Assembly: GCA_028534125.1 (NCBI GenBank)
Contig: CM052816.1
Coordinates: 74,464,001 to 74,528,000 of the forward strand
Direction of reading: 5' to 3'
Origin: Lama glama
Lineage: Eukaryota
DNA: 64,000 nucleotides
Translations under genes and position numbers: made by a program
In this document: in pieces, positions 1 through 64,000 of the stretch
Layout: each line of letters opens with the position of its first letter
Numbering within the stretch: position 1 is the stretch's first letter
Notes under the pieces: generated by a model
The model's database searches: none
Told to the model about the DNA's origin: nothing
What the model saw: only the letters and a program-made list of their open reading frames with translations

Positions 1-365
1 TCTCTTTTGTAGATAAGTTCATCAGTGTCTTCTTTTTCCTTTCTTTCTTCCTTTTTTTTTTTTTAGATTCCTCATTAAAGTGATATCATATGGTATTTTT
101 CTTTCTTTTCCTGGCTTATGTCACTTACAATGATGACTGAAAGGGGGTGGGAAGGGATAAATTGGGAATTTAAGAATTGCTAATCTTAACTACTACATAT
201 AAAATAGATAAAAAAACAAATTTCTTCTGAAAAGCACAGAGAACTATATTCAATATCTTGTAGTAACCTATAATGAAAAAGAATATGAAAACGAATATAT
301 GTATATATATATGTATGAAACATTATGCTGTACACCAGAAATTGACACATTGTAACTGACTCTAC
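1..365 (+). mobile_element. L1 3'UTR fragment with inverted 5' part (1-137 minus, 138-365 plus)
   Basis: The reverse complement of 1-137 resembles the 7306-7420 part of the L1 at 6789. 138-365 is downstream L1 3'UTR (gggggtgggaagggata...tacaccagaaattgacacattgtaactgac). Confidence 0.85.
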
Positions 366-519
366 TGAAGAGTTCAGGCTTTCTGAACACTAGCTGCCCC
401 GGACTCCTTGCGTGGCGGTGCCCTACAATAACCGCTGCACTTTCCTTCACCACCACGTGGTGTCAGTAGATTGGATTTATTTCATGCAGGTGAATGGACC
501 CACATTTGGTTCAGGAACA
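366..519 (+). mobile_element. Probable 3' (R/U5) part of an ERV LTR
   Basis: aataaccgctgcactttccttcaccacc...ggacccacatttggttcaggaaCA resembles LTR 3' ends: degenerate polyA signal and terminal CA. Confidence 0.5.
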
Positions 520-819
520 AGACCTTTGTTTCACCCTTCCCCTGTTATTTTACAGGACCACTCATAAAAATGGAAGAGAGCAGTATTACAGTCCCTTATT
601 GAATGTGATCAATATAACAGGAACACAGTCTATTTTCTACATAGAAACCAAACAGCCTTTTAAAACACACATTAAAAAAAAAAAAAGCCCCATTGTTTCC
701 CACCACAGAGAAAGTAGGCCTGGACATGGCTGGTAGGGCTCGTCTGGGTCTGGCCCCAGCTAATCCTCTGACTTCTCCTGTTGCCCTCCCTGCCTTCCAA
801 TTTGTACCATCCATGCCAG

Positions 820-1435
820 CCTCCTGCTTTCCTCACACCTGCGCAGTCAGCCTCAGGGCCTTTGCACTTGCAGTTTCCTCTGTCTGGACAGCCTTTCCCC
901 CAGATCTTCATGTGGCCTCGCTCATCTCATTTGTGTCTCTGCTATAACATACCACAGAGAGAGGCCTCCTAGGACCTCCTCATTTAAAATCTCTCCTGAA
1001 ATCCCTACACACACTCGCACACGGTCACTCTCATGTTCATGCTTTCATTGCTCACGTATATTACACATAACCACACCCCCCCGACACCTTCACATGTTTT
1101 CACACATATGCACACTCACCTGCTTTCCCACATTCATGCATATTCACACTTGCACTCACATTTTCACAAACTCACTCTCATGCACACGTATACGCTCACA
1201 CAGTGCTAGCACACTTTATTCTCTTCCTGGCTTTACTTTTCTTAATAACTCATATTATCAGCTGACTTAATTTTTTTTTTGTCTGCCTCCCCCGACCCCC
1301 ACTGGAAACAAGCTTCCATGAGACCAGGGACTCTATATTTTTGTAATCACTGCCAGATCTCCAGTGCCTAAAATAGTACCCAACATACAGTAAGGGCTTA
1401 ATTAATATTTTTGGGGATAAATGAATGAATGAATA
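820..1435 (+). mobile_element. L2 3' fragment, interrupted by a CA-rich tract
   Basis: cctcagggcctttgcacttgc..., cagtgcctaaaatagtacccaacatacagtaag and a gaatgaatgaat tail. Confidence 0.7.
1005..1213. repeat. Degenerate (CA)n/CACT-rich low-complexity tract
   Basis: Repeated cacac/cactc/catg units. Confidence 0.75.
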
Positions 1436-1538
1436 CATTTAGGTCATTGAAATAGATCATTCCCATTCCTACCACTGCAGGTGACTCAGTGCATTTTAAT
1501 CAGAAAAATCCCTGGAGAGAAAAGTCAAAAGGCTGTAC

Positions 1539-1668
1539 CTTCTAATATAGAACAGCTGTATGGATCCTGGGCTCTGTAAACCATGATGAACCCCATTTGT
1601 CCAGTGGCATGAAAAAGTCTCTAGTTCAGGTGAACGGCACTTGGTGAATTTAGGCTTCCCGGAAGAAT
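1539..1668 (-). CDS. GHR: Growth hormone receptor coding exon 4 (extracellular domain, first FNIII subdomain with the C56-C66 pair, human precursor numbering)
   Basis: Minus-strand translation (N)[42 protein letters not shown](R) matches GHR. Pyrimidine tract plus ttctgcAG acceptor (1669-1670) and AG|GTACAG donor (1537-1538). The 130-nt length fits GHR exon 4. Confidence 0.98.
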
Positions 1669-3641
1669 CTGCAGAATAAAAAGAAAAGGCTAGGCATGAA
1701 ATCAGGAGGGTAACGGATGGTCCCAATGAAACAGGTACGTAAAGAGATAAAGAAGAACCACCTCTTTTTTCCTGGGTCACAGCTTCAGAGCTGCTGTTTG
1801 CCAGTTATTTCCCTGTCAGCCTTTGACTGCAGGGACAAACATTTTGTTTTTATACCTTCCATGATTTCTTAGGGCCTGTTTAAGAAATCAGGGCTAGAAA
1901 TGAGGGTTTGGGTTCAGGCAGTGTTTTGTTTTTGGAGGGTGACCCCTGGAACTGGAAGTGAGGGAGACGGAGAGAAGGATGGGGAGGGGAGAACAGTGAA
2001 CAGAGTGTGTGCTATTCAGCTGGGGCCCAACCCCACAGAGGTCCCTCCTGTAAGCTGTGAAGAGTGTGTCTTCCCAGTGTCCTCGACCAGGATGGGAGGC
2101 CAGGGTGGTTAGCCACCAACTCCCAACACCCACTGGTTGAGGGCTGCCCTGGAGGTGTTCATGCCCATGAACTTCTAGGCTGCACGTACATATGAGCTGA
2201 GGGACCTCGCCTGACTTCTGAGACCCTGAGCAGGCACCTGATGCTGGCAACTGCCCATCACGGATGGCTACATTGGCATCAGGCGGCCCAAAGGGATGTG
2301 GCATGGGGACCACAGCATCCCTGACAGGGCCTTTTCTCTTTTTACAGATTTTTGATAAAAAGTCATGTACTTTTGCATTCTTTTAAAAGGTCCATCTGGC
2401 AAATTTATTAAATAGATACCTACTTTAAACAACGTATGCATATATGTGTACCCATTCCAATCTGGGAGGCGGAGGAAGCCTTCTAGTTGTAAGGATGTTA
2501 GCCAAACCCCTCTGCATGTATGAAATCCGCAGCTCTGAATGTGCAGCAGACACATCTGAGGCAAAGCCTATTTGTGTGTGTCAGTTTTCTTTGTTATTCT
2601 GACTTCCACGGTCATTTTGGAGATGGTGGTTGGTGTTTACAACCCCCTCTGAGAGCACTGAAGCACAGTAGCCTGTGTGATCTATTATAAATGAGAAACG
2701 TGTGTGTTCTGCTGGGCAAGCACCTATGATACAGCAGAGTTCCTGGAAAAGTTCCTTCTCCCATCAGCTGAAGCACTGGAAATGCTATTTTTAGATCCTT
2801 CCAGAAAATCAGTGCTAAATAAATATTTAAACCGCAACTAACCTGCTTTAATGCCTGCAGGGTTGAGGAAAGTACTGCCCATTCTGACTGTTCTGCACAG
2901 AATGCAAGAAGAGGAAATGCACTGGATTTCAAATGGAGAGCTTTGCGTTCTGGTTCTGGCTCTGATACTACATAGCCTTGAACTTCTCAAGTCATTTGTC
3001 AGTTTCCTCAACAGAGAGGCAGGAATAGATGAGGTCCAAGGTACTTTACAAACTTCACTTTTACAATTAAGTGACATATACAATCATTAATAACAATGTG
3101 CAGAACGAAAACAATTTTGGTTTGAGCTGAAACAGCCAGAGGACACCAAGTGCAAACATCATTTGGGTTCCTATACTCCCTGTGCAGTAAGTCTGCCACG
3201 TCATGGCAAGAATAATGAACCCGACCCAAAAACTTGAAACATGAAGGGGGAAAAATACTTTGCTAGCTGGAGGAAAAAATCTTAAAAAAAGAATTGATTT
3301 AAAACACATGTTGCTTGCTTAAACTTACTATTCTTGTTTATTCTGTTTCCTTTTAACTCCAGATGTATAGAAAGCCTCACATTATTTTCCATTTTAAATA
3401 AGAAATAGGAAATTGATGGTTGTTGTGCTAACGTGACAAAGCGCCCACAGAGGAACCCTGATGCCATGATGCAGACGCAGCGCAGCGCAGCAAAGCTACT
3501 TTTTCCTTTGTCTCTTTTATATCTGTCTTTCATTGCTTGCCTTCCTTTCGCGACCTGCCTCCTTTCTTTCTCTTTCCTTGCACCCTCCTTCTTTCCTTCC
3601 TTCTTTCTTCCTGTTATGGCTGGTTCTGTGTGGTTAGGTGC

Positions 3642-4080
3642 TGTAGCAGACAGCCTCTCAGATGGTCGCAAGGATCCCTGCCCCCTGTTATCCACAAACT
3701 TTCCTTCCCTTGAGTAACTTGTCTCAAACCTATGGAATATGACAGCATTGAGGGGAATGTCACACCTGTGATTAGATTACAAAAGACTGACTTCTGTCTT
3801 GCTAGCGGACTTAGTTTCTTGCTGGATTTGCTGAAGCAAGCTGCCATGTTGGTGAGAACCACATGGCAAAGAACTGAGGGTGGCCTCTGGTCCACAACCA
3901 GCAAGAAGATGAGGCCTTCAGTCTAATGACTGAGAACTGAAAGAACTAAATCCTGGAAAACAACCACATGGTGAGCACAAAAGCTGACCCTTCCCCAGTC
4001 CAGACTTCAGATGGGACCATGGTCCTAGCTGGCACTGTGATTGCAGCCTTGTGAGAGAATCTGAAACAGAGGACCCGGCT
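3642..4080 (+). mobile_element. MaLR LTR (MLT1E/F-like), 3'-truncated
   Basis: Starts tgtagcagacagcctctcagatgg; contains ccacatggcaaagaactgagggtggcctct and gattgcagccttgtgagag. Confidence 0.75.
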
Positions 4081-4185
4081 GATGGGTTAATTTGGAGGAA
4101 GGATAGGAAACAATATTAACTATATAAATATGTGAATGCTGTTGACATATAATAAGCAAACTCTGTTTAAGAAAGACATAAACCA

Positions 4186-4591
4186 ATAGATAAAGATTAT
4201 ACTGTATAGCACAGGGAAATATACACAAGATCTTATGGTAGCTCACAGAGAAAAGAATGTGACAACGAATATATATATGTTCATGTATAACTGAAAAATT
4301 GTGCTCTACACTGGAATTTGACACAACATTGTAAAATGATTATAAATCAATAAAAAATGTTAAAAAAATATAAATGCTCCCAATGGAGAGTCAAATTTTG
4401 ACCGAAAGTGTTGAGTTTAAAAGGCATGATAATACTTGTCAGCAGCGATGTGTGTGATAATTTAAGTAACAAAACAAAAATGTGGTAGTATGAAACTGAG
4501 AAGAATTGACTTTTTGTTATTTTGAATGAGTTGTAGAAGACTACAAGCTAAGAACTGAACAATCAATAAAAATTTAAGAAAGTGAAAAAAA
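4186..4591 (+). mobile_element. 5'-truncated young L1 (4186-4368) plus about 215 nt of 3'-transduced sequence and a second polyA
   Basis: 14-bp TSD AAAGACATAAACCA at 4172-4185 and 4592-4605. The L1 tail closely matches the copies at 6789, 27410 and 51364. AATAAA at 4565-4570. Confidence 0.88.
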
Positions 4592-6788
4592 AAAGACATA
4601 AACCACTTTTCTTAGCAAATGGAATATGTCAAAATGTTGGTGGGGAAGTGGGTAACTCATTTTTTGGAGGAAGAAGAACTGTAGTATAGCTGGCTGCTTC
4701 TCTCCTTCTCACTCACCTCCCCTTTGGCAAATACCACTATGGCCAAAGACATCCAACATTCCTTAAGCCCAGCTCCTTAGAGTCATCCTGAGGTTTTCCA
4801 AGTCTGAGAGGTACTAGCCTAACTTTAAAATGAACACCCCTCTAGAATGTCTGAAAATCCCAGTAGAAATTTGTTTTGTATTTCACTATGAAGACAGCAA
4901 ATGGTTACCATACACTCTCAGATCCTCTCTGACGAGCCGCACACACATAGTCATTTCTAAGCTAGAAATGCATCTGGCTGTCTTGTCATTTTTTTTTTTT
5001 TAGCCTAAACCTATAGACAGTGTAGTTCACCACTCATTTATAGCATCTTTTAAAAGAATGTTGCAATTGACAAGAGAAACCACCTTTGGCCCTAAATTAA
5101 TTGTCACTAAGAGAAACTCAAGTGGTCCTGCATTCTGAAGAAATGTTACTATTAACACTGATCAGCATTCAAAAATCTTGACAATAGATTTGGGATTCAT
5201 CTTTATTCTCTTTGGAGCCTTCATTTTAAAAATGAGGATTCTGACTTGCGGCCACATGTTAATTTTAGTTATTATCACCATGTTAGATGCAGCATGTTAA
5301 ATATTACATCACGTTGAATACTTTACATATATAATCACCTTTAATACTGACAACAGCTCTAGAGGTGGGTATCATTTCCAGTTGGAAATGGATGAAACTG
5401 GAGTTTAGAGATGTTAAACGAGTTGTCCGTGTTGGGATTAATACACAAATCTGTGTGATTTCATCTCAACTCTTAGCACTAGCAAAAAATAGTAGCTTTT
5501 ATGTTAGACAAGTCTCTCTTGCTTCTCAAAAAATTCTCAGACAAGCTCAGATGGGTTCTTAATTCAACTTTCACCTATCAGTAGCCTGGTGAGCCCTAAG
5601 AGTGGCATTTCCTAACTGACTGCACATTGGAATCAACTGAGGAGCTTTACAAAACACCGATGGCTTCCTGCTTCGCTGCCCAGTGGCTCTCCCCTTGGAG
5701 GAAGATGACCTCCCCAGGCTGGACACAGAGAGCGGACGTCAAGCAGCTGTCCTGAATAGTCGTTTGCCTTCTTTCACCAGACGTGCTTTTCTACCCTCAA
5801 CTCATGATGGAGCAGAAACAAAAACCCAATGAAATCACATACAAATTCCCAATGTGTGCTTGGGGGTTTGGGACTAGAAGAGAAGGAGGAAGAGGAACAA
5901 CTGAAGTGGGAAGGGAAGGCTGGAAGGAGTCTTCGAAGGGAAAGGAGAACCTTCTTCTGAGAGCGCCAGTTTGGGGAGGGGAAGGCACTCAGCCACCACC
6001 TGACCTTAAGTGTACATTCTCCACCACGCCCTGTCGTGTGGACCGTCTGCTGTCAACGATCCTGGACACTTGTCATCACCCTTGAACAGAGGCTGGGGAC
6101 TTACTACCTTGTGATGAGACAGCCTGGCTCTCTGACAAAAGCATAACTGAACACAACCAGTTGAGAATTTCCTTTTCAGCTGGGCAGCATAAACAAACAA
6201 TAAGGAAAGGAAATAAAACAACAGTCCTTAATATGGTTAAAAATTAAACCTCATAAGACATACTAAAGAAAACAATTGTACAGATAAGTGAACTTCATAA
6301 AGAAATAAATGGATTAACCTAGGTGGCTGAACTGTATTTGGAAAGTGTTACCTCCTATTTTTTTGTAAAGGAAGTTCAGCCTACACATTTACTTGGGCTT
6401 CCTGGGGACAAGGGTCTGTACTGAGGGGCACTGAGTTTTGCATGGTGCTTGTAAACATTCAGGTTGTGGGGAGAGAACCCCTTGCCCAGCTTGCTGCAGT
6501 CCTCCCTTCTGAAGCTCTGCTTTGAGGCCACGTATCCTTCTCCAAAGCACACTTGTTTCCAAAGCACTCTTTCATTTGAAAAGCTTCAGGAAAACAGGGA
6601 TTCCTCAACTTAGAGCATCTAACACCCCCTTTCACTAAAGGTCTTGTCCTTGATGGATGCTGGCCTGTCAAAATACAGCAAAAAAAAAAAATCTGTAAGT
6701 GTTCTGGCTGATCACTATTGGCAAAAGTAACTGAACTGCCTTATAGATAATATAATGTCAAAGAGCACATTAAAAAAAAATCTGGTAG

Positions 6789-7684
6789 TTCTTCCATGGA
6801 GAATTGCTTGTTTAGGTCCATAGGCACATGAAAAAATGTTCAATATCACTAATTATTAGAGAAATGCAAATCAAAACTACAATGAGGTATCACCTCACAC
6901 CAGTCAGAATGGCCATCATTCAAAAATCCACAAATGACAAATGCTGGAGAGGCTGTGGAGAAAGGGGAACCCTCCTACACTGCTGGTGAGAATGCAGTTT
7001 GGAGCAGCCACTGTGGAAAACAGTATGGAGATTCCTCAAAAGACTAGGAATAGACTTACCATATGACCCAGGAATCCCACTCCTGGGCATATATCCAAGA
7101 AGAATCCTACTTCAAAATGACACCTGCACCCCAATGTTCATAACAGTACTATTTACAATAGCCAAGACATGGAAATAGCCTAACTGTCCATTGACAGATG
7201 ACTGGATAAAGAAGCTGTGGTATATTTATACCATGGAATACTACTCAGCCATAAAAACCGACAACATAACGCCATTTGCAGCAACATGGATGCACCTGGA
7301 GAATGTCATTCTAAGTGAAGTAAGCCAGAAAGAGAAAGAAAAATACCATATGAGATAACTCATATGTGGAATCTAAAAAAACCCAAAAAACAAAAACAAA
7401 GCACAAATACAAAACAGAAACAGACTCATAGACATAGAGCACAAACTTGTGGTTGCCAGGGGGGCGGAGGGTGGGAAGGGACAGATGGGATTTCAAAATT
7501 GTAGAATAGATAAACAAGATTATACTGTGTAGCACAGGGAAATATACACAAGATTTTATGGTAGCTCACGGAGAAAAAAAAATGTCTCAATGAATATATG
7601 TACGTTCATGTATAACTGAAAAATTGTGCTGTACACTGGAATTTGACACAACATTGTAAAATGATTATAAATCAATAAAAAATT
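6789..7684 (+). mobile_element. Young 5'-truncated L1 (ORF2 C-terminus plus 3'UTR) with a 31-bp 5' inversion
   Basis: ORF2-type sequence (gaaatgcaaatcaaaactacaatgaggtatcacctcacaccagtcagaatggcc). TSD (A)nTCTGGTAG at 6774-6788 and 7685-7699. Confidence 0.95.
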
Positions 7685-8929
7685 AAAAAAATCTGGTAGG
7701 CTTTTTTTTTTAACTATGGAATTGCCAAGTGGTTATGAAATTGCAACTACTCAGTTTGCACAGACTATTGGCAAAAAAGCTTTAAAGTAATGTTGGAAAT
7801 TGGTAAAGCATTTAATACAGAATTTTGCACTGGACGATACTGAATGTAAGGAATTCACCTTTACACTTGATTTCCCTTATGGATCTCTGTGGAACTGAGG
7901 AAGGTACAGCTGTAAAATCTTCCTCTTAGGCACGTACTGGCTTAGAGTTGAGGACACGAGTTCACAAGATCTCCCCCAAACGGTTCCTTTCTTTTTAAAA
8001 ATTATTTAAAATTAAACTCTAGTACACTTTAAAAAACGGATTGTTGGTGCATTTAAAACCTTGTAAGTTTGACTAAAACAAAGGCTTAGAGAACATGTCC
8101 AGTTACTTTGAGACGGATGTCAAATCAACTGAACTTTGCAGTGTCTTGAAAAAGTATTTGTGGCACACGTGGCTTGGCAGGGAATTTCACTGGATGCAGC
8201 CTCCATGGATGGCTCGTGTGTATAGCAACGTCAGGAAACAGAGCTGTGCGTGCAGTACTACTAGCATTTAAGCATTTATCTTTTCGCCAAAACTTGCTTT
8301 TTGTTGTTTTATTTAGTTTTCATAGAACATATTTATTATAAAATATATTGTATTTACTTCCCTTCTTAAACAGTTGTGGTTGAATATACCTAATCAGGGG
8401 CAATAATCAACCATCTTTCTCCCCTTTCCTTTCATCTCCAAAGCATTTATCTAGTGCATTTAGCTCACTCAGCACTTTCACATAATGTCATTTAATTGTC
8501 TTGGACAGAGTGATCATATACTTCCCTATATGATCTAAGACTTTTCTCTCTTCTTCCATCCATTCTCTCAAAACTACTGTGACTGCTAATAAGGCTTCTT
8601 GGGTGGAAAGGTGGGGGCACTATTTCTCGTGGTGTTCTTTTCTCCGGCTACTGACGGGGATGTACTGAGGAAGGTACAGCAACCCCAAGGTCTAACAGTG
8701 TAGCCTTCTGGATGATGGGAACAGGACCACCACCTCAAAGACACATGCTTGCTGCCCTGCAGGATAACTGACTTAGGAAACACAATTTCCATACTTTTGT
8801 TATTTTAAAAAAATGTATTTTGTACAGCATGGCTTTGAGATTTCAGAGAAACAATTAGCACTAAATTTGGTAAAATTTATTTTCTGTTTGGTTAAAGTAA
8901 GGGACATCCTAGATAATAATCCAATAATT

Positions 8930-9600
8930 AAAATACAAAACAATAGGATGTGGAATAATTGGAACCTCTGTCAGGAATGTAAACTGGTATAGCCACTGGA
9001 GAAAAACAGCTTAGAAGTGCCGCCAAAGTTAAACACAGTTACCATATGACCCAGTGATCCTGCTCCTAGGTTTGTACCCAAGAGAACTGAGAACACTTGT
9101 TCATGCAAAATCTTGTACAAGTATGTTCATAGCTGCATTATTCATAATAATAAAAAGGTAGAAAAACCCAAGCATTCATCAACTGATGAGTGAATAAACA
9201 AAATGTGGTACAATCATATAATAGAATCTTACTCGGCCATAAAAAGAAATAAGATACTGATATAAGCTACAACATGGATGAACCTCAAAAACGTTTTGCT
9301 AAGTGAAAAGAGCCAGTGAAATATGGGACACAAAGGGTCCCTTATTGCATTACTCCCTTGAAATAAATTCCAGAACAGGCAAATCCATAGAGACAGGAAA
9401 TAGATTAGTAGTTGCCAGGGAATGAGAGGAAGGGAAATTGGGAGCCAATAGTCATGGGTGCAGGGTTTCATGTAGAAGTGATGGAAATCTTCTAGAATTA
9501 GACAGCAGTGATGGTTGCACAACATTGTGAATATATTAAAAACTACTTTAAAATGGTTAAAATGGCAAATTTTATATTATGTGAATTTTATCACAGTAAG
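8930..9600 (+). mobile_element. Old L1M (L1MB-like) 3' fragment
   Basis: gttaccatatgacccag, atgttcatagctgcattattcataata, acatggatgaacctcaaaaac, gtgatggttgcacaacattgtgaat. Confidence 0.85.
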
Positions 9601-9924
9601 ACCATCTCTCTAAAATATATAAAGCAAAAAATTATACTTAAATTTACTACATACAATTTAATTTTTATTTCTTCTTACCCTCTATTGGACAGTCACTTTT
9701 TCAGTTAAAAAACCCCTATCATCAATTTAAGCATGCCACTGTCACAAAAACTGGGATTTTTTAATGCACTGCACAAAAGATCCTATTGGATTCCTTGGTC
9801 ATATGAAAAATGTCCTCAATGAAACTTAGCTGAAGCACTTGTGAATGAGGTTGTCAGGTTCTTTTTAATGAGATGATCCACATTCCTGAAAATCAGTAGC
9901 TGGCAGAGGGTCTACTGCCACAGT

Positions 9925-10105
9925 TAAGAATAGCATGCTGGAATCCCCTGGGGAATTAGAAAAAAAATACTGATGCCTGAGTTCTGTCTTTTCAGATTCT
10001 ATTTTAAATGGTAATTTATGCAATCACCAGTTTAGTCGTCTGGGCATTGGATTTTTAAAATCTCTGCAGTGATTTTTAAAATGTAGCAGAATTCAACAGC
10101 CACTA
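9925..10105. mobile_element. MER5-like hAT-Charlie remnant
   Basis: gaatcccctgggga...aaatactgatgcctg...cagattct...ctgggcattggatttttaaaa. Confidence 0.55.
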
Positions 10106-11068
10106 ATTTCTATCATCCTTTCCCTTCTGAGCCCAGAAGGCATCCTGCTTGCTTCAACCACTGAAGCCTCTTGTCTGGTTCTCACAGGCAAGTTCTTCGC
10201 CAGGAATGGGAGGAAAAAAGGACACGTGGGACTATTCTAATCCAAGCCTAAAAGTACAGCAGTGCTTCGCCAAAGTCAAATCTCTGTCACTGAAAAATAA
10301 GAACCTCCTTCAGTCTCAGAGGAGCCTTCTATGGCCAGAAGAAACCAACTGATGAATGAGGCTTTCTTTGCTCTGTCTTGTAATTTTACGGAGGCCGTTT
10401 AATTCTCACTGATGATGACATACTCTTTTATGTAATTTCTTTTCTATGCTTTGGAGTTTCAAATGCAATAAAACAAGGTCTTTTGTAATGAGCACACCAA
10501 AGCTTTTTAGTTTTAGGATTTACAGCCGCATTCAACATTCATTCATTCCTCTGTTCATTCATTCAACAAACAATCACGGAACACCTGTTTACATGCCAGG
10601 CTTCAGCTTATCAACATCACTTACTGAAGCAGTACATTCGGTCCAAGGATCATGATGCGCCAGATAGACTATTTTATACGAAGAGGCTGGGCCAGTTCCC
10701 TGAGAGAGAAGCAAGCTGGCCATTTTTTCTTAATAACTTTTGCTCTGTGTACATTCTCTTGCTTGGTGGAATTACTCCCACCACATGTTCGAATTCCTAA
10801 GTCCATAGTCAGATTTTAAAAATGCTTCATGTACATATTTTTATTTCCATAAAAGAATGACCAAAATGACAACTGCAAAGATAAATATGGTATACACAGC
10901 CATGGCCTCCAAATGCAGGAACATAGGAACATTTTTCTATAAATACTTATAAATACACATATTTCTCAGGAACATAGCTTGTCATTTTTGTGTGTTTGTG
11001 TGGGTGTTAATTTTTAAAGGTATTATTACTGCAGTAAGGCAGCTGTGTCACGCTTCACACTTCTAAAC

Positions 11069-11262
11069 CAAAGGTTCTTAACCAAGGTTGAGTTTTCTTC
11101 CCAACAGTCATTTCCTAGAGACGTATTTGATTGTCATGGCTCGGAGTGGGGTGATACTGGCATTTAGCAAGCAGAGGCCAGAGATGCTGTGAAACACCCT
11201 ACAATGCACAGGACAGTCTCCACAACAAAGAATTATCTGGTCTAAAATGTGAATAATGCCCT
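11069..11262 (+). mobile_element. MER20 (hAT-Charlie)
   Basis: gaggccagagatgctgtgaaacaccctacaatgcacaggacagtctccacaacaaagaattatctggtctaaaatgt. Confidence 0.85.
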
Positions 11263-11969
11263 CCTCCAAACAAATAATTAAACCCACTAAATTGCAACAC
11301 AGTTCTTCAAAATTTAAACATGTACCCCAAATGAAAAAAGCTAACATAAAAATCTAAATCCACTATCTCCTTTGCTCTTCTGAACGTTTTTTCTGCTCAG
11401 CAAAGAAAAACATCTCACATTTTTAAGTCCTTTGGGTTTTAAAGAGAATTTCACATAGAAATACCATGTTTCAGTTAATCAGGAAACATCCATGCAGTAC
11501 CTATGATGTGTAAGGCACTCTTTCAGATGTTACAGGAATTACAGAAATAACACGACACATGGATTCTGCCTTTGAAAAGCCGGAAGTAGTCTGGGAAATA
11601 ATACACGTGCATACGAGAAGTAGCTAATAATAAAAGGTAGTTAAAATAAAGATAATAATTGCTTTAGGAAATCAAAGAAAGTTCTGATGACTAAGAGCTG
11701 AGGGTGGAGAGACAGAGGAAGGCTTCAAGGAGGAGTGAGGAGAGAATGATGAACTTATCCCCGTTTGCTGAGACGGAAAAGCGCTGACCTTGATCAGCAA
11801 CCACATGCCACTAGGGACAGATCTGGACACAAAGTTACGTTTACTCTCGTACTTGCTGAATCAGAACCTGCATTCTAACAAGTTCCCAGGTTATCCAGAT
11901 GCATATTAAGGACTGAGAAGCATTGACTTAAGGCACTTGACTGCCAGCAAAGGCCTCTTTCAAACTGGA

Positions 11970-12202
11970 CTGTGGTTCTCAACTTGGGCTGCACATTAAA
12001 TTCACCTTCCAGAGATATAATTTAATTAGATCGGGCAACACCTTACACAGTGTTATATGTCAATTATATCTTTAAAAAATTAACACTACTTTCAATGTAT
12101 GGAGTTAAAAAAAAAAAAAAGACTGGGGTGATGGCTGGGCATTGGTGCTTTTTCAAATGCCCCAGGTGACTCTAATGTGCAACCAGGGTTGAGAACCACT
12201 GA
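11970..12202. mobile_element. MER5-like element interrupted by a short polyA-ended insertion (12036-12120)
   Basis: gtggttctcaac...ctgcacattaaattcacc at the start and cccaggtgactctaatgtgcaaccagggttgagaaccactg at the end (terminal inverted match). Confidence 0.75.
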
Positions 12203-12881
12203 ATTAGAACCATGGGCTTCTGTGTTAGATTAGTATAATAAATTTCTTAAGCAAGTACGTTGAAAGGCCTCTCAAATGCTGAGTCCTGTGAAAAACAAAC
12301 CAAATAAATATTAGCAAGGTAGACCAGCATGCACTGAACCTCTAGGGGGAACTAGATCAACCCCCATATAATAAGGATGTGGCGTGTGTCTGGGTTGGCT
12401 CTCAGGGTGGCAGGCAGTGTGGTGGACACCACAAGGCCCTCCCGTGGGTGATATTCCTGAGGGTCTCCCAGGAAGGTACCTCCGTAAATTCCACTGTGCA
12501 GAGCAGAAGCATATGCTCACAGCTGTGTTTCCAGGGGTTCTAAAGTTGCAGTTTCAAGCATATACGGCAGGGAGAGTGCAGCTGCCTTAATTGTGGGAGT
12601 CATGGAAATTCGTGTTGGATTTTGTGCTGCAGATCCTGGGAGCAGAGCCAGCTCCAGACTCCAGGACAGCCCTGTGTCAGTCCATACAGGGGAACAGCCA
12701 CGCTTGCCTTTGTGGGAAACCACAACTTCTCAACAGAACGCATCATACCATACTGGCATTGCTCCTCAGCGGATATCCTGAGTCCTCATAGTTTATTACT
12801 CACTTTTTCTGCAGTTCTTGGTTAGAGAGACCTGTGGTATTTTTTTTTTTTGGTTTTGTTTTGTTTTTGTTTGTTTTTTGA

Positions 12882-13025
12882 GATGCTTCTCAAACTTGAA
12901 CGGGTATAGGCATCACCTGGCAATCTTGTTAAAATGCAGATTCAGTACTGAGATTTTGCACTTTTGACAAGTTCCTAGATGCTGTGGATGCTGCTCTGGT
13001 GGCCACATTCTGAGGAGCAAGAATG
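12882..13025. mobile_element. MER5A
   Basis: cttctcaaacttg...catcacctgg...cttgttaaaatgcagattc...ctgagattttgcac...ccacattctgaggagcaag. Confidence 0.75.
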
Positions 13026-13027
13026 TA

Positions 13028-13478
13028 GCTCTGGGTTGGCCAATAGGGTAGCCACTAGCATCAGGGGGCTGTTGAGTGCTCGAAATGGGGTAGTGTAACC
13101 AAGAAATTGAATTTTCAATTTTATTCAATTTGAATTAACATAAGTTTAAAAGTGAAAGCAGTGCAAAATATGTTTCCTTAAATATAACTTTGTTTCAGTA
13201 GGACTACATTTCATTCCTCCAAAAATTTAGCATCCTAATCGAGGTGTGCTGCAAATGTAAAATATACTCCGGATTGTGAAGCTTATGAAAAAATAATGCA
13301 GAATATCTCAATAACACTGTAATTAGGTTGAGTACATGTTGAAATAATATTTTGGATATATTAGACTAAATCAAATATGTTATAAACTTTACCTGTTTCT
13401 GACTTTTTAAAATGTGGCTACTAGAAAATTTAAATTGCATACATCTCTCTCATTACATTTCTATTTGATGGTACTGGT
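13028..13478. mobile_element. MER33/MER3/Charlie1-type hAT remnant
   Basis: gtagccactagc...gaaattgaattttcaattttattc...tttttaaaatgtggctactagaaaatttaaatt...atttctatttgatggtactg. Confidence 0.75.
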
Positions 13479-13814
13479 TTAGACGGTAGAACTGATTTCA
13501 AAGGAAAATCACATTTAATTAAAAAGGAAGAATTCAGAAAATACACTGTCAGGCTTAAACTTTGAGGACCTAAAAAGAGTTGCTAAATTGGCAAATTGTG
13601 TTTCAAGGTATAGAACTAACCACAGTTTCAAGGAATCCATCCACTCTGGTCCAAGTTTTCACCTAGTTCATGGACACTCAAGGGCCCCTGGGCAGGAGAC
13701 CCAACCTAACCTTCCTGAGCAGAGGCCCTAGAAGTATAAAAACTTCTCTCCTACCTTATTTCCTCTAAAACACACCCACCCCCGTTTCCACTCTTACATG
13801 CTTGGTAGGTAGAT

Positions 13815-14022
13815 GCAGTATGGAGTAGTAGAAAGAGCACAGGCTGAAGGCCAGCTGGATTTAAGTTTGAATCCCAAATATGCAACTTGCTAGAAATACT
13901 ACATACATTTTCTAAGCCCCAGTTTTTCCATGTGTAAAATGAAAGCAAACTACCTAGTCAGTTGCTGAAAATTAAATCAGATTATTTACATAAAGCACTT
14001 GGCCCATGATTGGTTTTCAACA
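13815..14022 (+). mobile_element. MIR
   Basis: agtagaaagagcacagg...tttgaatccca...cccagtttttccatgtgtaaaatg...taaagcactt. Confidence 0.7.
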
Positions 14023-14356
14023 AAGAGCCACCACGATCGTAACAGAACAAACTCATCAAATTTCAAATTGCATTTGTAGCGCTCATGTGGGTTAGCAGAT
14101 CCTCACTCCTCCATCTATTGACTTCCAAGGATATTTCTGAAATATAACAGAGCCTTAGACATTGCAATGCTTTAGTCTAAAAGTATGTCTCACAATGAGA
14201 ATCTGAAACACTGGAATGGTTCACAAGATATTTATGACTTGGCAAATCTCTTCATTATTTCACCAAAGTGGAAGCTACCTTCTTATCCATGCATCCAGTC
14301 AGCCTTAAATGTAAAACAAATGTAGGTCAGAAGTCATGGGCTCTCCAGGTTCTATT

Positions 14357-14572
14357 GCATGGTTTCTCCACCTTAGCACTACTGGTATTTGGGACCAGGT
14401 AATTTGTTGTTTGGGGGGCTGTCCTGTGCACTGTAGGATGTTTAACATCATTACTAGCCTCTACCCACTAGACGCCAGCAGCACTCTCCTCTCCTCAAGC
14501 TGTGACTACCAAAATGTCTCTAGACACCGCCAAATGTCCCCTAGGGGACAAAATCACCCCGGTAAGAACTAC
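14357..14572 (-). mobile_element. MER20, opposite orientation to the copy at 11069
   Basis: ggggggctgtcctgtgcactgtaggatgtttaaca...aaaatgtctctagacaccgccaaatgtcccctaggggacaaaatcaccccgg. Confidence 0.88.
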
Positions 14573-14623
14573 GGCTCTATGGGAACACATCACTCACTAC
14601 GGCTCTATGGGAACACATCACTC
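14568..14623. repeat. Perfect 28-bp tandem duplication
   Basis: actacggctctatgggaacacatcactc twice, followed by act. Confidence 0.95.
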
Positions 14624-14744
14624 ACTTTAGTATCTCAATTACAAATGCTCTGATTACATTGAAATTGCATAATTACATTTACATCGAAGAATTTTTATTG
14701 TATGTAAGTGAAAGCATTTTACTTAATGCGTAAGTTCTTTTTGA

Positions 14745-15000
14745 CTACCATTGATTGAGCTCCTACTATGTGCTGAGTTCTTGCCATATGCTTTCTCATT
14801 TCATCCTGAAAATCCTTCTGTGAGGAATGTTGTATAAGAGTATTATAATCTTCATTTTATGGATAAGGAAGCTTAACTTCAGAAAAGGGAAATCATTTTT
14901 AGCCAAAACACAAACTAGTAAGTGACAAAGCTGGGATGTGAATCCAGATTTTTTTTTTTTTGTTTGTTTCAAAGCTTTTTTCCTCATATGCTGCACTGCC
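14745..15000 (-). mobile_element. MIR
   Basis: ttgagctcctactatgtgc...cattttatggataaggaagc...aagtgacaaagctgggatgtgaatccag. Confidence 0.7.
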
Positions 15001-16212
15001 TCCTTCAGTTTTATTTGGTTTTTCCTTTATGGTAAGGTTGCTTTTTTGGCCTTAGGCTCAGAGATTTATCAGCTTCGATGAGCTGTTAGATAGTTAGTAG
15101 AGACCAGAGCTTAGAGATTAACTGTCCCGTACTTGATTTGAGAAGGTCATGTACTTCACCTTTTACCCTCATTTATATAAAGGATATAGGAAAATCAGAA
15201 CCATATGTATCTCCGTACAGCAGTGCCAGATCCCCACGTGGAAACGAGAAACTAATGACAGCCCCTGCCTCTGTGAAGTTTTCAATCTGGATGGGGAAAT
15301 AAGATTTGCACATATGAAATGATCAGAAAATAAAACATTCTTGGATATACTGGAGTAGGAAATAAAATAAAACATCTTTGGATGTACTGGAGCTATACTG
15401 ACTTGCATAAAGAAAAGGTAGACCAGTATGCATTACAATAGTTCCAGAACCCATCATGGAAATGTTCTGATAGAAAAAGGAGAGACCAAAAATGGGGGAG
15501 CTGTTTGGGAAGTTGGTCATTTATAACAGGTATTGTCCTTCTCCATTTGCCACTGTGGAGTTAAGAGAGGAGGTTAGATGCATATTGGTGAGTATCTGCT
15601 TATTCACTAGCGGACAACCCTCCACCGGGCAACTCTCAAGAATAACATAAAATCATGGCCCACATTTGCTTCTTTCTCTCTTCCAAGTCACAATCTCTGC
15701 TCACTTCTAAACATAAACCAAAAGATAAACACATAGAAGAGTTAAAGAAGCAACATCTATTTCAGACATAAAAGAGGATTCCGGGAACAGGACTTTGGCA
15801 TTTTCAGAGAGAAAACACTTTATGTGCAGTCATACACCCTTAGGGCTGGAAGAGGCCTTGGCAGTCAGCTAGGCCCACCATTTCACTTTGCAGATGAAGG
15901 AAATGATGTTCAAAAAAAGAGAAATTAATTGGCCAATGTCTCACAGCTGGTAAGAAGCCCAGGCTCCGGGTTTGGCTGCCTCCATGAAGTTAAAGTCATG
16001 GTCACTAAACACGGATGACTTCTTTGTTATTATTATTATATGTTTACTTCTTATCTACCAACCTCTAAGGCTCTACCAAATTTCCAAGTGTCATATTTAT
16101 AGAGAGCAAACCAGGCTTGTTCTTGAGTCCTAGACTCTGACAATATTAAAATGTCCCATTGATAAGAAAAACAGATCAATGATTAGGCATTCTGAAAGCT
16201 TATAAGAAACAA

Positions 16213-16382
16213 GTCAGATCCATGGTTTTCTGGAGGTGAGGATGGGGGGATTGATTACAAACAGAGAAGAGAACTTTCTAGGGTAACAGAAATATTCTGT
16301 ATCTCATTTGGGATGGTGGATACATGAATGTATATATTTGTCAAAATTCCTTAAACTGTTTGAAAATGTAAAAAAAAAAAAA
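16213..16382 (+). mobile_element. Old L1M 3'UTR fragment ending in an A tract
   Basis: gaactttctagggtaacagaaatattctgtatctc...ggatacatgaatgtatatatttgtcaaaattc; possible TSD AAGAAACAA at 16204-16212 and 16383-16391. Confidence 0.65.
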
Positions 16383-16494
16383 AAGAAACAAATGAAGCAA
16401 AGCTTATAAGCAGCAAAATGATTAATTATTTTAAGTACTAACATTCAACCACGTAATGAGTTCAGAATTCCATGCATAATCAACCTATTTTATT

Positions 16495-16510
16495 ACACTA
16501 GATGGCAGCA
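16495..16510 (+). promoter_or_regulatory. Candidate CTCF-binding motif
   Basis: ACACTAGATGGCAGCA against the CTCF core CCACYAGRKGGCRS; motif match only. Confidence 0.35.
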
Positions 16511-18399
16511 GATAGGTATCTAGGTAGAGCCAGTTAACAAGGAAACTGAAAACAAAATGAAACTACATACAGATGGGGTCCAAATTTGCTTGAAGAAAGT
16601 GAAAGTTTTCACAAGCATTAAGCTCTTACATGCTCTCGAACAGCCTTGAAGTTGTGGTTCTTGTGTGTGTGTGTGTGTAAATTTTTTTTTTCCTGGAGAT
16701 TCCTTCTTACACAGAGTAGAGGGCAAAAAATTGTAAATTGCTGCAATGTTGAACTGTACAATCTTTGGCTCTTGGAAGGAGGGCAATCTTTTATGTGTTT
16801 CCAGAATCTTTTCTTCTGGCCATTAGAGGCAGAGCAATAGTCAGAGGATGGGGGATGTTCAGCAGTGAAAAGCCCGGCCCGGGAGGAGATGTTGCAGGAT
16901 AGGATGTCAGGATTCGCAGGACAGAAACATCTACTAACAAAAGCAGGCTGTGAATGCTGGCAACAGAGGTGTTTGACATTAAGAAATTGTAGAGGCTACA
17001 TAAACACCAGCAGGACCAAAAGATTATCTAAGTTATTGTCTTCAAAATGGATCATGCAAGATGATTCACTGGGAATGAAAAGAACACACTAAAGCTTTTA
17101 CTAATATGTGGTGTTTAACGTAGAAATTAAGGTTTACTAACATTGAACATGGAGAGTTGCATATTTCAGAATGCTGTGCATATATATAATTTACAACCAT
17201 GTGAACATGTATATTGGGTATATGCGTTCAAAAATTATTTTACTAATGGGATATAGAATCTAAACTTAAGTGACCTATGGCTGAGCATAATCCCTTTACA
17301 GATGAATGAGTAAAATGGGGTGAGAGGCTTAGGGTCTGCCCAGGTCACTACAGAGCATAGATTCTTTCATTCTTAATTATTCGACCTCTTTCCACTTCTT
17401 TCTGTCCTACTTTCATCTCTCCCTCAGGTTTAACTTATCGGGTATACATGTAGGTACACAGGTCCAGGGCACACAACTGAGTTCCTTATCCTCTTACAAC
17501 TCTCCAAGTACCTTTATCCTTCAAGGATTCTCTGTTGAAAGCACTAAGGTACAAGGAATATTAAAGAGAAGGCATTTGCCCATCAGACAAAATGCAACCA
17601 TATGCAAAGGAAGGACCTGGATATTAAAGCAGAAAGACACGACAGGATAAGCTAAGTGCTTATTCCTATAATTAAATCTTGTCGAACGGACACTCATAAA
17701 CAGGAGAATTACTAAAAATGTATTCACTATTTTGAACTGCACAGGAGAATGAGGAGTGGCTTAAAAATAAAGGGTTGATGTGGTTTTAGAGAAAATAGCC
17801 TGGCATCCTAGGGGTGGGGTGCACAAGGGGTTTCCCTTCCGGATGAGGGGTTTCCGCGGCCCTAATGGTTTCTCCATGTTGGCTCCCTTTTCTCTGCAGG
17901 GCTGATACCAATGGTCCACAGAAATTCTGCTGCAGGAGTACGTGCCCTTCTCACAGGCCAGTGTATCAAAACCCTGAGGGAATGGCGCGCTCTCCACCTG
18001 GGGAACCTGGGAAACGTCCGGGCTCTAGAGCTACACCCCAGGCTGACCGATCAGATACTCTGGGAGGGGCTTAGGAATCACTGTTTTTGATTCCCCTGGT
18101 TGATTTGCATACTTCAGGCAGAACGTGTTGTGTGATAACTACATAAGGAGAAAAGACAAGATCGGAGGTTTCCCCGCTGGCCTAGGGTTATTAGGGGCTC
18201 ACTTTTGAAAGACAGCATTCTACTCCTGTTATGGACTTCAGTAAGATGTAAGATGACTTCTGGCTCATAAAGAAAATTAAACACTAGAATGGATACATTT
18301 AGGGAGAGATTGTAAATCTTCATCTTGAAATGGACAGCCTGTTTTGGGTCTTTTGAGATGTGCCTTTACCTACATGGACGGCAGGGCCCTGGGACAGGC

Positions 18400-18620
18400 T
18401 CAGCTAACACTTAATGCATGTAACTATGTTCTAGAAACACATACATTTAATGCTCCAGGCAACCGTAGAAGGCAGTCAGTACTATCCCCGCTTTATAGAT
18501 GGCATATAAGAAAGACCTTGAGAGTCGTATGTCTCAGCTAAGTTCATTCAGCTACTAAGAGGCAGAGGTGGGATCTGAACCAGATCTCTGAAATTTATAA
18601 CCAGTATATTCTCCACTGTT
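18400..18620 (-). mobile_element. MIR
   Basis: tactatccccgctttatagatgg...cagctactaagaggcagaggtgggatctgaacc. Confidence 0.6.
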
Positions 18621-19349
18621 CTCATACCATTAAACCCTTCTGGTTCTAAGATTCAGGGTACCATGAATAACAAATGAGAGAAAAAGTAAAAGTATAGAGG
18701 AGACAGGAAAAAAAGAGGGAAAGGCTAGTGTATCTGGCAAAAAGGAAATATGCAGACATTCCCTTTGACCATTTAATAGAACTATAATAACCCTTACAGC
18801 AAAGGGGAGTGAAGGAATCTTTTTAAACCGATGACTTAGCACCCTTGAAGTTATAGGTCAACAAACAGGAAGTATTCACTTAAATTGAACTAGAACACAG
18901 AGTTCCTGTCTTGAGAGAAATTTATAGGATCGTCAACAGTGACAAGTGGTTGGGTCAGCTGTTGAGTTTCACATCGTCCATGGACAGTACAGGCTTAGTA
19001 TTCCCCCGGAGCAATGGTTCCTCACTGAGTCAAGAAGCAAGAGCTCTCAATTAAGAGACACAGCTGCCACTTCCTATACTAACCAAGATTTCTTGGGTGG
19101 TCTCTCACCATGCTGTAATTATTAATGTAACTTTATTTATGGGCTCAGATGAGTCTTAGCACAGAGCTGCATGGTTGTTATCCAACTGAGCCAATACAGC
19201 TGTGTGACATTTGTTACCATGCCTGTGATGCAATTTTACAAGTACATAGTTAATTTTTCTCTCTTTTCTCTGTTTCACTTGAACCTCTGTTTTGCATTGT
19301 TTTAGGTCAGTGAATAGGGATTGACTGAACAAACCCGGGGGTAAGAACA

Positions 19350-20075
19350 AGGCAAGGGTGACAGAAGGAGCTGAGCTTTGGGGCCCATGCTCCCTGAGTT
19401 TCAATCCTTGCTTCTTTAAGAAAATAATATCTTTTCCTAGAGTCTGATTGTCCTCAAATTCAGTGAAATGGGAATATAAGTGTTATCTTACTGAATGACT
19501 GTGAGATAAACTCTAAAAAGTGCCTGCTTAGTAAACGTTCTTTCCCCCGTAATTCACACATGAGTGTTGATTTTAATGTATTTATTATGATAACAGGAGC
19601 TAACGTTTATTAGCTGACAGTCCCCACTCTCAGAGCTTTTGGTGTGTTATCTCATTTAATCCTTTTAACAAGTCTTTACGTGATGGGGACTGATCAGTAT
19701 CCCATGGTAAAGATGGGAAAATCTGGGCCAAGAGATGGGAAGCACAATGCCCAGGAAGTCCTATTTCAAAGCCCACACTCTCAATCTCTGTGTATCACTA
19801 CTTGCCATTATTCTAGAAGAAGAGTTCTACATCAAGAAGATGTACAAGGCAGCACAGCACAGGGGTAACGCACAAGGGTGCTTGGGTCGGGAAGCCCTGC
19901 TCTGTACTCCTTAGCTGTGTGTGCGCTGGGCAAGTTACTTATTCTCTGCGTGCCGCAGCCTCCTTATCTGTTAAATAAGGGTAATAGTCGGACTGTTATG
20001 ATAATCACTAATGATTTAAAATATGTAAAGGGTTTAGATTAGCACGTGGCAAACATGAGGTAAATACTATTATGT
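19350..20075. mobile_element. Cluster of three MIR fragments (about 19350-19540 +, 19590-19800 -, 19850-20075 +)
   Basis: MIR core motifs: gggcaagttacttattctctgcgtgccgcagcctccttatctgttaaataagggtaata and atctcatttaatcctt. Confidence 0.65.
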
Positions 20076-22184
20076 TAATAAGGTATTTCCAGGTGGTAAG
20101 TCTGATGATGAATGTCTTCAACATGGAACTGGAAACAATCCGTTGTGTTCTCTCTCCTTCCAATGATTACAAACTTTCCTTACAATTCTGCATCCAATAA
20201 TAACTTTGTTTGCGTTTTAGGAACTAAAGCAGTATCTCAATTTCTCCTTAATGCAATTACCCACTTTGGCCTCTCTGTGAGGTGCACAGTATTGAAACTC
20301 ATTTAGGTCAGTGAAATCACAGGGTAAGAAACAGAGAAGAAACAAACATATGGCCTTTAAAAGCAGGCACTCATCAGACCAGAGACCCCATCTGACACCC
20401 TAGCCATACCCACCACATGCAGACTGTAATTTTGAAAATTCATGTGTAGCAGAGTCATCCCTTTTAAAGACCTACTTTTAAAGACCATAGTTTATTTTTC
20501 GAGGTCAAAAAACTAGAGTTCAGGGTTTGAAGTTTGAAAGTTCAGAATTCTCTGCAGTTGTCACAACTACCTGTGCCACACAATCCAGCACTTCCCTTTC
20601 ATCTGCTTGCTTTAAGGAGTGGATGAGTGCAATATTTGACTTAATTCTTGTAACAAGGAGTTTACCACGTTCTAATTTCCTCTGGCCAACAAATCTCGGT
20701 TTATGACTCGCAGTTTGAAAGCTGTGCATTAGCACAGCTCTACAATAAAGTAGCACTCAACACGTTTCCCTTTTTGATTGATCCTAAATAAAAGCAAACA
20801 ATTAAATGATACCCCCAGATAGTTTACCATGTAGCTCATTCATAAGATTTAAAACAATGCCTTTTTCTTTTGTACTTGTTTTGGTTAACTTTTCTTTTTT
20901 TAATTCAGGACTTTAATTTAAGGGTGATGTGAATATACTATCAGGTTGAAGAGCACACTTTAAAAATACTTGTACTGGGACACAATAGTTAAGTTGAGAA
21001 TACAGCAGAAGTCCCACCAAATGGAATCAGCTAATGCAACTTTCCCTTTTAATACAAAACTACCATCCATCTTCTGGATTGATACTGTCAGTCTGGGAAA
21101 AGTTTTTGAGTAAACATACTCACTGGACAGATGAGCTAGGGAGAATGAGTGGAAACGAAGGAGCAGAGAGAGGAGAGACTGAAAGAAACTCAGTGTATCA
21201 CTCTAAGAAGTATGTCTCTCCCATTTCTCATCGCCCTAGGATATACTACGGTCCAGCTGAGAAGAAAGCCTGTCTCTTGGTCCATGTGTGTCTACTAACT
21301 TGGGGGCCCTGGCCTGCTCTTCTCAATTCCTCACTGATAAAAGGCTACCATGCACCAAGTTTTCTGTTTCATTCTCAATACTGCATAGGGAATCCACTCA
21401 AAACCTGGTCCAGCCTTGAGAATCTGGAGGTTTGCGAACCGATTTGGGATTCCCAAGACGATGTAAGGTGGTGGAAAGACTAGAGATGTGGTTGGGTGGA
21501 GACTGAAGGTTATTTATGACCAAACCATTATAAAATAGAGACTTTGCCTCCTGGATGTGAGCCAGACACACTTGAGGGGAACACACGAACAGTGTGTCTT
21601 CTTTAGGATTCAATCATAGGAAGCCCAGGCCTTATCGACATTTATGAAAAACTCCCATTCATGAATATCCCCCAGAATCACTCTAGGGGTCCTTCCTGCC
21701 CAGGCAGGACCTTTTTTACTAAGATGAAGAAATTGGGAAAACTCTATTCGCTTGATTTCTTTTCCCCATTCGACAGTTCCACTTCCTTCCAGCAAAGTCC
21801 CTATGGAGCAGGTTAGACAGTAAATCCAGTTTATTCTAATGAAGACCTATAACCATTTTAAATTTTCTTGGGGTTTATAGCTGTAAGCTGACAGTGATTA
21901 CCTGCACTCATGAATTTACAATGCTTGGAAAGGTGCTTAAGATAAAGGTTATGTTACCAACTAGCTGGAGTATCTGGTTCAGGGTCCCCAAAGGACAACC
22001 ACAATTACAGCAATCACGTGCTTCACAAAGAAAGACTTCCATATGCTATATATTGTTATCACCTTCACTAATTTCGCATGTTTTATTTCAATTATTGATG
22101 TGATTACACTTCATGCACTTGATGTGATTACAAAGTAGTACAACTTCACATTTTAATCATTATGCAGGCACTCATGTATTTAAA

Positions 22185-22292
22185 TAACATTATCTTTAGA
22201 AGTGAGTCCTTTGGGAAGTGTTAAATAAATCCCAATGAAGTTGTTACTGCTCAACATTTTAAAACTCTTCCTTGGGAATTCTCTTTAGAGTT
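22185..22292. mobile_element. Possible ancient mariner-type (MARNA-like) fragment
   Basis: gaagtgagtcctttgggaag...cccaatgaagttgttactgctcaacattttaaaactcttccttgggaattctctttagag resembles the recalled MARNA consensus. Confidence 0.4.
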
Positions 22293-23489
22293 AAATTAAT
22301 TCATGAGCCACATAAGAAAATCAGGCCTATTACTCTTTAGTCCCAACCAACCTAATTTAATAATACAGTGAAAGTTTTTGGAGCAAATGATTTCATTATC
22401 TGGAACTGGCTGGCACTGGCATTTTCCTGTCCTTGCTTGCAATTTCCCCAGGCAACTGCAGATAACTGGGGTAGTGAACAGAATGGACGCGTTTAAGTGC
22501 CACTGTTGTTCTCTGTAATATTATCCCCAGTAAATTTATGTAACATCACGGTGTAAGGAAAATGGGGACAAAAGAACCCTCAATAAATTGTAAGCCTTCA
22601 GCTCCAAAGGAAATACCTTCTTTCTTTCTAACTCCTGGCCCCCTAAACTATCCACTCCCTAGGTCATTTAAGATCATTTTATGTTCATAATAGGTGCTCA
22701 GAAACTACTCCCAATTCACTAGGTTGAAGGTTGGAACCTACCTTTCTAATTTTTCCTTCCAACTGAAACCTAGATTTCTTAAAGGAAAAGACTCTGGTTT
22801 CTCCCCTGGATGGCTGGCTCACCACCAAAGTAAACAAGAGTTTCAGAACATTCTCAGTTTTCTCAACCCGTCACATTGCTTTATAGCAGTCAAACTAAAT
22901 TCTTGTCTTGAGCTACTTTATTTTCAAAATCTCTGCAGAAATCACCCTCCTCCATGCCCAGGATCGTGCTTTTTAGATTTAATTATTTTCACCAGTTCTG
23001 ATAGATCATTTCATCTCCTGGCTGTTCTTCTTGTGCACGAGGAGGTTGTTTTTGCAGAGTGGGAAATAAGGCCCAAGGAGTAGATCATAATTTTCCAGAT
23101 GTCTGTTTTCAAAAAGCCCTTCAAAGAGAACCAGCCTTTTTGGCTTTGTCTCCTCTTTAGTGAGGCTTCATGGCTTCTGTTACTTTGCAAATACCAAGTG
23201 CCCCGCACCTTATTGCTTTGAGATGTTCCTCTTTTCCTGAATACGTTTCTTCAGTTTATCTTCCCAGATCCATTAATTAAAGTATTTTGTTTATTTTTAA
23301 TTATTGTTATTATTTTACAAGTAGTCCTTATTGATAAAATTCCGTTAGTACCCCTTTAAAAAGTGTTCTGAAGGCTCTCACATACTGGGTTTGCTCTGTG
23401 TGATAACATTTCCCCTTGTGTTAATGAAATGTTAATGACTTCCTAAACCACGCATTTTCAGAACTGGTTAGAAAAAGGAAGGAAACTAA

Positions 23490-23660
23490 CATCATGTTCA
23501 GTGGAAATTTTTATGCACCCTTATAAAGGAGGTAGCGCTTATCCTTGTTTACAGATCAGTAGCTTAAGGCTCAGAGGTTAAGCAATTTGTCCCAAGTCCC
23601 ACAGCTAGTGAGTAGCAGTGTCAGAATTCCAGCCACGTCTGCCTGGCTCAGAGTTTGGGT
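23490..23660 (-). mobile_element. MIR
   Basis: aggctcagaggttaagcaatttgtcccaagtcccacagctagtgagtagcag. Confidence 0.75.
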
Positions 23661-24814
23661 GCTTGGGCAAGGCTTCTCAGAGGGCTGGCTCCTTGGAGTT
23701 TCAGTTTCCAAATACTCCTCTAATCTGACGGAAACTTAAGAAAATTCAGTTGAGTTGTTTGAACCTCTCAGACAGAAAAGATTATCATTACTGATTCCAA
23801 GAACAAGAAATATTGGTCAGGTTCAAGAGACAGGATCTTAAGGGCTAAAGGTATGCCAGGTTGTCCTAAGTTTGTTGAGGATGCTACAAAGTAAGCAAAG
23901 TCTGAAAAAACTCCAATCCGCAGGCAGTTGTCATACAAACTGCCCATTGGGTATACGAAATATTTCTATTTCCTCGTCCTCTTTAGTAATAATAATAATA
24001 ATAACTCATTTAGAAAAGTCATACTGAGGAAGGAGGGTAAGTAAGATAAATCTGTTTAGAGGCTTGGGGTAAATAGAGGAATAAGGAATAGAGATGAAGT
24101 CAAGAAGACAAAGTATTTTCCCTTTCATCCTCCAAAACACACATATACACATTCGCCAACTCCTTGCACTGCTGGCCACGTCCTCCTTCACCCAAGAAAA
24201 TAACCCGAGAGCCTGGGTCCACGACAGTCTCTGTTTCTCTGTCTGGAGCAGCCCACAGCTTCCTCTCCTTTGAAAACCCCTTATGGTTTGCAGAGTCCTA
24301 CAATGCTAGAAAGCAATGTGCAAACCTTGGTCATACCTGATCCTTATAAAGGTGAGAGTCTATATATAATTTTTGCCTTTTATGAAAACAAAGGGAACAG
24401 GCTCAAGCGGTCCCTGACTTTTACACGCTGGAGTAAGCTACTCTAGGCCCGGTTTTCTGACTATGCTCTTTCTACTTGTTTATATTGCTTATTGCTGGAA
24501 ATCTCTGGTTTAAAAAAAATTTTTTTTTTAAATTGACATAAGCCTTACACACAGTGAAAACACAAATTTAAATGTACACTTCAATTATCTGACAGATGCA
24601 CCCTAGGTATGATATAGAACAGCTGGTCTTTAATTTCTGGCAGCGTCAAATCTAGGACCACTGGACTAGTCTATTAAAGGGAAAGAAAGCGATCCTCAGG
24701 GAAATACAATTTTTATTTAAAAATTTTAAAGTTAAAACTTTAAAAGTCATATTCAGGCAAGTAAAACTTTAGGCACTTCATATATCTATTGCCTTTTTGC
24801 CAAAAGGGAAGAGG

Positions 24815-24919
24815 GGAAAAGCAATATGAATATATGTATGTATATGCAAGACTGGGACGTTGTGCTGTACACCAGAAATTGATACATTGTAATTGACTGT
24901 ATTTCAATAAAAAAAAAAA
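24815..24919 (+). mobile_element. L1 3' terminal fragment with polyA running into the gap
   Basis: tgtgctgtacaccagaaattgatacattgtaattgactgtatttcaataaaaaa. Confidence 0.85.
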
Positions 24920-25419
24920 NNNNNNNNNNNNNNNNNNNNNNNNNNNNNNNNNNNNNNNNNNNNNNNNNNNNNNNNNNNNNNNNNNNNNNNNNNNNNNNNN
25001 NNNNNNNNNNNNNNNNNNNNNNNNNNNNNNNNNNNNNNNNNNNNNNNNNNNNNNNNNNNNNNNNNNNNNNNNNNNNNNNNNNNNNNNNNNNNNNNNNNNN
25101 NNNNNNNNNNNNNNNNNNNNNNNNNNNNNNNNNNNNNNNNNNNNNNNNNNNNNNNNNNNNNNNNNNNNNNNNNNNNNNNNNNNNNNNNNNNNNNNNNNNN
25201 NNNNNNNNNNNNNNNNNNNNNNNNNNNNNNNNNNNNNNNNNNNNNNNNNNNNNNNNNNNNNNNNNNNNNNNNNNNNNNNNNNNNNNNNNNNNNNNNNNNN
25301 NNNNNNNNNNNNNNNNNNNNNNNNNNNNNNNNNNNNNNNNNNNNNNNNNNNNNNNNNNNNNNNNNNNNNNNNNNNNNNNNNNNNNNNNNNNNNNNNNNNN
25401 NNNNNNNNNNNNNNNNNNN
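24920..25419. other. Assembly gap (exactly 500 N)
   Basis: Run of n characters. Confidence 1.
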
Positions 25420-25470
25420 TGTCTTGGCTACTGTAAATAGTGCTTCTATGAACACTGGGGGGCGTGTACA
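25420..25470 (-). mobile_element. L1 ORF2 3' fragment emerging from the gap
   Basis: The reverse complement encodes MFIEALFTVAKT, compare MFIAALFTIAKT in the 51364 L1. Confidence 0.8.
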
Positions 25471-26949
25471 AGAAAACTTTTACTTTTACTGTGGTTGATG
25501 TAGACGCACCCACAGTAGCTTGCATGCCAAAACATCCCAGTCTATAGACTGAAAGCCATTTTCTTGACATATGGGCGTGGACCCAGCCTGGCAGAGAAAG
25601 GAATGAGAAGGGCGTGGAACAGCCCGGGGCTAAATGTGTTGGGCTCATCTGTAATCAGCCATGAGAATGTGCCTGCCAGCTCTCCGACACTGATGGGGTA
25701 CAGACAGACACTTCATTTCCAGGGCACCTCTCATAAAACCTTGACATTCTTTGACTTTCATGCCCCATGGAACCTTATGCAGGAGGAGTAGAAGCTAACA
25801 TTGTGGGAAACCATAAAGGGGGGAAGACATGTGTAGGTACAAGTCTCAGGGTTTCATTTTATGAATTATCTCTCAAATGTATGGGATTTCCTTTTCTTTT
25901 TAGAGTAAGCCAAATTATGAACCAGTTTGGATAGCTTTTAGGCCAACAAGCCGATGTCTGTGGTGCAACTGACTCCTTTTCTTGGTTCTGAGACATCCAA
26001 AAGCTGAGCCTAAGGCTCTAAAAAGTGAGTCAGCAACCCTGGGGAACTGAATCATCTTCAAAATGAAATTCCATTATTTTGGGTTATCATTTTGATTTTC
26101 CTTTATTTATGTGAGCTTGAATGATGCTGCTGCCTGCAAGGCTCTCAGCCCTCAGCCCCTGACCTAGGACAGCAGGGCAGGAGTGGAGAGAAAGCAGGCT
26201 GACTGGCATGGACAGGGGCAGGGGTGGTCGTATTTCAAATATTTTCTATAGGCTTGTAAATGGCAAGCTTTCAAGTTGGACCTTCAAGACCAAACAGCTA
26301 GAAAGCAGAAATAAGAAAAATCCTGCGTTCAGAAAATTGCAACTAACGGTTCCCTTTTCTGTTCTCGTTTTGGTTTGTGATTTCATCAAAAGCCTATCAG
26401 TTATTTTTCTTTTTTCTTGCTTCAGGAATGGTAAGAGGCTAATCTAAGGGGGCAGGATGTAAATACTCCACAGTCACATCATCTTGGAATCTCTACGGGG
26501 AACACAGCAGTTCTAGGAAATTGCTTGCACCAACATTAGACCAATAGCAGAGCTTGGGTGCAAGCAAATATCATCATGCTAGAAAATAGCAGTAATGAAA
26601 TCTTCAGCCCAAATTGAGCTCAAATATGGCCTAGAGCCATAGCCTGAAAATCTAGACAAGTCATTATTTTTCCTTGCCACTTGCAAATAGAGTATCTTTC
26701 AACATCAACGCTTCAGGACCACACACTTCAACATAACTCATTCAGTGTCTAGTTAGCTAGAACTCAGTATTTTCCGGTTTCCCCAGCAGCAATTTTCTTA
26801 ACTAACATATTCATAAAAAGTCCTTCCCTACTTTTTAGAGAGAGAATTTTGGTCACCAGCAAAGCTAATTTCATGGTTCCCACTGGGGATGCGAATTGTC
26901 TTTATTTGGGGATGGGGGTTGAGATCTTCTGTTCACAATGGCTTACTCT

Positions 26950-28110
26950 ATTTTTATTATGGAATTTGCAGATAAATAGAATAGAGTGTACGGTTTGATG
27001 AACCACTATGTGCTCCTCAGCCTGCTTCGAGAACTATCAGCATTTGACCTATTCTGCTTGTGTGCTTTCCTTACCTAGTTTTTTTAATCTTCTGCTTTCA
27101 ACCATAACTATCGACATACAGAATTATCTTTAAACACTAAGGACTCTCTCATTTAAAAAATAATTCCAGAATCACACCTAATAAATAAAGACCCCTCAAT
27201 ATCATCTAATACACAATCTTCTCAAATTTCCAAGAAAATATCTCAAAAATGCCTCTGGCTTTGTTTGAATCAGGATGCAGACCAAGCCCACACGATGTCT
27301 CTTCAGTCCAAATTCATGATACGTCCTCTCTCTTCTTTTTATTACACCATTTCTTTTTAGTTGAAGCTAATTTCCTTTAGCGTACTGCATTCTTAAAGAG
27401 TCAGTTAAATAGATAAACAAGATTATACTGTACAGCACAGGGAAACATGTACAAGATCTTATGGTAGCCCACGGAGAAAAAAATGTGACAATGAATATAT
27501 ATATGTTCATGTATAACTGAAAAATTGTGCTCTACACTGGAATTTGATAGAACATTGTAAAATGATTATAAATCAATAAAAAATGTTAAAAAAGAGTCAT
27601 TTAAAATGTTCCTCTATCCCTGTTATTTCCTATAAACTGGCAGTAAGACCCAGAGGCTTAATTCTATTCAGTTCAACTCTCATGGTAAGAATCCATTATG
27701 GGTGGTCCTGTGGACTCCTGTATCAGGGACATATAATATCATATGATGATAAAACTCCTGTAGGTTCAAAGTGATCCACCCAGAATAGAGTATCCCTTAG
27801 TCTTTGTATCACTCACTCATGATCTAGCCTAAATCATTATGTCACTAGGGCTTCTAAACTGGTTATTTCTCTAATCCTACCATTTCATCTCCATTTATTA
27901 GCTTGAATACATCTATTTAAAAAACAGTAGCAAAAAGAAAACAACTTTCCTTCATCCTGAAATGCAATTCATATAAAAATTCAAGGCAATTGCTTGATTA
28001 TTTCCCTGATGTATCAATTTTTACAATAATGAGTAGATGTTCTAGTAAACTCCAAAGGTGACCATTTTTAAAAAAATATCATTATGACCTTTACTGACGG
28101 TTTATACTAT
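26950..28110 (-). mobile_element. Old, degraded L1M 3'UTR, interrupted by a young L1 tail
   Basis: ttttattatggaatttgca...tagaatagagtgta...gaaccactatgt..., ctttgtttgaatcaggatgcagaccaagcccacac. Confidence 0.55.
27410..27590 (+). mobile_element. Young L1 3' tail, about 180 nt
   Basis: TSD aaagagtca(g/t)ttaaa at 27395-27409 and 27591-27605; TT|AAAG endonuclease site. Confidence 0.93.
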
Positions 28111-28804
28111 GATGCAATTTTTTAAGGGACTGGAATGATAGGAATAGAAATGAAGACATTTCATCTTTTTCAGCTATTCTGGGCTATTTTCAGAAGAAAA
28201 GCACAATGTGTAATCTTGGCTACCTTCTCCCCTTCCATTCCCCTTTTCTCTGTACTCTATCATCCTATTTCACCAGGCTTCCTCTATAAAACGGCTGAAG
28301 ACAAGAGTAGAGACTAGATGACATATAAAAATCCATGCACATATGCAAATCTTCTAGGGAAATCCCTGTGGATATTTAGTGCAGGATTCCCACATACTCA
28401 GGGAAAGGTCAGTAAAGACAGCCACAGTCTAAACAGTTGAACGCTGGGTTGACTCACGTGCTTGACCCACACCATGCCCACAGCGCTGAGCACAGCTGCA
28501 GAAATGCCACAATCACCAGCAACCTGTTCTCCTTCAAACACTGGAATAGCAATAGGTAAGCCCTTAGAAAGAAGCTCCCTCATCAACAGTTTTCAGGAAG
28601 TGCTGTGGTTCTTTTATTTCTCTTGGACATTCACAATGCACCCAAACAGATTAGACTCTGAGTGGTCTGGGAATAAAGAAGCCTGTTAAACTTTGCATGT
28701 TCCGACATTTCCCAAGCACTGGACAAATGGTAGGTTAAAGTTAAGGTTAGAGTTCTTTGCAGGAGCGTGTGAAAAATCTGTGTGGAGGAAATTAAAAAAA
28801 AATG

Positions 28805-29272
28805 TGTAGTGGGTTAAATTGTATTCCTCCAAGATATGCCCAAGCCCTAACCTCTGGTACCTCTAAAAGTTACCTACTTGGAAAAAAAGTCTTTGCAGAT
28901 ATAATTAAAGTAAGGCTCTCAAGATGAGATTATCCTGGATTAGGGCTCTAAATTCAATGATGTATGTCTTTATAAGAAAAGAAGAACAGAATCAGATGCA
29001 GGGAAGAGGCCATATGAAGTCAGAGGCAGGGATTGAAGGGCGGAGGGTTACATCTACAAACCAAGGAACACCAAGGACCGAGAGCACCTTCCGGAAGCTA
29101 GGAGAGAGGCAGGAACAGATTCTCTCTCAGAGCGTCCAGAGGGAATCAACACTGATGCCACCTTGATTTTGGACTCCTGGCCTCCATTAACTGTGAGCAA
29201 AGATACTTTTGTTGCTCTAAGCCACGGGGTTTATGGTAACTTGTTACACAGCAGTCCTAGGAAATGAATGCA
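28805..29272 (+). mobile_element. MaLR solo LTR (MLT1B/C-like), apparently full length
   Basis: TGtagtgggttaaattg...gtctttgcagatataattaa...gaagctaggagagaggcaggaacagattct...cagcagtcctaggaaatgaatgCA. Confidence 0.88.
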
Positions 29273-31165
29273 ATGTGCCTGAATCCATGGAGTTGGATTC
29301 AGCAGACCTGAGGTCGATGTCTGGCATTTGTCTCTATTGAGAATGTCCGCAGGCGATTCTGATGGGCACACCCACCCAGAACCACCACTTTAGGATCTAG
29401 GGTTGAAGGGTTGGTCACCTGCTTATATTGACAACCTCCTAGGAGTTTTGGCTCATGCTGTGGCTCTGAAGCATCAATGAACCTCTTGCTCTATGTCTCT
29501 GGGTCTGTTTTTTTCTGAGAAAGTGGGTCCCAAAGAAAATATTTTGGGGTCATCCCTTAAGAAGTACATTGGAAGTCATTTTTATAGGTGGTGATGATGG
29601 TCAGGGTTGTGTGACTAGAAGGCGGTAACTCTGGGATCAGAGGGAGGAGAGAGAAACCAGCATTTATCACATTACTCATCTAGATCTCACTTGAAGGGGT
29701 TTTTCTTCTGAAGCCTGAACAAGGTGGAGCGAACTTTCTTTAGGTAACTTGAAAAAAATCTTGGTCTCCTAGGCCTTCTAATCCTTCTCCACTCAGCTTC
29801 CTTCTTTTCCTCAGCTGCCTGAGAAGAGTGCTTCTTTCATCCCCAGCTTCTAGTCACCTGAAAACATCTTTCTTTCTTTCCCCAGTTGCTCTCATTTGAG
29901 CTGCCTTGCTTCCCTGGATCTTTAGGATGCACTTCCTCCCTCTCAGTCTTTGGTTTCTCCCAAAGGAGTAGGGAATGTGTCTCTAGTGCTGTCAATAACT
30001 GGTGACTAATAAACAAGGCACCTGCTCTTAAAAATACCTCCACAAGGAGAGGTCTACAAGGCAGGACAGAGCTGGTATGTGCTGTCTGGTTATCTGGTGC
30101 GACAGCTTCTCACTTCGGGGCTGATATACCCTTGGAAGCTATTTACTCATGGTTTAACCAAGATTATTCAGTCAAAAACAAAATTTGGGGGAAGGTACCG
30201 AAGAAAAATGTCAACGTTTTGCCCTAGCTGGTTCTTCGCCCAAGAAAGGCAGGCTATTTAGAGTAGAGTGTAGGGGCAGAAAGAGGGTGGGGATCGCGAG
30301 GGCAGGATGAGAGAGTGGAGGAAACATTCCTTCTCCTTATACTCCACCAAGCTCCTGATCCAACTTTCAGAGCCAGCCACAGTCCACCTGCAGCCCGAGT
30401 CAGACAGCCTAGCCTGGGGACTTAACCACTAGTCAGTGTATTACTCATTGCTGCTGCTAAACCTGATTTGGGAACCTGCCTTATTGGCGAACTTCTGAAG
30501 CAAAAATACATTTTAAGTTAGGGACTCTAGGACTCACAAATGTATACAGAACCCTAGTAATAAAACAGTACTTGATTATTGCCAAATGACTCATCCAGGC
30601 AGTAAATGTTCTAAAAGCTCAGAGAAGGGAGTTTGGGACTGAATTTTGCCCAGTAAATCTGCTGCCCTTTGGAAAAGTAGAAAAAGTTTGTTTTAAAAGC
30701 ACATCTTTGAGCAGTCTGTACAGTCATCCCACCTCTTCTATAGCCAGGACAGTATTTATCAGGCGAAAGAGGAAAGAAAGGGAACAACATTCCAACATTC
30801 TATGAGGTGTCAAGTACTGTGGAAAACATTTGATGGAGTCCTACCTAAGGGCAGCCCTGAAGCAAGACTCTGAAGCAAGGAAATCAGACTCTGGCAGCAG
30901 CTCTTTCTTGCTCTGACCCATCACCTCTCTGGACGCCTTTCTTGCCTGGTACCCACATCTCATCCTTCGGACATCTGGAGGTTGGCAAGCCTCTCAGTCC
31001 CTTCCTTTCAATACGTGCTCCCTAGCTCCCCACCTCTAAAGGGCCAGACAGACCTCCAGCCCAGGCTGAAGCGCTAACAGCAGAACACAAAAGCAGGGCT
31101 TCTCAAGTGAGGTAGAAAATGGAGCTCTTTTTGTAGAGATAAGTGGCAATTAGAAGACATATCAT

Positions 31166-31335
31166 GGGGGGAGGGTATAGCTCAGTGGTTAGAGCACACG
31201 CTTAGCATGCATGAGGGGCCTGGGGTCAATCCCCAGTACCATTAAAATAAATAAATAAACCTAATTACTTCCCCCACAAAACAAAAACACCCCCCGCCAA
31301 AACCCCACAAACAAAATAAATTTAATATTTTTAAA
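31166..31335 (+). mobile_element. tRNA-Ala-derived camelid SINE (Vic-1 type)
   Basis: gggtatagctcagtggttagagc (A box)...gggtcaatccccagtacc (B box), then cctaattacttccccc and an A-rich tail. TSD aagaca(t/c)atc at 31154-31163 and 31336-31345. Confidence 0.88.
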
Positions 31336-31599
31336 AAGACACATCTATAACATTAAAATTTCTTTTTTAAAATCAGTGTTTCTCTAACTGGGCTGTACAG
31401 GCATTCTCTGAACTTGGTGAGAATTTTATTTCCTTAAAAAATATACCACTCAATTATGAGAAATATTCTAGATCCAGCATCCTTCCTATCCTCCCAGAAA
31501 ATAGAAATGAACTTGAATAGGAGCTAAAGCTTTGGTGAGTGGGGTGAGGAGGTAGGTAGGGTGTTCCCAGCAACCCAGGCCACCACGGCTTTAGGAGTA

Positions 31600-31830
31600 G
31601 GAATAGCAGCACTTGTAAAAATAATAAAATATCTCGTATCTACTCCATACCTACTTTGTGCCAGGAATAGTCCATGTACATGTCTGCTCCTCATAATGAC
31701 CCTTCGGGAGAGATACTAGTATCTCCATTTATAGACGGATAAATTGGAGCTCATGGCATATCAGCAATATGCCAGGTGCACACACACATGACCACCTGGG
31801 ATCTCCTGCTCCCCAAATTCCAAAGTCCTC
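31600..31830 (-). mobile_element. MIR
   Basis: cctactttgtgccagg...atctccattttatagacggataaattggagctca. Confidence 0.65.
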
Positions 31831-34094
31831 ATCACACAGCCTGGACCCCCACTGAAACCAGTAACAGAGTTTGCCGCGACCACTCCTGTCTGATGGGAAC
31901 AACACCTCCAAGACTTCTGTGGAAACTTCCGGTCTGCTCTTCCCCATGAGAAAGAAAAAAGGCAGAAGAGGAAATGCACGGCTGCTCTCAGATTTGGTAA
32001 ACAATTACATTCCCCATCAGGGTTAATCTTAGTGTTGCGGGAAGGCACCAAACCAAACACCGTGAGATCTAGGCGGATACCTCTCCCCAGCTTCCCTTCT
32101 GCGTTTGCTCTCAGGTCGTTCCTGAAGCTCAGCATGATGTTCACTGAACCGATACTAAGGATCCTATTTTGTGTAAGGCCTGGCTTACGTTGTGATGCAG
32201 GGAACAGAGCATGTAAATATGAGGGAAGCCTAAGTCTTCGCCCTCTAAGAGTTTATAACCAGAGGGAAGCTGCCACGTGCACGCAAGCCACTTGAGCTCG
32301 ATGCAAAAGCTGCACAGCTTCAAAAGCAAGGCTGCAGGCGCTCTCTACTACTTGTGTGACTCACGGGTCACAATCAACTTGGGGATGCTTTAACTTTCTA
32401 GAGTCACTAAAAAGCGTTCACTACTCACTAGGGTCACCCACGGTGAAAGAATGTTCGCCTTGGATTTCATCCCTGAAAAATGTGTGTTACGCTTTGGAAG
32501 AGAAACCATACTAGGAACTGGCATATAGAGAACACGCAGGCCCACTGGAATTTTTAGGGAGATGCTTAATCATCCTTCTCAGACTTAAAAAGAAATATAT
32601 ATAGTAGTCATTTCTAAGATCAAGGCTTTTAGAGGACTGCGTCCACAGATTTTTAACTGCTTTCTTCCTGTTTGGGTTCCAGAAGAAACAGACGACCTTG
32701 ACCTGTGTTTACAGTCAAGAGGACCCGCAGGTACTTGAGGGGGCTGACCTTGAGCTGTGGGCTCTTTCCGCCTCCAGAGGTTCAGGGACACTGTCTACAC
32801 GTGCACACAGAGAGTAGATCTCTTGCAAACGGAGTGGTAAATATCTACTTACCACTGATTATGGCTCGGCAAATTGCTGGGAGTTGAGGGGGATAAAAAA
32901 GTTGAGACCTAATATTTATCTTACAAAAAATCCTTAACTCCCAACAATTACATGTGAAAGCAGGCAGTGTATAATCCAGCACTGATTCTGGGAAACTAAT
33001 AGCAGGCCTTATCTGGGTATTCTAGGCTGGAAAAAGTCACTGTCAAGTCCGTAATTTGAGATAACTGAACACTGTCATTTGAATGATCAATATTATGTAT
33101 TAACCACACTTTATTTTGCTTAACTAGGGGCAGAGGCAAAGCACTGCACTGGCGGTGCCTTCTCTACTCTCCTGTTGTGGTCTGTTTAAGAGATTTAGGG
33201 AGGCTGTTTAGTCTGTACCTCCGTTTCTTCTTGTCGAAAGTACATCATTCTCCTGGCCTTCCTCCTACTTGGGAGAAGCAAGGAAGTGGGATAAACAGCA
33301 TTTGCGGGAGGCTTGGCATTGCATGGAGGTGAGCGCTGCCTGTGAGTCAGGAAGGGCTGCCACTAGTTCGGGTGCAAGAGAGAGCCAACATAAACACTGT
33401 TTTCTTAAAAGGGATCCTGCTAATCTGTGTTTACTTACTGACTCATTTACTGAGTTGTTTATAAACAGTCGGCTGTCAAGAATTCCATGTCCGCTTCCAT
33501 GTCAGAACCCAGTGTCACTGCTGGTCTCCAGTGCGTGTCCAAAGCTCAAGATCTTCGGAACAAATACAGGCTGCACGTTCTAAGATACTGTCCCTGCATG
33601 GACACGCTGCCCTGATGCTGCGCTGCTTTTAACTCTATTGTCAGCTTGTGCTTATTTTAGTTGTAGTGTCTGCTAATAAGCCCTGAAGGTTGAAAACATC
33701 TGATGAAAAAGAATGATTAAAGCTTGGAGGGCTATGGGGCTCTTATGGGGCAGTGATGGGTCATAGGCAGGGGTGGGGCTATCGTTGCCTGGGCAGCTGA
33801 AGTGTCCACAGGATACCACAGGGATGACCCGGAGCATCCTGCAACGTACTCTAAGACCAGACTATGACACTAGTCCTATGACCTGAAGCTCAGGTTGGTG
33901 GAAGGCTTTGGGGAAAGACTCTAAGAATTTATAGTGATGGACAAGAGAAATGTCTCCTGCATATTTTTCTCTCTCTCTTTTCATAAATGACTGCCAAAGG
34001 GCATGGAGGTACTCTGCGGTAGCCAAAGAGTAATTAAGACACTGGGGAAACGTGGCTCCTATGTTTTGAATTTTATGTGTGTGCATGTAAAATC

Positions 34095-35050
34095 CAATGA
34101 TTATTCATTAAATGCTTGGCATTTGCCAGGTCCTTACCAGGTACTGTAAGATACAAGGATGTAAAAGACATAGCCCCTATCCTTAGGGATGGTACAGTCT
34201 ATCAGAGGAATAGAAAGCACATAATGATACTGAGGTCTCGAACAGAGCTGAGTACAGTAAATTTCATACAGTTCAATTCTAACTCTCATTGGAATAGAAA
34301 CAAGAGCCATGAGAGACTACAATAAACACCACGGGGGCAGGTGCTATTCTAACTACTTTAGATACATCACCACTTGTAATTCTCACCACAACTTTATGAG
34401 GTAGGTACTATTAGCATCTTTATTTTAGAGATAAAAAAACAAAACAGAACTAATGTACAGAGAGGCTGTGAAATTAGCTAAAATCATGCAGGAAGTAAGT
34501 GGCAGAGCTGAGACTTACACCAGAGCTGCCTTGCTCCAGAGGCTGAGCTCTTCAAGCCCTGTGCTACATACTCTCTCTCCTCGCGAGGGAGGGAGAAAGC
34601 GCTACACAGATTCCAAGATGGACGTGCACATTCTCTTTGTGGGTAACGGAATATTTGAAATATGCCTTAAAGACAAAATCCATAAAGGGGTGTTCCCAAC
34701 TGGGAGGTAAGAGGTGATCATTATGAATGGCTGTAATGAAGCAGAAATGCAAGGGACATAACGCGGGTGTACAGAGCACACAAGGGAGATGAAGCTAGAG
34801 AGGCACTCGGGAGCCCTATGGTGGGTGAATTATTTAAATGCCAGAGAGGTGAATTATTTATCATTTAGAGAACAGCAGGGAGCTACTCAAGATGGTGGGC
34901 CAGAAGAATGCCCGGATCCAAGATAGGCAAGAAGAATGGATGCGGAAGTCGAGAGTAGGATGGCTGGGAATAGAGAACAAATAGGAGGCAGGGAAGAAAA
35001 ACTAGGGAGGCTGCAGGAGTCCAGCTAAGAATGCACAGTAAGGATCCCAA
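34095..35050 (-). mobile_element. L2 fragments with an intervening MIR (about 34330-34570)
   Basis: cattaaatgcttgg...ccaggtactgtaagatacaaggat; MIR caactttatgaggtaggtactatt...gtaagtggcagagctgag. Confidence 0.55.
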
Positions 35051-38000
35051 CAAGCAAGATGGTAACTCTCTTAAATTTTTGTCTCATACAAGCATTTTCA
35101 TTGACAAGTAACTCGCCATTGTAAAGGAAATTGTTTGTAAACTTAGACAAATTTAAGCAATTTATTTGCTATGCCCATCTAATATGATAATCTTTGGGGA
35201 TTCTTTCAAGCTGAATTCTGACCCCAGTCATGGATATTTATGTTCAGTTTGCCTGCTGTCATAAAGTCTTGGACTATTTTATGCCCCAACTGCCAGGAAA
35301 TGAAACTTCAATAGTTTTCTCCAGTTGGATATTCATTTCCTTTTGAGGTGGAAATGCCATTGATCACACAATTTACACTTCCAGAGTAACATGTCATAAA
35401 TTCAGTGGAAAAAAAAGGGCTTTAAAAAATGGCAGGAAAACTCTCCCTCAGAAAGATGTACAATCATCCAGTAATTTCTCTCCATGTACATTTAATAAGT
35501 CTTATGTATTTGGCCCATATGATCATCAAATCCTTTGCCAAAAATCAGCTGTGAGAGAGAAATAAAATTATTGGAAAAACACAAAGCACACGGAAGCAGC
35601 CTAATTCAGGAGTCTGCCTTCTTCAAGAGCACTAAAAATGTTCTGATTTTTTCTAGAAGATTCTAACCATCCTCATTCCCCCTGCAACACAAAGCAGCTT
35701 TCTTTGTGGTAAGTTTGTACCATTACTTCTTTAAAGTACACAAAGATGTCTATCTTTTTAAACTGTAAACTCCCTCAATACCTTCTTATCCTGACGTATG
35801 TTTTCCCCCCACATTTATGCCTTTGCATAGGTGAAGTATGCTCTACCCATGTGTGTGGGCTGAAAAGTCCTCATGGGACTTTTAAAAATAGCTCTTTGTT
35901 TCCAGAAAATATTTCTTGAGAACGTACTCTGGGGAAGTCATGCTAGTATGTGTCCGTTCCCCACGGATTAGGCCCGGTACCCACGCAGAAAGCAAAGCCC
36001 TAAGGGTTTAGAGGATGTGACGCACACCTTTTGGTAAGCAAGTGAAGGAAGAGATGAGAGCAATGGGTGATTCTGTAGGTGCTGCATTGCATGGGTTAAT
36101 CTGAGCTGGTCTGGTTTGACTGCATGCTTTTCTCCAGTTCCTGTGCCTGGCAATGCTATGTATGGACTGTGTTAACTAAAGATGGATGATGTGTTGTCAT
36201 CATGGGTCCTGACATGTGTCAGGGCGGGACATGTCAGCCTGTCAGTGCTGCTTAGCAATATAATGAGATTTACAATTTGGACCTAAATTCAGTGGAACTG
36301 GGGGCTGATGGTTAAGCTATCCACATAGCTAGAGCAGGCCGACATGACCAGTTTACTACAGGAAACTCCATCACCAGCAGACTTTGGGCTTCCTGGTACC
36401 AAGATGCTTGGTGGGCACAGGGGTAGTGGTTCTAGACCTGGAGACAAAGTATGTCCAGTGTGTCAGAGGACAAAGGGGCCCACACTTGGGCCCTCCAGCC
36501 CCCGGTCAATCTGGTCAATGCACAGCCCTCATGTACTGCTCCACACTTTGTTGTTCTCTGAGGTAAACCATTCGATTCCTATGAGTCCTTTTAGTGACAG
36601 GACACTTCAGGCGATTCATGTGCAGTTAACACAGGTGGCGAGATCCGCTCCCCCACGCTTGGCCCCAGCGAACCCAGAGGTGCCGTGACAACAAGGGGTG
36701 CCGGTGGGAACTGTTAAGTGTGGAGCTGGGGTGGGGGGAGTGGGGAGCTACTAAGGATACTTCCATGCAATTAACTTGCACTGTCGTTGATTACTGAGTT
36801 GACGCACTGTGACCGCTACGACCCTGAATTAGACCCAGCTGTTCATAACCCAGCCGCGGGGATAAGGGACACACGCAAGTAACTATGCTACACAGCAGCA
36901 TTCACCGTCCTCCTTCAGAGCAGAATGGAGCAGTGTGATCTCCCACAAGGCAAGCACGAAGGAGGGCGGGACTGCCTTGGGCCAAAGGTCTAAGCATTTT
37001 GGCTGAAACTTCGAGTAGGGGTAGGATTTATATTTCCAGAACGCAGTGTGGGGAGGAAGGAGGAGAGTTCTGGAAGGTGGGATGGCCGGAGCAAAGTCCC
37101 AGAGGAGGGAAAGCACAGTGCTCCTGGGGAGCAGCGGGTGGTCCAGACGTACGAGCTGGGGTCGGATGACAGGCGGCGGACTTTAGTGGGATACGGAAGG
37201 CTCGGGTTAGGCTTGCTGTTACAATTTAGGTAGTGGGAAGGGTATTGTGATAGTTAAGGGTTTTTAGAGCAGAGGGACATGTTGGGTCCTGAAAGTTGCT
37301 CCTGGCAGCGGAAGGTGGATACGAGGAAGGAGAGACGGGGTGGGGCAGGAGGAGAGAGAAGGAAGACAGCCGTCAAGGGCTCACTGTACCAGCCCATGCA
37401 AAGGCGGCCTGCAGACGGCGGTGGGGGCGACAGTTCTGTCTAGGATTTGCTCTGAGAGGGCTTTTGTTTTTCTTCCTCTGTGGGGTTTTGCTTTGAATCT
37501 GAGAATTCCGAAAAGCGTACGTAGGAAATGTGGGCACTATAATCATGTACTGACAGGACATTTTGTGTTGAACACTCGTTTTCTGTGTAAAACGACCCTC
37601 CAGGGAGAACATGAGCTCCCTGAGGTCAGGACAGTGTCTTGCACATTTTCGTTTCTTCCTCAAGGTGCAGAGCCAGAGCTGAGTGCACAGCAAAGAGTTA
37701 AATGCTTGTGACACAGTGACCCAGAGAGGTGAGGGGAGCTCTAGGGTCTGTGACATCTCAACTAGATGCTTGGATGACAAAGGCGGCCATGGGTCCGAGT
37801 GTGTGCACTATGCAAGGTGCCCACTGATACAGACACATCCACTGATGTGGGTTACTTTATCCAGCCAGTCCCAAGACAGAGGGAAGGTGGCTTTAGACAG
37901 GGAGGAGCTGGAAGGACAGGGTTCTTCCTTGCGTGGGGAGGTCACTGTCTGTGTGATGGACCATTGATGAAGGGTAACAGCTATTATTCGTGCTTATCAT

Positions 38001-38180
38001 GAGGACAGAAAATCAACAGATGCCAAATACCTGGCAGGAATTTCTGCGACACAACCGCCAGACTCAGAGGTTGTATTTCAGTGGGGCCCAAAGCTTAAGC
38101 AACTCAGACCCCACGACTTGACAAAGAAAGGCTTAGAGAAATCGTATTACCACTTCATGAGAAAGTGAAGGGCAGTGTAT

Positions 38181-38234
38181 TGTGTGTGTGTGTGTGTGTG
38201 TGTGCATGTGTGCATGCATGTGTGTGTGTGTGTG
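38181..38234. repeat. Compound (TG)n microsatellite
   Basis: (TG)12 catgtgtgcatgca (TG)n. Confidence 0.95.
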
Positions 38235-39526
38235 GGTGGGTGGTGGGCGTAGGGTTCCAATGTGGGATGGAGCAAGCAGTGTTAGTAGAACATTCTTAAC
38301 TGTTTTCTTCTCATTTCTTCACAGAAAGTAACAATAAGTCACTACGTCTGCTGAGTGAAGGCTTTGGAACAGACTGGCTAATGTCACCAACAGCTACCCC
38401 TTTTACAGGCCCTCACATTAATTAGGGAGATTAACATGACAAATACTTCTAAACCAGGGGAGTTGTAAAGAGTCTGTGGTCTGGAACAACCGACACATGG
38501 ATGACGTTTGTTAAAAGCAGGACCAACCCTCCCTCTGAGTCACCGCCAAGAAAAATGATGTTTACATCTCTTATTAGAAATGTACTCTGCAATTTAGTCA
38601 TAAAACCCAAACGATGGTTTCATGACGCCAGAAAGACCAATGAAACAGCAATGGCTTAAACACAATCAGGTACACTGTCTTCCCTTCCTTTGCTGTGCAC
38701 TCTGGACTCTGGCATATACTTCAACTGAGGGGGAAAAATCCACCCCTAGTATTTAATTAAAGGTATCTACTGTGTGATCAGGATTTTTTTAGGGGGGGAA
38801 GGGGTTAGAACTAGCATAAAACATGGGCTTTGACTAGATTAACTGCAACATAATTAATTTGTGCAGCCCACACAACTCATTGAGTCCTGCGCACAGTATG
38901 AACATATATATGAAAATGTTGCGAAATGCTGTCACAGAACAATGGACAAAGTTACATGGTAGCTTAGGGGCAGAACAGGTCTTCAGGCCTAGAGGATTTG
39001 GAAAAGCTTCCCCAGAGAGCTGATGTTTGAGTTCGTCTTGGAGATGAAGAGATAGCTGGCCCAGGACAGGAGGGGGATGTGCAAAGCCATTTTAAGGAGA
39101 AGAGATGGCTTGTATGAAGGCAGAATTTTGGAGCCTAAAGCGATTTAGTTGAAAGGACCAATCTGTCTGTTACCATGATCATTAGGAAAAGAAATATCTT
39201 AAAATAATAATGACAAGACAATACAGGACTTGTAAAAACAGGCAGATTCCTAAACTCAATAAACTGATTGTTGGCCTACAATAAATGATTTCATCTTTTT
39301 TTCTTTTACATTAATTTGCCCTTACTTAACCTCTAAAGAGAAGCCTATAAGAGCAGTTGAAAAGGAAATCCTGAAAAAAAAAAAGTTTTTTGTTTGCCTG
39401 TGCAATTTCGGTCAGTCATCCATCCAGTTACCGAATCCCAAATAAAACAGATAAAGGACAATATCTCGAATCACAGTAAAGCCGGGGCAATATTGCTGAA
39501 GGCAGAAAAAGGATAGAAATTCTTAC

Positions 39527-39592
39527 TTGTCTCTAGGCCTGGATTAACTCTCTGCAGACTCTGGGATCCTCTGACAAGGAGAGCTGGTGTGG
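39527..39592 (-). CDS. GHR: Growth hormone receptor coding exon 3 (66 nt, phase 1-1)
   Basis: Not in the ORF track. Reads cttctctttctgtttcAG|CCACACCAGCT...CTAGAGACAA|GTAAGA and encodes (A)TPALLVRGSQSLQRVNPGLET(N). It splices in frame to exon 4 (A+AT = Asn, giving an N-S-S sequon). Confidence 0.97.
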
Positions 39593-42500
39593 CTGAAACA
39601 GAAAGAGAAGAAAACCATTAGTCACCCCTATAAAAAATGGTCTGACAGGGCCTCGTTACAATCTCATCTTCAAATGACAAAATGTGGCCTGGCCCAACCT
39701 CACAACAATTCCCTCCTTTTTCTTTCTAAAACTAAAATTGCACCTACCCTCTAAAAAGAACTCTTAAAGATTCAGAGCAAATGGAAAACTTCTGGTCTTA
39801 TTTACCTCTGGTCCCATGCCTGGACTCGGTCAGGAACAATGAAAAAATGCCTTCCTACATCACTTGAGTCCAGACTTAAGTCTTGCTTGTGAAAACAAGG
39901 AAGAACATAAATTCTTTTTAAAAACAGTATTTAAAAAAAAAACAGTTCAGTCAAAAATGTTTATTCTTAGAAATAAACATGTGAGCAATCCTGGGAGTAG
40001 GGAAGGAATGAGGGGAAGTGAAAAGTTGGACAAGAGGGAGACGGAACTTTCTGATGTGATGTGGGTAATGAGTCATCTATTATAAAAGCAGTTCTAATTT
40101 TATTGATACTAGTGTTAGGTTGCATTAAAAATAGGGAAAATGGAAAACGATCAACGTAGTTACCATTGAACTGCTGAACTGGGTTGCTCTGCAAATATTT
40201 CAGCTACAAAAGTCTATAACTGCTATCTGGGCTTGGTGGAGAAGGGGTGTCTCCAGGAGTCTCCACATCACATCATGTTATCCTTGGGTTATCAGAGAAG
40301 CAGCTTGGTCCAGGCCCACCACAAACACCGAGCACCACCTCAAAGCAGTGAAATTGCTGGCGCTTCTGGTCCTCAATAGAAACCCACAATAACAGTGCTA
40401 AAAAAAAAAACTTTTTTTTTTTTTAACGAGAGCAAAAAATTCTATTGAATTTTTACATGCAACCAGGAACCTTTACAAGAGAATGAAGATATCTGAGAGT
40501 TACCAGAGTAGGAAGAGTTTATTCCCTTTTAGACAGAAAAAAAAAACCATATGTGAAGAACTGACAAGACAAGGGGGTTTGGGCCTGCTTGCAGTAGTAA
40601 ATGGTAAAGTAACAAGATTTGTTTATACAGTCATCTAAGCCCTAGAATGTCCGCCTTCGTCCAGGAAGAGATCTTTCTTCGATATGAAGAAAAGAGAAAG
40701 ACAATGAAGATGTGTGTCAGTGAGCTGACTCCTCCCATCTCCCAGAATTTCAGGGTGGGCTGAATCCTGGTCTTCTGTCGGGATCCACTTTCCAGTGTGT
40801 GTTTCCACTAACTCGCCCTACCTGGCTCAGCAGTAGGAAGCTGGGTCTGGGGTTCAGAACACGGAACCCACCAGAGGAAGATAAGAGTCTCTCATTCAAT
40901 GCTGCAGAATTCTAACCCCTGAGAGTGTTTTCAGTCTGGGCATAGAAGTGATAGTATTTTTCCAAGTGAAGATAGGTTTGGGGGGCTTTGGTGAATTAAT
41001 ACTTGAAATTCTGTGACTACTGTCTTGAAAAGTGTTTCTTTTCATTCTATCTATAAATTTTAATATTAACTTCATCATTGGTCGAAGCTCATTTACTCCC
41101 ACATGCAAGAAAGAATTATGACAAAAAGCAGATGGAATACACGTTTTCCTGGAGTAGATAATGTAGTGCACTTTGATTGTAACGTGACCAGAAAGGAAAA
41201 TTGCATTTTATGAAAATCCCCTGAAGTCTACTCACTGCCTTGATCTCTTAAGACTTGTTTATGACCATTGTCTAGACCCCAACCCCCACCCCGGATTCCT
41301 TGCTACAAATCAGAGAACACTTTATTACCTCTTGCCTCAACTGGGCACTAACACATTATTTTGGGTCAAGGATTGGCAAGTTTATGTAACTTCCAACTTT
41401 GAATGACCTGTCTCACTGACAACTATATATGCCTTGAGAAAGTTTTGATAGCTTGAAAAAAAAAAAAAGAGGAAAGTTAAGTCAATCATGGAATGACACA
41501 CAATCACATGTGTTACTTTGGTCAAAATTATCCAGCAAGTTTGTCTCAATTTTCAGCTTGAAACTGAGAAAACAGACACCAGTTTCCAGGCTCAGATCAG
41601 CAGGAAAGTTGACGGATTTCTCCAGAATGATGACTGACATGGAATGTGGGGGTCAGTCATTAGGCCCCCAGGGAACCCACGGAGCCAAACCCCAGGCCTG
41701 GAAATGCCTGGGGAGGCCTGGCCACCCCTGACTCCTCCCAAGCTAGGATTTTGCTTTCCTTGCAGACAGACATCTGGTGCTTTCCTCTTCATGTTTGGTA
41801 ACATTTTCACGAAACAAAAAGCCTTACTCAGCTAACACCCTCCGCAATATGCTATGAATCAAGACATAAAAGGAAGCAACAGCATCCTTCGGGAAGAACC
41901 GCAGATCTATGCCAGTGCCAAGAGGCTGCCGGTTCCCAGAGGCCAGCACAACAATCAAAACTGTGCCACCTTAGCAAATGGAGGTGTCACCTGCAGTTGT
42001 CAGTTTTCGTGTCCAAGCTGTTGTCACTGGCTAGAGGGGCTGAGCAACGAGGGAAAACAAACAAAGGGTGACAATAAGTAGAGAATCACAGCTCCAGTAT
42101 ATCACATAGGGGCTTTCAAATGCTGGCATTATGACATGAATGAGCTCCAGCCCCCAAGCTACAGCCTTGGGGAGCCCACAGCTTCTGGGCAGGGATCTAT
42201 AAAGGAAGGAGAGGTCAGCAGTGGGGAGTGATGCAGTGGCCCTTAACGAGTCTGGAGGAGCTTCCTGGGGAAGGTGACTCCTTGAGATGGGTATTGAATT
42301 TGGGATAAACAAGCAATGAAGAGCAAAGGAAAGGGCAGTTGGAGCCAAGAGAAGCATTGGACAGAGGCGAGAGGTAAGATGCAGCCTGGGCATGTAAAGA
42401 GCAGTGCTTTGTTGGAAGAAGGTGGAGCACAGCTGAGCTGGGATGTGTTGAGTGGGGGAGAAGTCAGGGGCATCCTGGGGGTAGTCTTTCCAAACAACTT

Positions 42501-42639
42501 AATTTTGATCCTGCAAACACTGGAGAATGACTGATTTGTAGTGCCCTGGGCTGCAGCTTCACGTGGTGGATCTGCCTAAGAACGAACTGCAATCTAACCT
42601 TTCCTACTGATGTCCAGCTATGGACTCAGCTTCCCAACT

Positions 42640-42800
42640 ATGGCACATAACTAACTGGACCTCAGTTTCTCTGTCTGTAAAATGGGGACAGTAGCAGTAT
42701 CTACACCTGTGAGGTTTAAATCAGTTATTACATGCAATATATTAAATATACAATATAATAAGTGCTTAGTAAACATTAGATAATGTTATCATTATCACCG
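42640..42800 (+). mobile_element. MIR
   Basis: cctcagtttctctgtctgtaaaatggggacagtagcagta. Confidence 0.75.
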
Positions 42801-43371
42801 TTATGATTGCTACCACTACGCCGAAAGGGCCTGTCTTTTCCCATGGAGAGCTTGACAGTGTTTTCATATGAGACCTTGTGAGCTTAGGGCTTTGCACATA
42901 CGAGGACAGGACGCTGCCCTATGCCCGGCAAGACCCCCTCTACTTAGGTCCTCCTGAGCAGGCCGGATGCAGGCAGTGGGATCCTGGGGAAGTGATATCA
43001 GTGGAACTGGGGATGGGAATCCACCTGGGACTAAAGGCAGTCAATTCCAGTTCTTGGAAGTTGGTCAATTCTCTACTGTCTTGGTAAGAAAGATAGTGGG
43101 GGAAAAAAATCAATGTTCTTGCGAGGACCGTAATTTTCCAGTTATATGGCATTTAGAACAAGCCCCGAATAGACAGTGCAAACACAAGTAAACCAAGATA
43201 CCACAAGTGGCAACCAGTCTACACAATGACAAGAGATAATGGAAAGGGCCTTGCATGGCATCTCCATAAAACAAGCACTGCTTAACGGGAGCTATTGTTA
43301 TCACTGATGGCCTATGGTTGTGGTAATGACAGTGAGGTACCTGTTGTGAAATCCCTATTTCAAGACTTCTG

Positions 43372-43486
43372 ATTGCGGTCCTCATCTGCAGTATATACAT
43401 ATATCAAAGCATCATGCTGTACACCTTAAACTTACACAGTATTTTATGTTAATTTTATCTCAATGAATCTGGGGAGGGAAAAAAAA
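43372..43486 (+). mobile_element. Old L1MA-like 3' terminal fragment
   Basis: catcatgctgtacaccttaaacttacacagtattttatgttaattttatctcaatgaatctgggg followed by an A tract. Confidence 0.75.
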
Positions 43487-44194
43487 GGACTTCCATTGAG
43501 AGGTCTGGCTTTCTCCTTCAGGGCAGGTTAGTTGCTCTTTACCGAACAGCCTTGGAAACCACTCTCACACCCTTTGCTGTCACTGCTGGTTTTCCCGTGC
43601 CCTGTGACACACAGCGTTTCTTGAGATGGGTATTGCTTTTGTCTTTGTAACCTATTCAGAACACAGGGCATGGCACCTAGTAGGAAAAAAAAAGCTTCCC
43701 AAACAAATGAGGTAGATGAAGATGAATGACTAATGCTTTAAGCTTTGGCTTTTAGGCTAAAAGGGAATCAAATAAAAATAGTTTATTCTCAGCAAATTTT
43801 GTCTCTCCTTATAAATCTCAAGTTTGCTTGCCTACTTTTCCTGCCTTTTTGAAGTCTGTTTATCCTTGAGCACGTTCCAGAAATTTTCCCTGCTTGGATT
43901 TCAACCCCAAAACTCTTTCCAGACCTACATTTGCCTTCCTGTCCTTTTTTTCTCTCTCAAACTATGATCACCATCACCAAAGAGTATTCAGTTTAAAGTC
44001 CTCACTTCCTCCAGATATGCAGCCTCTTTGCAATAAGGCTCAAGTTCAAGCTCACTGTCTGGTCACATTGATGCTATGCCTGGACCATCCTGCTGCCTCT
44101 GAAGAGGATGGCCGATGGCAAAGTCAAAAACTGTGTGTGAGGTGTTTATATCTCACATTGATTGTGCCCTTTAAATGCATCAGGCCCCACAAGT

Positions 44195-44520
44195 CAGGTC
44201 ATTTTACAAATTATCCCATTTTACCTGTACAACAACCCTTTGAATTAGATATTATTAGTACATTGTATGGATGAGGGGTCTGAGGCTCAGAGAAGTTAAG
44301 TCACTAGTCTAAGTCTACCCAGCAATTACACGGCAGAGGCCAAATCTGAATGGCAGCCAGGCTCTGACTCCACCCCACTTTACTGTTTCCCAAACTTGCC
44401 CGACCATCAAGATCTACTGTGGCGTTTGTTAAATGTACAGATTCCAAGGCCTAGTCCCAGGTCTGCAGATTCTGAATCTCTAGGGCCCTGGTCAGTCCGC
44501 ACGTTGGCAAGGTCCCGAGA
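44195..44520. mobile_element. MIR (minus, about 44195-44370) followed by a MER5-like fragment
   Basis: tgaggctcagagaagttaagtcac; gtttcccaaacttg...ttgttaaatgtacagattccaaggcc...ctgaatctctaggg. Confidence 0.65.
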
Positions 44521-45533
44521 ATCTGTACACTGACCTTGCACGCCCCATCCCCCAGCCAGCTGGCTCTTATGACATCACACGTTTGGGAAACTTCACTGGC
44601 TACTACTTCCTGGCTCTGGTCAGTCACTGCGTCCTCTGTGGGGCTCCCCTTCTAGGCTGCCCCACTAAATGCCCACAGCTGGTGCTCATGACCAGGCACT
44701 TGTAGAGCACAGGCTGATTTATTTGAATGCTGCAGACATTCTGGAAAGTTCTATGGATGGGGCCAGGTTGCCGAGGCCTTGGGCAGGAACACCTTTCAGC
44801 GGTCAGTTCATGAGCAACCAGGCAAGGCTCGTACACCCAGGGCTCCCCGCCGGCTCTGTCATCCAGTTACGTTTACACAGCAGGTCCCGGGGCTGCATGG
44901 TCACCTTGGTCACGGCTACCCTTTGGCACACCAAGTCCTGGGCCTGAGTGCAGTGACAATTCTAAGCTGGAACTTTTTTTTTTTTCGAGGCTTACTGGCT
45001 TAACTGAATTCCCATCCATAGTGAAATGCATTATCTTGAACGCATTAAAGCTCTTGGCAGCTCTAAAGAAGCCTGTGCAATCTGAACAGGAAATCTTTGA
45101 ACCTTTCAAATAGACAGTGTCACCTCCCCAGATCGCCATGAGGGAATGTGTTTCCTCTATGCTTGAACACTAAATCGTGGAGCACATATATAAGATAATT
45201 TAAACAAACAAACACAAAGGAACCCGAGAGGATGCTGGTGGTTTCACGCACCTTTTAAGGCTTAAAAAAGCTGTTTTACAAACATATGGCAATTTTGGAG
45301 GAGAAGCTGATGTCATGAAAAGAAACACATGCTGACATAGATCTGGAGCAACTGTAACTTGCTGTCAGTGAACTGAGAGAGTAGCTGGGCCTCGAGGTAA
45401 GAAGAATCAATGTGCGTGTGAGACCTTTCCTCGCAGCTCTCCCTCTGGCTCAGTGCGACAAATGTGGGTGTTTCCTAACAACTTGAAGCTTCACATATTC
45501 CTTTCCTGCCTGGCAGGGCTCTCTTGGTGAGTT

Positions 45534-45575
45534 CACACACACACATGTGCGCACACACAAACACACACACGCTCA
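45534..45575. repeat. Imperfect (CA)n
   Basis: cacacacacacatgtgcgcacacacaaacacacacacgctcac. Confidence 0.8.
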
Positions 45576-48500
45576 CGTCCTCCTGACACAAGCTTATGCA
45601 CATACTGAGGACATCTGTTTGCAATTAAAGACAAAAACTAGGGCCTGACTTTTCAAATGTAGCTCTTCGGGTGATAAGGCCAGTTAAGGGGGCAGTGACT
45701 TGCGCAGAACACATTGGGAGGGGGAGTTTTTTAAAAAGCAGAATATGAAAGGGAGCAGTTAACATGAATGCCGGGTCTCAGCTGGCTTGCATCTTCCTTT
45801 GGCAAAGCTTCTCAGCAATTCCACCCGCTTTCCCTTCCAACTGCTTGGAGAACAGTGCACCACCCTGCCCAGCTAGCCACCCTTACAGCCGTGTCTCATT
45901 ACGGAGAACAGCAAGTGTGTCAACACCTGGCAGCGGGCCGTGAGCCAGCCCTCTGGGCCTTGTGATAGCAGGGGCCCGGGGGAGTCACAGCCCTGCTAAG
46001 AGGGGCAAACAGAGTCCGGGTTGGCCCTGGGCCAAGATCAACCCTAGGTAGGCCAGTCCGGGGTACAGGGCTGGGACTGGAAGGGTAGACACAGAGAGAG
46101 CACTACAAGGTCAGACCGCGGTGCAGGGAGAAGGACAGAAGGGTCTCTTCCCTTACAGTGTTGCCGTAGATGTTTTTAATACCTGGGAAGTCACACATGA
46201 AAGCAATAGAGTCAGACAGATTTAATAAAGTCCAAAGCTCAGATGGTGACTCACGGATGATGTGCCGGAGCTGGACCCTCTCCCTAACTGTGCTCAGTGA
46301 GATCACTTCATTAACTTGAAATCGGCCAGAGTGGGAATACTTACACCATCAAGACTGGCGAAGGCTACACAGCAAGGCTCTGAGCCATCTAAGTCTGTGG
46401 AAATTTCATCCATCTTTCAGGATCAATGTGAGTGTCTTCTCCTCCACGAAGCACTTCTGATTTTCTCCCAGATGGAATCCATCTCTCCATCCTTTGTGCT
46501 TTCCCACAATAGCTGGACCACTGCCCTTATTATTTATTCCCTGCCTGGCATCTTAGTTCGCTGACTTGCCAGTGAACAATGAACTCCTGGAAGTCTGAAG
46601 GCAAGGACCATGTGGTCTACCTCCTTTCGGTCTACCACAGCATTAGCACAGTTCCTTAAACAGAACGAGTGCCTAACACACATCTGTGACATGACCGAGC
46701 ATCTCACTAGAAGTCTTCCAAGGAAAGTGGTTAGGCCCATGACTTTACTTATATTACTATTTTGAATTTAGCAGACATTTTGTGGTTTCTGGAGTCTCGG
46801 TTTTCCCAAGATCCTAAAGCAGATCATTAGATCTTATGATAAGTGTCCTCCTGGGACCATGAATTCTCAAACTTGAGGCAAAATCAGTGTATTTCAACTC
46901 CTTATCATGGTATTGAACCACTCAAGAGTGTTCAGTGAGGGGAAGAATGAATGAAAATAAGGTCATTTAATTTCCTCACCTGCCTTCCTGTCACCTGGAT
47001 AGATGCATCTGGCTCATTTTGGTTACAGCAGTGAGCCAAGCTTTTGCTACCGAAGTGTACAGTACTTGCCCATTGACTAGGCTGAGACTGGTAGCAGTGA
47101 CTCTTAAGCCCTGGGGATTGGTTGTTTTGGCAAACTTACCAATCTCCTTGTGGAGCCCGGGCAGGGTTTCAGAAGCACAGCACGTTAAAGGTCTCCCAAG
47201 CAAGCATGTACTTTGCCAGAGTTTCTAAGGTGTGTTTTCCCCGCTCTGGGCAAAATCACCTTTCATAAACAGGTTGGTCTCAGCTCCTGCCATTCTGCCT
47301 CTCATTTCTGAGCTCCATTCCTCAATTTCCACGTAACATTTTTTGAACACAACCCTATTCCCTTGGGAAGTAGGTATTTGAGAGCTAGAGAAAGTGGTCT
47401 TTGGTCAGGAGTGTGAGCACTGACCACGTGCCAGGCTCTGTCCTAGACGCCGGCTACAACGGAGCCGAGAGCAGATGGCGGCCTGCCTATCTGGGTGTAC
47501 AGGCTGGTGTGTGCGGAGGCAGACAACCAACAGGTGAGCCAACAGACAATGCCAGGGAGCAGGCAGGGCAGCAAGACGGGGGGAGAGGGGCTGTTATAGA
47601 CCTGAAAGCAGCATGAAGGAATACAGGCCCTTGGAAGGGACTGGGGGACAGGGAGGAGGTCGGTCAGGTCAGTGTGGGAGGAGCACAGGGAGAGAAGGAA
47701 CAGAGGGACGCAGGGAGAGAAAAAGGATCTGAGGTCGCAAGGGTGCCAGGGGCTAGACGGCGCGCTGTCTCGCAGGCCAGGGTGAGGACGTGGGTTGCTC
47801 ATATCATCACACCAGGTTCCATGAAAGCACCCCAGTGAGCTGCTGTTGCTGCCAGGCCTGTCCCATGATGTTGTGTCTTTCCCACGTGAATCCTTCGCTG
47901 TAACAGTTGGGAACTGGGAGGTGTACAGTGAATTAAAGCCAATTACCTTTAGCCTACTGTACTTGGTCAGGGTTATAGACACAAACCAGAGGGCCATTTG
48001 TTTATTCAAGAACCTACTTACTGAGCACCTATTATGTGCAAGGCACTGTGCTAGGCATACATATGGTGGTGAACAGACTATCAAAGGGCATAAAGGTCAT
48101 CTCTCTCTATTCCCCTAAATGGAGCCTTAGCCCCAGACCATCTGGCACATTCCTGATTCCAGGCCTTTGCTCGCCTTATATCATTCTCCTTGCTTTCTCC
48201 AGAATGGGGAGAAGACCAGCGGTAACTCCCATCTATGGAGTGGGGATAATTCAGAACAGGAGATGATGTACGTAAAGTGTTTAACAGAATGTCTGACACA
48301 CAGTGTTTATGGCTCCACTTGCCTCTCAGTTAAAGGCATTTATTATCTATGCCACTCATCTGATTATTTATGTCCATCCTATGCTGATTCTTGCACGATT
48401 TCGTTTGCCTGTGTCTATATACTTGCCCCCTCAATTAGATCACAAGTCCCTTGAAAGCAGGAACCACATTTTATCCCTTTCAACCCTGCACACTGTAGGC

Positions 48501-49624
48501 TCTCCATTAATATCTGGAGTTTGGTGGCTAGCAGGCCTTTTCCTCTCCTTTCGATTAGGCTCTATCAGATCGCAGGTTTATTGGTTAACAGAGAGTCTTA
48601 GTGGAAGGTAATGTACACTTTATAGATGTATTTGCCACAATTTTGTACAGTAAAAGAAAACAGAAGACTTTGACCCAGCTTCTTTCTCTCAGATACTTGA
48701 CTCGAAATTTGTAGATTCATTTTCTGAAGGCCAGTCTTGGAAAGAATCATTTGAGACTCTGTAGCTAGCCTGCGACCAGTTCTCAAAATTATTTTGCCGT
48801 GGAAAACAGAAGCTCTACCAAAAAATGAATGGCGATGGATAAGGTGACAATCCACCTTAGACATGTGTCTTGGCAACAAGGGACCTGACGCTTATCTTTT
48901 TGAACTTTGTCCTTTTTCACTGAGCCTTCTGTAGTTTTTGGCTCCAGTGAGAAGACTTTTATGGGTGCTAAAGTTTAACTTTAAATCTAACTTTAGCGTT
49001 TCCAAAATGGACAATTAAAATTAGAGTCAAACAGTCAATCAAATCACAGGACATCAATTTCAAGGGGAAAATTATACTGGGTGTGAAAAAAATTTTGTAT
49101 GACATGTTTCTGCAGGACTCTGTTTATACTGAAAAGGAGCTACGTTGCTTTGTAGCTATAGGGCAGGCAACGTCTTACAGTCGAAAATAGGAGTTTTGAG
49201 TCCTCGCTTGTTTAATATGATGACGACATGACATAAAGAAAAAAAAATCAAAAGCCTTATTGACCATCCATATGTGGCCACTCCTCTGGCCAAAGATGCC
49301 TTGCACAGTGTGCCTTTGTGTCAGCCTGAAGGGGCTCCCTGCCCATAGGCTTTCTGGCGGGGCAGGGACACTGTATGGCTTTAAGTGTTCCCTGATCGAA
49401 TGTGGGAAAAGCAGCAGCTAGCCAAGTTCTGAACAGAGTTTTTATTGTGTTGAGGCCAGGAGGGGAGAGGAAGGGAGAGGGACCGGACTCCCTCCCACAA
49501 CTTCTGCCCTGCTCCACTTTCTGGTAGATGGACGTTAAAGAGGCTGGGAAAGACACCTTTGGGTAGAGAAGACACAGAAAGATCTGGGACTTTGTATAGT
49601 TCATGTTTACAAAATCTGCAGCAA

Positions 49625-49715
49625 ATGCAAATGTATTTAAATTTATATTTCATTTATATTAAATTTACACTTTACTTACATTTATACTTATATTCATATT
49701 TCTATTTATATTTAA
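49625..49715. repeat. Degenerate (TTTATA)n low-complexity tract
   Basis: atttatatttcatttatattaaatttacactttacttacatttatacttatattcatatttctatttatattta. Confidence 0.75.
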
Positions 49716-49840
49716 TGAACTTCCTAGCAGCAGCTGGTGCAATAGAAAAGCACCCAAAATAATATGTATGAACATTTACAGTGTATCAGTTGTTTGCTAT
49801 TAACCCCCTGCCCTAAATTGGGAAATCTGAATGGCCCAGT

Positions 49841-49997
49841 TTTTTTTTTTATTTCTTTTTTGGGGGAGGAGGTAATTAGGTTTGTTTGTTTGTTTGTTTG
49901 TTTATTTATTGCTATTTTTGATGGAGATACTGGGGATTGAACCCAGGACCTTGTGCATGCTAAGCACATACTCTGCCACTGAGCTGTGACCTCCCCC
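49841..49997 (-). mobile_element. tRNA-Ala-derived camelid SINE (Vic-1 type) with internal (TTTG)n
   Basis: Reverse complement: gggggaggtcacagctcagtggcagagtatgtgcttagcatgcacaaggtcctgggttcaatccccagtatctcca...cctaattacctcc. TSD ccagttt(t/c)tttt at about 49836 and 49999. Confidence 0.9.
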
Positions 49998-51171
49998 TCC
50001 AGTTTCTTTTTAACGGAAGGAGCACATAGGGAAAAGGGATCTAGAGAAGCCAGAAATGGCTAGGCCACCAATGTCACTTCAAATGAAAACTACAACAGGA
50101 TGTTGCTCTTTCCAAAGAATGACATCAACAAACAATCAAAACATTTATCCAGGAAGCATGCTCGGTTTTGAGTCCCGAGGAGGAGTGGTGCTCTCAAGAA
50201 TCTTCTTTCCTCCTCCCAGATCTTTGAAGCCCCGCCTGAATGATTGATTCCACTTCCTAGTTTCTTCTCTTTTGAATCCACTTCAGCTGGGCTTCTGACC
50301 CCTCCCCCGCCCTCCACTAAACCCTTTCTTGTCAAATCCAGTGGTCTCTTCTCCTTCCTTGTATCACTCAGCTTTCCAGATGCATTTGACTCAGTGGAGC
50401 ATTGCCTTTTCAAGATTCGTTCTTTGCATGGAATCCATGACACCAACTTCGCTTGGCTTCCCTTTTACCTCACTGGCTGTTCTTGGTCTTCTTCGTTGGC
50501 TTCTCTTCCTCTGCTTTACCTCTAAATATTGTAGTTTCACAGACTCTTCACTTACTTTGCTTCCTGCCTCCCCACCCTGCGATGGAAATCTCATCAAATC
50601 TCATGGCTTTAAACATCACTATACGCTGATGGGTCCCCACTTCTATCTCTAGCCCGAACCTCCCCATTGAACTTCAATCTCTACTCAGCCTCTGGGCACC
50701 TTCACTGGATATCCAATAGGTGTCTCAATCCTAACACAGAACTCTCGAGTAATCCCTGATGAACCTGTTCCCTCTCAGCTCTTCACAATCTCTGTAAATT
50801 ATTTCACCATCCATGCTGCTACTTAATCCAAAAACCTGTAGGTGGTCTTTGTTTCTATACTCTCCCCAATAACTATCCCCTTATTTAATCCAACAACGAG
50901 TTATGTCAGTTCCATCTCAATTCACTTCTCTCCTCCTTTGCTATTATTATAGCCCAAGCTCCCAACACTTCTTGCCTGGACTATCAAATAGCATCCTAAT
51001 TGGTTTTTTCACTTCCACTTTTGTCCTTCTTTGATTAACTATTGAAACATTACACAGGTTGACCTTTGAAAAGCATAAATCAGATCATGATACTTCACTG
51101 TCTAAAATTCTCCACAGCTTTCCATGTAATCAGATCCAAGTCCAAACTCCTTATAATGCCACCAAGATCCC

Positions 51172-52320
51172 TTGTGTAGTAAGCACAGCTGGGTGCCTGC
51201 CTCCTCCCTCTTTCTCAAAAGCATCTTGATTTTATTCAGGGAGCCACCCCTTCCCAAGCAGCTCAGGTGCCTCAAGGGAAGCGGATTCAAGCCCAGATCC
51301 ACGAGCAGATATAACAGGATAGAGGGTTATTTCCATCCTCTTCTGAAGTTCAAGAAAGATGTGTAGGAATAGACTTACCGTATGACCCAGGAATCCCACT
51401 CCTGGGCTTGTATCCAGAAGGAACCCTACTTCAGGATGACACCTGCACCCCAATGTTCATAGCAGCACTATTTACAATAGCCAAGACAGGGAAACAGCCT
51501 AAATGTCCATCAACAGATGACTGGATAAAGAAGCTGTGGTATATTTATACAATGGAATACTACTCAGCCATAAAAACTGACAACATAACACCATTTGCAG
51601 CAACATGGATGCTCCTGGAGAATGTCATACTAAGTGAAGTAAGCCAGAAAGGGAAAGAAAATACCATATGAGATCGCTCATAGCAGAATCTAAAAAACAA
51701 AAACACAAACAACAACAACAACAAAAAAAAGCATAAATACAAAACAAATAGACTCATAGACATAGAATACAAACTTGTGGTTGCCAAGGGGGTGGAGGGT
51801 GGGAAGGGATAGATGGGATTTCAAAATTGTAGAAAAGATAAACAAGATTATACTGTATAACACAGGGAAATATACACAAAATCTTATGGTAGCTCACAGA
51901 GAAAAAAATGTGACAATGAATATATATATGTTCATGTATAACTGAAAAAATGTGCTGAACACTGGAATTTGACACATTATAAAATGATTATAAATCAATA
52001 AAGTTTAAAAAAATAAAGACCAAAAAAAAAAAAAAAGGAAAGAAGATGTGGTCCAAGGGAATCTTACAGGGGGGGTTCTAGAAAATTCAAGGGAAAAAAA
52101 AAGCTACAGAACTATATAGTCTCCTTGCTTTTCCTATTTCACCCTGAACCTGAAGATGAAGCTGATACAACGAAGAGGCCAAGACAACTTTTGGAAAATG
52201 AATTTGGAGCCAATGGATTGAGTAAACCCAAAGCCTGCTCCACTTCAGTATTTCTAATTATATGAATGATGTTTCTAATTACTTAAGTCAGTTTGAATTA
52301 AGCTTCCTGTCTCTTGCTCC
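51172..52320 (+). mobile_element. Degraded MaLR LTR (MLT1J/K-like) split by an L1
   Basis: 3' part gagccaatggattgagtaaacccaaagcctgc...ttaagtcagtttgaattaagcttcctgtctcttgc resembles old MLT1 ends. Confidence 0.55.
51364..52038 (+). mobile_element. Young 5'-truncated L1 (ORF2 end plus 3'UTR)
   Basis: The ORF at 51408 encodes DTCTPMFIAALFTIAK...WIKKLWYIYTMEYYSAIK. TSD core AAGATGTG at 51356-51363 and 52043-52050; polyA tail. Confidence 0.95.
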
Positions 52321-52993
52321 TGATCCTGGCTAGGATATTCCAACAGTGGCCCCTGCTTCCCTTTCTTACTTCCTGTGCCAACGTCTTCTTACTGTTCTGC
52401 CCCAGCTCTGAAACTTGCTGATCTTATTCGGCTTCGGCTCTTGCTGTTCTGGTACCCACTGATCTTTGTGTGATTGGCTTAGGTCTCAGCTCAGATGTAC
52501 CTTCCCAGGGATGTGCTCTTGGACCAAATCATCTAAAGGCGGCTTTCCCAAGTCACTGTGTTTTACTTTCTTTATAGCCCTTATTTCTCTTTGTGTTGAG
52601 TTTTTTAATTCATTTATTTGTATTCTTGTCTATTTTCCTACCTTCTCTCCACGAGAATATAAAGTCTGAAAAAAGCAGGGATCTACTTTCCTGGCACAAA
52701 GGAAGCATTCTATAATTATCTATTGAATGGATACATGCATGAATGAGGGCTTTGGCCCAGTCATAACAGGGACTTTAATCTACTTTCTGCTTGTGACCTT
52801 ATCAGCAACTGATTTAAAAGCTGCAGGCTATGTGTTCTAAAGATGTATCTGTAAACATTTTCCTGGAAACTCTATGACAGTCCCTTACAATTAGCAACCA
52901 ATAAGTGGTTGCTAATTTGCTTAGCTGGGCATAAAGCCAGTGAAAGCAAGCAAAATCTTGGAATGCCAATAGTTGGTAATCTAAAGACGGCTA

Positions 52994-53350
52994 AGAGAGG
53001 TGACAAGATGGTGGAGTAGAGAGACTTACAGCTCGCCCTCTCCCACAAATACACCAAGAAGTACATCTACAAACCCACTGAATCACACAGAACACCTACT
53101 GAACTCTGGCAGAGTGTCTCTTACTTCAACATGCAGGAGAATTCTCACAAAATCCGGTAACAACAAATTCATACTGCATAGCACAGGGAACTATATTCAA
53201 TATCTTGCAGTAACTTACAGTGAAAAAGAATATGTAAACGAATATATGTATGTTCATGTATGACTGAAGCATTGTGTTGTACACCAGAAATTGACACAAC
53301 ATTGTAAACTGACTACACTTCAATAAAAAATATATATATACAAAAAAAAA
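52994..53350 (+). mobile_element. Bipartite L1: about 165 nt of 5'UTR joined to about 190 nt of 3'UTR
   Basis: gacaagatggtggagtag...cccacaaatacacc...acatctac...cagaacacctactgaactctggcaga is an L1 5' end; it is followed by aacaaattcatactgcatagcacagggaactatattc...cttcaataaaaaa. Confidence 0.8.
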
Positions 53351-53351
53351 T

Positions 53352-53765
53352 TGGGCAATATCTTTTCCCTGTCTCCATCAATGGTGTCATCATTGTTTTC
53401 TTGGACTCGGACTTCAAATTTTGGACTTGTCTATGATTCCTCCCGTTTCTACTAGTTGTCAGAAAATTTAACTGGTTCTTTCTTTCCTTTATATATTTCT
53501 CAGTCTCCTTCCATCCCCTCTTTCCTTCTTCCCCTTCCCTAATGAGGCTTCATTTCTTCACCCAAGCCTTATTCCAAAGCTTCCTGTCATCTCTGCCCTG
53601 AGCAGGGATTCCAGTCTATTCTTCACATGCCTTCTGGATTAATCTTTCTAAAATACCATTTTCATTCGCCACGCCCCTGCTTACAGACTCAAATGGCACC
53701 GTCTGGCTTGCTGGATTAAGTCCAAATTCTGCAGCCCAGCATTCAGAGAGTTTCTCCAGGAGGCA
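53352..53765 (+). mobile_element. L2 fragment
   Basis: ttaatctttctaaaataccattttcattcgccacgcccctgctt...ggattaagtccaaattctgcagcccagcattca. Confidence 0.65.
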
Positions 53766-56700
53766 CTCTCTACTCCTCCAACTTCTGTCCCCCACATGTT
53801 AATGAAAACACACGCTTCGGACAAGACAGCATCCTAACGATTGCCAGCCTGTGCTCTCTTTATCTCTTTAAACTTTTTCTCTTGATCCTCTTCTGCTGAA
53901 AGTTTCCATCCTTCACTCCCTAAACAAAATCTCCAACTCCCTGGAGAACACTCCTCCTTCACAAAACCTTCCTTGATAATTGGCTCCATTTGGACAGTTT
54001 TTGACACTTCTCCTCTCCTCTTGAACTGAGCACTGAAGCGCTCCATCAGTGATTTTTCTTGAAAAGACTGCTGAGGAGGAACATGGAATGCAAATTTTTT
54101 GTATACAGTTACTATCATTAGGACGATCTTTCCAAACAGGAAAATGTGACCCAAGTGTACGTGGTAAACAAGCAGAGTAACGGTGTCAGAGGACACAGGG
54201 ACTCCAAAAGCGTCCTTCAAGTCACACTGGAATGTGAACTATCTGTAACACTTACTTCCAATAATCAGAATCTACCCAAAGCTTCTAGCAAATAACTTAA
54301 ATTGTTCTCCCTTCTTGGACCCTTTACAGTAGATTGGCACAAACTGGTATATTTGAGACACATTAAAGTGAATAGTCACAGAATGTTCTGTAATAAAACC
54401 CACTAAGTATATGCTTTTTTCTTTTTTCAAATTTCTACTTCTAGAGTACACTGTTAGCAGGTAACCTCCTCTGTTTCTTATGCTTGACTGCAGTATCCAT
54501 TTATTATTTATAACCGGCAGCAGGTATAAAGGGGATGTATGATATGGCCAATTGTCTAAAAACGTCTTCCCTAAACCCATTTCTTGATAATGAAAAATCC
54601 TGAGATGACCAACTGATTACACATACTTTTAGAGAGAGCACTGCCTGAATGCCTGGCTCTTTGCTAGGTTCTGCGAGCTAAGGAAAAGCAGTTGAAAAGT
54701 AATTCCTGAGCTGAGCAGTTAGAGTCTAGTTGGGGAGCAAAAGTAACAGATCAGATGCTACCCTGGGCTCCTAAAGGTTAACATGTTTAGAATTTGCTGA
54801 GACACAGGGAGTTGGGGCAGTAGGGGAGCAGCATGTTCAGGAGCAAATTGATAACTTTGACAGAAACCATGGGATGGGACTGATACTGAAGGCTTGTGGA
54901 ACGAAGGATGCAGAGGGATGGACAGGTGAGGGAACTAACATGCCCCCGGGGCAATGATAAAAGGGCAAGACTGACTTCTAAGGAGCATTGCGAAGGACAG
55001 ATATGGCCAGGACAGGGAGCAAGTGTGGGCAGAGATGGAGGGTAAGTTGGACATTTAGTGGAGCCAGATGGCCTCAAAACATAGGCTTGAAGTTTTTGGC
55101 AACGGGAGCCACTAAGATTCTTGAGCTAGAGCGTGACAGGACAACAGGGCTGTTTTGGGAAGCCGGGCTCCTTAGTTGCATGCCTGAGGGACTGGGGAAT
55201 CCAAGGAGCTCTCCCAATGGCCCAGGCATGACCTCTGAGGGGACTGAGATCATATCCATCATTCTCTATTGTTCTTACTTGTTCTGAAGACCTTGACAAA
55301 ATAAGGCTTTCTCCACACGGCTTGATTTCTCTGTGAAAGTTTCCTTTTCCACATCTTCTGCCAAGTCTCCCAAGGACCATGCCCTGGCTTCCCTCCTACA
55401 GTGCATGGTGACCTCCTCTCCAGAACTACCCCCACCCGCACCCTCACCGCCATTAAGAGCTAACACACACTCAGGAGCACAAATCTGTGTCAGCTGAAAA
55501 TTGAAACCCAGAAGGGTCCAAAAAGGAACACGAGTGTTTGTTTTGCAAATTTTAACTTGTTGAGAAATAAAAATATGGCCATAAATTTCTATTAAATGTT
55601 CCTCTCCTCCTCGCTGAGTGGGCTTATGTCAAAGTGCCCTTTCCTCTTGAGGTGGGGCCCCTTTAATGCCATGTTGGAAAGGTTCTAGAAAGTTTCAGAC
55701 ACTTTCACTTAATAGAATAATCTGGTTCTGATATTAAAGACTCAGTCTGTTCATTTTCAAGTAGGGCTGCTTTGACCAAAAAGGGAGCAGAAGGCCCAAA
55801 TCTGCCAACCAGGCAGCATTTAGTCACTGCTTTGCAGAAACCATTCATCAAAAAGACTTTGGCAAAAAAAGCTTAAAAATTAAAAAAACAAAATATTTGA
55901 TTTAAATTATAATATTTCAGAGGCTACCTATAAAGTTACCTGAAAATTTATGAGGCACTTATGGCAGCAGAATAAAGAATTGCTTCTACTTATTCATTAA
56001 ATTGACAAATAACAACCGGTAACTTACTGTACCTCCATGGTTGACATGACTCAAAGCCCCAAGGATACCACACTGAAAGAGCCCTGCCCTCAGGAAGGTG
56101 ACAATCTCTGCTACCCTCACTCGATAGCATCCATCTGGTTAAAAATGCCCAAGACAATATCTGTCTTATGACTTTTAAAAAGTAGTCCAATTTCTTTAAT
56201 AAACAGAGAAATGAGATTATGATATGAAAAAACCTAGGGAATGAATTTCGGAAAATAACCCAAGTCTTAGGCAGTTAAAGCTCCTTTACCTATAGAACTC
56301 AGTTTTCAACCAACAAAACCAGAAGCTGGATGTAAAAACAGTCTCTGGGGAATATGCAATACATGAACCCAAATAAATGTCAGAAGTGACAGCATTGTGG
56401 ACTGACAACAACAACTTCACAAGTAAAGGTTCAAATTTACTTGGTGAGTCATTTATGCTTGCTCTACTCATTTCTTAGTCAACAGCTATATATCTATGTA
56501 GGTGTGCAAAAATATCCTTATTTTCTCTTTAGCATAATTTACTGTGGAGTTTAAAAAACTTGAAGGGCATATTCTTGTAACCGTCCAGGCACAGATATCC
56601 TGTGCAGCAGATATACATTTTCTGCAGAATCAGCAGGGTGCAGAGAATGCCACATTATTGTACTTCTCTAAAACTGATTTGAGTCTGACTCTGAGCCTCC

Positions 56701-57204
56701 TCAGTTTACCAAGTTCATGGGATATTCAGTTTCAGCTCTATCTGTAGGAAAGAGGTATTTCCTCGGTGAAGGGAGGGTCTTTGGAGATCTTACACAGAGA
56801 TGAATATTTACCAAAAAAAAAAAAAATCCATTGTCTTACTTTCTTCTCTTCGGGTCCTCCTAACTCTCCTTAACTCCAAAGATGCTCACCTCCCTCTCCA
56901 ATATTTATAAATAAACCTAAGAAAAGAAGTCCTGTTCTTAACCTGCAAAATCCCCTGGAGCCAGGAGAAAAAGAAATCTTGGCTGTCTTGGGAATTGGAA
57001 CCAGAACAATACACAGACTAATGCATCAATAAATGCTCCTGCCACATGTGAAATGTTAAGCAGCTAAGGCTTACCTTCCATTCTTACTAAGTGACACCGA
57101 AGTGTTGAAAGGCAGCACTTTTTAGTCATTAACTCCTTGGCATTGTAACCCAGAACTGTAATTTGGGCTCCTTGTTAAAAAAAAAAAAAGTTCTCTTTGT
57201 CCCA

Positions 57205-57382
57205 CAGGGCTTGCTATTCAAAGTAGCGTGCAGTGTGTCGCCAGCAGCACCAGCGGTATACCTGGGGGCTTGTGAGAAAAGCAGAATCTGAGGCCCCACC
57301 CCAGATCTTCAGAATAAGAACCTCCATTTTAACAAGTTCCCCAGGTGATTTACCTGCACCTTAAAGATTGAGAAGCACTTCT
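57205..57382. mobile_element. MER5A
   Basis: ccagcagcaccagc...acctgggggcttgtgagaaaagcagaatctgaggccccaccccaga...ttttaacaagttccccaggtgatt...tgagaagcact. Confidence 0.85.
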
Positions 57383-58643
57383 CTAAAGGACTTTTCTTCC
57401 TTTCAATTTCTCAAACACAAGGCATGATCCTTGTGTTTCTTCTAGACCCTGAAGAAACCCTTCCAAATGAGTTATGAGAATTAAGCTTTTAGAAGGGGCT
57501 TCTGTCTGTTCCACGACACTTGGATGAAAGCTGTGTCACAACATCTGGGATTAGGTAATCCCTAGACTTCCAATGAGAAGAAAGTTCTCCTTTTTCTTCT
57601 GGCGGGAACATGGCACAGTGGCACTCTGCTTCTCTGTGCTGCTAATTTTACTAAATTGTGTATGGAGGGACTTCTGAGCTGGGATCACTAAACTTTAATT
57701 TGAGAAATGAAATACCAGCATTTGGTCCAGGTCCCAAACACAGCTTATAGACTGCTTACTACAGACAGCAAGAAAAATGTCCTTTGAGCCAGGGTACAAG
57801 TAGTTTTCAAAAGCCATTAGATTGGTGAAAATTCTATCTGGCCTATAAAATTTGCACTTGGCCCAAGCATTTACACTTTGCAGTGCCAGTTTATTTTCTA
57901 AGCAGAGATACCTTTCTCCTAATGTTCCTAACTTCAAGAAGCCAAGGATCAGGAAGATTTGCCTGTTACAAATGCCCAGTTCTTCCCCACTCTTCACCCA
58001 CAGTGGAGATTCGAGAAGAAAAACAGATTAGGTGAACTTCAAAACATATTTCCACATTTCATGGCATTTAGGTATGTCATTCACTCATTCATTTTCATTT
58101 TTGCCCACTTTCAAGTAGCTGTTCTTAAGGCAATTTTATGTCTTCAAGATAATGACAAAATCAAATACCTGAAATAATTTACAAGTAATAAATTTCCTGT
58201 TTTTGGAACGATGCTCTCCAAATTACACAGCTTTCCCTAGTGGTGCCTGTTACAGAGTGTTACCAAGAAATACTTGGTTTGCTCATCTCCTAAAAACATT
58301 TATCAAGTGTCTATTATGTGTCCAATTAGTTATCAAACATAGATAAAACAATGTAAGAGGCACGAGTTGTGAGAAGTAAAAGTATAAGACAAATCCTCCT
58401 GCTCAAATAGATTGTAACTTGGTTGGAGGAGCCACACAGGAACAAATACGCCATGGAAGCAATGAAGATAAATCAGTGTTGGCAAAGCTTACTAGCGTGC
58501 CTTCCCCAAACACTGTCTGATGAGCAGCTAACTAGGTCAGTGATGTGGTCAACAGCACTGAAAGTTGGAACAAATTGGGAAACCAACATGGAAAAAGTCG
58601 GGCTTGAAGTGGACCCTGAAGGATGGCTGGGTAGAAATTAGAG

Positions 58644-59213
58644 TGAAAGCGTAGGAAACTAACTAACAAAATGGCTTCCCTGATGCTAAATCTGTTCGCT
58701 GATTCATTCTGACTTAAAATTCTTGTAACTTGTTTTTCTCTTTTCTCTGACAAAACTCCATCTCTGCTTTACTTGCTCAACTGCTTTTATGCTAAACAGC
58801 CCCTACACTTTCCATTACAATCTCCACTCCCACTCCCTATCCATTCTTTACCCAGAATAGCTTACCCTTTACCCAGAAGCTGTATTCCAGAAAGGCAATT
58901 ACGGGCTGATAGCCTCAGAAGAATGAACAAGCCTCTGGGAGTTTCTCTGTGACACCAGGTGGATTCATCAAGATTAAGAATCCAGCACCCTTGAAAACAC
59001 CCTGATTTTTGTCACCTTTCTGTTCCATTGGTTCTTCTCTAAAACCTCAGGACACCAACCCCGAGATGGATTCACAGTCTCTACGGCACTAGCCTGCTGT
59101 GACTCTCCGTTTCCTAGCAAAGCAATAAAGCTATCCGTTTCTAATTCTCCCAAAACTCGGCCTCCGAGTCTCATTTTGGCCATCAGCATACAGAGGCCGG
59201 TTTTTCAGCAGCA
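58644..59213 (+). mobile_element. ERV1-type solo LTR (570 nt), antisense to GHR
   Basis: TG...CA termini; 4-bp TSD AGAG at 58640-58643 and 59214-59217; AATAAA at 59124-59129. Confidence 0.85.
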
Positions 59214-60794
59214 AGAGGAAGAGAAACACCAAGAGGCACAGTCATAGAAAATATTATGTACTTACTTCGACTTTGAAACAGCTCTATCTAAAATTACTAT
59301 GAAACAAAATAATTTCTCCTCTGGAAGAGCAATTTGGAAATAAATCCCTGCATTTTGTGAGTAAATGAGGCTTAATTTCCTGGTATAGATCCCAATCTTA
59401 AACGGAGTAGGGGAACTTAAGGGACTGCACTGCATGCTGGGTAGCTGAGAATTTCTGACCAGGGGTCATTACAGACGACAATGTCTGTGGGTTCTGGACC
59501 CTGGAGTCAGATGGAAATCTCCCATGGAAAGTGCAGTTCTCTCTCTGAGAGCCAGGACATTTCTAATTTTATCCAGGAAGGATAAATGGCTTCCTAAATC
59601 AATATTCAATCAAATGTCTTAAGCTGACATTTCTTTAAACAGCCAAAAGGTTTATTACTAAAAATCTAAAACAAATAATGAAAATAACACCACCTAGGAA
59701 GTTAACGTCAGAGAATATCAGAGACCCCCTAGTCCAGAAACCAGAACCCAGCAGTTAACAAATAGTCCTCAGGAGGGTCTTTTTATTCGGTCCACTATAT
59801 TCCTCATCAGTTAATACTGCCTGATGGAATCACCATCTGACCCTGCACAATGAAGTCAAAGTTATTATGAATTCTTGGCCTCTGTCCTAGGAATGTTTTT
59901 TTTTTTTAATTTTAAAAAGCAAAATGTCAGAAAAGAGTTTAAGCTTTCTCTATGAGGTTGTGACTTGGGAAGGAACCAAAAAACAGTTGTGAAGAATTTC
60001 TAATACTTATCCTCCATGTGCGGCAAATCACCTATCATTGTGAAAGTTATTAATGTCATGACAAAGTTAAATGGCTTTCCTAGCAGCAGGCTTACTGGCA
60101 GAACATTTCTGAGAAGTACTATGCCTGTGACTTTAGGTCAAATCAGTGACACAGCTTATCTTCCCAGAGACTCCAGTGGAATGCCGATTTTTTTTGAGTT
60201 TCCATAAATCACTACAGAAAGCCACACTGATGTTTTGCTCCAGTGCTATTTTTGTAGTGAGACTTACAGGCATTCATTCACTGCTCAGACAGAGTTGCTA
60301 ATTCTATGTGTCTGCATGTTCCAGACTTTTTTTTGTAATACGTAAATTTGATGATTTTCAGTCAGCCTACCCTAAAGGAAGCAGGTAAGCTACTGTTTCT
60401 CTGGCATCTCAGAAACAGCCGTGTTAAAACCAATAGGCTAAGAATTCACAGACTATTATCACCATTTATGACTCTCAGTGAAGACATTCACGCCTTCCCA
60501 TTTGCATCCACTCCTTTACTGTTCTTATCCTCACTTCGTCTCTGGGCTCTTTTTTTTTTTTTTCCAGCCCCCATTCAGGATAATCATTTTTCATGACAGC
60601 TAAGTGCAGCATTTCCTTCACCAACAAAATAACAAAATAATAAATAAATGACTTCTCTGCTGCATTTCCATGTATCCTTGGATGAGAACTTCGGCATTTT
60701 GGAATTTTTAATCCACAATAGGCAGAAATGGGGACATTCTGTGGCTCCACTCTTCACCATGCCATGGGTTCGTAGATATTTAATATGGAACAGT

Positions 60795-61050
60795 CATACT
60801 AGTTAACATTTAATTACCGCTTTTCACAAGCCAATCACCATGTTAAGCATTGTACAAAAATGATCTCTTTTAATTCATGAGACCATCTCGTGAAGCTGTG
60901 ATGTAAGCACTCTCACCACCATCATTTAAAGATGTGAACTATGAGGCACAGAGAGGGTGAGTAACTCATCCCAAGTCATAAGGCAGTGTAGTAAGGGGCC
61001 TACGTCAGGCAGAGGCTGGAGAGCCCCACGCTTGAACCCTACAGTCTAGC
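60795..61050 (-). mobile_element. MIR
   Basis: tgaggcacagagagggtgagtaactcatcccaagtca. Confidence 0.65.
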
Positions 61051-61658
61051 TGGTACTTGTTTGAGTGTTTCTGTCTATGAGTCCTTTCAGCTGGATCATC
61101 ACCAGAATCCGACAGCAGTAAGCGAAAACAACAAACAAAACAAAATAAAATCATTGAAGGCTAGAGTTGGGATGGATCTAATTGTTAAATGGACCATAAT
61201 TTTAGAGTGGGTTAAGGCACTGCTCACACAACCACACAACTAGTCAGTTAGACTGAAAACATAATTGAAGCCTCCAGCCTTGCATGTAAGGGCTCTTTCT
61301 CCCATGCCGTGCTTCCAGAACCCTGATCTCTCCTTCCTCTACCACGTTACTCCTCTGTTCCATGCAAGGCCCGTGGCATGAAGATGTTTGAAATCACAGA
61401 CAGAAGTATGCGTTATAAATTAAGTAACAGTGTAGAATCAAGCTGGTGTGCCCTTTATATAGTCATTTCAATGGCTTTCTCTCTACTTAAAAGGTATCAT
61501 TTACAAGTTCTCTCTTTGATAGATAACATTTTAATGAGAAGTAAGAATGTAGGAGCAGATGCAAATATACATATGTATTTGACTAACTGGTTAAATGAGA
61601 TTTTTTTTTCACTGTTCTGAAAGCTATTGCCTTAACCTAGGCAATATGAATTGTGCAC

Positions 61659-61660
<2 letters not shown>

Positions 61661-61690
<30 letters not shown>
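61661..61690. repeat. Perfect (GT)15 microsatellite
   Basis: Directly visible. Confidence 0.98.
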
Positions 61691-61692
<2 letters not shown>

Positions 61693-62879
61693 AGGATGGC
61701 GGTCAAGAGGCTGGGAGACAGTGACGTAACAGGGACAGGAGTGAACTTCAGAGCGATTCCAAAGATAGTGGCAACAAGTACCTCTTGCCCAGCAGATGAA
61801 CAAAATGGCATATTGGGTAGGATTTCTAGCATTTACTACAGAATGGAGATTTGGAAATACAGGGTCACGTTTTAAAACCTTTAAAAAATCTTGCAGAGAT
61901 TAAAATGCATTCAGTGTTTAGAAGCAGGAAAAAAAAAGTTAATTTGATGTTGATTCATTTCTGGTCCCAAATAATGTCCTAAATTCTTATTTCTGGGGAC
62001 GATTTATGGGACAAAAACCAGTACAGAAGTTGGGTAACATTAATTTTGTTCTTTTAAAATAATGTGTATGGCCTCTTTAGTTCTGGGTTAAGGCTAGCAT
62101 CCATCTTTTCAAGTTTTGAGATAGTAAAATCAGATGTAATGACACTGAATTTAGGATAAGAAACATTTCCATACTGGAGTTTCAAGGCACTACGATGTGA
62201 AACTCTTGCCTAATGAAACTCTGCCTATCGTTAAAGTTTCCTTTAGGAAAAGAAAATGACACCATTAAAATATTTCTCATGTAGGGAAAGGTTTTATATC
62301 AAATAGAAGTGTTTCTCCAGATAAACTTTGAAATGGAGATCTGAGATGTTAGCCTATCAAAAATACCTCATGTTCCTCTTGTTTGTTTGTACCCTTGGTT
62401 TCTGAGAAGACAGGAAAGGATAAAATATTATGACAACTGTTAATTCTATATCTATACTGCTATGAACTGATCTGTAAGTGAGAGGCTACTCATCTGTAAG
62501 GTAAGATTGTTCCGGAACGTACATGGTAGTTTGATACGTTCAAACAACTTGTTAAATTCTAGCTGCCAGTGATAACTACCTACTGAAGAGCTGTTTCAAA
62601 ACAGTAACTGATTTACTGTTTAGCCAGGCTTTCTTCCCCAAATTTTGTGTATACAATACTGGATTTTCAAATAAATGACAAACTTATAAAATCCTATCCT
62701 GAAGGATTTCTACAGTGCATTCCCTCAATAGAAAGAATCTCATCTGCTATAGATTTGCTCCTGGTTGAAGTTCAGAATTCTCTGGCTCTGAGAATGGCAT
62801 TTTTCAGCTGCTGTATGAAATCTGCGTCCTTTCATAATTCAGATAAATGTCAAAAAGGGAAGCTTGCAAAGGGGGAGGC

Positions 62880-63720
62880 ACCGTTCATTTACTCAGCAAG
62901 TGTTTGTTGGCTACAACCAGAGTTATCCTAAATACCATGCTAGATACAGAGACAGATAAATCAGACACGACTTACCAAAACTTCAAAAAGCTTATAGTCT
63001 GATAGGAAAGATGACAGAAACACAAAAATATAGTATAACTTACAACTTTATGTAAATGTAGATTATTTATGCAAGATGTTTGTAACAAAGGGCTAAAATG
63101 GGCAAAGAATCTGATAGAGTGTCAGGAAAGACTTTATGAAGACCATGGTGGTATCTTGAAGATGATGGAATTTGTACCCACAGAGACAAAGCTCTATATG
63201 TAACTACATCTCCAACATCTAATTGCAGCTTACATGCCACCTCTTCCCTGACCCCTCTATCTAAAATAGAACCTTCCTCTAATTCACTGTCAGAGCATCC
63301 TGTTCTTTTCCTTCTGACACTCTTACACAATTTGTAAGTACATATTGGTCTATTGACTTGATTATTATCTGTTGCTTCTCCATTAGATTCAAAGCTCCAA
63401 GAAGTACAACCACTTTAGTTGTGTTCCCTAACGTATATCTAGATCTGAGTACAGGGCTCAGCCCACAGGAAGGGATTAGTAAATAAATGTTATGAATCAA
63501 TTCTAGCTGAAAAAAATAGTCTGAACAAAGAGGTAGCAGTGGATGAAAAAGAATCACTTAGGAAATAGCAAATATTTTAAAAATGAGGGTTGAAATACAA
63601 GGTGAAGTGAAATGGAAATTAAGGTTGGGAGGTAGGTTGGGAATAGATTGTGGGAGACTGAACGCCAAGCTAAGGAAACTTGGACTTTACTACTTAGACA
63701 CAATAGCCTTATTTTCCCAA
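62880..63720. mobile_element. Minus-strand L2 with a plus-strand L2 3' end (about 63180-63510) nested inside
   Basis: ttcatttactcagcaagtgtttgttgg...gtcaggaaagactttatgaaga; inner cccattagattcaaagctccaagaag...aaataaatgttatgaat; resumes gccaagctaaggaaacttggacttta. Confidence 0.6.
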
Positions 63721-64000
63721 TCATAAATTTAGATACACTATATACTCATGGGCCAGAGGGTCTATCTGAAAAGGACTGTTTCAGAAAAACTGAGGCATAA
63801 GATGACATATGTAAAGACAGGAAGAAAGCACTGGAAATTCTTGGAGAGAAGACATGAGATGATTGTTGAATATGGATACTGAAAAATCTAATAGTTACTG
63901 AAGGGTCTTCATCAATAGATTTCTTCATCTGAAAGATAAGACATCTCCAAATTTTGCCCACACAACTCATTGCTCCCCAAAGCTTTCAGCAGCAGCTGAG

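What the first reader, a model, noticed from the sequence alone, without database searches (positions are those of the whole stretch)
4172..4605. L1-mediated 3' transduction: about 215 nt of foreign DNA carried into GHR intron 3
Seen, in order: ttt|aag endonuclease-like site; TSD AAAGACATAAACCA (4172-4185); about 180 nt of young L1 3' end with its own AATAAA and A tract (to 4368); about 215 nt of non-L1 sequence (4369-4584); a second AATAAA (4565-4570) 14 nt before a second A tract; the identical TSD (4592-4605). The other three copies of this L1 end right after the first A tract. Established: read-through of the weak L1 polyA signal mobilises 3' flanks. Inference: the tag identifies the source L1 locus and possibly sibling insertions.
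Basis: partly seen in the sequence, partly recalled or inferred. Interest (0 to 1): 0.72.

Follow-up and report, generated by a model that had tools for sequence, protein, structure and literature searches.

The report
Old LINE-1 fragment with transduced tail
A short LINE-1 retrotransposon fragment in an intron of the growth hormone receptor gene sits with 216 bases of unrelated DNA inside one 14-base duplication, likely an old and ordinary case of a LINE-1 copying its neighbouring DNA along with itself, whose source copy was not found.

Summary
One exact 14-nt repeat (4172-4185, 4592-4605; the only two copies in the window) encloses 183 nt of L1 3' end, an A7 tract, 216 nt of non-L1 DNA, a second AATAAA and a second A tract. 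It lies antisense in GHR intron 3, 2.5 kb from exon 4. This is the textbook layout of a partnered L1 3' transduction, reported for about 25% of human L1 insertions. Corrections: the TTT|AAG site lies 3 nt left of the stated duplication; one of the three sister copies has a second A tract; the insertion is not recent (L1 copies differ 5-9%, and all 4 runs laid, up to about 2% divergent, show the filled site). New detail: the second poly(A) signal looks like a ~15-nt L1 terminus, followed by 10 nt matching the target site, which leaves a template-switch or repair-patch origin open. Known mechanism, no sign of function; low interest.

The parts
4166..4171 (+). L1 endonuclease-type site TTT|AAG (cut 4168/4169), 3 nt left of the exact duplication
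   Evidence: sequence; TT/AAAA motif as stated in PMC13174262
4172..4185 (+). 5' copy of the target-site duplication (14 nt exact; 17 nt from 4169 with one mismatch); A4185 also fits the L1 sequence (1-nt overlap)
4186..4368 (+). 5'-truncated L1 3' end, 183 nt, with a 3-nt deletion near its 5' junction, own AATAAA 4349-4354 and A7 4362-4368
   Evidence: BLAST 91-93% to copies at 7.5, 27.4, 51.8 kb; alignment; sister copies encode L1 ORF2p C-terminus, E 5.6e-36 and 2.2e-21; summed depth about 1e6 in laid runs
4369..4560 (+). Body of the non-L1 tag, AT-rich; one contig per run where covered
   Evidence: no better than shuffles against L1 3' ends, 478 of 500 shuffles score as high; best other window hit E 0.03; no credible Rfam or Pfam match; flat single-contig depth at 4403-4526
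4561..4575 (+). Second poly(A) signal (AATAAA 4565-4570) in a ~15-nt stretch that resembles the L1 terminus; weakly flanked by its own degenerate direct repeat (4549-4559 / 4575-4586)
   Evidence: 12-nt exact match to 4345-4356; 0 of 108 other AATAAA sites share the 4 upstream nt; flanking repeat matched or beaten by 1 of 113 sites and 423 of 10000 shuffles
4573..4582 (+). TTTAAGAAAG, identical to 4166-4175 across the endonuclease site
   Evidence: 17 of 5000 shuffles and 1 of 114 real AATAAA contexts reach 10 nt
4585..4591 (+). Terminal A tract outside the duplication (7 nt; 10 with the first three A of the repeat), 14 nt after the second AATAAA
4592..4605 (+). 3' copy of the target-site duplication
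   Evidence: bridged to tag and right flank by contigs of X7, X16, X18, X19
1539..1668 (-). Context: GHR exon 4 (130 nt), 2504 nt from the insertion
   Evidence: phmmer to solved GHR, E 2.9e-19; AG/GT ends
39527..39592 (-). Context: GHR exon 3 (66 nt); the insertion is antisense in the intron between exons 3 and 4
   Evidence: recalled peptide motif plus AG/GT ends; not confirmed by a database search

Best explanation
A 406-nt insert made of an L1 3' end, its short A tract, 216 nt of non-L1 DNA and a second poly(A) signal and tail sits inside one target-site duplication in GHR intron 3, and is likely a partnered L1 3' transduction. Inferred steps: transcription of a source L1 ran through its own AATAAA and about 200 nt of flank, ended 14 nt after the next AATAAA (probably supplied by a ~15-nt L1 stub in that flank), was polyadenylated, and was copied into a TTT|AAG site by target-primed reverse transcription that stopped 183 nt into the L1. 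The event is older than the split of lineages about 2% apart, is antisense and deep-intronic, and is most likely neutral.
For: Shown: order and orientation of all parts; exact 14-nt duplication around the whole and none around the L1 alone; L1 identity; tag body not L1; 14-nt signal-to-tail spacing inside the 10-30 nt range given for 274 of 349 human transduction ends (PMC13009371, passages); insert length close to the 445-bp median of somatic partnered transductions there; filled site in 4 of 4 runs, X16 differing at 15 of 842 letters, so it is not an assembly artefact. No AATAAA/ATTAAA, acceptor-like or donor-like motif on the GHR sense strand by my three simple patterns.
Against: The tag's native locus should persist even if the source L1 was lost (17 of 18 dog transductions mapped elsewhere, PMC7980453), yet at 80% likeness the whole DNA run X7 gave one contig over 4403-4526. 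No empty allele in 4 of 4 runs. The match of 4573-4582 to the target site (about 0.3-1% by chance) is left as a coincidence. The L1-tag junction was covered by contigs with only 23-25 letters on the L1 side, below the tool's 31-letter bridging rule.
Confidence: 0.75

Rival explanations
1. L1-tag-L1 sandwich: the right end is a true L1 terminus. Reverse transcription began on one L1 RNA, copied about 15-20 nt and switched to a read-through RNA (flank plus L1 3' end); or a simple L1 insertion was later patched at a break with DNA from another L1 and its flank. The tag is still the flank of another L1, but it did not arrive by plain read-through.
For: 4561-4575 resembles the L1 terminus more than any of 107 non-L1 AATAAA sites; it is followed by AAGAAAG, the first 7 nt of the 17-nt reading of the duplication, or by a 16-nt A-rich tail; two sister copies also have only 0-3 A between terminus and duplication. 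Template switching is a proposed route to L1 chimeras (PMC13174262); repair patches from distant loci are described (PMC5110952 abstract).
Against: The likeness is confined to about 15-22 nt; the stub has a weak duplication of its own, which fits a stub already present in the donor flank; the 17-nt reading needs a further 13-nt insertion present in all 4 runs; more events are needed than in the best explanation.
Confidence: 0.13
2. Truncated retrocopy of a cellular transcript whose 3' end held an L1 fragment and the tag (host promoter, mobilised in trans), not of an L1-promoted RNA.
For: Would give the same anatomy; a conserved parent could be hidden by the human-likeness filter.
Against: Only 5 RNA or RNA-guessed runs held the tag; in the 3 laid, the tag contig continued into the GHR-intron right flank, not into another gene. 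No coding or RNA-family match.
Confidence: 0.06
3. The tag is native intron DNA; an L1 fragment inserted left of it without its own duplication, and the 14-nt repeat is chance or a locally templated piece at the L1 5' junction.
For: Explains why the tag looks single copy. Not excluded by any outgroup sequence; none could be read.
Against: Needs an exact 14-nt repeat at both expected positions (p about 1e-5 to 4e-4), plus AATAAA and an A tract at the right spacing, plus an L1 without a duplication where two sister copies have 15-nt ones.
Confidence: 0.05
4. The tag is the acquired tail of an L1 subfamily or of a serial transduction lineage with many copies.
For: None found; considered because such families exist.
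Against: Depth falls from about 1e6 over the L1 part to one contig (7.5 in X7, 8.0 in X16) over 4403-4526.
Confidence: 0.01

Closest known systems
Partnered L1 3' transduction (human; PMC13009371, passages read)
   Same: L1 3' end followed by unique flank, poly(A) signal 10-30 nt before the tail, one duplication around all, about 400 nt long.
   Different: Here germline and old, in a non-primate mammal; source not found; second signal sits in an L1-terminus-like stub.
Dog LINE-1_Cf 3' transductions, including 'parentless' ones (PMC7980453, passages read)
   Same: Germline transduction in a non-primate mammal, with no source L1 in view.
   Different: Dog cases are dimorphic and 17 of 18 tags mapped elsewhere; this one was present in 4 of 4 runs and its tag did not map elsewhere in them.
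Class 1 and class 2 templated sequence insertion polymorphisms (PMC5110952, abstract)
   Same: Class 1 hallmarks (duplication, tail 10-30 nt after a cryptic signal, TTTT/A-type site) are all present.
   Different: This insert carries L1 sequence and showed no polymorphism; class 2 (repair patch) is the rival reading for its inner part only.
L1 chimeras with small RNAs, Alu or mRNA (PMC13174262, passages read)
   Same: L1 and non-L1 sequence in one duplication.
   Different: The tag matches no Rfam family, and it follows the L1's own A tract, as a genomic flank would.
Intronic retrotransposon insertions in pig GHR (PMC8300111, abstract)
   Same: Retro-insertions in GHR introns.
   Different: Those are polymorphic and one in intron 1 was linked to lower expression; nothing here indicates polymorphism or an effect.

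Membership tests
Partnered L1 3' transduction | L1 3' end at the 5' side of the insert, with its own poly(A) signal and residual A tract | tested here: met
Partnered L1 3' transduction | Unique non-L1 sequence directly after the L1 A tract | tested here: met
Partnered L1 3' transduction | Poly(A) signal 10-30 nt before a terminal A tract | tested here: met
   AATAAA 4565-4570, 14 nt before 4585; range from PMC13009371
Partnered L1 3' transduction | One target-site duplication around L1 plus tag, none around L1 alone | tested here: met
Partnered L1 3' transduction | Endonuclease-type site at the start of the duplication | tested here: inconclusive
   TTT|AAG fits only if the duplication is 17 nt with one mismatch; at the 14-nt boundary the site is AG|AAAG
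Partnered L1 3' transduction | Tag has a native locus elsewhere in the genome, downstream of an L1 or of its empty site | tested here: inconclusive
   no second copy at 80% likeness in 4 runs, only 1 of them a whole-genome DNA run; contigs like human DNA are dropped unseen; no genome held
Partnered L1 3' transduction | Empty pre-insertion allele in a relative or outgroup | tested here: inconclusive
   none of 11 listed joints skips 4186-4605; 4 of 4 metagenome hits were chance 19-24-nt matches
L1 subfamily with an acquired 3' tail | Many copies of the tag behind L1 3' ends | tested here: not met
   single-contig depth over 4403-4526
L1/small-RNA chimera | Non-L1 part is a known RNA | tested here: not met
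   best Rfam matches E 2.6 and 9.8, far below gathering scores
Retrocopy of a cellular mRNA 3' end | Tag is the end of a transcript from another locus | tested here: inconclusive
   3 of 5 RNA-type holders laid; each continued into the GHR-intron flank; germline tissues not specifically examined

The most novel reading that the evidence does not exclude
The insert is an L1-flank-L1 sandwich built in one retrotransposition event by a template switch from an L1 RNA terminus to a read-through RNA, at a site whose 10 nt across the nick match the RNA's own 3' end, so RNA-target pairing would have helped choose the site even though a poly(A) tail was copied.
Probability: 0.1. Interest if true: 0.35.

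Novelty: new member of a known kind. Interest (0 to 1): 0.13.

Why it matters
If the best reading is true it matters little: it is one more L1 3' transduction, a class reported at about 25% of human L1 insertions (PMC13009371). Its modest uses are as an old presence/absence marker shared by related lineages and as a pointer to an L1 that was active long ago. It is antisense, 2.5 kb from the nearest GHR exon, and nothing suggests an effect on GHR. I did not find a catalogue of camelid transductions (searches; the camelid TE survey PMC8605555 uses 'transduction' once, as a general remark), but one unplaced example does not fill that gap. If the sandwich reading were shown, it would be a small mechanistic example of template switching at an L1 3' end.

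Tried and rejected
Own genome: not held, so no genome-wide BLAST of the tag. Earlier scan notes by sequence and by place: 0 look-alikes; by words 0, then 10 findings of which 8 were shown. Tag as structured RNA: rejected. Tag as coding: a 59-codon minus-strand frame and a 27-codon plus-strand frame have 0 Pfam families; the 59-codon frame has no relative in viral contigs (127 pattern hits, 0 confirmed); no phage DNA match. Tag as decayed L1 3' UTR: a gappy alignment of its last 80 nt did not beat shuffles (473-478 of 500 local, 192 of 500 end-anchored); the best of 8 tests against other L1 pieces was 7 of 200, not significant after 8 tries. Metagenome scans for host DNA: 0 hits for a tag 26-mer; 4 hits for a right-junction 19-mer, none with flank homology. 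Missing cover in runs X18 and X19 left of 4473 and the zero-share runs X21-X24 are not taken as evidence of absence. X19's 6 differences come from a contig of depth 2.8 and may include errors. Pfam did not recognise the ORF2 fragments of the sister copies; the solved-structure search did. Szak et al. 2003 (PMC156586) was not held. No supplements were read.

Full report
Observation. AAAGACATAAACCA stands at 4172-4185 and 4592-4605 and nowhere else in the window on either strand. Between the copies lie 183 nt (4186-4368) that match three other places in the window at 91-93% by BLAST (7505, 27408, 51844), with AATAAA at 4349-4354 and seven A at 4362-4368; then 216 nt (4369-4584) with AATAAA at 4565-4570; then, 14 nt later, an A tract at 4585-4594. 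A fixed 14-mer recurring within 1 kb has p about 1e-5 at local base composition. Repeats of this length do occur by other causes (20 pairs spaced 60-7000 nt), so the weight lies in the position: directly before the L1 piece and directly after the second tail. No repeat longer than 6 nt encloses the L1 piece alone.

Setting. A 130-nt exon at 1539-1668 on the minus strand matches solved growth hormone receptor structures (E 2.9e-19). A 66-nt AG..GT exon at 39527-39592 was found with a recalled exon-3 motif. The insert is therefore antisense in the intron between them, 2504 nt from the exon 4 acceptor. On the GHR sense strand my simple patterns found no AATAAA or ATTAAA, no acceptor-like and no donor-like motif in the insert. 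Two tRNA-headed repeats look like the camel SINE vic-1 as I recall it (PMC3531059 names vic-1 as a simple SINE of camels, one passage), and whole-run contig sets total about 2.0-2.1 billion letters; 'camelid' is an inference.

The L1 part. The longer sister copies carry the C-terminus of L1 ORF2p (E 5.6e-36 and 2.2e-21 against solved ORF2p), so the 183 nt are an L1 3' end. The four 3' ends differ pairwise by 5.0-8.6%, and the focal copy differs from the majority letter of the laid L1 contigs at 3 listed places. The TTT|AAG site is at 4168/4169; read from there the duplication is 17 nt with one G/A mismatch in the A tract.

The tag. Its body (4369-4560) is not L1-like: 478 of 500 shuffles align as well to the L1 ends. 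It has no meaningful match in the window (best E 0.03), Rfam, Pfam, viral contigs or phages. First, AATCAATAAAAA at 4561-4572 equals the L1 terminus at 4345-4356; 0 of 108 other AATAAA sites share the four upstream letters, and the only site with a higher alignment score overlaps an L1 end. This stub has a weak flanking repeat of its own (1 of 113 sites and 423 of 10000 shuffles as good, boundaries chosen by eye). Second, TTTAAGAAAG at 4573-4582 equals 4166-4175 across the target site (17 of 5000 shuffles, 1 of 114 real contexts).

Other genomes. No genome is held. A run search with the tag listed 24 runs; 20 hold it in part; 15 hold 0.96 of 24 words and carry four organism labels (A-D); 5 RNA-type runs hold 0.13-0.33. 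I laid 4 of the 24 on 4000-4900 at 80% likeness. All 4 have a contig that bridges tag, A tract, right duplication and right flank (X7 4535-4900, X16 4344-4689, X18 4473-4762, X19 4476-4700). X16 also bridges left flank, duplication and L1 (4000-4254); X7 does so with 29 letters on the L1 side, just under the tool's 31-letter rule, and the L1-tag junction is covered with 23-25 letters on the L1 side. Differences from the window: X7 1 of 796, X16 15 of 842 (1.8%, 95% interval 1.0-2.9%) plus 8 gap letters, X18 3 of 290, X19 6 of 225 at low depth. The insert is thus real and older than the split of lineages about 2% apart; if the host is a camelid, that may be the Old World/New World split (inference from recalled divergence). 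None of 11 listed joints skips 4186-4605, so no empty allele was seen. Over 4403-4526 the depth equals one contig in X7 (7.53) and X16 (7.98), against about 1e6 over the L1 part: no source locus or sibling at 80% likeness. The tool drops contigs like human DNA unseen and only X7 is a whole-genome DNA run, so this is not proof of absence, but it is the main result against the reading. Metagenome scans gave 0 hits and 4 chance hits.

Mechanism. Best (0.75): read-through of a source L1 into about 200 nt of flank, 3' end formation 14 nt after the next AATAAA (probably a short L1 stub in that flank), and target-primed reverse transcription that stopped 183 nt into the L1. Shown: parts, order, duplication, L1 identity, presence in several lineages. 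Inferred: read-through, the source, the stub's role, neutrality. Rival 1 (0.13): the right end is a true L1 terminus and the tag came by a template switch or a later repair patch; this uses both coincidences above but needs more events. An earlier scan note (e1-8043436) raised the repair-patch idea for another genome; I did not check that case. Rival 2 (0.06): retrocopy of a host transcript end; the 3 RNA-type runs laid all continue into this intron's flank. Rival 3 (0.05): native tag with a chance or locally templated repeat; fits the single-copy result but needs several coincidences. Rival 4 (0.01): multi-copy L1 tail; excluded by depth.

Comparison with what is known. About 25% of human L1 insertions carry 3' transductions; partnered ones hold L1 and flank; 274 of 349 ends have a poly(A) signal 10-30 bp upstream; somatic partnered insertions have a median of 445 bp (PMC13009371, passages). 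In dog, 18 transductions were found among dimorphic L1s and 17 mapped elsewhere without an adjacent L1 (PMC7980453, passages). Template switching and RNA ligation are proposed for L1 chimeras (PMC13174262, passages); repair-patch insertions are class 2 TSIPs (PMC5110952, abstract). It works like a partnered 3' transduction and meets four internal defining features; three (site register, native locus, empty allele) are inconclusive; none failed. I saw no report of this insertion or a camelid transduction catalogue in the search listings; PMC8605555 (passages) mentions transduction once in general terms. Supplements were not read.

Verdict. A real, old, probably neutral L1 insertion with a 3' tag: a new member of a well-known kind. 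Interest 0.13.

Noticed in passing
window 51997-52050: The 51.8-kb L1 copy has A7, then 8 nt that form a second AATAAA, then a second A tract of about 15 nt; only an 8-nt duplication core (51356/52043) is left. A very short read-through or a patterned tail.
   Followed up: partly
window 31171-31244 (+) and 49922-49993 (-): Two tRNA-headed SINE copies (Rfam tRNA, 46.7 and 41.7 bits) with a shared AT-rich tail; resemble vic-1 as recalled.
   Followed up: partly
window 7894/8664, 19301/20302, 35397/36284, 42281/43620: Four other exact direct repeats of 14-17 nt, 0.8-1.3 kb apart; possible duplications around other inserts or chance.
   Followed up: no
window 24826-25419: An older L1 3' piece ends at a 500-N assembly gap (24920-25419); an L1 piece on the opposite strand follows the gap (25420-25463).
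   Followed up: no
window 53162-53331, 205-355, 8991-9316: Older L1 pieces; the 53.2-kb 3' end is 19-23% diverged from the four younger 3' ends.
   Followed up: partly
window 4381 and 4466 (run X16): The divergent lineage has 5 extra letters after 4381 and 1 after 4466 inside the tag; window letter 4638 differs from all 4 runs laid.
   Followed up: no
window about 3640-4080: Looks like an old LTR remnant (recalled MLT-type) just left of the insertion; not tested.
   Followed up: no
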